DNA from: Planctomycetota bacterium
GTDB taxonomy: Bacteria; Planctomycetota; JAJSAM01; JAJVHW01
DNA: 64,000 nt
Direction: 5' to 3'
NCBI GenBank assembly: GCA_965248445.1
Contig: CBDFJG010000003.1
Location: forward strand, 1,728,001-1,792,000
The translations under genes were made by a program, and so were the position numbers. The notes beneath the pieces were generated by a model that was not told the origin of the DNA, did no database searches, and saw only the letters and a list, made by a program, of their open reading frames with translations. Shown in pieces: positions 1-64,000 of this stretch (the stretch's first letter is position 1; each line of letters starts with the position of its first letter).

Positions 1-1518
1 CGGCGTGTACGTGTACTGGAAGCGATTGCGATACTGCTCGTCCACGCCCTCGTCCTCGAGCGCGGCGAAGTGGTCGTTGCGGATGCGGAACGGCACGTCG
101 TCGAGCAGGAGGAAGCGCGCCCGCGGCGCGAGTGCGAGCATGTGCGCGACGGCGCGGCGCAGGCGCCGCACGTGGAAATCGCGGCCCTCAGGGAGCCGCT
201 CGTCGAGCAGACGCCCGTACAGCGTCTCGACCTTCTCGTTCAGGTCGGTCGAGTCCCAGGCCTTGCCCGCAGCCGTCAGACGCAGGCGCGACTCGTCCGT
301 CACCTCGATCAGTTCCAGCCGGAACGCCAGGCTGTAGAGGAGGTCGAACACGTCCTCGCGCGTCATCCACTCGTGCTCGAGGAAGATGAACGTGTCGCGG
401 ATGCGGTGCTGCGCCGCACGGTAGATGGTGCGCCCCTGCGTCACGCGAAGGGGCGTGCTCGCCGCGAGCTTCAGGAACTCCTGCAGGTCGGTGAGCAGAT
501 CGACTCCGGCGGCTGCGACGGCGTCGTGCGGCGGCTCGCTCGCCCGGGACCGGTCGAGCAGCCGCTCGGCGACCTCCGCGAACACGACGACGGTCTCGCC
601 CGGCATCTCGATGCCGTAGCCGCTCAGTTCGAGCGTCGTGACCGTGCCGACCGCAGCATCCTCGAGAGCGTCCTGCACCGTGGCGCGCTCGTACGCGCCG
701 TACTCGGCTGCGAAGACGCCCCCTTCGACGATTCCCCCGTGCAGGAGCACGGCCCGCCGGACGGCGTCCGCCAGCGCTTCGTCGTCGAGACGCGAGGCGG
801 GGTCGCCGTCGTCGGAGGGCAAGCCGTGCAGCAGCGCTGCGGCCAATTCCTCCGGCGGCGCGCCCAGTTCCGGCGGCTCCTCCGCGTGGCGCAGCACGGT
901 GCGCAGTTCGCCGGGCGTCAGCGTGCCGAGATGGCCCGAGAGGGAGAACACTTCGCGGGGACCGCGGTGCTCCTCTTCGAGCATGCCGGCGATGAGCGCG
1001 CCGAGATCGCGCGGCAGGCAGTACTGCTCCACGCCCCTGCGCTTGGTGGCGCCTCCGTTCCTGCCTCGCGAGCCGCCCGATCTACCACTCTTCGATCCAC
1101 CGCGTTTGGATGCATCCGAGCGCACGATGTCGAGGAAGCCGCGGGTACGCAACGCGTTGGCGCCCGCTTCCACCTCGTACGTCTCGAGCGCCTTCCCGTT
1201 CTTCATCGCCAGAAGGTCCGCGACCCCGCCGGCGTAGCCCTCTCTTCGCACGAGCCGCAGGAGCACCTCCCGTGGGGCGTCAGACAGCACCTTGATGCGG
1301 TCGCGCACCGTCTCGCCGTCCGTCAACGAGGCGAGGAGCGGTTCGAGCAGCGCCTGCTTGCGGCCGGGCGCGCGGTGTCCGTTCTGCCAGAAGCCCCACA
1401 TCTCCTGGAGCTCTGCGACCTTGCGCGCGGCCAGCAGCCGCTCGGTCGTGAGCGGTCCTGCAGCGGCGCGTGCGCGCGCTGACTTTCGGCGGGTCGGGTC
1501 AGACGATCTCGTGCTCAT
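1..1518 (-). CDS. Hypothetical protein, probable XPB partner (helicase-associated domain family); 3' end runs off the window
   Basis: Not in the ORF track because it has no stop inside the window. Manual translation gives an open minus-strand frame from ATG at 1518 (overlapping the XPB stop) to base 1: MSTRSSDP...LQEMWGFWQ...DLLTDLQEFLKLAASTPLRVTQGRTIYRAAQHRI...YRNRFQYTYTP. Codons are GC3-biased, and such proteins commonly neighbour bacterial XPB. Confidence 0.7.
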   Translation of the reverse strand, partial: MSTRSSDPTRRKSARARAAAGPLTTERLLAARKVAELQEMWGFWQNGHRAPGRKQALLEPLLASLTDGETVRDRIKVLSDAPREVLLRLVRREGYAGGVADLLAMKNGKALETYEVEAGANALRTRGFLDIVRSDASKRGGSKSGRSGGSRGRNGGATKRRGVEQYCLPRDLGALIAGMLEEEHRGPREVFSLSGHLGTLTPGELRTVLRHAEEPPELGAPPEELAAALLHGLPSDDGDPASRLDDEALADAVRRAVLLHGGIVEGGVFAAEYGAYERATVQDALEDAAVGTVTTLELSGYGIEMPGETVVVFAEVAERLLDRSRASEPPHDAVAAAGVDLLTDLQEFLKLAASTPLRVTQGRTIYRAAQHRIRDTFIFLEHEWMTREDVFDLLYSLAFRLELIEVTDESRLRLTAAGKAWDSTDLNEKVETLYGRLLDERLPEGRDFHVRRLRRAVAHMLALAPRARFLLLDDVPFRIRNDHFAALEDEGVDEQYRNRFQYTYTP

Positions 1519-3208
1519 CGAGGATTCGGTAGCTGTAGCCCTGTTCGGTGAGGAACAGTTGGCGGTTTGCCGCGAACTCCTGGTCCCGGGAGTCGCGCGT
1601 GACGAGTGAATAGAACGTGGCGCTCCCGCCACCCTGTTTCGGGCGCAGGATGCGGCCGAGCCGCTGCGCCTCCTCCTGGCGGCTGCCGAACGTGCCGGAG
1701 ACCTGGATCAGCACGCTCGCATCCGGGAGATCGATAGCGAAGTTGCCCACCTTCGACACGATCAGCAGCTTGATCGTGCCCGCGCGGAACTTGTCGTAGA
1801 GCTCCTGGCGATCGCGGGTCGGCGTCTTGCCCGTGATGAGCGGCGCGTCCAGCACGTGCGCGAGTTGCTCGAGCTGACCGATGTACTGCCCGATGACCAG
1901 CGTCTGCAGTCCGCGGTGCTTCTCGATCAGCTTGCGCACGACGGGGATCTTGCGCTCGTTCTCCGACGCCATCCGGAACTGCGCGCGGGCGTCCGCGGCC
2001 GCGTACTCCATGCGGAGCCGCTCCGGCCGCCCCACGCGCACCTCGTGGCACGCCGCCGTGGCGATCCAACCCTGCGACTCGAGCACCTTCCAGGGGACGT
2101 CGAAGCGCTTGGGCCCGATGAGCGTGAACACGTCCTGTTCCTTGCCGTCCTCGCGCACCAGGGTGGCGGTCAGCCCGAGGCGGCGCGTGGCTTGGATCTC
2201 GGCGGTCACGCGGAACACCGGCGCGGGCAGCAGGTGGACCTCGTCGTAGACGATGAGGCCCCAGTCGTTGCGCGTGAACAGATCGAAGTGGACGAACGGC
2301 TCGGTCCGCGAGCGGCGGTACGTCAGGATCTGGTACGTCGCGATCGTGACGGCACGAACATCCTTCGTCTCGCCGGTGTACTCGCCCACGTCGTCCGGCG
2401 TGAGGTCGGTCTTGTCGAGGAGTTCGTCGCGCCACTGCCGCACCGCGATCGTGTTGGTGGTGAGGATGAGCGTCTTGGTCCGGCACCGGGCCATCACACC
2501 CATACCCACCACGGTCTTGCCTGCGCCGCACGGGAGAACGATCACGCCGCTACCCCCGCGAGCCGTGCCACCCTGCCAGAAGGCGGCGACACTCTCCTCC
2601 TGATAGGGACGCAACTCACACGGCGGGCGAGTGTCTCCGTTCACGGCGGCGGAACTCCCGTTCACCGACGTGGGGGCTCCTCGCAGTGCGATGTCGAGCG
2701 CGCCGCCGGTGACGTACCCGGCCAGGTCCTCGACGGGATAGCCGACGCGGGTCAGCGCCTGCTTCAGGTGGCCCCGGAAGGCCGGGTCGGCCGCGACGCG
2801 GTTGCCGTCCGGCTCGCCGAGCAGGTACTCCTTCACGAGCGGGGACGCCGCGATCTCGCTCAGCACGGCGGGATCGTCCGTCTCGAGGGCCAGTCCGCCG
2901 TCGACGGCGACGAGCCGCACGCGGCCGAAGCGGTCCACCCACTCGCGGATCTCGCGCGTCACCGACTGCGGCACGGGGTACTTCGAATACCTCGTGAGCG
3001 CGTCGAGCATGTCATCGGCCTGGAGTCCGGTAGCCGCAGCGTTCCAGACCGAGAGCGCTGAGAGCCGGTACGTGTGGATGTGCTCCGGGCTCTTCTCGAG
3101 CTCCGCGAACGGCGAGATCGCGTCACGCGCTGCGCCATGGAGCGGGCTGCCGGCCTCCATCAGCACGGTCCGATCCGACTGGACGATCACGGGGAGGCTC
3201 GGGTCCAC
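1499..3208 (-). CDS. DNA repair helicase XPB/RAD25-like (SF2)
   Basis: N-terminal IVQSDRTVLME...FAELEKSPEHIHTYRLSALSVWNA; Walker A LPCGAGKT; DEVH box; GLTATLVREDG; QEEAQRLGRILRPK. Confidence 0.95.
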   Translation of the reverse strand: MDPSLPVIVQSDRTVLMEAGSPLHGAARDAISPFAELEKSPEHIHTYRLSALSVWNAAATGLQADDMLDALTRYSKYPVPQSVTREIREWVDRFGRVRLVAVDGGLALETDDPAVLSEIAASPLVKEYLLGEPDGNRVAADPAFRGHLKQALTRVGYPVEDLAGYVTGGALDIALRGAPTSVNGSSAAVNGDTRPPCELRPYQEESVAAFWQGGTARGGSGVIVLPCGAGKTVVGMGVMARCRTKTLILTTNTIAVRQWRDELLDKTDLTPDDVGEYTGETKDVRAVTIATYQILTYRRSRTEPFVHFDLFTRNDWGLIVYDEVHLLPAPVFRVTAEIQATRRLGLTATLVREDGKEQDVFTLIGPKRFDVPWKVLESQGWIATAACHEVRVGRPERLRMEYAAADARAQFRMASENERKIPVVRKLIEKHRGLQTLVIGQYIGQLEQLAHVLDAPLITGKTPTRDRQELYDKFRAGTIKLLIVSKVGNFAIDLPDASVLIQVSGTFGSRQEEAQRLGRILRPKQGGGSATFYSLVTRDSRDQEFAANRQLFLTEQGYSYRILDEHEIV

Positions 3209-3216
3209 TCTGCTCC

Positions 3217-3254
3217 TCTCGCGGTTCGGTTCCGGTCTCGCGGTCCGGTTCCGG
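3217..3254. repeat. 19-bp tandem direct repeat just upstream of the XPB ribosome-binding site
   Basis: TCTCGCGGTTCGGTTCCGG (3217-3235) followed by TCTCGCGGTCCGGTTCCGG (3236-3254), 18/19 identical. Confidence 0.7.
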
Positions 3255-3393
3255 CGTGGCTTCTCCCGCGCTGCCCGGGAGCCTGCTTGCGAACGTTCCG
3301 CACTTCCGGCGATCCGTGCGCTGGAAACCCCCGAGAGTACTCGCGTGCGGTGCGCCTGGAGACTTTTACGCGCCGATTCGGTCCCTCTCAGGC

Positions 3394-4188
3394 TCAGGCG
3401 AAGGAGGGTCGGGAGAGCGTCGCGAGCAGTTCAGTGTGGAGCCTGGAGTTGGTCGCAGCGACGTGGCCGCCGAGAAGCCAGTCGTCGCCTCCGAGGAGAT
3501 CGGTCACGCGGCCGCCGGCGGCCGCCACGAGCAGGGCGCCGGCTGCCACGTCCCACGCGTTCAGGTGCAGCTCCCAGAAGGCGTCCAGGCGACCGGCCGC
3601 GACCCAGGCGAGATCGAGGGCGGCGGACCCCGTGCGGCGCATGCCCCGGCAGCGCATCAGCACCGCGCGGAAGTTGTCCGTGTTGTCGTCGGGCAGGTTC
3701 TCGCGGTCGTAGGGGAACCCTGTGGCGAGCACCGCATCGGCGAGTTCGTCGGTGTCGCTCACGGCCGTGCGGCGGCCGTTGCACGACGTGACTCCGCCCC
3801 GGACCGCGGTATGCGTCTCTCCGAGCACGGGCGCCAGCACCACGCCCACCTCCGGGACGCCGTCAACCAGCAACGCGACCGAGACGCAGAACAACGGGAT
3901 ACCCTGGGCGAAGTTGTTCGTTCCGTCGAGGGGGTCGACACACCAGAGCCGGGGCGCTGCGGCGGTGTCGGGCGCGGACTCCTCGGCCAGCACGGGGTCG
4001 TCCGGTCGCAGCTTCGCCAGCACGGCGAGCACGGCCTCCTCGGCGCGGCGGTCAGCCGACGTCACCAGATTGCGGCGCTCGGATTTGCTGTCGGCCGACG
4101 AACGGACGCCGGCGGTCCTGTACTCCTCTGTCAACACCACCGCCGCGGCCTCTGCTGCCGCCAGCGCCACTCTCAGGTCGTCGGTCAT
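3394..4188 (-). CDS. suhB: Inositol monophosphatase family protein
   Basis: LVTSADRRAE, WCVDPLDGTNNF, RRTGSAALDL, WDVAAG motifs; ATG at 4188 overlaps the dacB stop (ATGA). Confidence 0.9.
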   Translation of the reverse strand: MTDDLRVALAAAEAAAVVLTEEYRTAGVRSSADSKSERRNLVTSADRRAEEAVLAVLAKLRPDDPVLAEESAPDTAAAPRLWCVDPLDGTNNFAQGIPLFCVSVALLVDGVPEVGVVLAPVLGETHTAVRGGVTSCNGRRTAVSDTDELADAVLATGFPYDRENLPDDNTDNFRAVLMRCRGMRRTGSAALDLAWVAAGRLDAFWELHLNAWDVAAGALLVAAAGGRVTDLLGGDDWLLGGHVAATNSRLHTELLATLSRPSFA

Positions 4189-5684
4189 CGTTCGAGCAAC
4201 GCGTCGACGACCGCGTCCTGCAGGTCGCGCGCACGCCACACGGTCCCCTCGGACAGCACCGCGAAGGCGAGCACACGGTCGCTGCGGCGGACGAACCCCG
4301 CGAGGGCGCTCGTGTCGCGCAGGGTCCCGGTCTTGGCCCGCACCCGGTCCTTGAAGCGCGCCGCGCGCATCCGCTTGCCCAGCGTGCCGGCCGGATCGCC
4401 TGCTTTCGCCAGCGACCGCATGAACGGGATGCGCGCCGGACTGTTGTAGATCTTCGTCAGCACGCGTCCGACCGCGTCGGCGGAGCCCTGGTTCCCCCGG
4501 GAGAGGCCGGAGCCGTCGATCTGGCGGAAGTCGTCATCGAGCGCCAGCACGCCGCGCACGGCCCTCGCACCGCCCTCGAATGAGCCGTCGCCGTCCGTCG
4601 CGACGCCGAGTGCACGGAGGATCAGCTCGGCGTACAGGTTCTGGCTGCGCGTGTTGCACACGCGCACCGCCTCGGCCAAGGGTGTGGCGTGGCGCGCCAG
4701 CACGATCTGACGCGATCGGTCGCGGAGGTGCGCCGGGAACACGGGAATGCCACGCGCGATCCGCACTTCGCCGCGCACGGGTACTCCGGCGTTCGCTAGC
4801 GCTGCGCGGAAGGCCTCGCCGAACAGGGCGACCGGATCGACGCACGCGATCGACGCCGTGTACGGCTGCGCCTTTTCGTAGATCCTGCCGTTGACTCGGA
4901 CGCGGCCGTCCTTCTCGCGGGGTCCGATCGACACGACGTGCTCTTTCTTCGCGGCAGTCGGACGCAGGCGGTTCGCGAACTGCACGAGCCGCGTGCGGGG
5001 AAACGCCGAGACGGACGGAGTGAGCCGCGGTCCGGCGGGCGACACGGTCACGTCGAGGCAGGCGTCGTTGATGCTCAGTGCGGTGACGGGCGCCGAGTAG
5101 GAGGGCCAGTTGCCGTCGCGGAACCCCCAGTCGGGGTGGCGGTCGGGCCAGGCGAAAGACGAGGAGTCGAGAACGAGATCACCTCGCACCTCGACGACTC
5201 CGGCGTCCGCGACCTGCTGCGCCAACGCCGCGATCTCCGCCGCGACGCCGTCGGTCGCCAAGTGCTCGGAGAACCCCGGATCTCCCCCGCCCACGACCAC
5301 CAGATCCCCGGCCACCACTCCCGACGCCGGTTCGTCGTAGACGATCACTTCTGTGGCCAACTCGTGCTCAGATCCGAGTGCCAGGAGGGCTGCTCCGGTC
5401 GTGGCGAGCTTGGTTACCGACGCCATGCGCCGCAGAGATTCGGCGTCCCGGCGGAACAGGGCGCGACCGCTACGCGCGTCCCAGACGGCGAGCGAGACGC
5501 GCACCTCGCGGTGCCCCTTGCGGGACACGGCGTTCTCGATGCGCGTGGCGATCGCGACTTCCGCGGCGTCCAGCTGGAGGGTGCCCGTGTCGCGGGCCCA
5601 CACCGGGGGCAGAGACACCACGAGCACAACGCTCCCCGCGGTGAGGAGCGCCGCGCAAAGCGTGCCGGCGAGACGACGGCGCAT
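4185..5684 (-). CDS. dacB: D-alanyl-D-alanine carboxypeptidase/endopeptidase (PBP4, peptidase S13)
   Basis: Signal peptide; SxxK (ASVTK), SxN (SQNLYAE), DGSGLSR and KTG (AKTGTL) motifs. Confidence 0.92.
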   Translation of the reverse strand: MRRRLAGTLCAALLTAGSVVLVVSLPPVWARDTGTLQLDAAEVAIATRIENAVSRKGHREVRVSLAVWDARSGRALFRRDAESLRRMASVTKLATTGAALLALGSEHELATEVIVYDEPASGVVAGDLVVVGGGDPGFSEHLATDGVAAEIAALAQQVADAGVVEVRGDLVLDSSSFAWPDRHPDWGFRDGNWPSYSAPVTALSINDACLDVTVSPAGPRLTPSVSAFPRTRLVQFANRLRPTAAKKEHVVSIGPREKDGRVRVNGRIYEKAQPYTASIACVDPVALFGEAFRAALANAGVPVRGEVRIARGIPVFPAHLRDRSRQIVLARHATPLAEAVRVCNTRSQNLYAELILRALGVATDGDGSFEGGARAVRGVLALDDDFRQIDGSGLSRGNQGSADAVGRVLTKIYNSPARIPFMRSLAKAGDPAGTLGKRMRAARFKDRVRAKTGTLRDTSALAGFVRRSDRVLAFAVLSEGTVWRARDLQDAVVDALLER

Positions 5685-5741
5685 GTCTCTATTGCACCAC
5701 CCCGCGGGGACGGATCCCCGCGAAGCGGGACCGAGGACGGC

Positions 5742-6779
5742 TCAGGCCTCGAGGCGTGGGCCGTGCCACGCCCACGCGCTGCGCACGATCTGCTCGATTT
5801 CGGTCCGCAGCGGCGCGAAGCCGAGCTCCGTCTCGGCCCCGCCCGGGACGGCGACCAGCACGGCCGGGTCACCCGGCTGGCGCGGCGCCTCTTCGGTGGT
5901 CAGTTCGAGCCCCGTCACGGACGCGACGGCATCCGCCACCTCGCGCACGGAGGTACCGCGTCCGGTCCCCAGATTGAGCGCCATCCCTGTGGCCCCGCCG
6001 CGCAGGCGCGTCAAGGCGGCGACGTGGGCGGCGGCGAGGTCCTCCACGTGCACGTAGTCCCGGACACAGGTGCCGTCCGGTGTGGGCCAGTCCGTGCCGA
6101 AGATCCGCAGCGTCGTGCCGGTTGCAGCAGCGTGCAGAGCGAGCGGGATCAGGTGCGTCTCCGGATCGTGGTCCTCGCCGAGCCGCCGAGCGACCCGTCC
6201 GCTGACGCCCCCGCCGCGTTGAAGTAGCGCAGCCGGTAGCTCTGCAGGCCGTGCGCCGCGTAGTCGGTCAGCATGCGCTCGATCGCGGCCTTTGGTGCGG
6301 CCGTACGGCGAGACCGGCGCGAACGGAAGATCCTCCGATAGCGGGCCGTCGCCCTGCGGTTCTCCGTACACGGCACAGGTAGACGAGTGGACCACTCTCT
6401 TCACACCGTGCTCGATGCACGCCCCGAACAGGCTCAAAGCGGATCCGACGTTGTTCTCCCAGTACATCCTCGGCTCGCGCACCGACTCGCCCACGTACGC
6501 GCTCGCCGCGAAGTGCATCACGGCGTCGAAGTCGTCGCTTGCGAGCACCGCGCTCACCGCACCCACGTCGCGGATCGAGATCTCGAACAGGGGGACCTGT
6601 TCGGGAACCGCGTCGCGATGTCCCAGCGACAGGTCGTCGAGGACGACCACGCGTTCGCCGGCCGCGAGGAGCGCGCGCACGGCGAACGAACCGACATAGC
6701 CTGCGCCGCCGGTCACGAGCACCGGGCCGTGCTCGTGACCTTGCGAACCGATGTCACTACTCGAGGCGGGGCCGCTCAC
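5742..6779 (-). pseudogene. galE: UDP-glucose 4-epimerase with two compensating indels (pseudogene or sequence error)
   Basis: VLVTGGAGYVG, HFAASAYVGESV, YGRTK, GEDHDPETHLIP and RDYVHVEDLA are in one frame. The conserved KAAIERML..LRYFNAAGA segment (~6190-6290) is in another frame (ORF 6149..6376). GTG at 6779 overlaps the glyS stop. Confidence 0.85.
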
Positions 6780-8803
6780 CGAGGGCGCACGATGCGGCAG
6801 AGATCGGCGAAGCGCAAGAGAGTCGCGTCGATCTCGCGCAGGAGCGCGTGCCGGTTGGTGCGCAGCGCCGCATCGTCCGCGTTGACGAAGACCTCTTCGA
6901 AGAACCTGTGCAACGGCGCTCCGAGAGTCGCTGCGATGCGCACGGCGTCGTCTCGCGAGAGCGCCGTGGGCGCGGCCGGGAGGGATGCTGCGAGAGGCTG
7001 CCACGCCGCGTAGAGCGCCTTCTCGGCATCCTCCGCCAGCAAGTCCTCACGCACCTCACTGCCCGGAACATCACTGGCCGGAGCGTCGCTCTTCTTCGTG
7101 ATGTTGCGGCAGCGCTCGGCAACCTCGATCAAGCGGTCGAAGCCCGGCGCTTCGGAGAGAGCCGCAAGGTCGTCCAGGCGGGCGACCAGCGCGCCGACCG
7201 ATGCGTACGTGGACACGGCGTCGACATGATCGTGAGGGACGCCACGATCGCGCAGACGGCGGACCATGCGCGCGTGCAGGTACTCCCGCACCTTCTCGTC
7301 CCCGCCCGCGGAAGCGACTCCGTCGTAGAGGGGGAAGTCAGGCGCGAAACGCTCGCACGCGGCGAGGAACGTGATCGCGGCACGACGCACGCCGAACGGG
7401 TCGGCGCTGCCGGTCGGAAGACCGACCTGCGTCCCGAACGCGGTGAGCGTGTCGAGGTTCTCGGCGAGGACGACCGCGACGGCGACGTCTGAAGGGCGCC
7501 CCGCCCCGTCGAAGTCGTGTCGGTACTGCCAATCGATAGCCTCGGCGACGTCGGCGTGCTCGCCGTCGCCCGCGGCGTACACGCTGCCGACGTGTCCCTG
7601 GAGTTCGGGGAACTCGCCGACCATCAGCGTGACGAGATCGCACTTCGCGAGTTCGGCCGCGCGAACCGATCGGTCGACGCCGTCACGGTCGAGCCCCATC
7701 AGTTCTGCGACAACCCGCGCCGTCTTGGCCAGCCGCGCGGCCTTCTCCCGCAGCGTGCCGAGTTTCCGGTGGTAGACGACGCCCTCGAGCGCGGAAAGGC
7801 GATCTTCCAGCCGCTGCTTGCGGTCTTCGGACAGGAAGAAGCTCGCGTCGTGCAGACGCGGCACCAGAACGCGTTCGAAGCCACGGCGGGCCACGTCGTG
7901 CGACGACGGCTCACGGTCGAGTACGGCGACGAACGCGGCCTCGAGCGTCCCGTCCTCCCCCCGCACCGGGAAGAAGCGCTGATGGTGTTCCATCACCGTG
8001 ACCAGCAGGCGCGGCGGGAGTTCCAGGTAGGACGGGTCGAAGTGTCCGACGAGAGCCGATGGCCACTCGACGAGGTTGACGACCTCCTCGAGCAGCGCGG
8101 GCCGGATGTCCACGCGACCGGCAGCAGCGGTCGCCGCCTCGCGGACGCCCGTCTCTCTCTCCGCCGGATCCGCCATCACGTGCGCGGCGCGAAGTTCGTT
8201 CACGTACGCGCTCGCCGAGGCGTTGCGCAACTCGAGCGGGTGCGGAGCGAGGAATGCGTGACCGCGTGTGGTCCGCCCCGCCGCCAGCCCGGCGATCTCG
8301 CACGGGACGACGTCCGCGTCCAGGAGCGCGACGACGCCCCGGATCGGGCGGGCGAACACGTCGGGCGCTCCCCAGCGCATGCGCTTCTTCCAGGGCACGT
8401 CGGCGACGGCCGCGGGAAGGATCTCCGCGACGACCTCGCCGGCATCGCGTCCCGCCGTGCGCACGACGGCCACGACGTTGTCGTCGTCGCGTTCCAGCGC
8501 ATCGGGAGTGAGGCCGTGCTTGCGCGCGAACCCCTCGGCTGCGCGTGTAGGCGCCCCGTCGGCATCGAAGGCCGAACCGAGACGCGGTCCCTTCACGCGC
8601 TTCTGGCGATCCGGCGAGCGCGAGGGCAGCCCCGTCGCGCTGACCGTGAGGCGGCGCGGCGTGAACAGCACGGCAACGTCGTCGGCCGGCAGCCCGGCAT
8701 CCTGGAGTCGCTTGCGGATCGAATCGCCGAGCGCCGTAGCGGCGCGACGCAGCACGCGCGGAGGCAGTTCCTCGCAGAGGAGTTCGAACAGGAGGTCGGC
8801 CAC
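6776..8803 (-). CDS. glyS: Glycine--tRNA ligase beta subunit
   Basis: LLFELLCEELPP, FTPRRL, MRWG..FARPIR, VVNLVEWP, HQRFFPV, MVGEFPELQG, PTGSADPFGVRR. Confidence 0.95.
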   Translation of the reverse strand: MADLLFELLCEELPPRVLRRAATALGDSIRKRLQDAGLPADDVAVLFTPRRLTVSATGLPSRSPDRQKRVKGPRLGSAFDADGAPTRAAEGFARKHGLTPDALERDDDNVVAVVRTAGRDAGEVVAEILPAAVADVPWKKRMRWGAPDVFARPIRGVVALLDADVVPCEIAGLAAGRTTRGHAFLAPHPLELRNASASAYVNELRAAHVMADPAERETGVREAATAAAGRVDIRPALLEEVVNLVEWPSALVGHFDPSYLELPPRLLVTVMEHHQRFFPVRGEDGTLEAAFVAVLDREPSSHDVARRGFERVLVPRLHDASFFLSEDRKQRLEDRLSALEGVVYHRKLGTLREKAARLAKTARVVAELMGLDRDGVDRSVRAAELAKCDLVTLMVGEFPELQGHVGSVYAAGDGEHADVAEAIDWQYRHDFDGAGRPSDVAVAVVLAENLDTLTAFGTQVGLPTGSADPFGVRRAAITFLAACERFAPDFPLYDGVASAGGDEKVREYLHARMVRRLRDRGVPHDHVDAVSTYASVGALVARLDDLAALSEAPGFDRLIEVAERCRNITKKSDAPASDVPGSEVREDLLAEDAEKALYAAWQPLAASLPAAPTALSRDDAVRIAATLGAPLHRFFEEVFVNADDAALRTNRHALLREIDATLLRFADLCRIVRPR

Positions 8804-8804
8804 G

Positions 8805-10469
8805 TCAGTCGTCTCTCTGCGACTGCGAGATGACCCAGCTGCGGGCTTGCTGCGCGACCTGCCGGCGCTGTTCGTAGGCGACCTCTCCGGTCTCGTACCC
8901 GAACGACTGCCCGGAGAGCGCGCGAAACAGCTCGTAGCCGACCTGGAACGTGCGCGCGTCGGCGTCATCGAGCGCCTCGAGCGAGTAGACCGCCAGCCGA
9001 CTGCGCCCCTTCTCGAGGTGCGAGAACAGGGTCTTCATCGCCTTGCAGGCGTCGAGACGGGCGAGGCTCCCGAACGCAGACGCCCACCACTTCCGGTACT
9101 GATCGCGCTCCGCCGGCCACGCCGCGTCGTCGCTCGGCTTCGTGAGGTCGGGCCGAAAGTACTTCCCCGTGCGCGCCGCGATCCCCTGGATCGCCGCTTC
9201 GCGCACCTCGCGATCCGGGGAATCGAGCAGGCGGTACATGAACGGCACGACGGCCGGCGTGCCGATGCGTCCGATGGCCTCGGCGGCCGCGCGGCGCACG
9301 GTCACCTCCGTCTCGCGTTCGCGTGGATGGAAGAGAAGGATCTCGAGGAGCGGCACGGTCGCCGGATCACCGTGCTCGCCGATCAGCATCACCGCCGCGC
9401 GGCGCACGCCCGGCCCGGCCTCCGCCGGTGAGAGGAGTTTGTAGACCTGCGCCGGAAGGGCCGACCACTCGAACTCGCGCATCGTGTGCAACGCCCTCTC
9501 GCGAACGTCGTCTCCGGCGACCTCGAGACGCCGGACCAACTGCTCGGGCTTCGGGCGGTCGTCGACGCGCGTCGCGTACTCCGGGTCCTTCTCCATCTCG
9601 GCGAGCGTGTCGCGCGCGCGTGTCGCATCTTCGCTCGCGGGGAGCTCGCGGATCAGCGTGTTCATCACGCGCTTCGCGTCATCGAGACGCTTGAGCTTCG
9701 CGTAGGTGGCGAAGAGGAACTGGTAGATCTCGGCGTCCTTCGGTGCCGTGCGCTGTGCGGTCTCGAACTCGCGGGCCGCCCCTTCGAACTTCTCCTGGTG
9801 GAACAGCGCGAGGGCGAGCAGCTTGCGGGCGCCCAGGTTCGCGGGCTGTGCATCCAGCACGATCCGGAAGTCCGCTTCCGCACGCTCCCAATCCTCCCGC
9901 GCCGCACGCATGCGCGCGAGCACGAGCCGGATCTCGACGTCCGACGGGTGCTTGCGCGCATAGTTGTCGAGCACGGCCACCGCGCCGTCCTTGCTGCCGC
10001 GTTCCCACATGACCTGCGCCAGGTCACTGATGGCAGCCTGGAACTCCGGGGCGACGCGCAGGGCCTCCCGCAGGAGCTTCTCTGCCTCCGCCAGCTCGCC
10101 CTCGATGCGCGCACAGCGAGCCAGCCCGAGCGGAGCCGGTGCGAAGAGGAGTCCACCCAGCTCCTTGGCCTCCCAGAACGCCTCGCGCGCCTGCTCGAGC
10201 GTCTCCACGTACCCGCGCTCGTCGCCGGCCTGCTTCCGGCCCAGCGCCGCGTTCCCGAGCGCCCGTCCGAGGAGGTAGTACGCCTCCGGAGTGTCGGCCC
10301 GGATGCCCGCACGCGCCTCGCGGAGGACCTGCTCGGCGTGACCCTTCTCCGCCAGTTCGTCCTGGCGGTCGATCTTCGTGCGCAGTTCGGCAGAGAAGCC
10401 GTCCTGCGCGGATGCGACCGGCGCAGCGGCGAGGAGGAACAGCAGGAGGGAGAGGAGCACGGCTCTCAT
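8805..10469 (-). CDS. Exported TPR + HEAT repeat protein
   Basis: Signal peptide [24 protein letters not shown]-like helices ([28 protein letters not shown]); HEAT-like repeats ([25 protein letters not shown]). Confidence 0.85.
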
Positions 10470-11332
10470 GACTTCTTCCCCTGTACGTCGTCCCCCAGCC
10501 AGGACGCCGCGCTGGCACGGGCGAGGTCACGGACGCGCGCGATGTACTGCGCGCGCTGGTTGACGCCGATCGCGCCCCGCGCGTCGAGGAGGTTGAACGT
10601 GTGCGAGGCGTGCATGCACTGGTCGTACGCGGGGAGCGATAGCCCGGCTTGCGCCAGTCGCATGCACTCGCGCTCGTGGTCATCGAAGTGCCGCGTGAGC
10701 ATGTCGACGTCCGCCTCTTCGAAGTTGTAGACGCTGAACTCCCGCTCGTTGCGGCGGCTCACGTCGCCCCACGTGACGTCGCCAACCCACCGGATGTCGA
10801 ATCCCGACTGAACGTCCTGCAGGTACATCGCGATCCGCTCGAGTCCGTACGTCATTTCGACGGACACCGGGTCGAGCTCGTACCCGCCGATCTGCTGGAA
10901 GTACGTGAACTGGGTGATCTCCATCCCGTCCAGCCACACCTCCCAGCCCAGTCCGGTCGCTCCCAGCGTCGGCGACTCCCAGTCGTCCTCCACGAAGCGG
11001 ACGTCGTGCGCAGAGAGATCGATGCCGAGGGCCTCGAGGCTGCGGAGGTAGAGCTGCTGGGGGTCGTCTGGCGCGGGCTTCAGGATCACCTGGAACTGGT
11101 AGTAGCGCTGGAAGCGGAACGGGTTCTCTCCGTAGCGGCCGTCTGTCGGACGGCGGCACGGTTGAACGTGCGCGGCGCGCCACGGGTCAGGACCGAGAGC
11201 GCGGAGGAACGTCGGGGCGCAGAACGTCGCGGCACCGACCATCGCGTCGTACGGCTGGAGGATGACGCACCCCTCCTCCGCCCAGTACTCCTGGAGCTTC
11301 AGGATCATCGTCTGGAAGTCGGGACCGGCCAA
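10466..11332 (-). CDS. glyQ: Glycine--tRNA ligase alpha subunit
   Basis: [62 protein letters not shown]. Confidence 0.97.
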
Positions 11333-11355
11333 CGCGTGTTTCCCAGCTCGAAGCG

Positions 11356-12570
11356 CTAAGCAACGCCGAGCGCAGTCTCCAGCTTCGAGAGCGCCGTCGC
11401 CAGGTCGCCGCGGACCGCGTCCGGCGCATCCGGCAGCAGGTGCCGCACCTGGTGGAGTCCAGCCCGCGCCACATCCACCCCGTCCTCGTGCATCGCCTCG
11501 TCCACTTCGGCGACCAACCCGTGGGCGAGCGCCGTGCGGGCGACCTCGAGATCCGCGTCGCTCTGCGCCATGCCGCGGAAGACGTCCTGGACCAGCGGGT
11601 GCATGGAGATCCGGCTCTCCTCATCGAGCTCGACCAGGCCGAGCCGAACGAGGTGAAGCACGCCGTTGCTGAGCTCATCCGCCTTCAGCTCGCCGCCACG
11701 CGAACTGCGCAGCGAGTGTACTGCGCCGTACAGCGCGTCCACCGCGATCAGAGTGGGATGCGCCACGGAACCGATCAGGAGGATCTCGAGGCAGATCGGG
11801 TGGGACTTCTGGAACAGCGGGATCAGTCCGACCACGGCGTCACGCAGGTCGCTCACCGAGCGTGCGGCACCGTTCGGGTAGTACGCGACGGCGGCTCGCG
11901 CAGCGAGAGACGCCGTCATCGCGAGTCCGTCGCAGGCGCGCACCTGCGGCGGCGTGACCTCGTCGCCTTCGCGGATGCGCAGAACGGAATGCGCAATGCG
12001 GCGCGGCGCGTGCTCGGGGACGGGTGCGATCTCGACCACGCCTTCGTAGATGCCGCTCGGCTCTTCGGTCACGACGAACACATCCGCCGTCGTCGGTCCG
12101 ACTTCCGGTATCAGCGCCTCCAGGTCGTCGACCGCGGCACCGTCCACGACGAGCAGCGACTTCGGCTCTTCCGCGAGCCGCGCGCGTTCACGCTCCGCCG
12201 TGGCCTTCAGATCGGTCGTGCGGTTCTCACCCCGCGCGGCGGCGATCTCCGCCCAGGCAAGGTCAGCTCCCAGTCCGGCGCGCAGGATCCAAGCGCCGCC
12301 CGGGAAGTTCCCGCCCGCGCGGCGGGCCAGTTCGACTGCAACCGTGGACGCTCCCGTGCCTCGGGGTCCGGTGATCTCGACGACGCCCGGTTCGCGCGCC
12401 GTGAGGGCCGCGTTCAGGACATCCACGACCGCCTGCATCTCGGTGCGGCGGCCGCAGACCGGCCCGGTGCGCGGCGGCAAATTGCTGAGGACCTCGGCGG
12501 CCCCACCGGCCGCGTCCGTCTGGCCGCCGGGGCCGCCGCCTCCTCCTCCGCCTCTCGAGATGATCGCCAT
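11356..12570 (-). CDS. NB-ARC/STAND-like P-loop protein with degenerate Walker A
   Basis: NLPPRT..VCGR (NB-ARC N-terminal motif), [11 protein letters not shown] (Walker A lacking Lys), LLVVDGA (Walker B), MHPLVQ (MHD-like motif); Gly-rich N-terminus from ATG 12570. Confidence 0.7.
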
Positions 12571-12716
12571 GGCCTGTCCTCGCGTCGCGGGCGACCGTCC
12601 GCCCGCCCGTCCTACATTCGGTCCGAGTCCCGCACGATGCTCCGCGCTGCCCCCTTGGACAAGGAACGAACGGGAGCCCCGCGCGAGAGGTGGCCGAGAG
12701 GTGGCACGGGCCCGTC

Positions 12717-14036
12717 TCAGAGCAGCGACGCGAGCGCGTCCCAGTAGCGCGGATAGCTCTTGGCGACGCAATCGTAGTCCCGGAGTCGCACGCCGGGGAC
12801 GGCCAGGCCGACGAGTGCGAACGCCATCGCGATGCGATGGTCCCCCCGCGGGTCGACGAGCCCGTCCCGGGCCGTGCCGCCGCGGACGACGAATCCGTCC
12901 GGCCGCTCCGTCGCGTGACAGCCGACCGCTCGCGCGGCGTCCACGACGGCGGCGATGCGGTCGGTCTCCTTGTCCTTCAGGTGAGCAACGCCGTAGACGA
13001 CGGTCTCGCCGGACGCCACGCAACCGAGCGCACCGATCACGGGTGCGAGGTCCGGAGTACCGCGCAGATCCACCCGCACTCCCCGCAGCGCTCCGCCAAC
13101 GGCGACGACTCCGGCATCCGTGAACGCGAGATCTGCTCCCATGCGGATCAGGATTGTCGGGAAGCGACGGTCAGGCTGACGTGACGACGTGTTCAGGCCC
13201 GTCACCGTCACCCGTCCCCGCGAGACCGCGGCAGCCGCCAGCAGGAACGCGGCCGACGACCAGTCGCCCTCCACGGCGTCCTCGAACGGGCCGTAACCGG
13301 CGCCGTCGATGCGATGAACCAGGCGACCGTCGTCCGCGGTCGCCGCGCGCCACGTTCCGCGCGCGTGGCGCTCCACGACCTCGCGCGTCAGATCCACGTA
13401 TCCGAGCGACGCGCACTCGGAAGCCGGCGCTGTCGTCATCACGCGGATCGGCGTCCGGAGCGCCGCGGCGACAAGGCCCAGGGCCGAGAGCGGCTGGCTC
13501 GATCGCGTCAGGTCGACGTCGATCACGTCGGGCACGACCTCCCGGTCGGCGATACCCCACACCGTGAGCGGCGGACGACCGCCCGCCGTATCCACACGGG
13601 CGCCGAGTCCGCGCACTGCCGCGGCAGTCGCCTCGACCGGCCGCGCGGACAGCGACGCGTTGCCGATCAACGTGTACGGCCCCTTCCCGAGTGCGCAGAA
13701 GGCAGTCAGGAACCGGATGCCGGTGGCGCTACCGCCTAGGTCGAGTTCTGCGCTGTCGCGGGGCAACGAGCCAGCGCAGCCCGTTACGACCACACCGTCG
13801 CTACCGTCGGACAACTCGACCCGAATCTCGATTCCGAGTGCGCGGAGCGCGTCGATGACGGCCTGTGTGTCGTCGTTCCTCGGCACTCCGACCACACAGG
13901 TCTCGCCATCCCCCAGCGCGGCCGCGACCAGCAAGCGGATCGCGTGGCTCTTGCTTCGGGGCGCCCTCACCTGGCCGTGCAGCGGAACGCCCGCTGGCGG
14001 CTGGAGCGCTGGCTCACCGTTTGTCTGACCTTCCAC
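12717..14036 (-). CDS. aroA: 3-phosphoshikimate 1-carboxyvinyltransferase (EPSP synthase)
   Basis: PRSKSH, SSQPLS, VEGDWSSA, PDLAP, KETDRI, DHRIAMAF, VAKSYP. Confidence 0.92.
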   Translation of the reverse strand: MEGQTNGEPALQPPAGVPLHGQVRAPRSKSHAIRLLVAAALGDGETCVVGVPRNDDTQAVIDALRALGIEIRVELSDGSDGVVVTGCAGSLPRDSAELDLGGSATGIRFLTAFCALGKGPYTLIGNASLSARPVEATAAAVRGLGARVDTAGGRPPLTVWGIADREVVPDVIDVDLTRSSQPLSALGLVAAALRTPIRVMTTAPASECASLGYVDLTREVVERHARGTWRAATADDGRLVHRIDGAGYGPFEDAVEGDWSSAAFLLAAAAVSRGRVTVTGLNTSSRQPDRRFPTILIRMGADLAFTDAGVVAVGGALRGVRVDLRGTPDLAPVIGALGCVASGETVVYGVAHLKDKETDRIAAVVDAARAVGCHATERPDGFVVRGGTARDGLVDPRGDHRIAMAFALVGLAVPGVRLRDYDCVAKSYPRYWDALASLL

Positions 14037-14085
14037 ACGGGGAGATTACGGAGCCTCCCCAGGGCGGCGTTACATTCGGCGCTCC

Positions 14086-14994
14086 ATGTCAGAAGCAATC
14101 CTCCAGACCGACCTGGCAGGCCTCACGCTGCGAGCCCGCGGCAAGGTCCGCGACATCTACGAACTGCCGGATGCGCTCCTCATCGTGACCACCGACCGGA
14201 TCTCGGCGTTCGACGTCGTGATGCCCAACGGGGTGCCGGACAAGGGCCGCATCCTGACGGAAGTCTCGGTCTTCTGGTTCTCGCACCTCGCCGACGTGGT
14301 GCCGCACCACCTCATCACCGCGGACGTCGATGAGATGCCGGACAGCGTGCGCCGTCACGCCGGCGTGCTGCGCGGCCGCACGATGCTGGTCCGGAAGTGC
14401 GACCCGCTGCCCGTCGAGTGCGTGGCGCGGGGCTACCTCACCGGCAGCGGGCTCAAGGACTACGACGCGACTGGCGCCGTGTGCGGCATCCCGCTCCCCG
14501 CCGGCCTCACGGAGGCTTCGCGACTGCCGGAACCAATCTTCACGCCGGCCACCAAGGCGGACGTTGGGGACCACGACGAGAACATCGACTTCGACCGCAT
14601 GAGCACGATCGTCGGCGACGCGACGGCTACTCGGCTGCGCGACCTGACGATGACGCTGTACGGGCGCGGCGTCGCCCATGCGGAGAGCCGCGGGGTGATC
14701 CTCGCCGACACGAAGTTCGAGTTCGGCCTCGCGGACGGTGAACTGGTCCTGATCGACGAAGCGCTCACCCCCGACTCGTCGCGATACTGGGAACGCGCCC
14801 TCTGGAAGCCGGGGGAACGCCAGCCGTCGTTCGACAAGCAGCCGGTGCGCGACTGGCTGAGCGACAGCGGCTGGAACAAGTCACCGCCGGCACCGCGGCT
14901 GCCCGACGAGGTGGTCGCCGCTACGCGCGAACGCTACCTCCAGATCCACAACAGACTGACCGGAGCCGACTTGCCGAAAGGGAGGCCCTCGTGA
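14086..14994 (+). CDS. purC: SAICAR synthase
   Basis: RGKVRDIY, TDRISAFD, ECVARGYLTGSG, ILADTKFEFG, DEALTPDSSRYW, SFDKQ. Confidence 0.97.
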   Translation: MSEAILQTDLAGLTLRARGKVRDIYELPDALLIVTTDRISAFDVVMPNGVPDKGRILTEVSVFWFSHLADVVPHHLITADVDEMPDSVRRHAGVLRGRTMLVRKCDPLPVECVARGYLTGSGLKDYDATGAVCGIPLPAGLTEASRLPEPIFTPATKADVGDHDENIDFDRMSTIVGDATATRLRDLTMTLYGRGVAHAESRGVILADTKFEFGLADGELVLIDEALTPDSSRYWERALWKPGERQPSFDKQPVRDWLSDSGWNKSPPAPRLPDEVVAATRERYLQIHNRLTGADLPKGRPS

Positions 14995-15524
14995 CGAACG
15001 GTTCGCCGCAGGCCGCCAAGGTGGCCGTGCTCCTCGGAAGCGACAGTGACCTCCCCGTCATGCGCGCGTGCCTCGAACAGCTCGAGAGCCTGAGCGTGCC
15101 ATACGACTGCGTGGTGGCGTCGGCACACCGCACGCCCACTCGCGTCAGCCGCTACGTCGACGAGTGCATCGCAGGAGGCGTGCAAGTCTTCGTCTGCGCC
15201 GCCGGCGGCGCAGCGCACCTGGCGGGAGCCGTCGCGGCGAAGACGACGCTGCCTGTCATCGGTGTGCCGCTCGACGCCACGCCGCTCAAGGGTGTGGACG
15301 CGCTCTACTCGATCGTGCAGATGCCACCGGGGTTCCCGGTGGCGACCGTGGCGATCGGTAAGTTCGGCGCGGTCAACGCAGGACTCCTCGCGGCGCAGAT
15401 CGTCGCGCTGACCGACCCCGAACTCGACGAGAGAGTTCGGGCGCACCGGGAGCTCACCCGCGAGAAGGTCATAACGAAGAACGCCCGTCTGCGCGACGAA
15501 CTGGGCCTTCCGGCGGAGAAGTAG
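14991..15524 (+). CDS. purE: N5-CAIR mutase
   Basis: [32 protein letters not shown]. Confidence 0.97.
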
Positions 15525-15528
15525 GCCC

Positions 15529-16629
15529 GTGGCGGGCGCCCCGGCCTCGACACGCACGCCCCCCATCACGCCTGACGGCGCCATCCCGACGGTGGCCTGG
15601 GCATCCTGCACCGGGTCTGGACTACCGGGCGCGCTCGAACTGCTCGACCAGACAGCTCTCCCCGCGTACGTGCGGAAGCTGGTGCTGACCGAGCTCGAAG
15701 ACGTGCGCGCTGCAATCGCCCGGCTGTCGGTCCGCGGCGCGCCGGCGATCGGTGTCGCCGCGGCGTACGGGATGGTCGTCGGCACGCAGTCGCACGCGGA
15801 CGACGAGCCATCTCGGTTCGCGACGCGGCTCGAGCACACCGCCGAACGGTTGCGGACTGCGCGGCCGACCGCGGTCAATCTCGGCTGGGCGGTGGACCGT
15901 TGTCTCGCTGCCGCCGGGGACCTGCCGGCGGCGAACGCCGTTGCCGCGCTGCTCGCGTGCGCGCGCGAGATCCACACCGAGGACGAGCACGCGTGCGCGG
16001 CCATGGGCCGCAACGCTCTCCCATTGCTCTGCGGCGGCGGCACGTACCTGACCCACTGCAACACCGGACGGCTCGCGACGGCGGGGATCGGGACGGCGTT
16101 CGGCGTGTTCGCGACCGCGCAGACACACGGGCTCCACCCGACCGTGTACGTCGGAGAGGTGCGTCCGCTGCTGCAGGGCGCGCGGCTGACGGCGTTCGAG
16201 CTGGCCGAGCGCGGCATCGCCGGCCGCCTGATGCCAGACGGGGCCGCCGCGGCGCTCCTGCGGACACAAGACGTGGACGCCGTGTTCGTCGGGGCGGACC
16301 GCATCGCGATGAACGGCGACACCGCCAACAAGATCGGGACGTACGGGCTGGCGGTGGCGGCGCGTGAGAACGGGGTGCCGTTCTACGTCGTCGCCCCCAC
16401 CAGCACACTCGACCCGAGCCTCGCGCACGGAGGCGACATCCCCATCGAGCAGCGGGACGCCGGCGAGCTGAGAGCCATCTCGGGTGTGCCCACGGCACCC
16501 CCGGGTGTGGCGGTCTGGAATCCGGCCTTCGATGTGACTCCAGCCTCGCTCATTTCGGGAATAGTCACCGAATCCGAGATCGCCAGGGCCCCCTACGAGG
16601 CCAGCCTCCCTGGCCTCGCGGCGAGCTGA
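15529..16629 (+). CDS. mtnA: S-methyl-5-thioribose-1-phosphate isomerase
   Basis: LLDQTALP, VRGAPAIG, RPTAVNL, LTHCNTG, RPLLQGARLT, GADRI..NGDTANKIGTY, NPAFDVTP. Confidence 0.95.
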   Translation: MAGAPASTRTPPITPDGAIPTVAWASCTGSGLPGALELLDQTALPAYVRKLVLTELEDVRAAIARLSVRGAPAIGVAAAYGMVVGTQSHADDEPSRFATRLEHTAERLRTARPTAVNLGWAVDRCLAAAGDLPAANAVAALLACAREIHTEDEHACAAMGRNALPLLCGGGTYLTHCNTGRLATAGIGTAFGVFATAQTHGLHPTVYVGEVRPLLQGARLTAFELAERGIAGRLMPDGAAAALLRTQDVDAVFVGADRIAMNGDTANKIGTYGLAVAARENGVPFYVVAPTSTLDPSLAHGGDIPIEQRDAGELRAISGVPTAPPGVAVWNPAFDVTPASLISGIVTESEIARAPYEASLPGLAAS

Positions 16630-16686
16630 TCGAAGTCAGGCTCAGATCGAGAGCGCCCGCTGGCCGATGGGTGTGGGGATACCCAA

Positions 16687-19221
16687 ATGGCATTCGAAGG
16701 CGACCTCTCGAAAGTCCCCCTCGGGGACGTGTGTCAGACCCTCGTCATGACGAGGCAGCACGGCGTTCTCGTCGTGCGTGGGCCCGAGCAGCGACGGATC
16801 GCGGTCGGCGAGCGCGGGATCTCCCTCGTCGGCGCGCGTGCGTCGCTCGGCGAGCGCGTCGCCCGCTACCTCCTGGCCACCGGCGGACTCGACGTCGAGG
16901 GGCTCGCTGCGGCCGAGAAGGTGCTCCGGCGCCGCCGCAACGCCCGCCTCGACGATGTTATCCAGAGCGAGGGTCTGGTGCAGTCCGACGTGCTGCGCGC
17001 GGCCCGCGCCTACGTCGCGCAGGAAGAAGTCTTCGAGATGTTCTTCTGGCGCGAGGGCACGTTCGCGCTGCTCGAAGGCCGTAAGGAAGACGGCGGTCCG
17101 TTCGCCGAGATCACGTTCGACATCGCGGGTATCGCGATGGAGGCGGCCCGGCGCATCGACGAGATGCAGGGACTGAACGAGAGCGTCCCCCTCACTGCTG
17201 TCGTCGCCCCGGGCGATCCGCAAGCGATCCCGGACGAAGAGCAGGACGGAGACGCGGCGTGCCGCATCTTCAACCTGATCGACGAGGTCGACTCGGTGCG
17301 CGAGATCGTCATGTCCTCGCACCTCGGCGAGTTCGACACGCGCAAGACGCTCGAGTACCTCATGCAGTCCGGTGCTCTTCGCCACGCCGGCGAGGAGGAG
17401 ATCCGGAAGGCCGCGAGCGCCGCACTAGGACGCGACACCGCTCGCGCCGTCGCCCTGTTCGAACGCCTGACGCAGCTGCAGCCTGAGTCCGACGAAGCGT
17501 GGCGGCAGCTCTCCGAGGCGCACAAGAAGTCCGGAGACCGCGACCAGGCCGCCGTGTGCTTGCGCACTGTCGCCAGTGTCCTGATCGCAAAGAACGACGG
17601 CGCCGGCGCGATCGACGCCCTCAAGAAGGCGACCGAGCTCGCCCAGGAGAACTCCGAGGCTCACGAGGAGTACGTGAACGCACTGTTCGATCACGGCGAC
17701 GCGGAGGCCGGACTGAAGGCGACCCGCGCCGGCATCGCGCGCTGCGCCGAGGGCGGCGCTCACGAGGCCGTGATCCGCATCGCCACGCGTGCACTCCAGC
17801 ACGACGCCGACGACGCCGGCATCCTGATCGGCCTCGCCGCCTCGTACCACTCGCTGCAGCAGAACGGCGACGCGATCCGGACATACGAATCCGCCGCCGT
17901 GGTGCTCGAACGCACAAAGCGTGGCCGCGAGCGTCTGGCCGACGTCCTCCGCCGACTGATCCGGATCTCGAGCGACTCGAAGGAGTACGAGAAGCGGCTG
18001 TCGGAGATCCAGCGCGAGAAGTCGCAGAGTCGCAGGAAGCTGCGGACCGTCGGCCTGGCCCGCCGCCGCCGTCGTGGTGCTCGCGGCGATCGCAGTCCCG
18101 CTCTCGATGCGCGGCGGCATGAACGGCGATATGCAGGAGATCCACGAGCTGATCAACCGCGAGGAGTACGCCGCGGCGGATCAACTGATCTCCGAGATCT
18201 TCGCGGACGACCCGAGCGACGAGATGGTCCTGCGGCTCAACAACCTGCGAGGACTGCTCGACCGGGGGAAGAGCGGCGAGACCACGACGTACTCGGTCGT
18301 CTCGTCGATCACCCTGGCGCTGAAGGCGAACGACACGGAGACCGCTCGCCTTCTGACCGTGTTGGAAACCAATCCCGTGCGTCTGTCCGAGGGCGTGACC
18401 CTCGCGGACGCCGTGCGCTCGCTCGCCAAGGCGGCAGACACCCTGGCCGACTCCGTGATCCTGCTCACGACCGGTGACGGCGCGACGCTGAGGCAGCGCG
18501 CGCCGCCCAAGCACAAGAAGTTCGTCGGCGAGTTCGCGAGCGATGCGAACCCCTCGATCAAGCAGTTGCAGGCCGGCCTGCGCCTGGCCCTCGAGAGCGC
18601 GCAGGACGCGTCGAACAAGGCCCGCCTCTCCCCCGCGTACAAGCGCGGGCGATTGCGTGGGCGTGGTCGTTGAAGAATTTTCCCCTTGGCGAGGGGAGAT
18701 TCTCGTGGCGCTTCGTCGTGAAGGAAGTCAAGCACGGCAACGTGAAACCGTTGGCGCGCTACGTCGCCGGCACCATCGCGTTCGCGGAACCGATCCGAGT
18801 ACTGCTCGCTCCATTCGGTCCGGTCGATGACGCGCCGACGCTGGATGAGATCATGGGTGCCGACAGCCTGAGCGAAGCGTTCCACCTCCTCATGGAGCGC
18901 GCGGCCGCGGACGCGAAGTTGGTGTCGTTCATGGGATTGCCAGGCGACGCCGTGATGAACTTCGCGGAGGGTGGGCAGCAGTTCGATTGGTGGCTTGGCA
19001 ATCAGTTGCAGCCGCCGGTCATCGACACCACGCGTGACACCGGGTCTACCGCTGCCAGCGCGTGGGAGGATCTCGACGTGGACGGCTTTGTTGACGACTT
19101 GTTCAACGACCCCGACGCAATCGAACGTGACCTCAACGAGATGCTCGATGTGCTCGGGGAGAAGGGCGCCGAACTGAGTCGGAAGCAAATCAGCTTCCAC
19201 CGCCAGACGACGCGAGCCTAG
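16687..19221 (+). pseudogene. DUF4388-domain + TPR membrane-anchored protein, frameshifted at ~18060 and ~18648; 3' part may be of different origin
   Basis: N-terminus MAFEGDLSKVPLGDVCQTL..G.L is DUF4388-like, followed by TPR helices. An extra C at ~18061 breaks the TM helix (GLA-AAAVVVLAAIAVP, continued in ORF 18074..18673). A second shift leads into ORF 18670..19221. Confidence 0.65.
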
Positions 19222-20894
19222 CCCGAATCGTTCACCAGCCGGGAATCTGAGCGGGCCGTCGTCTGTCTAAGTGCTCGTACTCGCTAGTACTTGCACCGAC
19301 AGGAGCGCCGGCCCGATGACGACAGACTGTAGCCCGCAGGGGACCCTCTTCGCGGGCATCTGTGGACGCACCGCGGTGACGCGCTTCGACGCCGGTACCG
19401 TGACGAGCGACGGGGGCGTGCTGCTGCTCGAGCGGACCGATCGTCGCATCGATCTGCTCTCGCGGTTTGCGCGCTGCTTCGGGGACCACCGGGACCCGCG
19501 TCGGGTCGAGCACACGGTCGGCCAGATGCTGCGTCAGCGGGTCTTCGGGCTGTGCGCGGGCTACGAGGATCTGGTGGACCACGACCATGTCGGCAAGGAC
19601 CCGCTGTTTGCCGCGGCGTGCGGCAAGCGCGAGGGTGCTCTGGCCACGCACCCGACGCTCTCGCGGCTCGAGACCACGCAGCTCGGCGCCACGGCACAGA
19701 CGCGCTACGCCAAGATCGAGATGGACCAGGAGCGCGTGGACAGCGTGCTCAGCGACGTCTTCTGCGAGGCCATGGGGCCGGAGGATCCGGGCCTGCTCGT
19801 GCTGGACCTGGACCACTCCGACGTGCGGCTGCACGGCCGGCAGGAGGGCCGCTTCTTCCACGGCTACTACGGGCACTACTGCTACCTGCCGCTGTACGTC
19901 TTCTGCGGCGAGCACCTCTTGCTCGCTCGGCTCCAGACCGCTGACAGAGATCCCGCGCGCGGAGTCGTGGACGAGCTCCGTGCGCTGGTCTTACGTCTGC
20001 GGCGCCGCTGGCCCCGGGCCAAGGTGCTCGTGCGCGCAGACTCGGGCTTTTGCCGCGAGGAGCTGATGGCCTGGTGCGAGGCCGCCGGCCACTTCTACCT
20101 GCTGGGCATGGCGCGCAATGAGCGCCTTGAGCGACACGTCGAAGACGCGCTCGATGAGGCCGCAGCCCGTGCCGTGCAGACCGGCCGAGCAGCCCGGGTC
20201 TTTCGCGACTTTGCCTGGACCACGCTGGGGAGCTGGAGCCAGAGGCGTCGCGTGGTCGCCAAGGCCGAGCACCTGCCGGGCGGCAAGCGCAATCCCCGCT
20301 TCGTGGTGACCAATCTGCCGCCTCGTAGCTGGAGCAGCAAGCGTCTCTACGAGCAGCTCTACTGCGCCCGGGGCGAGGCGGAGAATCGCATCAAGGAGCA
20401 GCAGCTCGAGCTCTTCGGCACCCGTCTGTCGGTGCACACGATGCAGGGCAACGCCGTGCGGATGGCCATGTCGGCCATGGCCTACGTCCTGACCTGTGCG
20501 CTGCGACGCATCGGTCTCGCCGGCACCGAGATGGCGCGTGCGCAAGCCGGCACGATCCGCCTGCGGCTGCTCAAGATCGGCGCGCTCGTGCGGATCACGA
20601 CGCGCCGGATCTGGGTCTCGATGTCCTCGTCGTGGCCCTGGCAGCACGTCTTCGAGCGCTGCGCGCAACGACTGCTGGCATCCCCGAAGCCGACCTGACG
20701 TCCCGCCGCGCCGTCCGCCACACCACCGCCCGGCCTACGGTCTGCCCACACCGCAGAATCCGCGCCGTTTCGGCCGCTCACTCGCGTTGCCCTTGTGGCA
20801 ACGACGACAGCATCCGCCCTCGCCTGGCCAAGATCTGACCCTGTGGACTCCGAAAGCACCGTCATCGCGACGTCTCGTGAACAGATGCGGCTAG
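19218..20894 (+). mobile_element. IS1380-family insertion sequence (element A), bounded by CTAG
   Basis: Left end CTAG-CCCGAATCGTTCAC (19218) matches right end reverse complement CTAG-CCGCATCTGTTCAC (20894); encloses the transposase. Confidence 0.9.
19316..20698 (+). CDS. IS1380-family DDE transposase (intact)
   Basis: FDAGTVTSDGG, DPRRVEHT, LVLDLD..D..LHGRQEG, YCYLPL, VRADSGF, YCARGEAENRIKE, TIRLRLLKIGA. Confidence 0.95.
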   Translation: MTTDCSPQGTLFAGICGRTAVTRFDAGTVTSDGGVLLLERTDRRIDLLSRFARCFGDHRDPRRVEHTVGQMLRQRVFGLCAGYEDLVDHDHVGKDPLFAAACGKREGALATHPTLSRLETTQLGATAQTRYAKIEMDQERVDSVLSDVFCEAMGPEDPGLLVLDLDHSDVRLHGRQEGRFFHGYYGHYCYLPLYVFCGEHLLLARLQTADRDPARGVVDELRALVLRLRRRWPRAKVLVRADSGFCREELMAWCEAAGHFYLLGMARNERLERHVEDALDEAAARAVQTGRAARVFRDFAWTTLGSWSQRRRVVAKAEHLPGGKRNPRFVVTNLPPRSWSSKRLYEQLYCARGEAENRIKEQQLELFGTRLSVHTMQGNAVRMAMSAMAYVLTCALRRIGLAGTEMARAQAGTIRLRLLKIGALVRITTRRIWVSMSSSWPWQHVFERCAQRLLASPKPT

Positions 20895-21412
20895 TTTCTT
20901 CACCTCCAGGTGCAGCAGCTCGCCCGGCCGCTCGCGCTCGTAGCGCACCACCTCCTCGCGAGGCTCCAGCGACCGACGGCTTCCCAGACCGAGACCTCGC
21001 AGGAGGCCACCGACCGTGGACAGCGCCATGCGCAGGCGCCCCGCAATCGCCCGACCCGGGAGCTTCTTGCGGCGCAGCCGCTCGATCCGCGCCACGCGCC
21101 TCGCCGACGTGCGGTTCCACACCCGGTGCGGCGCCGAGCTGCGGTCGAAGAGCCCGGGCGCTCCCTCAAGAGACCAGCGCCGCAGCCACTTGTGGGCCGT
21201 CGTGCGGCTGATCCCGACCGCGCCCGCCGTCGCCACCACGCTCCAGCCATCCTCGAGTACGCGCTTCACCAGCAGCATGCGACCGGTCCAAGTCGTGCAA
21301 GCGTTACGATGCGTCTTCATCCCCGGGGCCCTCCTCAAAGTCAGTTGGGATTGTTTCCATCCCCATCTGACCCGGAGACCCGGGGGTGTTCACAACGTGA
21401 TCAGCATCTACA
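20895..21412 (-). mobile_element. IS481-family element, 5' remnant with truncated transposase (ATG at 21320)
   Basis: MKTHRNA...GISRTTAHKWLRRW..EG..GL.DRSSAP...RYERERPGELLHLEVKKL, cut at the CTAG at 20891-20894; terminus 5'-TGTAGATGCTGATCACGTTGTGAACA at 21412 next to CCTAG. Confidence 0.88.
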
Positions 21413-21413
21413 C

Positions 21414-23117
21414 CTAGCCTGCATAATTCATCACGCCACGCCCGGAACGTAGATTCGGGCGCACCGCGCATTGCATAAACTGTTGTTAGAGCAATAGTTA
21501 CACAGATGCGAGAGGTACGCCCGAGTGACGAATTCTACCCCACACACTGTCCGGTTTCCCGATCTCTTCGGGAAGGTCACCACGGCCGTGTTCGACGGCG
21601 AAGCGCACACGTCCGAGGGAGGCGCGGGACTGCTGCGCGCGGTGGACCGTCGAATGGGAGTGACCGCAGGTCTGGCTGCGCTGTTGGTGGATCGTCGTGA
21701 CCCGACGCGGGTGCAGCACTCGTTGGAGGAGCTCTTTCGGCAGCGCGTCTTCTCGATCGGCCTGGGCTACAGCGACCAGAACGACGCGGCTCGCGTGGGC
21801 ACCGACCCGATGCTCAAGGGGGTCACGGGCCGCGCGCCGATCAAGGGCGCCGACCTGGCGTCTCAGGCGACGCTGTCGCGCTTCGAGAACGCGGTCACGG
21901 CGCACGAGCTCGTGGCCTTGTCGCGCAAGCTCGAGGAGGACGTGATCGAGCGTCTTTGCGCTCGCCACCGGGGGGCCCGGCGCATCACGATCGACATGGA
22001 CCCGAGCTGTGACCCGACCCACGGTGCACAGCAGGGAGCGCTCTTCAACGGCTTCTACGACACGTGGTGCTACCTGCCGGTTTTCGGCTTCCTCACGGTC
22101 GACGGCGATCCGGAGCAGTACCTTTTCTGTGCGCGGCTGCGGCCGGGCAACGCGAAGGAGGGCCGCACGTCGCTGCGGACGATCCGCCGGATGGTGAAGC
22201 GACTTCGGCGTGCGTTTCCGCGCACGCAGATCCTCGTGCGCCTGGACAGCGGCTTCGCCGGCTCGCGGCTCTTCGACGCGCTGGACGAACTCGGCGTGAA
22301 GTACGTGGTCGGGATGCCCAAGAACAAGCGGCTCCTGGATCTGTGCGACGCCGAGATGACAGCGGCTGCGGTGCTGGCGGCGATGGAAGACAAGACGGCG
22401 CAGATCTACGGCGACTGCGAGTACCGGGCGAAGAGCTGGAGCAGGTCCCGCCGCGTGGTCTTCAAGGCGTAAGTGCTGGTCGCCACCGGGAAGGTGAACA
22501 AGGACAACGCGCGCTTCGTGGTCACCAACGTCTCGCGCAGCTACAAGCCCGAGACGACCTACTGCAAGACCTACTGCGGTCGCGGCGACGCCGAGAACCG
22601 CATCAAGGAACTCAAGGGTGGCCTGGCGGTGGATCGCACGAGCAACTCGAGCTTCCTGGCGAACCAGTTCCGCGTGCTGATGACCGCGGCGGCCTACGTA
22701 CTCTTCCAGGAGTTACGCTACCAGTTGCGCGGCACCACGGCCGCAGTCTGGCAGGTGCACACGATCCGCGAACGGCTGCTCAAGATCGGCGCCCGCGTCG
22801 TGGAATCGGTGCGCCGCGTCGTCGTGCATCTCGCGGCGGCCTGCCCATGGCGCGAGCTGTGGTGCCGCGTCGCGCGAAGGCTCGGCGCTGCGCCGGTCTG
22901 AGCGCAGCCGATGGCCAGAAGAACGACACGCTTCCGGCTACCGGTCCGTCCAGACCTCGTCCGCGCGGCGGCAAATGGACTTGAACGCCCCCTCGGAACG
23001 AAGATCCCGCCGTCCGAGACCCCGCCGACCTCGGTGAACGCCGCAAGTCGAGCGCCCGGGCGCTCGGACCGGCCGAGGGACGCCATCGCGAGCGTCGTCA
23101 TGAATAGTGCGGGCTAG
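21414..23117 (+). mobile_element. IS1380-family insertion sequence (element B, distinct from A), bounded by CTAG
   Basis: Left end CTAGCCTGCATAATTCATCACG matches right end reverse complement CTAGCCCGCACTATTCATGACG. Confidence 0.9.
21525..22901 (+). pseudogene. IS1380-family transposase with in-frame TAA at 22470-22472
   Basis: ORFs 21525..22472 and 22473..22901 are in frame. RRVVFKA*VL corresponds to RRVVAKAEHL in element A, consistent with GAA->TAA. YCGRGDAENRIKE follows the stop. Confidence 0.9.
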
Positions 23118-23264
23118 CGGCATGGCCCGGCGTACCCGGGCGATGTGCTTACCTGGCAAGAGGTTACACAGATGGGCGCCGGGCGCAAGGTGCGGCGTGC
23201 CGCGGCGCACGCGGGCGTCGCGCGGGCCGGGATCTGTGGTTCATGTGGTTCTTGGGGCTCGAGG

Positions 23265-23590
23265 TCAGAACGGCCCGCCCTCGAGCAGCGTGGTAGCGGT
23301 CCCGCGGATCGGCAGCCACAGGTAGGCGAAGTAGGCCCCCAGCAGGAGCGCCACGGTCATGCAGCCGGTGAAGAAGGCCACGTAGGCTACATGCTGGGAC
23401 CAGCGGCGGAATCCCATGTCCCGCCACTCCTCGCGTATCTCGTCGGCCCATCGAGTCCCGGAGAAGGCGAGCGCGCAGACGGCCGCTGACGCGAGTGCCG
23501 TGCCAGCGGTGGTCAAGAGGGACGTCCGGAACCACCAGGTGATGAGCCCGAAGGTCGCCACGAGCGCCAACGCGGCGCCGCGCACGGCGA
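23265..23590 (-). CDS. Small membrane protein (about 3 hydrophobic segments); start uncertain
   Basis: AALALVATFGLITWW..., AVCALAFS, YVAFFTGCMTVALLLGAYFAYLWLP; lies directly downstream of the HTH gene. Confidence 0.55.
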
Positions 23591-23812
23591 CTACCGTCCC
23601 CTGAGAAAGTCGCGGATGGCGTCGATGACGAAGGGGTTTCTGGGCCGGCTCCGGTGCTCCGGGTCGGCCGCCTCCCACCGGGCCAGGGTACGGAGTCCGA
23701 CTCGGAACAGGGCCGCGGCCTGCGCCTGGGTCATGTCCCGCGCAGCACGTTCGTCGCGCAGCGCGGCCACGAGCTCCTCGCCGGGCGGGAGCCCGTGTCG
23801 TGGCAGTTTCAC
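23591..23812 (-). CDS. Small XRE/Cro-like helix-turn-helix protein
   Basis: LRDERAARDMTQAQAAALFRVGLRTLARWE matches the XRE HTH pattern; GTG at 23812. Confidence 0.8.
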   Translation of the reverse strand: MKLPRHGLPPGEELVAALRDERAARDMTQAQAAALFRVGLRTLARWEAADPEHRSRPRNPFVIDAIRDFLRGR

Positions 23813-23895
23813 ACGGCGTCGGCGGGGCACGGGCAGGAGTGTAGTCACGCATCCGACCCGCCTGGCGAGCGCAACGGAAGCGCGGAGGGCGAATA

Positions 23896-23934
23896 TGCCA
23901 ATTGGCAGACGGCAATGTGGCACGCCATGTGGCA
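23896..23934. promoter_or_regulatory. Three operator-like 12-bp sites between divergent HTH genes
   Basis: TGCCAATTGGCA (23896-23907, perfect palindrome), GGCAATGTGGCA (23911-23922), CGCCATGTGGCA (23923-23934). Confidence 0.5.
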
Positions 23935-24031
23935 GACTCGCCGGTCAAGAAATGAGAGAGGGCCCGTCACGGCGTGGTGCGCCATCGACGGGCCCGGTTG
24001 CACACCCAACGGTACGGAAGGGAGCACGGGG

Positions 24032-25554
24032 ATGACGGTACACGACGAGACGACAGGGTTTCAACACGGTTCTCCACAGCCGCGCGCGCTGCAGTTCGAC
24101 GGCGGGGCGCTGCGATCGCGGCGAGAGGCGGCGAACGTGTCCGTCGACGAGGCGGTCCAGCTCATGAAAGCGGTGGCCGCGCCGGGCTCCGAGGAGGACC
24201 CCGAACGGAGCCTCCGGTTGACTCTCGGCCTCGCCGAGCTCGGGAGCCAGCCCCTGCACCTGGCCCACTTCCGGGCCCTGGTGCTGCGCATCGACTGTGA
24301 GCCGAGCGATCTGTACCGGGACGCGGGCGAGTGGCGGGTCGATGGGACTGACTTCGGTGCGACGAGCACCCGCGTGGGCACGTCGCAGAAGGACTTCGCC
24401 GCACTGACCGGAGTCTCGCTCGACTTGGTGCAGCGCATGGAGAGCGAGAGGGCCGGCGAGTGCACGCTGAACGAGTTCCTCGCCTACACGATGGCGACGG
24501 GGGAGCACGACCTCGACGAAGTGCTTGAGCAGTGCATCCAGATCTTGAACGTCTCGTGGACCGGCGAGGGGGAGGAGTGGCCGATGCGCTGCTCCGGGAT
24601 GGACGACGAGTTGCGCGCCGAGTACGGGTACGAGGAGCCGGCCCCAGCGAAGCCGCCCCGTCCGAACGGTCGCGCCCTCAAGCGCAACGTGAGCGCGTTC
24701 CAGCGGTTCCTCGACGACGCGCGCATGTCGCGCGAGGAGTTCTTCGCGGACTCTGGCTTCAACTGCGCCAGGAAGACCCACGACGGGTGCGGCACGATCG
24801 ACAGCCTCCGGGGCTGGTTCGAGGAGGGCGCCATTCTGGACTGGTGCGCGTCCATCATGTGCGAGGTGCTGGATCGCAAGTGGGGCGACCAGTTCCACGA
24901 CATCGGCGAGTGGCAGCTGGACGGGACCTCGTACGCGCTTCATCGCGCCCGGTTCACCATCTCGGACGAGGAGTTCCTCGACGCCTGCGGCCTGGATGCA
25001 TCCGTCGTCGCGGAGATCGAGGGGCCGAAGCTCGGCGAGGCGCGCTACCGCGATGTGCGGCCGCGCTCTTTCCCGACACGAACGTCCACAAGGCGATGGA
25101 GGACTTCACCGGTGAAGGGCACCGCTCGATTCGCGCCTTCTGTCCCGGCTTCGACAAGGACAGCGAGTCGGCCGTACTCCGGCTTCGTGATCTCGCTCGG
25201 CAGATCGCACTCGCGCTGCGGGACGATGGTTCACCGTGGGATGGCGATCGCTGGTGGCGCATCATCACCGACACGATCTTCCACGACATCGACGAGACGG
25301 CGTACATGCCAGCGTTGCAGCGCACGATGGTCGAGAACGGCTTGCTCCCCGCGCACCCCGCCGACGACGAGACGATCTCACTCGCCCGCTTCCGTGTCAG
25401 CATCCGGCGCATGGCGGGGGCGGCCGGGATGAGCGACGCTGCGATCGACGAGTTGATCGACGCCACACCGGATCATCCCGTGCGCGGTCGTCAGCCGGGC
25501 GTGCAAGCGGTGCTTGAGGACAAGGGCGTGCTCCCGACGTACCCTTCGACCTGA
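24032..25554 (+). CDS. Multi-HTH (XRE-like) repeat protein with a frameshift at ~25057
   Basis: ATG at 24032 after GGAG. Repeated units DAGEWRVDGTDF..TSQKDFAALTGVSLDLVQRME and DIGEWQLDGTSY..ISDEEFLDACGLDASVVAEIE. The C-terminus continues in the frame of ORF 24532..25554 (AALFPDTNVHK...). Confidence 0.6.
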
Positions 25555-25713
25555 TCCCCTCGGGAGGTTCCTGGAGTGCCTCCCTCCCCGCGGCGTCGGC
25601 GCCTCATGCGTCGGCGCCGCACTACCGGGCCGACTTGGCATCCAGCGCCAATCGACACACTCCCCAGGCCCAAGCGGCAACACCGAGCGCGAACAAGATG
25701 CGATCCCAGGGCA

Positions 25714-26019
25714 TCAGCGCCCCTCCTTCAACTCCTCGATGCCCTCCAGCACCTGCGCGTTGACCGCGCGTTGCTCCTGCCATCGTTCCTCCTGGCGAGC
25801 CCATCTCTCGCTCTGTACGGCGTGGTACGTCTCGAGCGTATCGAGGCGATCGTCCGCGCCGATGTGCGCCGGCGCGCGCTCGTGGTCGTCGAGATCATCG
25901 ACGACACCGTCTACCTTCGACTGCACGGTCACGAACGCCGACACGCCCGCAGCGCCAGCGAGTATCCACGGGAGCATCTCCTTCCAACGGACGGGTGTCG
26001 GTGTCTTCGCCGCGACCAT
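25714..26019 (-). CDS. Small protein with N-terminal TM and coiled-coil tail (phage holin/XhlA-like architecture)
   Basis: MLPWILAGAAGVSAFVTVQ hydrophobic segment followed by a charged helical tail; GAGGAGG Shine-Dalgarno upstream. Confidence 0.6.
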   Translation of the reverse strand: MVAAKTPTPVRWKEMLPWILAGAAGVSAFVTVQSKVDGVVDDLDDHERAPAHIGADDRLDTLETYHAVQSERWARQEERWQEQRAVNAQVLEGIEELKEGR

Positions 26020-26043
26020 GTTGAGCCTCCTCGTGGTCCGGTT

Positions 26044-26238
26044 CTACGTACGGCCAGCGGCGAGAATGTCAGCCGCCCTTGCGGCCATCGCCGTGCGCTC
26101 CTCCATCGTCGCGTCGTCGCGGACGGTGAGCAGGACGACGCGCTCTCGGATGAGCACGTTGCCCCCCGTGAGGAAAGCGCCGAACTCGGTGTCCGTGATG
26201 ACGAGTACCGAGTCGGCCTTGATCTGTACGGACGCCAC
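26044..26238 (-). CDS. Small hypothetical protein (phage-like cluster)
   Basis: VASVQIKADSVLVITDTEFGAFLTGGNVLIRERVVLLTVRDDATMEERT..., with biased codons, packed between neighbouring small ORFs. Confidence 0.45.
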   Translation of the reverse strand: MASVQIKADSVLVITDTEFGAFLTGGNVLIRERVVLLTVRDDATMEERTAMAARAADILAAGRT

Positions 26239-26242
26239 CGCC

Positions 26243-26554
26243 CTACCTGACGACCGGCTGCCCGCTCGCGGGGTCGATCTCTGGCGGCGGCGGCGGCGTC
26301 TCGGTCCGAGACCTGTCGTCGCTACCTGTTCCAGCGCCATCGCCACTTCCACCGCTGACGCCACCACCAGTCTTGGCCTTGCTGAGATCGGTCGCGAACG
26401 TCGCAGTCGGCGTCGCGGTGTCGCTCTTGCCCTGGACGCCCGAGCCCTCCTGGGAGCCCTGCGTGCCCTGCTCCTGGTTCGCCGTGATCGTGCCGAAGTT
26501 CAGGACGAGCGGACCGCTCGCGCCCTCTTCCTCGATCTCGATCTCGACGGCGTT
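26243..26554 (-). pseudogene. Gene remnant lacking its 5' end (low-complexity G/S/T/P-rich C-terminus)
   Basis: Open frame NAVEIEIEEEGASGPLVLNFGTITANQEQGTQGSQEGSG...TETPPPPPEIDPASGQPVVR* has no start codon and is preceded by TAG at 26555-26557. Confidence 0.55.
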
Positions 26555-27188
26555 CTACTTCCCCGAAGAGGGCGCGTACGAGGCGACCGAGCGGTCGATC
26601 GAGCGAGTCGATAGCGTGCTCGACCGCACATTCGATGTTGAGAAGCTCCTCCCGTACGCGCGCATCTACGCCCGCGCCGGAGCCAAGACGGACAAGCTCA
26701 CGAAGAGGACCGCCAAGACCGCGGCCCGGCAGCCGAGCACTCTGACCCTCCTGATCGACGGCCAGCCCGTCTCGGCCAATCAGTTCCACGCGGTGTGGAC
26801 GACTGACGCCGACGGGAACACGCGCCTGACCGGCGGCGGCAGTGCCCGCCCTTCCGCTGCACCCGACCCGGACGCCTGCGTCACGTTCGGCACCGAGGAG
26901 AACATGGAGGAGGAGGACTTCTTCGACATCGACCCCGAGTTCGATCCGAACGGCGCCTTCGCCTCGCTCCAGGTGTCTGCGGCCGTCTCGCCCGATGGCG
27001 TCGCGCATGACTTCACCGCCACCGCGGGGGATCTGGATATCGCGTTCCTCGGCCTGGAGTTCGGGATCATCGAAGGCGAGTTCGAGTTCACCGGCACCGA
27101 GGGCGACCCGGACGACCCGGACGCCGAGGTCGAGATCACCGAGGGCACGTTCCTGATCTTCGGCGTCCAGTTCGTGGACGAGCGCTAG
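26553..27188 (+). pseudogene. 3' portion of a hypothetical acidic, beta-rich protein lacking its 5' end
   Basis: Plus-strand codon bias begins only at ~26553 (FYFPEEGAYEATERSIERV...EITEGTFLIFGVQFVDER*); upstream of this the frame is the antisense shadow of the minus-strand remnant. Confidence 0.55.
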
Positions 27189-27772
27189 GACCTGCGGAAG
27201 CCCGCGAACAGACCGGCGCCGGAGGTCACCCCGGACGGCAGGCTGCCCTTGATGAACTCGAGGAACTGACCGCCCTTGCCTTCGAGGGAATCGGCGAGCG
27301 CCTTCAGATCGTCGGACCACGTCTCGAACGGCAGGTCCAACACGCCGAGCGCGTTCAGCGCGAACAACCCGCCTGTGACGGTGAGCAGCACGATGATCCC
27401 GACCTTGATCGCCTTGCGCATCAGGTACGCGACCAGGAAGGCGATGAGGAAGCTCAGCCCGCACTTCATCAGGAATCCGGAGACCCCGGACCAGACCTTC
27501 GATTCGGTCTCTTCCGTGTCCGCCTCGCCCGCGACCTCTATCGGCGCGACCTCCATGAGAGCCGGATGCAACTCGGAGTTCGCGCGCTCGTTCGCCTCGG
27601 TCGGTGAGAACGTGTCGCCCCAGCCGCCGAACACCGTGCGAACGCCGATCCCTGCGATGAGCGCGAACACGGCCAGGCGCAGCATGCCTTTGCGCCACCA
27701 CGAGAACTCGGAGTAGTCCTCGCGCCAGCCGGCTACCCACTCAGTCGGGTTCACGATGTCGGAAAGTCCCAT
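27185..27772 (-). CDS. FUN14-like membrane protein
   Basis: GLSFLIAFLVAYLMRKAIKVGIIVL..GGLFALNALG.L...LPSG...AGLFAGFRR pattern. Confidence 0.7.
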   Translation of the reverse strand: MGLSDIVNPTEWVAGWREDYSEFSWWRKGMLRLAVFALIAGIGVRTVFGGWGDTFSPTEANERANSELHPALMEVAPIEVAGEADTEETESKVWSGVSGFLMKCGLSFLIAFLVAYLMRKAIKVGIIVLLTVTGGLFALNALGVLDLPFETWSDDLKALADSLEGKGGQFLEFIKGSLPSGVTSGAGLFAGFRRS

Positions 27773-27830
27773 CGGCGGGAGTCTCTCCGCCTGCCGCCCG
27801 CACCCGTAGACTTTCCGGCGAGGAGGGGGC

Positions 27831-29213
27831 ATGCCCGCCATTCCCGTCGTGGTCACCGGCGTCGGCCCGGTCAGCGCTATCGGTTGCGGTCGCAACGCGT
27901 TCTGGGACGCGTTGGTCGCCGGTCGTCACGGGTTCGGGCCCGTCACGCTCTGCGATGTCTCGAAGTCTCCGGCCAAGATCGGCGCTGAGATCGAGGACTT
28001 CCGCCTGGAGCATTACGTGGTGAAGGGCGGCTTGATGGCCCGACACACTCCTCGCCCCGTGCAGATCGGCCTGGCCGCGGCGGTGCTCGCGCTGCACGAC
28101 GCGGAACTCGACCTCGACGGCTGCGATCCGGACCGCCTGGGCGTCCACGTCGGGACGTCGATCGGGAACATGGGCGACGTCATCGCGCTGACGGAGCGAT
28201 ACGGGCGGACGGGCGGCCTGCCGCCCCACGCCGCGTTCCATGCGTTCTCGCACTCGACCGCCTGCGTGTTGTCGTCATTCTTCAACATCCGCGGGCCCAT
28301 CCACACGACCACGTCCGGCTGCAATTCGGGGCTCGACGCCCTCGGCCAGTCGATGCGGATGATCCAGGTTGGAGCGGTCGACGCGATGCTGGTCGTCGGC
28401 ACCGATTGCGAACTCGTGCCCGAGGTGATGGCTGCGCTGAACGCGTCGGGGTCGCTCGCGACGACGTTCAACGACGACCCCGGGCGCGCCTCCCGGCCGT
28501 TCGACCGCGATCGAGACGGCAACGTGATCGGGGAGGGCGCGGCCGCGCTGCTCCTCGAGTCCGAGCCGCACGCGGCGGCTCGCAGTGCGCGCATGTACGC
28601 ACGCATGAAGGGCTACAGCGTGTGCGCGGCGGGGCAGAACCGCCAGTACAGCCACGACTCGCCGGAGGTCGACATCCGGCCGTGCGCGCGCGCGTTCCGC
28701 GGCGCGATGGGCGAGGCCGGCTGGAAGCTCGGTGACGTGGACGTCATCAACGCGAACGGGTCCTCGTCCAAGATCTACGACCGGATGGAGTCCCTCGCAC
28801 TCGCGGAGACGTTCGGCGATGCGCTCCCGCTCATCCCGTTGCACTCGCAGAAGTCGATGCTGGGACAACATGGCGCAGGATCCAGCGCGCTGCAGGCGGT
28901 CGCAGCTTGCTTGACCCTGCGCCGCGGCACGATCTTCCCTACCATCAACCACGACAACCCCGATCCCGAGTGCGCGCCGATGCGCGTCATCACGGAGCCG
29001 ATCGATCTCTGGCCCCGCACTGCGTTGGTCCACTCGATCGGCCTTGGCGGCTTCTACTATTCGGTGGGCGCGTTCGAGACGACGCGTGACGACGACGCAG
29101 CGGTCACCGGCATCCACCAGGTCAAGTGGAGCGAACTGCAACACAAGCGCTTCAAGCCGGCCGACGAGTTCCAGAAGATGCTCGAGCCATGGGAGGCGCG
29201 CAGCGACGACTGA
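27831..29213 (+). CDS. Beta-ketoacyl-ACP synthase family (FabF-like) protein with atypical active site
   Basis: VVVTGVGPVSAIG, GTSIG, TSGCNSG (catalytic Cys), SRPFDRDRDG..GEGAAALLLE, KSMLG; the His positions read NANGS and GQH. Confidence 0.88.
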   Translation: MPAIPVVVTGVGPVSAIGCGRNAFWDALVAGRHGFGPVTLCDVSKSPAKIGAEIEDFRLEHYVVKGGLMARHTPRPVQIGLAAAVLALHDAELDLDGCDPDRLGVHVGTSIGNMGDVIALTERYGRTGGLPPHAAFHAFSHSTACVLSSFFNIRGPIHTTTSGCNSGLDALGQSMRMIQVGAVDAMLVVGTDCELVPEVMAALNASGSLATTFNDDPGRASRPFDRDRDGNVIGEGAAALLLESEPHAAARSARMYARMKGYSVCAAGQNRQYSHDSPEVDIRPCARAFRGAMGEAGWKLGDVDVINANGSSSKIYDRMESLALAETFGDALPLIPLHSQKSMLGQHGAGSSALQAVAACLTLRRGTIFPTINHDNPDPECAPMRVITEPIDLWPRTALVHSIGLGGFYYSVGAFETTRDDDAAVTGIHQVKWSELQHKRFKPADEFQKMLEPWEARSDD

Positions 29214-29915
29214 CTACTGCGGGTTCGTGGCCCAGAGCGTGGCGTCGGTCACGAAGCCGCGGTCGTGCAGTGCGAGCAGTTCCACGATCACGTGCGCGAC
29301 GTCCTCGGAGTGGAGCTTGCTCGGGTTGTCGGGGCGGGGATTGTCGCCTGTGCGACCGAACTCGGTGATGACCTCGCTCGGGTTGACCTGCATGACCCGG
29401 ACGTCCTGCTTGCGGAGTTCCGCCCGCCAACACTCCGTCAACGCCGACAGTGCGAACTTGCTGGCTGCGTATGCGGTGCCCCCCGGGAAGCCCTTGTTGG
29501 CCGCCGTGGAGCCGATGTTGACGATGCTCCCGCCGCCGTGGGCCACGAAGTGCTGCGCCGACTCGCGCGCGACCAGCATCGCGCCGACCACGTTCACCCG
29601 CAGCACCTCCGCCATCCGGTCCGGATCGCAGTCGAGGAGCGGCGCGAAGTAGCCGATCGCAGCGTTGTTGATCAGGACGTTGTATCCGCCGAGTTGCTCG
29701 ACGGTCGCGGCGACGAGTCGCTGCACGTCGCCGAGGTCGCTCACGTCCGCTTGGATCGCGGCGACTCCGAACTCCGAGGCGGCGGCATGCAGCGGCCCCT
29801 GGCGTCGTCCGCACACCGCTACCTTGGCTCCGCGGTCGGCGAGCAGCCGCGCCGTGGCGAGTCCGATGCCGGTCCCGCCGCCGGTCACCAGTACCTTCGC
29901 GTCGTTGATCTCCAT
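29214..29915 (-). CDS. Short-chain dehydrogenase/reductase
   Basis: TGGGTGIG, LINNAAI, YAASK. Confidence 0.92.
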   Translation of the reverse strand: MEINDAKVLVTGGGTGIGLATARLLADRGAKVAVCGRRQGPLHAAASEFGVAAIQADVSDLGDVQRLVAATVEQLGGYNVLINNAAIGYFAPLLDCDPDRMAEVLRVNVVGAMLVARESAQHFVAHGGGSIVNIGSTAANKGFPGGTAYAASKFALSALTECWRAELRKQDVRVMQVNPSEVITEFGRTGDNPRPDNPSKLHSEDVAHVIVELLALHDRGFVTDATLWATNPQ

Positions 29916-30057
29916 CGCCCCTCCTACGTCGGCCGCATTGCGGCCGTTGACACTGGCCCGGGTCCACAGAAGTGGAACACAATGCCGGTGAGAGGGGGGT
30001 GAGATGAAGCGTCGGCTCCTACGTGGCGTGCGATCAGCGTGAAGTAGACGGCTCCAG

Positions 30058-31678
30058 CTACTTCGCCTGCCGGTCGTCCATGTTGCGGGCGTCCGCGACG
30101 AGCTTCAGGAACTCGGCGCGGTAGCCGTGCTCGTCCGTCCCCATGGCGCCCTGTGCCATCTCGCGGACGGAGTCGTATGTGGCGCTGCCACTGTGTCCGC
30201 TGCCGCGCAGCACCATGCCGAACGAGGCGACCGACGCTGCGAAGCGGAAGTCGGCAGACGCCGACTGCCACGCGTTGCCGGGATCCTGCACGGCGTAGCT
30301 GAGGAGCTTGCTGGTCGCGCCCTGGGGGTCCTTGTAGCGCAGCTTCACGGTCATCAACTCGCCGGTGCCGGATGCGCGTGTCGGGTGGCGGCCGGTCTGG
30401 TACTTGAGGGGGTCAACCTCGGGATCGATCGTGTTCGCGCCGGGAGGGACGATCTCGTAGAGCGCGGTCACCGAGTGGCCGGCGCCAATCTCGCCCGCGT
30501 CCTTCTTGTCGTCGTTGAAGTCGCGCGCGGCCAGCATCCGATTCTCGTATCCGATCAGCCGGTACGCGGCGACGTGCGATGGGTTGAACTCAACCTGGAT
30601 CTTCACGTCCTTGGCGACCGTCACGAGCGTGCCGCCGGCCTCCTGGACGAGCACCTTGCGGGCCTCGGCGAGCGAGTCGATGTACGCGTAGTTGCCGTTG
30701 CCCTTGTCGGCCAGCTTCTCCATCGTGGAGGTCCTTGACGTTCCCCGTGCCGAAGCCGAGGACGGTCAGGAAGATCCCGCTCTCCCGCTCCTTCTCGATC
30801 AGCCGTACGAGTTCTCCCTGATTCGTGGTGCCGACGTTGAAATCGCCGTCCGTGGCCAGGATCACGCGGTTGATGCCGTCGGACTGGAAGCCCTCGCGGG
30901 CCAGCGCGTACGCACGCTGGATGCCCTCGCCGCCGTTGGTCGAGCCGCCGGCGTTCAGCGCCTCGAGGGCGTCGCGGAGGCGTGTCTTCTCGACGCCCTC
31001 GGCGTTCTCGAGCACGACACCCGCGGCGCCCGCGTAGACCACGATCGAGATGCGGTCCTCGGGGCGGAGGTTGTCCACGAGCAGCGGCAGCGCCTTCTTG
31101 AGCAAGGGGAGCTTGGCGCTGCTCGCCATCGAGCCGGAGACGTCGAGAAGGAACACGAGATTGCGGGGCGGCACGTTTTCGTCACTGATGTGGCGTGCCT
31201 GCAGTCCGATGCGCGCTAGACGGTGTGCGGGCTCCCACGGGCAGGCCGCGGCCTCGGTCGTGACCGCGAACGGCGCAGAGCCGTCCGGTTCCGCGTAGGC
31301 GTAGCTGAAGTAGTTGACCATCTCCTCGATGCGCACGGCGTCGGGGGGCGGTAGCGCGCCGTCGTGGAGGAAGCGGCGCACGTTCGCGTAGGAGGCCGTG
31401 TCGACGTCGATCGAGAACGTGGAGAGCGGCTTGTCGAGGGGGGAGTGGAACGGGTTCTCGTCGATCTTGTCGTATGCCTCGGTGTTCATCGCCCGGTCGA
31501 CGTCCTGGACGCCGGCGATCATCCCGGGCTGGTGCGCAGTCGCGTACTTGAGCGACATGCGGGCGACGGGCGGGGAAGCTGCGGGGGCACCCGCACCGGC
31601 ATCGGTTCCGGATCCACATCCGGGTACGGCGACGGCGGCGAGCGTGACAGCGGCGAGAACGCGGGCGGCGACGTGCAT
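30058..31678 (-). pseudogene. YfbK-like VWA/DUF3520 lipoprotein, frameshifted at ~30730
   Basis: STFSIDVDTASY, VRIEEMVNYF, MIDAS DVSGSM, LATDGDFNVG. An extra C in AAG GAC-C-TCC ACG ATG splits the gene from MEKLADKGNGNYAYID...DAGEIGAGH. Confidence 0.88.
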
Positions 31679-31840
31679 CGTGGTTCCTCCTACACGGAGT
31701 TAGATGCGCGAGGTCACCGCTCGTTCACGGGAAAACCGCCGTTCGTACACACATGTCGACTGCGCACGCCCGAGACGTGCTCAGCGGTCGGGCGCGTGGA
31801 CCGTAGAATCCGCCTTCCGGCCGCTCAGGAGGCGCCGCGC

Positions 31841-32203
31841 ATGCCGAAGCTGATCATCGAGACGCCCGACGAAGACCCCATCGCCCACGATCTGGTCGGC
31901 CCGGTGACGCTCGGGCGCAGCGCCGAGGCCGACATCACCGTCTTGGACCGCAAGATGTCGCGCGAGCACTGCGGCTTCCAGTCGCACCTCGGAATGTGGC
32001 AGGTGCAGGACCTCGACTCGAGCAACGGCACGCGCGTCAACGGCGTCGTCTGCAAGAAGCGGATGCTCGAGAACGGCGACCGGATCGCCGTGGGCACGAC
32101 CAAGATCCGCTACGAGACCGAGGAGGTCCGGAAGAAGGCGCCGGTCCTCCAGCGCCGGGAGTCCGCGCGCGACCGTCTGAAGTCCCGGCGCAAGCGCGGG
32201 TAA
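31841..32203 (+). CDS. FHA domain protein
   Basis: TLGRS, MSREH, DLDSSNGTRVNG FHA motifs; ATG at 31841 after AGGAGG. Confidence 0.9.
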   Translation: MPKLIIETPDEDPIAHDLVGPVTLGRSAEADITVLDRKMSREHCGFQSHLGMWQVQDLDSSNGTRVNGVVCKKRMLENGDRIAVGTTKIRYETEEVRKKAPVLQRRESARDRLKSRRKRG

Positions 32204-32208
32204 CTACG

Positions 32209-32688
32209 TCAGTCCGCGAGTTGGTCGTCGGCGAGCCACTCGCGCAGGAAGGCGAGATCGGCGAGCGCCGTCTCCGAGTCCTCGGGAAGGACGGTCATCG
32301 AGACCACCTCGCCGGCGGGGTCGAGCCACACCAGCGTCGGGAAGTTGACGACCCCGTACTGCTCGACGAGCGCGGGTTCGTCGTCCTTCTCGAGGTAGAC
32401 CGCCTCGATCTCCGGCGCGAGGGCTGCCTGCACTCTTCCGTCGGCGAGAGTCGCACGGACCCTCCGGCGGTTGTTCTCTCACCAGTCCGCGGCGAACAGC
32501 AGCATCGCAGCGCGCTCGTCTGCCCGCACGGCCTCGTACGCTGGAGCGCCCTGCGGCATCCAGTCGCGAACCTCGAGCGACGCGGGTGTGTCGGCGGCCG
32601 GCGGCGGGGCCACGCGCTCGATCTCGGCTTCCCACGCGACGGCGAGGACGGCCCCCAGGGCGAGCGCGAGCAACGGTATGGCGGCCAT
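32209..32688 (-). CDS. Putative selenoprotein: exported thioredoxin-fold protein (W-U-E-N-N), TGA at 32479-32481 read as Sec
   Basis: ORFs 32479..33003 and 32209..32433 share a frame. The joined product reads LLFAADW-U-ENNRR...LVEQYGVVNFPTLVWLDPAGEVV, including the Trx cis-Pro motif. SECIS-like hairpin at +14 nt. Confidence 0.8.
32446..32464 (-). promoter_or_regulatory. Bacterial SECIS-like hairpin
   Basis: GAGGGUC-CGUGC-GACUCUC starts 14 nt after the UGA; 7-bp stem with one G-U pair and a G/U-containing loop. Confidence 0.7.
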
Positions 32689-32736
32689 GTGTCTCACAAG
32701 TGGGCATCCTACCGCCCGGAGTAGCCTGCCCCGCTC

Positions 32737-33687
32737 GTGTTCACGGAACTGCTGGGCGAGTTGGCCGCGTTGGGGACGGCCGTTTCGTGGGCTGCGTCGA
32801 CGATCTTCTTCGGCATCGCGACGCGGCGCGCGAGTGCGCCCGTCGTCAACCTCGTGCGGATCCTCATGGCGGCGGCTCTCGCCGTCGCGCTCGCTCTCCT
32901 CATGGGCGGGGCGTGGCCCACGGGCGGTCAGAGCGTTGCGCTGGTGCTGTCGGGCGTGCTCGGACTGGCCGTCGGGGATGCGGCGTGGTTCCGCTCGCTG
33001 CACATCCTGGGAGCGCGGCGCTCGTCGGTCCTCGGTGCGCTGTGGCCGGGGGTCGCCGCGCTCTTGGCCGGCCCTCTCCTAGGCGAGGCTCTGGACGAAG
33101 TCGTTCTGCTGGGACTCTGCTTGACGATCGGTGGCGTTGCATGGGTGCAACTCGAGCGCTCGGACGACGGCGAGGTCGAAGGCAGCATGACACGCGGCCT
33201 GGTCTGGGGCGTCGCTGCCATTGTCTGCCAGGCGCTCGGTTACGTCTTGGCGAAGGTGGGACTCGGCACAGCACCGGACGGCGCCTGGCTGTCGGAAGTG
33301 CTCGGCGTCTCGTCGGCGCTGCGCGTCGACTCGATGTCCGCGACGGCCGTCCGCACGCTCGCCGCCGCCGTTGGCATCGGCGCACTGGCAGTTGTCATGC
33401 GCGGTCCGGCGGGTCTCTCTCGTGCGCTACGCGACCGCGGATTCTTGCGCAGCACCACCGGCGGCGTCGTGTTCGGTGCCGTGCTCGGCGTGTGGCTGTC
33501 GATGGTCGCGCTCGAATACACCACCACGGCGATCGCGGGGGCGATCATCGGCACCTCGCCGATCTTCGTGATCCCGATGGTGCGGTTCGTCCACGGGTAC
33601 AAGCCGTCCTGGAGGGCGTGGGCGGGCGCGATCGTCGCCGCGTTCGGCATCGCCGTTCTCTCTCTAGGCGAGTGGCTCGGCTCGTGA
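32737..33687 (+). CDS. DMT/EamA family transporter
   Basis: About 10 hydrophobic segments; GELAALGTAVSWA, LSGVLGLAVGD..F, LLGE and TSPIF motifs. Confidence 0.9.
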   Translation: MFTELLGELAALGTAVSWAASTIFFGIATRRASAPVVNLVRILMAAALAVALALLMGGAWPTGGQSVALVLSGVLGLAVGDAAWFRSLHILGARRSSVLGALWPGVAALLAGPLLGEALDEVVLLGLCLTIGGVAWVQLERSDDGEVEGSMTRGLVWGVAAIVCQALGYVLAKVGLGTAPDGAWLSEVLGVSSALRVDSMSATAVRTLAAAVGIGALAVVMRGPAGLSRALRDRGFLRSTTGGVVFGAVLGVWLSMVALEYTTTAIAGAIIGTSPIFVIPMVRFVHGYKPSWRAWAGAIVAAFGIAVLSLGEWLGS

Positions 33688-33773
33688 TGAGGCCGGTGTG
33701 CATCGCCGGCGGGGATCCGCTCCCGGGGAGTTATGCTCTGCGGACCTTACTCGCGACTCGAAGGGGGTGCGTG

Positions 33774-34382
33774 ATGCAACGCTCGTTGTTCGCTGTGATG
33801 CTCTGCGCCGGCCTGGCGCTGGGAGTGCCCGCAGTCGCCGTGGGCGGCGGATCCATGGGAATCAAGTCCGGCAAGTTCAAGGTCGTCGGCGACGCGCAGG
33901 GACCGAGCCAAACCCGCGGCAAGGTGACGCTCACCGGCCTGGACTGTCAGGAGGGCGACGTCGTCTCGTGGGAACTTGTCGCCACCAACACGCTGATGTT
34001 CGGCGACGTGACCAACATGCCCGGAGGCGTCCCCGACGGTCTGCAGCTGCTCCGCAAGGGCAAGAAGCTCAAGGCGAAGCGCGGCGGCCTCGTCGGCTTC
34101 GCGGTTGCGAAGGCGACCTACAACCTGAAGAAGCAGAAGCTCACGCTCGTGTTCAAGAAGGGGCCCGGGATGTTGCCCCCGAGCCTTCCCTCCGGACAGC
34201 CCCAGCCGGGCAAACCGCAGACGACGACGCGCGACATGACCGTGCGCCTGCACATATTGCGCAGCGGTGAGCCGATCATCACGTGCACCGCCGTGGTGCC
34301 GTGGAACCTGAAAGCCGTCGCCACCCGACGTGGCCGCGCGATAGTCAGCGGGAAGGCCGCCCCCTCGCAGCTAGTCGAATAG
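33774..34382 (+). CDS. Exported Lys-rich hypothetical protein
   Basis: Signal peptide MQRSLFAVMLCAGLALGVPAVA; biased codons; 12-bp convergent overlap with cysK. Confidence 0.7.
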   Translation: MQRSLFAVMLCAGLALGVPAVAVGGGSMGIKSGKFKVVGDAQGPSQTRGKVTLTGLDCQEGDVVSWELVATNTLMFGDVTNMPGGVPDGLQLLRKGKKLKAKRGGLVGFAVAKATYNLKKQKLTLVFKKGPGMLPPSLPSGQPQPGKPQTTTRDMTVRLHILRSGEPIITCTAVVPWNLKAVATRRGRAIVSGKAAPSQLVE

Positions 34383-35300
34383 TCCCTTAGTCGACAAGTA
34401 GCGCTGCCCGGTATCCGCGACCAGGCACACGATCAGCCGGCCCGCGAACTCGTCGCGACCGGCCAGCTCTCGCGCCGCCCACGCGGTCGCGCCACTCGAG
34501 ATTCCGGTCAGGATGCCCTCGGTCCATCCGAGTTCGCGCACCGTCTCCCACGCAGTGTCCGACGGCACGTCGACGATCTCGTCGATCAGGTCCGCGTCGT
34601 AGTTCTGCGGAGTGAACCCCGGTACGACGCCCGGGATGCGGTGGGCCGTGAACTCGCCGGTCCGGTAGTAGGGGGACTCCGCCGGTTCGATCCCCGCGAC
34701 GTGCAGATCCGCCCCCTTCGCGAGCAGCGTCCGCGCGACTCCGGTCAGCGTTCCGCATGTGCCGAGTCCGGCCACGAAAGCGCGGATCTCCCCGTCGGTC
34801 TGCCGCCACAGTTCTTCGGCCGTGCCGCGGACGTGGGAGAGAGGGTTGTCGGGGTTGTCGTGCTGGCAGATGTAGTACGCATCCGGCAGTTCTTCCTTCA
34901 ACTCCAGAACGCGCGCCTTGGCGCCCTTGGTGTGGAGCGACGCCGGCGTCAGCTCGAGACGTGCGCCGAGCGCACGGAGCACCTGCTTGCGCTCGTCGCT
35001 CATGGCTTCGCTCATGCAGAGCACAAGGTCGTAGCCGAGCACCGCGCACGACATGGCGAGTCCGATGCCCGTGTTGCCGGACGTCGCCTCGAGAATCGTA
35101 GTGCGGCCGGGCGTGATCTCACCGCGCCGCTGTGCCTCGCGCAGCATGCAGAGCGCCGGGCGGTCTTTCACGCTGTACGGGTTGAACAGCTCGAGCTTGG
35201 CGAGCACCCGGCCGCGCCCGCCCTCCGGCGGCGCAAACCGGTCCAGCGCCACGAGTGGCGTGTTCCCCACGCAGTCGAGGATGCTCCCGCGAATCTCCAT
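34371..35300 (-). CDS. cysK: Cysteine synthase (PLP-dependent)
   Basis: VGNTPLV, NPYSVKDR (PLP Lys), EATSGNTGIGLA, GTCGT, GISSGA, ADTGQRYLS. Confidence 0.85.
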   Translation of the reverse strand: MEIRGSILDCVGNTPLVALDRFAPPEGGRGRVLAKLELFNPYSVKDRPALCMLREAQRRGEITPGRTTILEATSGNTGIGLAMSCAVLGYDLVLCMSEAMSDERKQVLRALGARLELTPASLHTKGAKARVLELKEELPDAYYICQHDNPDNPLSHVRGTAEELWRQTDGEIRAFVAGLGTCGTLTGVARTLLAKGADLHVAGIEPAESPYYRTGEFTAHRIPGVVPGFTPQNYDADLIDEIVDVPSDTAWETVRELGWTEGILTGISSGATAWAARELAGRDEFAGRLIVCLVADTGQRYLSTKGLFD

Positions 35301-35423
35301 GCCGAGTGCCTCCGTGATTCGCCCGGTGGGGCGCCGATGGTGTCAGAAATCCCTGCCACTCACGCGCAGGCTCAACTTCCGCGTGTTCTCTTCCTATGCT
35401 GGAGAGGGAGAACGGTCGATAAC

Positions 35424-38400
35424 GTGACTACGGTGACAGGCTCGTCCGTAGGCTTCTTCAGGCTCGAAGCCGAGTTGGGCTCTGGCGGTATGGGCGTCGT
35501 GTATCGCGCGACGCCGGAACAGGATACCGCCGGGGTTGCAGCCGGCACGCGTGTAGCGCTCAAGGTGCTACACCCGCACCTGATTCGATCCGACATCATG
35601 CGCGCGCGCTTTGCGCGCGAGTGCGAGATCGGACAGGGCATCGTCCATCCCAACGTCGTCCGCATGTTCGGATCGGGTGAGAACGACGGCTTCCACTACA
35701 TCGTGATGGAGTACGTCGAGGGGCAGACGCTGCGCGACCTCATCGTCGAGTTGCAGGTCGTGCCCGAGGAACTCTGCCGGCACATCGCGTGCGAAGTTGC
35801 CGCCGGCGTCGCCGCGATTCACGAGGCCGGGGCGGTGCATCGCGACATCAAGCCCGAGAACGTCCTGATCACACCGGATCACCAGGTGCGGCTCATGGAC
35901 CTCGGCGTGGCGCGGTTGGTCGACGAGACCACGCGTCTCTCGCTGACTGGGAGCTTCGTGGGGTCGGTCCAGTACGCGGCGCCGGAGCAGTTTCGAGGAG
36001 GCGACGAGATCGTGGACCCGCGCGTGGATCAGCACGCGATGGGCGTGCTGTTCTACGAGATGGCGTGTGGTCGCAACCCGTTCCTCGATACCGACGTCTC
36101 CTCGACGATGCGCCGCGTGCTCCTCGAGACACCGGCACAGCTGCGTGATGTGAACCGAGCCGTGAGCCCGTTCCTCTCGGAGGTCGTGAGGGTCCTGATC
36201 GCGAAGAAGTGTGAGGACCGGTTCGCCTCGATCCAGGTCGTTCACGAATTGCTGACGGAGGCCGAGGAGTCCATCTGGTGGCAGGAGCGCGAGAGCCGGG
36301 TCGAGGGCCTCGACTCGACCCAGACGATCTTCTTCCAGGCACCGGTCGAGACCGCGCTCTACGGGCGCGACGACGAGCTCGCCAAGATGCAGGCGCTCTA
36401 CGAGCACGCGCGCGAGGGCGACGGACAGGTGGCGTTGCTCCTCGGCGAGACCGGCATCGGCAAGACGCGGCTCGCGGAGGAGGTCGTGAACCGGGTCCGC
36501 CAGAGCGGCGAGGAGGTGAACTTCCTCTACGGCGGTTTCCTCCCGGGCGGCGCCCGTGATGCCGGCGCGGGATTCGCCTCCGCGTTCCGCGAGCACCTCG
36601 GCCCCGCCGGGAGCGCGCCGTATCTCACCGAGACACCACGGCTCGCGCCCGCGTTCGACGCGTTGCTGCATGGCGACCGGCCGCCCGACGGCCAGGAGCT
36701 CCTGACCACGGCGTCGATCCAGACCTGCTTCGTGCACGTGGCCCGCAGCCTGGCGGCGGAGCGCCCGACCGTAATCGTGGTGGACGACCTCGATCTCGCC
36801 GGCGACGACTCGTTGCGACTCTTCACCTCGCTCGCGCTCGCCGTCTCGCGCCATCGACTGCTACTGATCGGCGCCTTGCGTCGGCGAGTTGACACCGTCT
36901 GGCTCTCCGAGACCTCCGCGCACCCGCACGTCACGACCGTGCCACTCGGCCGTCTCGGTCCGCGCAGTTTGACGGACCTGCTTTCCGACTACCTGCAGTC
37001 GCCGGCCCTGGCCGCGACACTCGGCGTGCCGATCGCGATGCGGTCGGAGGGCAACCCGCACTTCGTCTTCGAAATCCTCCGCGGGCTGGAGGAGTCGCGT
37101 GTGCTCACACGGGACGACGACGGTGTCTGGCGCACCACGGGCGACACCGGTGACATCCGCATCCCGTCGAGTCTCCGGGATCTGGTCAGCAGGCGCATTG
37201 AAGAGCTCGAGCCCGAGGACCGTGAGTTGCTCGACGCGGCGGCGTGCGCCGGCTTCCGATTGGATCCGTCGCTCGTGGCCGATGCGCTGGGAATGCCGGC
37301 GATCCGCACGCTCAAGCAGTTCGCACGGATCGAGAAGCAGCACCGCCTCGTGCGCTCGGTCGGGCGCGAGATCATGTTCGATCACGACCAGGTGCAAGTG
37401 TGCTTGCTCGACGAGTTGATGCCGCAACTGAAGGAGCTGTACCACGCGGCTCTCGGCGAGGCGCTCCAGCGGCGCATGAAGGTCGAGGACCTGGTCGACG
37501 ACGAGCAGAGCGGATCGACGTACGTGCGCCTGGTCGAGCACTTCCTCTCCGGTGGGCGAGGAGACCTCGCGAAGCCCTATCTCAGCGCCGCACTCGAACA
37601 CTTGGAGGGCGCCCACGCGCTCGATCGCGGCGCCGCACTTCTGACGCGCGCGCTGACCGTGGACGGGTTGCTCGAACACATGGAGCGAATTGAAGCGCTG
37701 ATCCGACTGGGCGGTTGGCTCAGCAGGCTCGGCCGCGCGGAGGCTGCACTCGACCGAGCGCGCGAGGCGGAAGCGCTCGCCCGCACGCAGGACGCTCCCG
37801 ACATGGTGAGCCGCGCCGCGCTGTTGGGGGGGAACACGCTGCGGCGCGCACACCGTCACGACGAGGCGCGGATCTCGCTGTCCCGCGCTGTGGAGGCCGC
37901 GCGAGAGGGTTCGGATCGCGGCGTCGAGGCCGCTGCCATGCGCGGGTTGGCGCAGACCGTCCAGTCGATCGGCCAGCACGACGCCGCCCTGGAGCTGTTC
38001 GATCGCGATCGGCGGCTCGTGAGCGAGGTGGGGGACCCTGCTCTTCGCGGCGAGGCGATGTCGGCGCGTGCTGGCGTGCTCCTCGAACTCGGGCGTCGCG
38101 AGGCCGCGCTCGAGGAGTACCGGGACGAGCTGCGGCTCGTCAAGTCGCGCGGTGACAGCGCCGGAGAAGCCGCTGCCATGCGCAACGTGGGGCGCGTGCT
38201 CGTCGAGATGGGGCGGGTCGACGAGGCCCGCGATCACCTGGTCAAGAGCCTGACGATCTCCCGCAGCATCGGAGACCGAGAGGGTGAACTGACCACGGTC
38301 GAACTCGTCGGCCGAGTCCACTTGCTGTTGGGCCAGTTCACCGACGCTCGCACGCACTTCGAGCGCCAGGCCGAACTCGCGCACGAGATCGGCTCACCTC

Positions 38401-39233
38401 TCGACGGCGCGGATGCGACCGGCAATCTCGGCCTCGTGTTGATGACGCAGGGGCGCGGCGACCACGCGTTCGCCACGTTCGACCGGCAGCTCGAACGGTC
38501 TCTGGAGATCGAGCACCGCGCCGGCGAAGCGCGAGCGCAGGTGCAGATCGCCTCCGCTCTGCGCGTGTTCGGCGCCGTCGACCGCGCGCATGCCCGCTTC
38601 GTGCGCGCCGTGGCCATGGTCTGTGAGCAGCACGACCGGTTGGGCGAGGGGAACGCGCTCTGCGAGTACGGCCGCTTCCAGCTCGACCTCACGAAAAAGG
38701 ACGACCAGGTCGACGGCATCGCGGTGCTGTTCGATCAGGCGATCGAGTGCCTGACCGGCGTCGAAGATCACATCGGACTGTCCCGCGCATTGCGGTTCCG
38801 AGCGAAGGTCGCGTCGCGTAGCGGCGACGCGCAGACCGCACTTCTGTTGCTGGCACGGGCAACCGAGCACGCGCTGCGTTCGGGCGTGATCGGCGCCGAC
38901 ATCTTGATCGCGTGCGACATCGCAGCGATGGATGCGGCCGCGCCAGCGGGAACCGCGACGTCGCACGACATGACGGCGCTCCTGAGCTTGCGCGAACGTG
39001 TGCGATCGATGGGCGAGCGACTCCCTCACCTCGATCGCATGGAGGCGTGTTTCCGGGCGGGCACCATCACCGCGGACGCCGAGCTGATCGCCGAGTCCGC
39101 CGAGCTGCTCGAGTTCTTCTCCCGCCACGCCCCTGACGAACTGCGGCGCACGACGGTCACTCACGTGCCGCTCCACCGGGCGATCGCGCACGCGTCGCGG
39201 CGAGCCCGCTCCCGAGAGCGCGCCGCCCGCTGA
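35424..39233 (+). CDS. Ser/Thr protein kinase - AAA/STAND ATPase - TPR fusion
   Basis: LGSGGMGVVY, VALKVL, HRDIKPEN, DLG, YAAPEQ; Walker A GETGIGKT; VVDDL; SEGNPHF; C-terminal TPR repeats. Confidence 0.92.
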   Translation: MTTVTGSSVGFFRLEAELGSGGMGVVYRATPEQDTAGVAAGTRVALKVLHPHLIRSDIMRARFARECEIGQGIVHPNVVRMFGSGENDGFHYIVMEYVEGQTLRDLIVELQVVPEELCRHIACEVAAGVAAIHEAGAVHRDIKPENVLITPDHQVRLMDLGVARLVDETTRLSLTGSFVGSVQYAAPEQFRGGDEIVDPRVDQHAMGVLFYEMACGRNPFLDTDVSSTMRRVLLETPAQLRDVNRAVSPFLSEVVRVLIAKKCEDRFASIQVVHELLTEAEESIWWQERESRVEGLDSTQTIFFQAPVETALYGRDDELAKMQALYEHAREGDGQVALLLGETGIGKTRLAEEVVNRVRQSGEEVNFLYGGFLPGGARDAGAGFASAFREHLGPAGSAPYLTETPRLAPAFDALLHGDRPPDGQELLTTASIQTCFVHVARSLAAERPTVIVVDDLDLAGDDSLRLFTSLALAVSRHRLLLIGALRRRVDTVWLSETSAHPHVTTVPLGRLGPRSLTDLLSDYLQSPALAATLGVPIAMRSEGNPHFVFEILRGLEESRVLTRDDDGVWRTTGDTGDIRIPSSLRDLVSRRIEELEPEDRELLDAAACAGFRLDPSLVADALGMPAIRTLKQFARIEKQHRLVRSVGREIMFDHDQVQVCLLDELMPQLKELYHAALGEALQRRMKVEDLVDDEQSGSTYVRLVEHFLSGGRGDLAKPYLSAALEHLEGAHALDRGAALLTRALTVDGLLEHMERIEALIRLGGWLSRLGRAEAALDRAREAEALARTQDAPDMVSRAALLGGNTLRRAHRHDEARISLSRAVEAAREGSDRGVEAAAMRGLAQTVQSIGQHDAALELFDRDRRLVSEVGDPALRGEAMSARAGVLLELGRREAALEEYRDELRLVKSRGDSAGEAAAMRNVGRVLVEMGRVDEARDHLVKSLTISRSIGDREGELTTVELVGRVHLLLGQFTDARTHFERQAELAHEIGSPLDGADATGNLGLVLMTQGRGDHAFATFDRQLERSLEIEHRAGEARAQVQIASALRVFGAVDRAHARFVRAVAMVCEQHDRLGEGNALCEYGRFQLDLTKKDDQVDGIAVLFDQAIECLTGVEDHIGLSRALRFRAKVASRSGDAQTALLLLARATEHALRSGVIGADILIACDIAAMDAAAPAGTATSHDMTALLSLRERVRSMGERLPHLDRMEACFRAGTITADAELIAESAELLEFFSRHAPDELRRTTVTHVPLHRAIAHASRRARSRERAAR

Positions 39234-39387
39234 GCCGCTCCGGGCGCTTTCAAGCCTGAGCCAGGCTCGATCGAGGTGCCTCCGGTCAACTTACGCAGGC
39301 TCGTCTGTCGATGGGGTGGAGGCGACCACCGTCCCGCGAGTGGGCCAGCGCCGCGAGCATCCGCACGGAGAGGAAGAGGAACGACCG

Positions 39388-40470
39388 ATGACGATGGAAG
39401 AACTTCTGCGCCAGATGGTGGCCGCCGGCGCGTCCGACGTGCACATCAAGGCCGGCTCGCCTCCGGGATACCGCATCGACGGCAACTTGGTGCCTCAGAC
39501 ACAGATCGGCTACCTGACCCCGGACCACACGTGGGCACTCGCGCAGCAGATGCTCAACGACGAACAGATCGGGCGGTTCACGAAAGACCGCGACATCGAC
39601 CTCTCGTACTCGGTGAAGGACTGCGCGCGGTTTCGCGTGAACGTGCTGGTGCAGCGCGACTCGGTCGCAATGGTCATTCGCCAGATCCCGGACCGCATCC
39701 CGACGGTCGAGGACCTGAAGCTGCCGCAGATCTGCATCGACCTCGCGTCGAAGCCCCGCGGACTCGTGCTGGTCACCGGTCCGACGGGAAGCGGTAAGTC
39801 GACGACGCTCGCCGCGATCATCGACTACATCAACGAGCACGAGCAGGGCCACATCCTCACGATGGAGGACCCGCTCGAGTTCGTGCACAAGGACAAGAAG
39901 TGCTTCGTCACCCAACGCCAGGTGGGACAGGACACGAAGTCGTTCCAGGAAGGCCTGCGCCGCGCGCTGCGCCAGGATCCCGATGTGATCCTGATCGGTG
40001 AGATGCGTGACCTCGAGACGATCAGCATGGCGCTCACCGCCGCGGAGACCGGGCACCTCGTGTTCGGTACGCTGCACACGACGAGTGCGATCTCGACCGT
40101 CGACCGCATCGTGGACGTGTTCGGGGCAGAGGCGCAGCAGCAGGTGCGCATCCAGCTCTCGTCCGCGCTGCAGGGCGTTATCTCACAGTGCTTGCTGCCG
40201 ACTCCCGGTGGCGGGCGCGTGGCGGCGCGCGAGATCCTCGTCGCGACGGACGGCATCCGTGCGCTCATCCGTGAGGGTAAGACGGCTCAGATGCTGAATC
40301 TGCTCCAGACCGGCAAGCAGTACGGCATGACGACACTCGAGATGGACCTCATGGACCTCGTCCGCAAGGGGACGATCACCATGGACGACGCCCTTGCCAA
40401 GGCCAACCGCCCGGGCGAACTCGAGCGGAACCTGCAATCCAAGCGCCAGCCGGCCACGAGCCGACGCTGA
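39388..40470 (+). CDS. pilT: Type IV pilus retraction ATPase
   Basis: ASDVHI, GPTGSGKSTT, EDPLE, ALRQDPDVILIGEMRD, AETGHLVFGTLH, GIRALIRE (AIRNLIRE-like). Confidence 0.92.
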   Translation: MTMEELLRQMVAAGASDVHIKAGSPPGYRIDGNLVPQTQIGYLTPDHTWALAQQMLNDEQIGRFTKDRDIDLSYSVKDCARFRVNVLVQRDSVAMVIRQIPDRIPTVEDLKLPQICIDLASKPRGLVLVTGPTGSGKSTTLAAIIDYINEHEQGHILTMEDPLEFVHKDKKCFVTQRQVGQDTKSFQEGLRRALRQDPDVILIGEMRDLETISMALTAAETGHLVFGTLHTTSAISTVDRIVDVFGAEAQQQVRIQLSSALQGVISQCLLPTPGGGRVAAREILVATDGIRALIREGKTAQMLNLLQTGKQYGMTTLEMDLMDLVRKGTITMDDALAKANRPGELERNLQSKRQPATSRR

Positions 40471-40507
40471 GATAGCCGCCCGCTGGTTCCCTGGTCAGTG
40501 CCTTGAC

Positions 40508-43384
40508 CTAGTTCGACTCGAACAGCTGGACGAACGTCCCCCAGTTCTGCTGCGCCAAGCCGCGTAGGAGAGGCTCGTCCACACCGAGTGTGCCAAACGC
40601 GATCGTGTGGACGCGCGCACGGCTGTAACGGTTCATGCTGCCGAACCACGCGAGCATGGTGGCGGGATCGGTGATGTCGCCGACGGTGGGTGTACCGTCG
40701 GTCAGGAAGAAGATCGTGTCGGGCGTGTCTCCGAGCGCCGCGCTCTGCATCGGGTGGTCCTCGAGGTCGAGTGCCGCCGCGAGCGCGCCGTGGAAGTTCG
40801 TCTCGCCGGACGGGTGCTGACTCCGCGCGAAGGACGCTCCGGAGCGCTTGTTGCCCGCCGATGCGCGTACGAGTGTCCGGTTCCACGTCTGGACACGGCT
40901 GCCGAAGCTCAGGACGTTGAACCGTGCGGCCGTGTGCAGCTGCCCGATGCTGTGCTCGACCTCGCGGCGGCAGATCTCGTTGACCGTGACCGGCTCCTCG
41001 TCGTACTTGGCGTAGAGACGCCGGAGCGTTGTCTTGTTCGGCCGGAAGATGCGATCGGTGCTCTTGCTCGTGTCGATCACGAAAGCAACGCGCTGGCTGA
41101 ACACGTCCACGCCGTAGTACTCGGGCTGCTCGTCGACGTAACGGTTGGGACGCTCGAGGTCGGGCTTCTTGACGCCCGTCGTGAATCCGCCGCGCTCGCG
41201 GATGTGCTCGGCCTCTCGCTCCCACCAGCCCTTCCACGCGCCGGGACTGCCTCCGAACTCCTCGCCGGAGATCGACTCGAGCGCGATCACGATCGCGTCG
41301 CGCACTCGGCCCGCCTCCTTCTCGAGGCGGTCGATCAGCGGCTTCACCGCCTGTTCGTCGCCGATGACCGCGAGCGTCTGCGCGGCAGCGAGCCGGAGTT
41401 GCCAGGCGCCGTGCTCGAGGTTCCTTGCGATCGGGGGGATACCGATCGGGTTGACCTTCTCTCCATAGAGCGTGAGCGCGTCCATGGCGCCGATCCGCAC
41501 CTTTGCCGAGGGCTCGGAGAGCATGGCGCGGAGGCGTGCTTGCGCGTCGAAGTCCTGCAGCGTTGCACTGGCGATCGCGGCCTCCGCTCGGGCGAGCCAG
41601 AACGGATCTTCGTGCAGTGCACGCAGCCCCGGCTTGGCGGATCGCAGACGCAGCTCGCCGCAAACGCGCGCTGCGTACGCTCGGGCGACGCGCGCCGTGT
41701 GCGCGAGGCCTGCAGACGCGATCACTTCTCGCGCTGGGCCCTCCGCGGCGCGGCGGAGCATCTGCGCGGACGTCTCCCTGACGAGGTCACTCTGCGCGGT
41801 TCCGATGACGTCCAGCAGTTGCAGTGAGTGGTCCGCATCGGCGGGTGCGCCGAACCGGCGGATCTGCGCCGCGAGCTCATCGTGATCGAGCGTCCGATCG
41901 AGCTTCACGACCACTTCGTCGTTCTCGGCAGTCACGCGCTTGCCGTCCGGAGGACCGAAGCGGCGGCGCTTACCCAGCAGCCGCTCCACGAAGCGCTCGT
42001 GGAACTGCTCCGGTGTGACGCCGAGGTGCTTCTCGAACGACTCACGTTGGTCCTCTTCGCGGCGCAGCGCAGCGAGGAACGACCGGAACCCGTCCCGCCA
42101 CTCCTCCATGCCGAGGTGGAAGTAGCCCCACGCCTGGACGTGGTCGGGGTACTCGAGCCCGCTGAGCGACGTCTTCTCGATCAGCTCACTGATCGGGGCG
42201 AAGCCGTCCTTCTGCGCACGCTTGACGAGCGCCGGCCACCAGTCCTTGCCGCTGCCCGACAGCTTGTGGTCCTCGCCCGTGCAGTAGTAGACGTTGTCGC
42301 GCAGCTTCTCCGGACGCTTGCCGAACCACTGTCCTGCGCCGACGAACGCCCACCGTGGCGTGGAACGGTTGTCGCCCTGGCGCCGTAACCAGCACGTGAA
42401 GAGGATGTGGCCGAGCATGTGGCGCTGCGCCAGGTGCATCGCGTAGTCCTCGCCGCCTCCGTGGCGGGATGCGCCGGCATTCGGCTTCATGCGCTCGAGC
42501 GGCACGCAGAAACCGTTCAGGCAGAAGCCGTCCGAGATGGAGGACTCCGAGCGCGCGCCGTAGGACGAGTAGATCATGTGCGTACCCCGGGCGCGGAAGT
42601 ACGCCTCCTGCAGCGGCCGTGCAGTCGTCTCGCTCTTCGGAAAGAACATCCCCATCGGCCGCAACAGTTGAACGCGGCCGTCGAACTCCTCGCGGAACTC
42701 CTCGAACGCCTTCTCGGCGCGCTCGATCATCAGGTGCGCCCACTCGTGCGTCTGCATCCAGCGGGTGCCGCCGGAGTTCGTGCGCACCTTGATCTTGGGG
42801 ATGTCGGTCACCACGTAGAAGTAGCGCGAGTAGATGATCACCGGCGTCTTCTTGAACCACTGTTTCTCGACGGCGAGCCGTTCGGCCACTCCAGTGCGGG
42901 CGTCCTTGCGAAACGGGTCCTTGGCATGCGGATCCGTGCCGTCGCTCTTCGCGCAGTTCGGGCAGTTCGCGGCTCCCGGGAACGCGCAACACTTCGCGTT
43001 CTCTAGGCACTCGCTGCACGTCAACCGCCAACTGGCTGCGTGACGCTTCAGGAGACAGTCGAGGCGCGGCGCCGCCCAGCACAGCGGGTTCCAGCCCGGA
43101 ACCGGCCGAGTTCCGGCGTGCCGGCCGCGGGTCTCGCACTTGACGCAGGAGCACGGATCGTCAGCGGGAGCGGACGAGGAGTTGAGGTAGTGCCAGCACG
43201 CGCGGCGCTTCTCGCACTTGCAGAGAGGCGTCTTCTCCGAGGGCTCATCGTCGTCGGCGTGGACCGTCGGGGCGAACGCGAGCACCGCCGCGAGCAGCAG
43301 AAGCCCGCGCGCCTTCCTGCCCACCGAAGCCGTCCTGCCCACCGAAGGACTTCGGCGGCGAGGGAGCCTCGCCGGTGTTCTCAT
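40508..43384 (-). CDS. Exported multidomain protein: Cys-rich N-terminus, gluzincin-like middle, HEAT repeats, C-terminal VWA
   Basis: Signal-like LLLLAAVLAFAPTVHA; HEAT repeats (KVRIGAMDAL, WQLRLAAAQTL); VWA FVIDTSKS...GETN...FFLTDGTPT. Confidence 0.85.
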   Translation of the reverse strand: MRTPARLPRRRSPSVGRTASVGRKARGLLLLAAVLAFAPTVHADDDEPSEKTPLCKCEKRRACWHYLNSSSAPADDPCSCVKCETRGRHAGTRPVPGWNPLCWAAPRLDCLLKRHAASWRLTCSECLENAKCCAFPGAANCPNCAKSDGTDPHAKDPFRKDARTGVAERLAVEKQWFKKTPVIIYSRYFYVVTDIPKIKVRTNSGGTRWMQTHEWAHLMIERAEKAFEEFREEFDGRVQLLRPMGMFFPKSETTARPLQEAYFRARGTHMIYSSYGARSESSISDGFCLNGFCVPLERMKPNAGASRHGGGEDYAMHLAQRHMLGHILFTCWLRRQGDNRSTPRWAFVGAGQWFGKRPEKLRDNVYYCTGEDHKLSGSGKDWWPALVKRAQKDGFAPISELIEKTSLSGLEYPDHVQAWGYFHLGMEEWRDGFRSFLAALRREEDQRESFEKHLGVTPEQFHERFVERLLGKRRRFGPPDGKRVTAENDEVVVKLDRTLDHDELAAQIRRFGAPADADHSLQLLDVIGTAQSDLVRETSAQMLRRAAEGPAREVIASAGLAHTARVARAYAARVCGELRLRSAKPGLRALHEDPFWLARAEAAIASATLQDFDAQARLRAMLSEPSAKVRIGAMDALTLYGEKVNPIGIPPIARNLEHGAWQLRLAAAQTLAVIGDEQAVKPLIDRLEKEAGRVRDAIVIALESISGEEFGGSPGAWKGWWEREAEHIRERGGFTTGVKKPDLERPNRYVDEQPEYYGVDVFSQRVAFVIDTSKSTDRIFRPNKTTLRRLYAKYDEEPVTVNEICRREVEHSIGQLHTAARFNVLSFGSRVQTWNRTLVRASAGNKRSGASFARSQHPSGETNFHGALAAALDLEDHPMQSAALGDTPDTIFFLTDGTPTVGDITDPATMLAWFGSMNRYSRARVHTIAFGTLGVDEPLLRGLAQQNWGTFVQLFESN

Positions 43385-43478
43385 CGGTCCGTCGTGTCTC
43401 ACGATCCCTCGCCTGCCGCGCTGCGCCCCACGATCGTACGGCACGATGAGCGGTCGTGGTGATCGTCGCGGAACGCCG

Positions 43479-44156
43479 TCAGTTCGACGCCGTGCGCGGG
43501 CCGACGTGGCCCTCGAGCCACTGGCGCACCTCGCCAGGCTTGAAGCCGAAGGGCCCGTACCCGCCCTGGTAGGCGATGCGGCCGTCGGCGCCGACGACGT
43601 ACAGACGGTCCGGCCACGCCGCGTAGGCGGTGGCGACGGCGTCGTCGACGTCGTCAACGACGACCGGGAACGAGATGTCCATTGCGTCACCGCACTGGGA
43701 CGCCGCGCCCTGACGCTCCGTCAGCGTCGTTGGCTGCGAAATCGAGATGCCGGAGCCGGTGTTGTCCGGCGTGACCCACTCGTCCGAGGCGTGCGCTTCG
43801 CGGATGTAGACCATCAGGAACTCGGCACCGCCGCCGTACTCAGCGCGCATCAGTTCGAGGTCACCGACCCCGTTGCGAAACGGTCCTCAGGTGTACGACC
43901 CGAACACGAGCACCACGGGCTTGCCCCGCAGATCGGAGAGGGTGACCTCCGAACGCGCATCTTCCGTCCGCAGCGTGAAGTCCGGTGCCGCGTCTCCGAC
44001 GGCGACGTCGGTCTTTACGAAGTGAATGTGTGCGGGGTCGATCTGCGGCGGGATGTCCGGCGGTCCGTCCATGGTGCCTCCACGCGATGCGCAGGCGGCG
44101 AGCGCCAGCGCGAGGAACGGGAGCAGAGTGACAGGTCGGTGTGACCGTCGTCTCAA
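43479..44156 (-). CDS. Putative selenoprotein: iodothyronine deiodinase-like / redoxin-fold lipoprotein, TGA at 43887-43889 read as Sec
   Basis: TTG start after GGAGG; lipobox LAAC; APDFTL...KPVVLVFGSYT-U-GPF...VYIREAHASDEW...YAAWPDRLY...GPFGF, the deiodinase family signature; the two track ORFs are in frame. Confidence 0.9.
43856..43872 (-). promoter_or_regulatory. Bacterial SECIS-like hairpin
   Basis: CGGGGUC-GGU-GACCUCG starts 14 nt after the UGA. Confidence 0.78.
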
Positions 44157-44314
44157 GGCCGCCTCCGTGTTGGGATGGCCAGCAGCATAGCCGAGTCCGC
44201 AGCCGCCGAAGAGCGGTGCCTTTCCCCGGCGATCTGGGCGTAGGATGCCGCGCTCGCAGTCCAGACGGGTCGCCGGTGGGCCCGACCAGTGCCGCGCACG
44301 CGGAGGGAGAGCTG

Positions 44315-45565
44315 ATGTCCCACACGAATCCGTTCGAGATGGCACAGGCGCAGTTCGACGAGGCGGCTGAGCACCTCGAGTTGGAAGATGCAATGCGCCA
44401 GTTCCTGCGCTGGCCCCAGCGTGAACTGCAAGTTCGCCTTCCCGTGCGCATGGACGACGGTTCTCTGCGCGTGTTCACGGGATATCGCGTGCAGTACAAC
44501 TCCGCGCGCGGGCCGACCAAGGGCGGACTGCGGTGGCACCCCGACGAGACCATCGACACGGTCCGCGCTCTCGCGGCGTGGATGACATGGAAGACGTCGG
44601 TCGTGAACATCCCGCTCGGCGGCGCCAAGGGCGGCATCACGTGCAACCCCAAGGAACTGTCGAACAGTGAGCAAGAGCGCCTGGCGCGCGCCTATATCCG
44701 CGCAGTGGGCGGGATCCTGGGCGTCACGAAGGACGTACCGGCGCCGGACGTCTACACGAACCCGCAGATCATGGCGTGGATGATGGACGAGTTCGAGGCC
44801 ATCACCGGCAGCTCGCACCCCGGTGTGATCACCGGCAAGCCGCTCCACCTAGGTGGATCGCAGGGCCGCGAGGACGCGACCGCCCGTGGCGGCGTGTTCT
44901 GCGTGCGCGAGGCGGGCAAGATCCTCAAGACCGACTGGGAGAACGCGACCTACGCGATTCAGGGATTTGGGAACGCAGGCCAATTCGCCGCGTCACTGCA
45001 CCGCGAGATCCTCGGCAGGTCCAAGCTGGTGGCGGCGAGCGACAGTCGCGGCGGCGTGCATTGCTCCGCGGGCATGGACCCCCAGGCGCTGATCGCGCAC
45101 AAACGCAACACGGGCCGTGTCGAGGGGTTCCCCGGATCCGAGCCGATCACGAACGAGGAGTTGCTCGAGTTGGATGTCGACGTGCTCTACCCGTCGGCGC
45201 TCGAGAACGTCATCACGGGAGAGAACGCCGAGCTCATCCGCGCCACCATCGTGTGCGAACTCGCCAACGGGCCGACAACGCCCGAGGCGGACAACATCCT
45301 GTACGAGAAGCGGGTCCACGTGCTCCCGGACTTCATGGCGAACGCCGGCGGCGTCACCGTGAGCTACTTCGAGCAGGTGCAGAACACATACAACTACTAC
45401 TGGACGAAGGACATGATCCACGACCGCCTGGACGAGACCATGACCCGTGCCTTCCACTCGGTGCGCAACATGATGAAAGAGCGGCGCGTGCACGGCCGGC
45501 TAGCCGCGTACTGCGTCGGCGTCCAGCGCGTCGCAGACGCGGTGAAGGGAAGAGGGTGGGTCTAA
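44315..45565 (+). CDS. gdhA: Glutamate dehydrogenase (Glu/Leu/Phe/Val dehydrogenase family)
   Basis: RGPTKGGLR, GGAKGG, DVPAPDV, ITGKP..GGS.GR, QGFGNAG, ELANGP, PDFMANAGGVTVSYFE. Confidence 0.92.
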   Translation: MSHTNPFEMAQAQFDEAAEHLELEDAMRQFLRWPQRELQVRLPVRMDDGSLRVFTGYRVQYNSARGPTKGGLRWHPDETIDTVRALAAWMTWKTSVVNIPLGGAKGGITCNPKELSNSEQERLARAYIRAVGGILGVTKDVPAPDVYTNPQIMAWMMDEFEAITGSSHPGVITGKPLHLGGSQGREDATARGGVFCVREAGKILKTDWENATYAIQGFGNAGQFAASLHREILGRSKLVAASDSRGGVHCSAGMDPQALIAHKRNTGRVEGFPGSEPITNEELLELDVDVLYPSALENVITGENAELIRATIVCELANGPTTPEADNILYEKRVHVLPDFMANAGGVTVSYFEQVQNTYNYYWTKDMIHDRLDETMTRAFHSVRNMMKERRVHGRLAAYCVGVQRVADAVKGRGWV

Positions 45566-45589
45566 GGGCCTGACAGCGCGACGGGTCGG

Positions 45590-46609
<1,020 letters not shown>

Positions 46610-46686
46610 GGCGTCAGGGTAAGCGGGCGCCCGTCCACGGCCTCGGGACGCCGGATGGGATACCGTGCTTGCACCGGGAGGGGAGA

Positions 46687-47088
46687 GTGAACGACAGGTC
46701 GTCCGCCGTGTTCGAACTCGACGTACTGGGCGGCGAGTACGCCGTGTGCCGGTTCGAGGCGGACACGCCCTCAGCGCGTCTCCCGGCTCCGGGCGCGGAT
46801 CTGCTCTGCTGCGTCCGCACGCGTGACGAGGTGTCGGTGGCGCTCCCCGCCGCGGAGGTGAGACCCGGCTGGACGGCAAACGGGGGATGGCGGGCGCTGC
46901 GGGTCCGCGGGCCGCTCGACTTCGCTCTCACGGGCGTGCTGGCGTCACTGCTCGTGCCGCTCGCCGATGCGGGTGTCTCCGTGTTGGTCCTGTCGACGTA
47001 CGACACGGACTGGGTGCTCGTGGGCGGGGAGACGCTACCCGCGGCCGTCGGCGCGCTGCGCGCCGCCGGCCACACGGTTCACCACTGA
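46687..47088 (+). CDS. ACT domain protein
   Basis: RTRDEVSV...GWRALRVRGPLDFALTGVLA...STYDTDWVLV. Confidence 0.88.
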   Translation: MNDRSSAVFELDVLGGEYAVCRFEADTPSARLPAPGADLLCCVRTRDEVSVALPAAEVRPGWTANGGWRALRVRGPLDFALTGVLASLLVPLADAGVSVLVLSTYDTDWVLVGGETLPAAVGALRAAGHTVHH

Positions 47089-48455
47089 CCGACGAGAGCC
47101 GCGGCCCTGCGGGCCGTGTTGCGCACCACCTCAGAGAGCGATGGGTGGATGTGGATGATGTCCGTCAGCGAGTCGATTCGGTTGCGCCACTTCATCACGG
47201 GGATCACCTCGTGGATGAGCACCGACGCGTGCTCTCCGACGACGTGGAATCCCAGGATCTCGCCGCTCGGCGCGACGAGGAACTTGCAGAGGCCGTGCTC
47301 CTCCTTGATCGCGCGGCCCTTGGCGGCCGTCGTGTAGGGCAACGCCGCGGCGTGGTACTCGGTCCCGGCGGCACGGAGCTCTTGCTCCGTCGCACCGACG
47401 CCGGCGATCTCCGGCGACGAGAACACCGCATGCGGCATGGGGCCGTAGTCCAGGTCGCCGCCTTGCGCCCGTAGCAGGAACTTCTCGAGGTGCTGTGCCT
47501 CGAGCGCGGCGGAGTGCGTGAACTGGTGGCCGCCGATGACGTCGCCGATGGCGTACACGCCCTCTGCAGACGTGACGAAGGCGGCGCTGGTGCGGATGAA
47601 ACCCGCCTCGTCGGTGTCGACTCCTGCCGCCTCGAGCCCGATGTCACCGGTGTTCGGCACGCGGCCGACGGCCATCAGCAGCGCCTCGCAGCTGAGTTCG
47701 CGGGTGCTACCGCCGGCCTCTTCGATGCGCACACTGAACTGCGAGCCGTCGTGGGAGACGGACGAGACGTTGCACGAGAGGATCGTGTTCACGCGCGCCG
47801 TGAACCCCTCTTTGAAGACAGCCCGAATCTGCTCGTCCTCTCGAGCGAGCAGTGTGTCGGTCCGATTCAGCACGGTGGTCTCGACTCCCACGCCGTCGAA
47901 AAAGTGCGCGAGTTCGCAGCCGATGTACCCGCCGCCCACGATGACGATCGAGCGGGGCAGGTCCTCCATCTCGAACACGTCGCGGCTTGTCCAGTAGGGC
48001 GTGCCCGCGAGGCCGGGTGCGTCCACCAGTCGCGGTCGCCCGCCGGTGGCGATCACGACCCGTTCGCCACGCATCTGGACGCCATCGGCCTCGAGCGTCC
48101 GTTCACCCACGAAGCGGCCGCGGGCGCGATAAAGATCCACGTTCTCGTTCAGCGCGCCTGCGATCTTCCCGTCCGTCTTGCGCGTGGCACCGAACGTCTC
48201 CGCGAGCAGCGCGCGGCCGTCGATGGGGCCGAGCTCGGCCGAGATGTGAAACCTCCCGGCGTCCCGCACTGCATTCGCGCGGTCCGCATAGCCGATGAGC
48301 AGCTTCGACGGGATGCACCCGCGATTCGGGCAGGTGCCGCCGAGAGGTCCCTCCTCGATCACCGCGGTGCGTAGCCCTTGCTTGCCGGCTGCGATCGCGA
48401 TCGTCACCGAATTGCCGCCGCCCAGGATGACGAGGTCGTACTGCTTGGGGGTCAT
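47079..48455 (-). CDS. Class-I pyridine nucleotide-disulfide oxidoreductase (dihydrolipoamide dehydrogenase / mycothione reductase-like)
   Basis: GGTCPNRGCIPSK, IVGGGYIGCE, GRVPN, AIGDV, C-terminal HPSLSE. Confidence 0.9.
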   Translation of the reverse strand: MTPKQYDLVILGGGNSVTIAIAAGKQGLRTAVIEEGPLGGTCPNRGCIPSKLLIGYADRANAVRDAGRFHISAELGPIDGRALLAETFGATRKTDGKIAGALNENVDLYRARGRFVGERTLEADGVQMRGERVVIATGGRPRLVDAPGLAGTPYWTSRDVFEMEDLPRSIVIVGGGYIGCELAHFFDGVGVETTVLNRTDTLLAREDEQIRAVFKEGFTARVNTILSCNVSSVSHDGSQFSVRIEEAGGSTRELSCEALLMAVGRVPNTGDIGLEAAGVDTDEAGFIRTSAAFVTSAEGVYAIGDVIGGHQFTHSAALEAQHLEKFLLRAQGGDLDYGPMPHAVFSSPEIAGVGATEQELRAAGTEYHAAALPYTTAAKGRAIKEEHGLCKFLVAPSGEILGFHVVGEHASVLIHEVIPVMKWRNRIDSLTDIIHIHPSLSEVVRNTARRAAALVGQW

Positions 48456-48480
48456 GGCGTCTCGTCTACCGGCCGTACGA

Positions 48481-49827
48481 CTACTTGTCGAGCTTGACGG
48501 TGACCTTCAGCTTCTTGCTGCCGCGGTAGAAGCGCAGCGTGATCTTCTTCTTCGCGCGCTGCATGGCTTCTTCGACGGCGCCGACCGGGTCTCCTTCGGG
48601 GAGCGCGCGGCCGCCGCAACTGACGATGAAGTCGCCGGCCCTGAGCTTGGCGTCCTCGGCGGCGCTGTCCTCCATCACGCGCTGAACGAGCGCGGCACCC
48701 TCGCCGTCACCCAGCTTGACGCGCTTGGGCAGCGACTCCTTGGGGACGAGGTCGAGGATCGCGCCCAGCGGTCCGGCCGACGCGTTCGGGTCCATCTTGA
48801 CGAAGCGCGGCCGCGCGGCGCGGGAGGCGATCTCCCAGGCCGTCACGTAGGCGTGCAGCGCGGCCCGCGAGACCTTGCCGGTGTTGATGCGCTTCGCCTC
48901 GTCGGACGTCGCGTGGTAGTCGCTGTGCAGGCCACTCGTCCAGAACAGGCAGGGGACGTTCTTCTCGTAGAAGTTCACCTGGTCGCTGCGCAGGAAGATG
49001 GAGCCCGTCTTCGCGATGAACTTGAACTTGCTGATCTTCGCGGCCTTGGCGTGCGCGGAGTCGAGGTCCGGCGACGACGCGTTCCCGTAGACGTGCATCT
49101 CCTTCGAGTCGTTGCGCCCGACCATGTCGATGTTCAGGTCGCAGACGACGTCCTTGAAGGGCACCGTGGGGTTGTTGCACCAGTACTTGCTGCCCAGCAG
49201 CCCGCGCTCTTCGGCAGTGCACCAGATGAACAGGATGCTGCGGCGCGGGCGGGGCGCGTCCTCTTCGGCGAACGCCCGGGCGGTCTGCAAGAGTGCGGAC
49301 GTGCCGCTTCCGTTGTCGTCGGCGCCGAAGTAGTACTTCCGCTTGCTCTTGCGGCCCACGTGGTCGTAGTGCGCCGTCAGGACGACGTACTCGTTCTTCA
49401 GCGTCTCGTCGCTCCCGCGGACGACCGCGCACACGTTGAACGTGGGGGACTCACCACCGGTGGGGTTCATCGACTGACCCTGGCCTCCGAACGGCATCAT
49501 CGTGACGTTGAACGTCTGCTTGTAGGTGCCGTTCTCGCCGGCCGGCTCGAGACCCCACTCCTTGACGTGCTCGATGATGTACTCGCCCGCGAGGTCGCAG
49601 CCCTCGGTGCCCGACGCCCGCCCGGCCATCTTCTTGCTCGCCAGCTTGTAGACGTGGCTCTTGACCTCGGCGCCCTTGAACGACTTGACGACGTCCTTCG
49701 GCGGCTCGGCCACTTCCGCGGCGGTGGGGGCGTCCGTCGTCGTCCCGCTTCCGTCCTGCCCGCGGGCCGGACCGACGCTGACCGCCAGCAAGACGATGAG
49801 GGCACTGGCGGGGAGGAGGGTGCGCAT
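48481..49827 (-). CDS. M28 family peptidase with C-terminal PDZ domain
   Basis: Signal peptide; AHYDH, GADDNGSG, AEERGLLGS, NIDMVG, RSDQ, DYH; PDZ-like GAALVQRVMEDSAAEDAKLRAGD. Confidence 0.9.
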   Translation of the reverse strand: MRTLLPASALIVLLAVSVGPARGQDGSGTTTDAPTAAEVAEPPKDVVKSFKGAEVKSHVYKLASKKMAGRASGTEGCDLAGEYIIEHVKEWGLEPAGENGTYKQTFNVTMMPFGGQGQSMNPTGGESPTFNVCAVVRGSDETLKNEYVVLTAHYDHVGRKSKRKYYFGADDNGSGTSALLQTARAFAEEDAPRPRRSILFIWCTAEERGLLGSKYWCNNPTVPFKDVVCDLNIDMVGRNDSKEMHVYGNASSPDLDSAHAKAAKISKFKFIAKTGSIFLRSDQVNFYEKNVPCLFWTSGLHSDYHATSDEAKRINTGKVSRAALHAYVTAWEIASRAARPRFVKMDPNASAGPLGAILDLVPKESLPKRVKLGDGEGAALVQRVMEDSAAEDAKLRAGDFIVSCGGRALPEGDPVGAVEEAMQRAKKKITLRFYRGSKKLKVTVKLDK

Positions 49828-49890
49828 GGACGGTCGGATTGTACGCGCCGCCGCGGAGAGCCCGCGAAGCCGCTCCGGTACGATGTCGGT

Positions 49891-51348
49891 ATGGACGCTG
49901 CCCGCAGGCGGGGAATCAAGCGAGCGCTCGCCGCTCTCGCACTTCTGCTCCTCCTCGGCCTCCTGGCCTGGCTGGTGCGCGTGGTCTGGTGGCAGGCGGG
50001 CGAGGCGGACCCGGAGCGGCCCCGCGACTTCGACGGACCCGTCGAGACGACCGGAGACCACGCCGACGGGCCTGGTGACGCGGACCCGAAGACGCGCCGC
50101 CACGTCCGCGTCCCGGCACCTCCGCAGACTCCGGAGGCGTCCACCGCCGACTCGTCCCAGCAAGCCGGCACGCCACCCACTGTCACGAACCGGAACCCCC
50201 CGGACTCAGCGACGGCTGCCACGAAGGGAACGTCCAAGCGCGATTCTCGCGACCCGCGGCGACTCGAGGTGCGGCCGCCCGACCTGCCTTACCGCTCCGG
50301 ATTCGGCATGCACGTGGCGATCGACGGAGGCGTGGCCGCGGTGTCCGCGCCGCTCTCCGACGAGAAGGCCGGCCGCGGCCGGGTCTTCGTCTACGAGGAG
50401 AAAAACGACACGTGGATCAACACCGCATCGCTGCGTTCCGCGCGCAGCGATGAGACTCTCGTGTTCGGCTCCGCCATCGATGTGTCGAGCGGTCGCGTGG
50501 CAGTCCTGGACCGCGCGGCAGAGGGCGACCTCCGCTGGGTGGTGCGGCTCTTCGAGAATGACGGGGTTGCGTGGCGTGAAGCGCACGAGATTCCCCTGCC
50601 GAAACAGCCCGAGGTCGCTCTCTCGCTGGCCCTCGACGGGGACGTCTTGGTCGTCGGCACGTTGACGCGGTCGCACGTGTTCCGCCAGGCGGCCGACGGA
50701 TGGCACCACGCGCAGGCTCTGTCCACGCGGAACGGGCGGCCGTTCGAGGGCGGCGCACGGGTGGCCGTCAGCGGAGACCTCATCGCATCGGCCACGACGG
50801 AGAAGGGCGACGGCATCCACCTCTTTCGCCGCGACGGGGATGCGTGGCTCTTCGAGGCCGAGGCGCGCCCGGCGAAGTGGAAGTTCAAGCAGTTCGGGGA
50901 GTCCCTTGCCGTGGGCGACGGGTTGCTCGTCGCCGCGGACGAGGATCTCCGCCAGGGCATCGCCGTGATGGCCCGGGGATCGGGCGGCTGGGACAGCGAG
51001 TGGCGCATGGGCCTCAGCAGCGGATGGAAAGGGCGGCGGTCCGGCCGGGCCGGCAATGGACTGGCGTTCGACGGCGACCGCATCGCCGCGGCCATGCTGC
51101 GCAAGAGAACGGGGCTGCTCGTGGCCCGACGGGACGCCAAGGGCGCATGGCAAGTGGGTGGGGTACCGCTCGAGGAGCCCCGTAACGAGATCCTCCGGGG
51201 GGCGACCGTTGCCATCAGCGGCGACACGCTTCTGGTCGGCCTCGCCAACCACAAGCGGGGCGTCGCGCACTTCATCACGCTCGACCCCGACTTCCCCGTG
51301 CCCGTGTCCGAGCCCGAAGACGAGAAGCGCTCCGCCAGCTCGAACTGA
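49891..51348 (+). CDS. Membrane-anchored FG-GAP/beta-propeller repeat protein
   Basis: N-terminal TM, Pro/Thr-rich linker, repeats FGMHVAIDG..AVSAP, FGSAIDVS, FGESLAVGD, GATVAISGDTLLVG. Confidence 0.8.
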   Translation: MDAARRRGIKRALAALALLLLLGLLAWLVRVVWWQAGEADPERPRDFDGPVETTGDHADGPGDADPKTRRHVRVPAPPQTPEASTADSSQQAGTPPTVTNRNPPDSATAATKGTSKRDSRDPRRLEVRPPDLPYRSGFGMHVAIDGGVAAVSAPLSDEKAGRGRVFVYEEKNDTWINTASLRSARSDETLVFGSAIDVSSGRVAVLDRAAEGDLRWVVRLFENDGVAWREAHEIPLPKQPEVALSLALDGDVLVVGTLTRSHVFRQAADGWHHAQALSTRNGRPFEGGARVAVSGDLIASATTEKGDGIHLFRRDGDAWLFEAEARPAKWKFKQFGESLAVGDGLLVAADEDLRQGIAVMARGSGGWDSEWRMGLSSGWKGRRSGRAGNGLAFDGDRIAAAMLRKRTGLLVARRDAKGAWQVGGVPLEEPRNEILRGATVAISGDTLLVGLANHKRGVAHFITLDPDFPVPVSEPEDEKRSASSN

Positions 51349-51472
51349 CGATTGTCAGATTCGCGCGACACCGCCTGCCATCGTTCACGGCGGTCCGGGG
51401 GGAGCGCTAGCCTTGCCGCTCCCACGGCCCACGGGCAGGTGCCGAGGGCGGGCTCTTCCGGGAGAGCGCAGC

Positions 51473-52933
51473 ATGTGCGGCGTAATTGGGGTCATCGGTA
51501 ACGGTCCGGTGATCGGCGAGATTGTCGACGCTCTGCTGTTTATCCAGCACCGCGGCCAGGACGCGGCGGGCGCGGCCACGTTCGACGGCAAGACGTTCCG
51601 CCAAACCAAGCGGATGGGGCTCGTGCGCGAGGCCTTCGCGGACGAGGACCTGACGCGCTTCACGGGGAACGTCGGCATCGGCCACGTGCGCTACCCGACG
51701 GTGGGGCTCGGCGGCGTCGAGGACGCCCAGCCGTTCTCCGTCAACAGCCCGTTCGGGATCACGATGGCCCACAACGGGAACCTCACGAACTTTCGTGCGC
51801 TCCGCGACGAGCTCCAGATCGACTGCCACCGGCACGTCGGATCGGCGTGCGACGTCGAGGTCATCCTGAACGTCTTCGCCGATGAGCTCACGCGGCTGGT
51901 CGATGCGGCCCGGTCACCGATGCCCGGGGCGATCTTCGAGGCCGTCGCCGGCACGCTCAAGCGCTGCCGTGGGTCCTACTCCGTCGTCTCCGTCATCGCG
52001 GGGCACGGACTCCTCGCCTTCCGCGACCCGTACGGCATCAAGCCGCTGATCTACGGGCGCAAGAAGGACGGTGACGGCTGGCGCTACATGTTCGCCTCCG
52101 AGAGCTGCGCGCTCGTGTCGCTCGGCTACGAGGTGGTGCGCGACGTGGAGCCCGGCGAGGCGATCCTCGTGCGCGAGGGGGAAGAGCCGATCTCGAAGCG
52201 CGTGGCCGACAACCGCCACCACCTCTGCATCTTCGAGTTCATCTACTTCGCCCGGCCCGACTCGATGATCGACGGCGTCAGTGTCTACAAGGCGCGCATG
52301 CGGCTCGGCGAGGCGCTCGCCAAGCGTTTTCGTGATCGCGGCACGGAGGTCGACACCGTCATCCCCGTGCCGGACTCCTCCCGCCCCGCGGCGCAGCAGA
52401 TGGCCTACAAGCTCGGCAAGCCGTTCCGCGAGGGGCTCCTCAAGAACCGCTACATCGGTCGCACGTTCATCATGGCGGGCAACGCGAACAGGAAGCGCGG
52501 TATCCGGTTCAAGCTCTCCCCGCTGCGCCTCGAGCTCGAGGACAAGAAGGTGCTGCTCGTGGACGACTCGATCGTTCGAGGCAACACGGCGGAGCAGATC
52601 ATCCGCATGGTGCGCGACACCGGTGCGACCGAGGTGCACATGGCGTCCTCGTGCCCGCCGCTGCGACACCCGTGCGTGTACGGCATCGACATGAGCACGC
52701 GCAGCGAGTTCGTCGCCACCGGCAAGGACGAGGACGAGATCTGTGAGAGCATCGGCGCGGACTCCCTGCTCTACCAGTCGATCGACGACATGCTGGCTGC
52801 AGTCATCCCGCCGGACGAGACCGAGCCACGCACGTTCTGCAAGGCGTGCATGGACGGCAACTACCCGACCGGCGACGTGACGCAGGAAGTCATCGACGAG
52901 ATCGAGGCCGAGCGACTCGGCGCCTCCGGCTGA
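51473..52933 (+). CDS. purF: Amidophosphoribosyltransferase
   Basis: MCGVIG (Ntn Cys), QHRGQDAAG, GHVRYPT, AHNGNL, CIFEFIYFARPDS, VDDSIVRGNT. Confidence 0.97.
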   Translation: MCGVIGVIGNGPVIGEIVDALLFIQHRGQDAAGAATFDGKTFRQTKRMGLVREAFADEDLTRFTGNVGIGHVRYPTVGLGGVEDAQPFSVNSPFGITMAHNGNLTNFRALRDELQIDCHRHVGSACDVEVILNVFADELTRLVDAARSPMPGAIFEAVAGTLKRCRGSYSVVSVIAGHGLLAFRDPYGIKPLIYGRKKDGDGWRYMFASESCALVSLGYEVVRDVEPGEAILVREGEEPISKRVADNRHHLCIFEFIYFARPDSMIDGVSVYKARMRLGEALAKRFRDRGTEVDTVIPVPDSSRPAAQQMAYKLGKPFREGLLKNRYIGRTFIMAGNANRKRGIRFKLSPLRLELEDKKVLLVDDSIVRGNTAEQIIRMVRDTGATEVHMASSCPPLRHPCVYGIDMSTRSEFVATGKDEDEICESIGADSLLYQSIDDMLAAVIPPDETEPRTFCKACMDGNYPTGDVTQEVIDEIEAERLGASG

Positions 52934-53078
52934 CGGCCGGGCACGGCGCGCCGACTCCCAATCGTCCATTGACGGTATGCACGGGTTACACCAGACGGAA
53001 CGATTCCGGATACGCTGACGCGTCTCGGCACTCGAAGAGCGATGGCGATATGCAAGCGTTGAGTGATACGCTCCGCAA

Positions 53079-54380
53079 ATGGGGGAGCGAGTGCGAACGA
53101 CGGAAACCGAAGGTCCGCGGCACAGGGCCGCAGTCGCGCGATTGCTCCTGCCTTGGTTGCTGTGCAGTTTGGTGGCCGGCGCGTGCAGGAGCCCCGACAC
53201 CGACACGTATGCCGTAGTGCCGCCGCCGCCCACTATCGTTCCGCAACCACAGGGCGATGCCTCGGCTGGCGGCCCCTTCGTGGTCGCCGAGAACGGCGAC
53301 CACGTCGTGGTCCAGGTCTTCTACGGCACGGATCGCAAGCCCACGTTCGACGGCACGGATCCCAAGCGCAGAGGCAGCCTCCGCCCGGCTGAGAACTACA
53401 GCCCGGCTGAGTACTACAGCGGCGAGATTCGCGGCGACGACGAGATCGAGTACGGAGAGTGTCGCGTCAGCATTCCTGAGTCGCATGAGAGGGGCGAGGT
53501 CGAGGAACTCTCGTGGTGGCAGAAGGCGGCTCGGAAGCGGTGGGCTCTGGCGCACTTGATCTGGAAGACCGGGCCCGGGAAGCATGTAGCCCTACTGAGC
53601 GTTGATCCCCTCTCGGAGACAGCCATGCTTGCTCAGATGGAACGTCGTCTCCGCGAGTCGGACGACAAGTCCCTGCTCGTCTTCATTCACGGATACAACA
53701 ACACGTTCGAGGACGCCGCCCGCAGGACGGCCCAGATCGCGTACGACGTCGATTTCCCGGGCGTCGTCGCCATGTACAGCTGGCCCTCGAACGGACAACT
53801 CTTGGGGTACAGCGCCGATGAAGACGAGATCGATCTGACCTGGCCGCACCTGAAGGAGTTCCTGGCGACGCTGGTGGACAGCAACCAGTTCCACCAGGTT
53901 CACGTCATCGCGCACAGCATGGGCAATCGTGCGCTCTCGATGGCCCTGAAGGAGTTGGCCGAAGAGCGACCGGAGGAGAAGATGTTCGATCAGGTCGTGC
54001 TCGCCGCGCCCGACATCAATGTGCGCGTGTTCGAACGGGACGCTAAGGCGATCGCGGAGCCTGCGAAGCACGTGACGCTGTACGTCTCACCCGACGACAA
54101 GTCCCTGATGGGCTCTCACATCCTCCACGGTAAGTACCCCCGTGTCCGAACGGAAATCGTCGTCAAGCCTCCCATCAAGACCGTTGACGCATCGGCGGTC
54201 GCCGGTGGCGCACTCTCGTTTGGCCACTCGTACATCGGCAACAGCCCACGGCTTCTCGAGGATCTTGCCGCGGTCCTCAGGGGCCGGGTGAAGTTCGAGT
54301 GGCGCGCCAAGCTGCAGAAGGCGGCGGGTGTCTACTGGCGGTTACGCGAGGCTGTCGCTACGACGCCGGCAGCCCGATGA
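53079..54380 (+). CDS. DUF900-type alpha/beta hydrolase (putative lipoprotein)
   Basis: VFYGTDR, FIHGYNN.F, YSWPS, AHSMGNR, LAAPDI, HSY; lipobox-like VAGAC. Confidence 0.85.
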   Translation: MGERVRTTETEGPRHRAAVARLLLPWLLCSLVAGACRSPDTDTYAVVPPPPTIVPQPQGDASAGGPFVVAENGDHVVVQVFYGTDRKPTFDGTDPKRRGSLRPAENYSPAEYYSGEIRGDDEIEYGECRVSIPESHERGEVEELSWWQKAARKRWALAHLIWKTGPGKHVALLSVDPLSETAMLAQMERRLRESDDKSLLVFIHGYNNTFEDAARRTAQIAYDVDFPGVVAMYSWPSNGQLLGYSADEDEIDLTWPHLKEFLATLVDSNQFHQVHVIAHSMGNRALSMALKELAEERPEEKMFDQVVLAAPDINVRVFERDAKAIAEPAKHVTLYVSPDDKSLMGSHILHGKYPRVRTEIVVKPPIKTVDASAVAGGALSFGHSYIGNSPRLLEDLAAVLRGRVKFEWRAKLQKAAGVYWRLREAVATTPAAR

Positions 54381-55083
54381 TGAACCCGCCGACACCCGCG
54401 TCGGCGTAGTCGGATTCCTGCGAGGCGTCAGCAAGCGCCACCCACGCGAACGCGGCGCGCCGGGCGAGGTGGGGCACGAGGTCGTTGCGCACGCGTTCCG
54501 GTGAGAACGCACGCGCGTCCACGATCAGGTCGTCCGCATCGCACGCTGCGCGGGCGAGGTTCGGGAAGCGGCGGGCCAGCGCGCCCTTCCAGCCGCCGCC
54601 CGACGGCTCGAGCCAGCGCGCGGAGGGGATCGGATTCGCGTCCGAGCGCAGGCGTCTCCCGATCCGCTGGTTCGGCACCGCCACGAGGTATCGGCGGCGC
54701 AGATTAGAGGTGTCCTCACCCTCCATGATGCCCAGCGCTCCCGCGAGCGCGTGGATCCCGGTCGTGTCGGTGAGGCGGACCACGAGACCGATGTTCGCCT
54801 TGTGTGCGGCGAGCATCGTCTCTTCGAGCGTCGCCGGCCGCTCGACGCACGGGCGCAACTCGGCGAGCGTCAGCTTCTCGATGCGGCGTTCCTCACCGTC
54901 GATGGTGACGGTGGGTCGGGGGTGGGCGACCAGCCAGTCGTCCTTCGTCGCGTGGGTCCACACGAGGACTCGGTCGTAACCCTGTTCCGCTGCGCGCGTC
55001 GCAAGGGCCGGCCCCTGGGCTGGGACGGACGCTGGTGCGGTGACGTAGTCCGCGACGCGCACGGGGCGGTCGGGCGCGCTCAC
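54358..55083 (-). CDS. Degenerate glycerophosphodiester phosphodiesterase-like protein
   Basis: GYDRVLVWTHATKDDWLVAH...IEKLTLAEL...PATLEE resembles the GDPD pattern GADxxExDVxxTKDG..HD...LTLAEL..PTLEE; GTG overlaps the upstream stop. Confidence 0.55.
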   Translation of the reverse strand: MSAPDRPVRVADYVTAPASVPAQGPALATRAAEQGYDRVLVWTHATKDDWLVAHPRPTVTIDGEERRIEKLTLAELRPCVERPATLEETMLAAHKANIGLVVRLTDTTGIHALAGALGIMEGEDTSNLRRRYLVAVPNQRIGRRLRSDANPIPSARWLEPSGGGWKGALARRFPNLARAACDADDLIVDARAFSPERVRNDLVPHLARRAAFAWVALADASQESDYADAGVGGFIIGLPAS

Positions 55084-55928
55084 GGCGCGACGTCGGTCCG
55101 CTGCGCGTCGACCTCGGAGAGCCACGGGCCGAGCGCGTCGAGGCAGGCGTCCGGGTTCGACAGGGCGGGCAGGTGTCCCGCCGTATCCAGCTGGATGATG
55201 CGTGCGCGCGGCATGCGCGCGAGCGTGCGCGCAGCGGCCCGCGGGATGGCCTCGTCGCGGCCGCCGTGCACGACCAGCGCGGGCACGTCGATTTCGCCGA
55301 GCCGCTTGCGGACGTCGAAGCGACGCAGCGCGCGGATCAGCTGCGATCCCCACGCCTTCGTGCGGTGCTGCATCTGGAGCCGCAGCGATTCGTTGGTCGG
55401 GCTGCCGCGCGGGCCGTCCATGCGGCGGGGAACCATGACGCCCGGGAGCCAGGTCTTGTAGCGGCGAGCCGGAACAAGGCCGTGGGTCCACGCAGCCAGG
55501 CGCACACCGCGCGAGACCTCCTTCCACGCCGCCGTGGAGCCGAACAGGATGAGCCCGGCCACGCGCTCCGGCATGTGCAGCGCCGCCAGCAGGGCGAGCA
55601 TGCCGCCCATGGACGCGCCGCCGACCACGATGCGGCCGGCGCAACCCGCCCGCTCCGCATCGCGTAGCGCGCGCTCGGCCAGCGGCAACAGCCCGTCGCC
55701 GGGAGGGAGGCGGTTGGGCGGACTCCAGAACACCGTCCGTCGTCCGGCGGCCAGGCGGGAGAGCGGCGCGAACGAGCGCCCGTCCAGGCCGAAACCCGGC
55801 ATCAGGAAAACCGGGGTGCCCGCTCCGTGCGGTCCGCGTGCCACGAACACCGATGCGGTCTCCTCGGCCAGGGCGTCCGCTCCCTCGGGAAACGTACGCG
55901 AGACGAGATCGGCGCCCAGGGCGGTCAT
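55080..55928 (-). CDS. Alpha/beta fold hydrolase
   Basis: GASMGG nucleophile elbow, VHGGRD, AGH. Confidence 0.88.
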   Translation of the reverse strand: MTALGADLVSRTFPEGADALAEETASVFVARGPHGAGTPVFLMPGFGLDGRSFAPLSRLAAGRRTVFWSPPNRLPPGDGLLPLAERALRDAERAGCAGRIVVGGASMGGMLALLAALHMPERVAGLILFGSTAAWKEVSRGVRLAAWTHGLVPARRYKTWLPGVMVPRRMDGPRGSPTNESLRLQMQHRTKAWGSQLIRALRRFDVRKRLGEIDVPALVVHGGRDEAIPRAAARTLARMPRARIIQLDTAGHLPALSNPDACLDALGPWLSEVDAQRTDVAP

Positions 55929-55976
55929 GCGCGGAGGTTACGAGCGGGGCCCGTCAGGGCGGGCTACAACCGGCGG

Positions 55977-57014
55977 GTGCGCACGTCGGACCTCGACTAC
56001 GACCTGCCCTCCGAGCTGATCGCTCAGGAACCGGCGCTGCGACGCGACGATGCGCGACTGCTCGTGCTCGGGCGGGCGGGCGGGTCCGTCTCTCACCACG
56101 GCGTACGGGATCTCCCGGCACTGCTTCAGCCCGGAGACCTGCTGATCATGAACGACGCGCGTGTGCTGCAAGCGCGGCTCCACGGTCGTCGGCACACCGG
56201 TGGGAGGGTCGAGTTCCTCCTGCTCGCCGAGGCCGACGGGGGCGAGTGGCGGGCGATCGTCAAGTGCGGCGGTTCGCTCTCCGACGGGGAGCGCGTGGCG
56301 GTGGGGGAGGACGAACTCGAACTCGTCGCGGTGGAGGATGGCGGACGCTGGCGCGTTCGCGCGCGCGGCGGCGATATGTCTGCGGTCATGGAACGGAACG
56401 GCAAGCTGCCGCTCCCGCCCTATATCCGTCGGGAGGTCGAGGACCCGCGGGACGGCCTTGACGCGGAGCGCTATCAGACGGTGTTCGCGGCAACGCTCGG
56501 CGCGGTCGCCGCACCTACGGCGGGACTGCACCTCTCGACCGATCTGCTGGCCGCAATTCGCGAGCAGCGCATCAAGACCGCGCACGTGACGCTGCACGTC
56601 GGCGAGGGCACGTTCCTGCCGGTCCGCACGGACGACCTCGACGCACATGAGATGCACGAGGAGCGCTACTCGATTCCCGCGTCCACCGTCGTTGCCGTGC
56701 GCGCGGCATGGGCCGACGGGCGGCGGATCGTCGCGGTGGGGACCACGACCGTCCGCGCACTCGAGGGGGTCGCGCAGGCAGCCGGTGACGCGTTGCTGCT
56801 GCCCGGAGACGGCCGCACGTCGCTCTTCATCAGGCCCGGATTCCCGTTCCGTGTCGTTGACGCCTTGATCACGAACTTCCATTTGCCGAAGTCGACGCTT
56901 CTCGCCCTGGTGAGCGCATTGGCAGGGCGCGAGCGGGTCCTCGCGGCGTACGAGGAGGCAGTGCGCGAGCGCTACCGCTTCTACTCGTACGGCGACGCGA
57001 TGTTCATCGCGTAG
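55977..57014 (+). CDS. queA: S-adenosylmethionine:tRNA ribosyltransferase-isomerase
   Basis: DYDLPSELIAQEP, PLPPYI, YQTVFA, AAPTAGLH, TLHVG.GTF, VGTT, TNFHLPKSTL, YRFYSYGDAM. Confidence 0.97.
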   Translation: MRTSDLDYDLPSELIAQEPALRRDDARLLVLGRAGGSVSHHGVRDLPALLQPGDLLIMNDARVLQARLHGRRHTGGRVEFLLLAEADGGEWRAIVKCGGSLSDGERVAVGEDELELVAVEDGGRWRVRARGGDMSAVMERNGKLPLPPYIRREVEDPRDGLDAERYQTVFAATLGAVAAPTAGLHLSTDLLAAIREQRIKTAHVTLHVGEGTFLPVRTDDLDAHEMHEERYSIPASTVVAVRAAWADGRRIVAVGTTTVRALEGVAQAAGDALLLPGDGRTSLFIRPGFPFRVVDALITNFHLPKSTLLALVSALAGRERVLAAYEEAVRERYRFYSYGDAMFIA

Positions 57015-59954
<2,940 letters not shown>

Positions 59955-59971
<17 letters not shown>

Positions 59972-60632
59972 GCGCGTCGATCAAGTCTCTCGCGGCGCGC
60001 GCCGGATCGTATGCGCCGGTGACGGCCGCGCACACGGCGACGCGCGCGAACCCGGCCGCTGCGACGTCGGTGATGTTCTCGGTGGTGATTCCGCCGATCG
60101 CGTAGGCGGGCACGGCGGCGGCCTCCGCGCGCATGCCCAGCGGCGCGAGTCCGTCCGGAGAACCCACCGGCACCGCGCGTCCCTTCGACTCGGTCGGGAA
60201 CATGGCCCCGACGCCCACGTAGTCCGCGCCGGCGCCGAGTGCGGCCGTGAGTTCGTCGACGTCGTGTGTCGATACCCCTACTAGCGCAGCGGAGCCGAGC
60301 ACGTCCCGCGCATCGGCGACGCTCCCGTCCTCCTGGCCCAGGTGAACGCCGTCCGCTCCGGCGTCGCGCGCGAGGTCCGGCCGGTCGTTGATGACGAGGA
60401 GTGCACCGTGACGGTGGCAGAGCGGCAGCAGCTCCGACGCGAGCGCGAGGATGCGATCGTCCGATGCCTCCTTCTCACGGAGCTGGATCACGTCTGCCCC
60501 ACCCGCGAGTGCCGCCCGCACCACCGGTACGAGTGCCCGCCCGGGGACGGCCTCCGAGACCAGCACCTGCAGGCGCGTGGCAGCGAGGCGTGCGCGGCGC
60601 GCTGCGCGGGTCGGATACGGAGCCTGGCTCAT
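59955..60632 (-). CDS. thiE: Thiamine-phosphate synthase
   Basis: IQLREK, INDRPD, DGVHLGQED, GVSTH, DYVGVGAMFPTESK, AIGGI. Confidence 0.93.
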
Positions 60633-60726
60633 CGCAGCGATCGTACGCTTTCCCCGGGGAGTGGTAGATTCGCAGCGGATCGACCCCAATCCAAAGCCAG
60701 CGGAGCCGGGATCGCCGGAGACCGTC

Positions 60727-61632
60727 ATGCGCCCCATCAAGACTCTGGTCTGCCTCTCGTTCGTCGCCGTGCTGGCGGCGGGCGCCGCCGCCGACGAGGT
60801 GCGCCTCGTCAACGGCAACGTCGTCGAGGGCCGCGCCAAGCGCGTCGGCGACACGGTCGTGGTCGTGACCACCGCGGGCGAGGTCAAGCTCCCCGCCAAG
60901 GACGTCGCGTCGATCGTCCCCGGCCGCAGCCTGGTGGACGACTACGACGACCGGGTCGCGGCCCTTGCAACGGGCGGCAAGAATGACGGCGCAGCGGATC
61001 ACCTGGCACTGGCTGCGTGGTGCCGCCAGAACAAGCTCAAGTCGAAGTCGAGGCAGCACCTCAAGAAGGTGCTCGCGTTCGATCCGGACCACGCCGAGGC
61101 GCGCAAGTTGCTCGGCTACATCCGCTATGACGAACAGTGGATGACCGAGGTCGAGTACTACGAGGCGCGCGGGTTCGTCCTGGAGAAGGGCAAGTGGGTC
61201 AACCGCGAGACCGTGCGCCGCGTCAAGTACGAGAAGGACGCGAAGGCAGCGCAGAAGGCGCACCTGGCCAAGATCAACGACTGCGTCAAGCGCATGGGCT
61301 CGCCCCTGCGCAAGCCGCGTCTGCTCGCGAAGCTCGAGCTCCAGGAGTATGCCGAGGGCCGTAGCGACCTGCGCCTCGCCGCGTTCGCGAGCAAGGTGGC
61401 CGACCACTACAACGGTCAATGGCGCGAGGTCCGGCGCATCCTCTCCCGCGGCACCGCCCTGACCGAGGTGCGCGCCACGATGACCAAACTCAAGCGCCCC
61501 ATCCCCGTCATCCAGACCAGCCTCGGCGCCGGCTCGACCCCCGTGCGCATCCAGACCCCCGAGCTCGCGATCGTGTCGGTCAAGACCACCGCCCTGATCC
61601 CGCTGAACATCGAGCTCGACGAAGATCCGTAA
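60727..61632 (+). CDS. Exported hypothetical protein
   Basis: Signal peptide, DEVRLVNG..VEG, LALAAWC...DPDHAEARKLLGY...GFV...GKWV. Confidence 0.8.
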   Translation: MRPIKTLVCLSFVAVLAAGAAADEVRLVNGNVVEGRAKRVGDTVVVVTTAGEVKLPAKDVASIVPGRSLVDDYDDRVAALATGGKNDGAADHLALAAWCRQNKLKSKSRQHLKKVLAFDPDHAEARKLLGYIRYDEQWMTEVEYYEARGFVLEKGKWVNRETVRRVKYEKDAKAAQKAHLAKINDCVKRMGSPLRKPRLLAKLELQEYAEGRSDLRLAAFASKVADHYNGQWREVRRILSRGTALTEVRATMTKLKRPIPVIQTSLGAGSTPVRIQTPELAIVSVKTTALIPLNIELDEDP

Positions 61633-61840
61633 GCGAGCGGCGCGCTGAGCGCCGAGAGCGCACGCCGGCGGCCCAAGTCCGCGTGTCAGCGGACGAGGGA
61701 GCAGAAGCCGTAAACAACGGCTTCGGCAGCGGGATGTAGCGAGCGGCGCGCTGAGCGCCGAGAGCGCACGCCCGCGGCCCCAGTCCGCTTGTCAGCGGAC
61801 GAGGGAGCAGAAGCCGTAAACAACGGCTTCGGCAGCGGGA
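61632..61840. repeat. Two tandem copies (106-bp period) of a REP-like element with internal hairpins
   Basis: 61632-61734 and 61738-61840 are nearly identical; each holds GTCCGC-N6-GCGGAC and GAAGCCGT-AAACA-ACGGCTTC stems. Confidence 0.9.
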
Positions 61841-61847
61841 GGGGCCG

Positions 61848-61884
61848 TCCGTCACGCGGATCGCGCCGCGATCCGCGTGACGGA
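61848..61884. repeat. Perfect 18-bp inverted repeat (REP-like or terminator-like hairpin)
   Basis: TCCGTCACGCGGATCGCG-C-CGCGATCCGCGTGACGGA. Confidence 0.85.
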
Positions 61885-62029
61885 GGCTTGCGTCGTGTCT
61901 CCCTCCTACGCGGTCTCCGACCGCTACGGAGGAGGTTGGTCACGCCGCTTGCTCCGCAACCGACGCGCCCTCCCGATTCGCGCCTCGTCAGTGAGCCCGG
62001 TGCAAGGACGGGGCGACGCCCCGTCCGCG

Positions 62030-63529
62030 GTAACCGTTCACCCCTTGACAGCGTGTGAGCCTCAGCGTGCGACGGGCAGCGGGACCATGACGGGCGGGTC
62101 GGCGCCGGTGAGGTGCGCGGCGACCGAGTCGGCGAGGAAGTCGAAGACTTGGTCGCCACGGCGTCGCAGCGTGGCCGCGGCGGTCAACACGCGCTCGGCG
62201 AAGCGGAGTCCGCGAGCGGACTGGCTTCCGAAGGAGCCCTTGCGCCAGAGCACCGCTTTGCGGACCGCGCGCTCGGCGGCGTTGTTCGTCGGACTCACGT
62301 CCTGGGTCCGCGCATAGGTGAAGAGGGCGACCACGCGGGGGCGCAGATGGTTGGCCAGAGCCGAGTCGTCGTTCGCGATCAGTCGCTCGAGCCGTCCGCG
62401 CAGCACAGCGGCTTCGCCTTGCAGCCGGTCACGGTCGCCGTGCTCACCGAAGAGCCGGTAGCTGCGCATGACCGACTGCGCGATCATGACGCCCTTGTTG
62501 CCGAAGCGGCGATGTCCTCGCGGGCCTTCGGCCAGCGCACGGAAGGCGCGCTCGATGTGCGCCCAGCAGAGCTGGCGGCGGGCAAGTGGGTGTGACTCGT
62601 AGGCACCCATCCGGTCGCTGATCACCGTGCCACCGAAGCGCCGCCCGATCAGCCGCCCTTTCGCCTTGGCACTGCGGCGGCGATCGATCCCGAAGGCTGT
62701 GGCGTGCTCGCTCTCCGCCGCCCACAGCCAGCACACCCGGCCCCGTTCCTTCCACGACGTCTCGTCCACGTTGGCTCGCAGCGACGTGCGGACTGCCCCG
62801 AGGGCTTCGAGGTACGACGAGTGCAGAGCGTCACTGAGCCGACGCTCACAGTCGCTGATCTTGCCCAGCGACATCTTCACACCGAAAATCTCACCGAGCA
62901 GCCGCTGCGTCTCCCGCACGCTCACGCGGTACACGCCGCGCAGCGCGCCGGCAAGTGTGGTCAGCCGCGGACCGAAGGCCCCGGTCGGCACGCCATCGGG
63001 CAGGACCGCCGTCGTGACCGCACGACAGCGCCGGCACCGCGCCTTGTGCAGCCGGTGCTCCCGCACCGTGACGAGCACGCGCGGGAGCACCGTCACCTGG
63101 TGCCGGTACGGATCGCCGATGCCCTGCTCGAGATCGTCGTGTCCGCACGCGTCGCAGAGGTCGGGACGGTGCTCCTTGGTCTCATCGACGTTGGACGGAT
63201 CCACCAGCTCGCGCGCCGTGCCCTCATGGCCCGGCTGTCCGCCCTGCTTGCGACCGCTACGCGGCCTTCGGCCGCGACGGCGCTTGGACCACGCCGGGTC
63301 CGACGACGGAGGCCTCGAGCTGTTGCGGGAGTCACGCTTCAGACGCGACTCGAGCTCGTCGATGCGGCGCAGATGCTTCGCTTCGCGACGCTCCAGCTCC
63401 TCGATCCAGGCCAGAAGGCCCTCGACCATCGCCCGCAGATCCTCGTCCTGCCGCTCGCCCACAACCTCTTGATCGACCGATGGCCGAACGATCTGGATCC
63501 TGGCTCGCGACGAAGGGGTGAACGGTTAC
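62030..63529 (-). mobile_element. IS66-family insertion sequence, single-ORF (ISBst12-like) type
   Basis: Perfect 17-bp terminal inverted repeats GTAACCGTTCACCCCTT; 1500 bp; one transposase ORF. Confidence 0.92.
62062..63462 (-). CDS. IS66-family transposase
   Basis: SRNSSRPPSSD, GGQPGHEG, CDAC/CRRC zinc finger, NVDETSW, ISDR, QLCWAH..R, PTNNAAERAVR. Confidence 0.93.
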   Translation of the reverse strand: MGERQDEDLRAMVEGLLAWIEELERREAKHLRRIDELESRLKRDSRNSSRPPSSDPAWSKRRRGRRPRSGRKQGGQPGHEGTARELVDPSNVDETKEHRPDLCDACGHDDLEQGIGDPYRHQVTVLPRVLVTVREHRLHKARCRRCRAVTTAVLPDGVPTGAFGPRLTTLAGALRGVYRVSVRETQRLLGEIFGVKMSLGKISDCERRLSDALHSSYLEALGAVRTSLRANVDETSWKERGRVCWLWAAESEHATAFGIDRRRSAKAKGRLIGRRFGGTVISDRMGAYESHPLARRQLCWAHIERAFRALAEGPRGHRRFGNKGVMIAQSVMRSYRLFGEHGDRDRLQGEAAVLRGRLERLIANDDSALANHLRPRVVALFTYARTQDVSPTNNAAERAVRKAVLWRKGSFGSQSARGLRFAERVLTAAATLRRRGDQVFDFLADSVAAHLTGADPPVMVPLPVAR

Positions 63530-63981
63530 GGCCGAGGAAGACGAGCGTCGGCGTTGTGGGCGTGCTCCTGCGTGCGGTCGTCGTCGTCGGGTTGGTGGCG
63601 ACGGTCACTTGGCCCGAGCGCCAGCAGTCCATCGCGCTGCGTTTCCCGGACATCCAATGCGAGTCCCGCTGGTGCCCCGACCGCGACGGAGGGCCGCTCC
63701 GCGACGATGCGTGCCACCGCTCGCACTGGACGGGGCCGCACTGGGCGGTTCTTCGAGTGGAGAGCGGAGAACGCGACTGGTTCCCCGAAGGCGGCGACGC
63801 CCGTTCTCTGGCCTCGCGTCTGAGGCTGCCGGTTCAGCGGATGTACACGGTCCCTGGAAACGCCCGTCCCGGCCCGCCGCACGGGGACGACTTCTGCGAC
63901 CGCGAGTACTTGGTGTGGCGACGTTCGTGGTTGACGGCGACATGGGACCCCTTCATCGCTCATCCGGTGACTTCTCGCTGA
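63530..63981 (+). pseudogene. Possible hypothetical gene with its 5' end interrupted by the IS66 element
   Basis: Open frame right after the IS: RPRKTSVGVVGVLLRAVVVVGLVATVTWP... (TM-like) to TGA at 63981; a possible GTG start lies left of the IS at 61991. Confidence 0.35.
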
Positions 63982-64000
63982 GTGGCGCTTTGCCGGGCGT

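Follow-up and report, generated by a model that had tools for sequence, protein, structure and literature searches.

The locus raises two questions: whether a reading frame interrupted by a TGA codon at an active-site position encodes one protein, and what such a protein could do with a single selenocysteine (Sec). The initial annotation had placed this TGA at the position of the first Cys of a thioredoxin (Trx) WCxxC motif, with the strand unstated, and it was found there, on the minus strand (32481-32479), within the window, that is, the whole stretch of 64,000 nucleotides that was analysed. A plus-strand reading yielded no sensible protein and was rejected. From the ATG at 32688 the frame runs to 32212 and encodes a 159-aa product (MAAIP...LLFAADW-U70-ENNRR...YGVVNFPTLVWLDPAG...DQLAD), followed by the terminal TGA at 32211-32209. 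An upstream GTG at 32697, the start chosen by the public gene caller (library fragment P0004), gives a 162-aa form with an added basic n-region. There are no Cys codons in this frame. The gene almost certainly encodes one selenoprotein, and its features are listed in Table 1.

Table 1. Features of the gene on the minus strand of the window.
Feature	Position	Strand	Details
Complete gene with one in-frame TGA	32209..32697	-	162 aa (GTG) or 159 aa (ATG)
Predicted signal peptide with a basic n-region and a hydrophobic core; A-V-A precedes W	32635..32697	-	Predicted by inspection
Pro/Ala-rich linker, low confidence	32572..32631	-	pLDDT 53-57 over residues 1-40
Thioredoxin-fold domain, DsbD-gamma/Thioredoxin_7 type, without Prx/GPx/deiodinase insertion	32215..32571	-	AF2, Foldseek, Pfam
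In-frame TGA, predicted selenocysteine U70 (159-aa form), WCxxC first-Cys column	32479..32481	-	Invariant in 7/7 loci
Asn in place of the resolving Cys (subfamily: N, T or S, Cys never)	32470..32472	-	Alignment
SECIS-type hairpin: 7-bp stem, 5-nt loop CGUGC	32446..32464	-	Loop 21 nt after UGA
Phe-Pro at the thioredoxin cis-proline loop position; Pro invariant	32338..32343	-	cis geometry presumed from the family

A sequencing error at the TGA, which the initial annotation had suggested looking for as TGC or TGG in raw reads, was rejected: the Logan contigs of all four runs span the region with no other letters and no gaps relative to the assembly. The four runs are not independent, since they come from a single sample, from which the assembly itself may derive. 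A scan for promoters and terminators around the gene gave no match.

Conservation of the TGA within a small subfamily

A search of 61 genomes detected close relatives with one TGA in four of them (G014, G012, G005 and G006). When a profile was searched against the 17 genomes of the class, five matches had E<=1e-61, scores that are inflated as these five sequences are themselves in the profile, and nothing else was better than 4e-19. No further subfamily member was found among 401 genomes of the phylum with eight candidates scored in each. Patterns built from a five-sequence alignment (A1) were used for locus scans; across 185,579 species genomes the scan gave four loci, which are Planctomycetota MAGs by title and the same as those in G014, G012, G005 and G006, and a metagenome scan added two more (L067 and L068). 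The subfamily thus comprises seven loci, from five genomes of one Planctomycetota class and two metagenome contigs. As G006 and L068 are nearly identical, the number of different sequences in the aligned stretch is six.

TGA occupies the same column in all seven loci, the other loci being 32-49% identical to the window protein, and distant homologues have Cys there (WCxxC), which is the outcome that the initial annotation had expected of a selenoprotein. Its description of U-x-x-N as the unusual hallmark of the family did not survive the comparison. The motif is UENN in the window gene, UTTN in G014, G012 and L067, UGAT in G005, and UGVS in G006 and L068, so that position +3 is N in four of the seven members, S in two and T in one, and three members carry the UxxS/T forms that the annotation itself had called common. 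A resolving Cys was found in none of them (0/7), and its absence, not the presence of Asn, is the trait that the aligned members have in common.

In the comparison of G014 with G012, dN/dS was 0.21/0.85 (~0.25) before the TGA and 0.18/0.75 (~0.24) after it; in this pair, purifying selection acts before as well as after the codon. The pair G006/L068 was uninformative downstream of the TGA (dS 0), and pairs including the window gene gave higher dN/dS, about 0.5, near saturation.

The SECIS-type hairpin and the Sec machinery

The 7-bp hairpin that had been noted to start 14 nt downstream of the TGA was confirmed at 32464-32446 (GAGGGUC-CGUGC-GACUCUC), with a stem energy of -8.1 kcal/mol. It agrees with the bSECIS model as quoted in the available text of PMC13188914, in which a loop of 3-9 nt lies 16-37 nt from the UGA and has a G within its first two nucleotides. 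Of 3200 random TGAs of the genome, 29 (0.9%) have a stem of 7 bp or more at the equivalent position, and 420 (13%) pass a loose hairpin criterion. The hairpin taken alone is modest evidence; the strong evidence is conservation in all seven loci. All of them have a 7-bp stem, with 42 of 42 cells paired, compared with 36-60% paired in slid controls. Two pairs changed on both sides (compensatory), and this level was reached by 14 of 500 shuffles; both changes come from G005 and may be events of a single lineage. A lineage-specific consensus for the SECIS loop was dropped, as it was post hoc and matched only 10 of 29 candidate genes.

The Sec machinery, which the initial annotation had named as a prerequisite, was present. 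In the genome (5.4 Mb, 92% complete), selA (425.7 bits), selB (335.7 bits), selD (386.1 bits) and tRNA-Sec (selC; 68.3 bits against a cut-off of 47) were all above curated cut-offs, and selD carries an in-frame TGA of its own. Across the class, selA was found in 17/17 genomes.

It is extremely improbable that the locus is not a selenoprotein gene, and that it represents a nonsense mutation, a sequencing error, two small genes or a TGA read as Trp, Gly or Cys. Such an explanation could appeal to the hairpin, which alone is not rare, and to the single sample behind the contigs that confirm the bases; it is opposed by the retention of TGA in seven of seven loci at 32-49% identity and by the selection on both halves. 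The GTG with which the downstream fragment starts occurs at that column in only one of the seven loci. Genome-wide reassignment of TGA was rejected, as TGA is the main stop codon, terminating 1309 of 2051 long ORFs, and the sole UCA-anticodon tRNA among 56 is tRNA-Sec. Since TGA is still the main stop, the recoding would be site-specific.

Export signals

The N-terminus has by eye the pattern of a tripartite signal peptide with a visible A-x-A, and residues 7-23 form a helix in the AlphaFold2 model. From this pattern, the window protein is likely to be exported. The six other members all have lipobox-like motifs by inspection (LPGC, FAGC, LAGC, LGAC and, twice, TAAC) and are predicted lipoproteins. 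In place of a lipobox the window protein has LAVAW, in which the apparent matching residue is Trp (TGG) and which reads as a putative A-x-A cleavage site. The initial claim that there is no Cys anywhere in the product accordingly holds for the window protein and fails for the other six, each of which has the lipobox-like Cys.

Fold and origin

The AlphaFold2 model had a mean pLDDT of 83.9, with block values of 90-98 over residues 41-150, and shows an N-terminal helix and linker of low confidence followed by a plain Trx fold. The best structures in Foldseek were the C-terminal domain of DsbD (4ip1, 1vrs) and thioredoxins. In the model the predicted nucleophile precedes a helix and the cis-Pro loop position is occupied, the cis geometry being presumed from the family; P117 is invariant in 24/24 aligned rows. 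No Prx/GPx/deiodinase insertion was seen between the strand at 94-100 and the F-P loop, and a Q/L/H-P motif specific to the subfamily lies in the loop that follows strand 4. Pfam thioredoxin models matched below their cut-offs (22.0 against 27 and 18.8 against 23.5). These model, structure and sub-threshold profile matches support the Trx fold that had been proposed from the sequence.

A careful tree was calculated from 40 rows (28 loci plus 12 library proteins, selected on the basis of a 114-row quick tree) with a midpoint root. The seven members formed a clade (support 100/99) within a 14-row group that includes UxxC selenoproteins (87/94) and within a 22-row group that is mostly UxxC (95/97). 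The subfamily adjoins a UxxC clade, with the branching order between them unresolved, which includes a paralogue from the same genome (UGAC), and its nearest neighbours in the tree are UxxC forms (UGAC, UGFC, UGYC and UTFC). On the simplest reading, the subfamily may have originated from a UxxC selenoprotein that lost its resolving Cys. Versions with Cys (CGYC, CGWC) occur in sister clades, and the subfamily clade has none so far; all genomes of the class have selA, which places Sec-less hosts outside the sampling for Cys versions. The UxxC Trx-fold proteins of the same class form two sister clades (L012, at G000 C1:172965, L020, L041, L042 and L046; L039, L043 and L048-L050; and L055), and the two of these proteins that were tested were both below NCBIfam cut-offs. 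A further relative, L024, has lost both redox residues.

Representation in databases and catalogues

In a library clustered at 50% identity, the two best matches were the N-terminal half of this very gene, which stops at the Trp preceding the TGA, and a foreign C-terminal half with 85% identity. In a 90% collection, in which the best 8000 candidates were scored, all 17 matches were fragments cut at the TGA, four of them N-terminal (ending ...W) and 13 C-terminal, and none of the 17 was a protein spanning the site with Cys. Ten fragments were looked up and one was named, as 'hypothetical protein'. The initial annotation's expectation that pipelines would split the gene in two was therefore borne out. 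No fused form was found among 8000 long candidates, a weak search. Among the distinct C-terminal fragments from other samples, just one of 17 contained a Cys, and there is thus no conserved distal resolving Cys. Fragment P0171 has a Cys immediately before the invariant Pro, and fragment P0159 starts with a called Met near the resolving position, which hints at another non-Cys residue there.

No NCBIfam model was near its cut-off for the window protein or four tested relatives. The models TsoB, VPGUxxT, Trx7/PDZ, WAxxUGC, UXX-star and TsoY all scored these proteins below cut-off, and the best score of a named selenoprotein model in the subfamily was 21.8 bits against a cut-off of 805 (TsoB). 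Table 1 of PMC13188914 includes UxxC Trx-type families together with single-Sec UxxT, UxxS and UxxV families, with no UxxN entry in the available part of it, and the string 'planctomyc' occurs 0 times in the text of that paper. A keyword search in the available text of deep-Sep (PMC12013277) gave no matches. No paper on the subfamily or on a UxxN protein motif was found in a literature search whose scope left out most subscription papers. The supplements and websites of BSepDB (PMC13326102) and deep-Sep could list subfamily genes under a generic Trx label. The suggestion of an undescribed family is upheld in part: the subfamily is uncatalogued in the sources checked, and it is a small, lineage-restricted offshoot of the UxxC Trx-fold selenoproteins. 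It is of a well-known kind, and what is new is the lack of a resolving Cys in a protein of the DsbD-gamma type.

Genomic context and other selenoproteins of the genome

The gene is flanked by a divergent EamA transporter gene and a convergent FHA gene. A conserved operon was rejected, the neighbours being common only to close pairs and not shared across families, and they give no functional clue. At L051 and L052 (G014 and G012), the gene follows ORFs resembling a heavy-metal transporter cluster (by eye, from N-termini), and at L051 it precedes an integrase-like ORF (by eye). Elsewhere in the window, a lipoprotein gene on the minus strand (30058-31678), which we take to be vWA-domain-like, appears to be split over overlapping frames (30590-31678 and 30058-30723), possibly by a frameshift or assembly slip, and two overlapping long ORFs on the plus strand (23654-25554) resemble one frameshifted gene.

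A Trx profile search of the genome gave 18 TGA-spanning frames, three of which were set aside as ordinary stops or noise; 12 of the remaining 15 are UxxC. A screen by coding score and motif added AhpD-like CxxU, DUF3179-like and deiodinase-like candidates, the first two labels being presumptive, assigned from the motifs. Some 20 or more further candidate selenoproteins were noted on the four contigs of this genome (G000), mostly Trx-fold UxxC, with CxxU and UPLC forms in addition. Two weakly Trx-like TGA frames without a Cys at +3 also have SECIS-like hairpins, at C1:331183 on the minus strand (GIW-U-PGK) and at C4:1210341 on the plus strand (EEFC-U-TN). The deiodinase-like candidate lies in the window (43488-44270, minus strand, TGA at 43889-43887, GSYT-U-GPF), matches Pfam T4_deiodinase with 115.5 bits against a cut-off of 27, and has a lipobox-like LAAC and a SECIS-like hairpin. 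The single DsbD of the genome has U-I-N-C in its gamma domain and is a predicted Sec-DsbD (C1, minus strand, TGA at 397943, DsbD_TM match at 398343-398936); its hairpin was below the SECIS filter used. Neither DsbB nor glutathione synthetase was found in the 92%-complete genome.

Proposed function and alternatives

The best explanation of the protein is a mono-selenol catalyst of thiol-disulfide exchange or isomerisation in the envelope, re-reduced via Sec-DsbD and UxxC redoxins. This rests on the fold and on chemistry, and we consider it about evenly poised between right and wrong. Thiol-disulfide chemistry is favoured because of the Trx fold, the kept F/Y-P loop and the descent from UxxC redoxins. 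SelB bound to the hairpin would insert Sec at the UGA, and the signal peptide would export the protein, which may be lipid-anchored in the relatives and is here probably released or membrane-tethered. From the beginning of the active-site helix, the selenolate would then attack a client disulfide or oxidised Cys to form a mixed Se-S bond. Resolution of the mixed disulfide in dithiol enzymes is the task of the second Cys, as described in the available text of PMC12561257; this protein has no internal partner Cys, so a client or partner thiol must resolve the mixed Se-S bond. Such a resolution would be favoured by the selenolate, which leaves readily. The resolving group could be a second client thiol, giving isomerisation, or an outside thiol such as that of a UxxC or CxxC redoxin, and electrons would be supplied by the genome's DsbD, itself a predicted selenoprotein.

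None of the computations run separates an exchange catalyst from redox, metal/halogen or tether alternatives. A one-Sec peroxidase or sulfenic-acid reductase, whose selenol would yield selenenic acid on oxidation by a client or by peroxide and be recycled by a partner thiol, is unlikely. Table 1 of PMC13188914 lists single-Sec UxxT and UxxS motifs for selenoproteins of the GPx-like and Prx-like kinds, three of the seven members are UxxT/S, and the genome has many potential recycling redoxins; set against these are the lack of a Prx/GPx insertion in the model, the absence of any GSHPx or AhpC-TSA Pfam match at E<=1 for the window protein, the variation between T, S and N at the +3 position, and the glutathione synthetase that was not found in the genome. 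It is distinctly unlikely that the protein uses an exposed selenolate outside the cytoplasm to capture soft metals, metalloids, electrophiles or (in a deiodinase-like chemistry) halogen. Deiodinase-type selenoproteins combine a Trx fold with a single Sec, and the window contains one at a distance of 11 kb; the protein surface is strongly acidic, and the gene follows apparent heavy-metal transport genes (by eye) in G014 and G012. This metal-gene context is, however, limited to two related genomes of one family and is absent at the other loci, and the window protein has no T4_deiodinase match.

A covalent tether or redox switch, in which the protein would stay joined to a single partner through a long-lived Se-S bond or form an Se-Se homodimer, like a natural trapping mutant, is decidedly improbable. 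Without a second Cys, internal resolution of the mixed bond is impossible (available text of PMC12561257). Also in favour of a tether, the Q/L/H-P motif after strand 4 suggests a dedicated binding surface. Against such a long-lived bond, thiols readily resolve Se-S bonds, and there is no conserved partner gene.

Relation to known systems and significance

The proposed exchange catalyst can be compared with several known groups. UxxC Trx (PF00085) and thiol:disulfide interchange (PF13098) selenoproteins share the Trx fold, the Sec at the first-Cys column and the downstream SECIS, whereas all seven subfamily members lack the Cys at +3 and the window protein is below the Pfam cut-offs. DsbD gamma and Thioredoxin_7 (PF13899) are alike in structure matches, in the kinked active-site helix and in the F/Y-P loop; in contrast, the window protein is small and stand-alone, has Sec for the first Cys and no second Cys, and is ~23% identical. 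GPx-like (UxxT), Prx-like (UxxS), UXX-star (NF041114), VPGUxxT (NF041382/NF041383), deiodinase-like (PF00837) and TsoY (UxxV) proteins have, like the subfamily, one Sec without a Cys at +3, and are thus a precedent for its type of chemistry, but their models miss the window protein and the four tested relatives, and the structural model is without their Prx/GPx insertion. Monothiol Trx-fold proteins, such as the CxxS isomerase-like ERp44 and monothiol glutaredoxins, act with one nucleophile and are resolved by an outside thiol. The subfamily would be similar in both respects and differs in having Se and not S, in its predicted location in the bacterial envelope, and in a genome in which glutathione synthetase was not found.

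The subfamily is small and so far limited to one class, and single-Sec Trx folds have precedent. There is also a gap in annotation, as every database match is a fragment, and searches for selenoproteins by homology to Cys forms would tend to miss the subfamily. For most selenoproteins Cys orthologues exist and the resolving Cys is kept, so that the question of what selenium permits beyond sulfur is difficult to address. The small soluble domain of this protein carries a single predicted Sec with neither a partner Cys nor, among the relatives found, a version with Cys. Tentatively, and with more doubt than confidence, this might be a selenium-obligate redoxin of the DsbD-gamma type, without Cys orthologues, that gave up its resolving Cys as selenium made it unnecessary, and that would provide the isomerase arm of a periplasmic redox network based largely on selenium, in which Sec-DsbD supplies at least a dozen Sec redoxins of an uncultured Planctomycetota class. 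With the UxxC paralogue (UGAC) of the same genome as a natural control, the subfamily would be a clean test of Sec replacing the two-cysteine mechanism.
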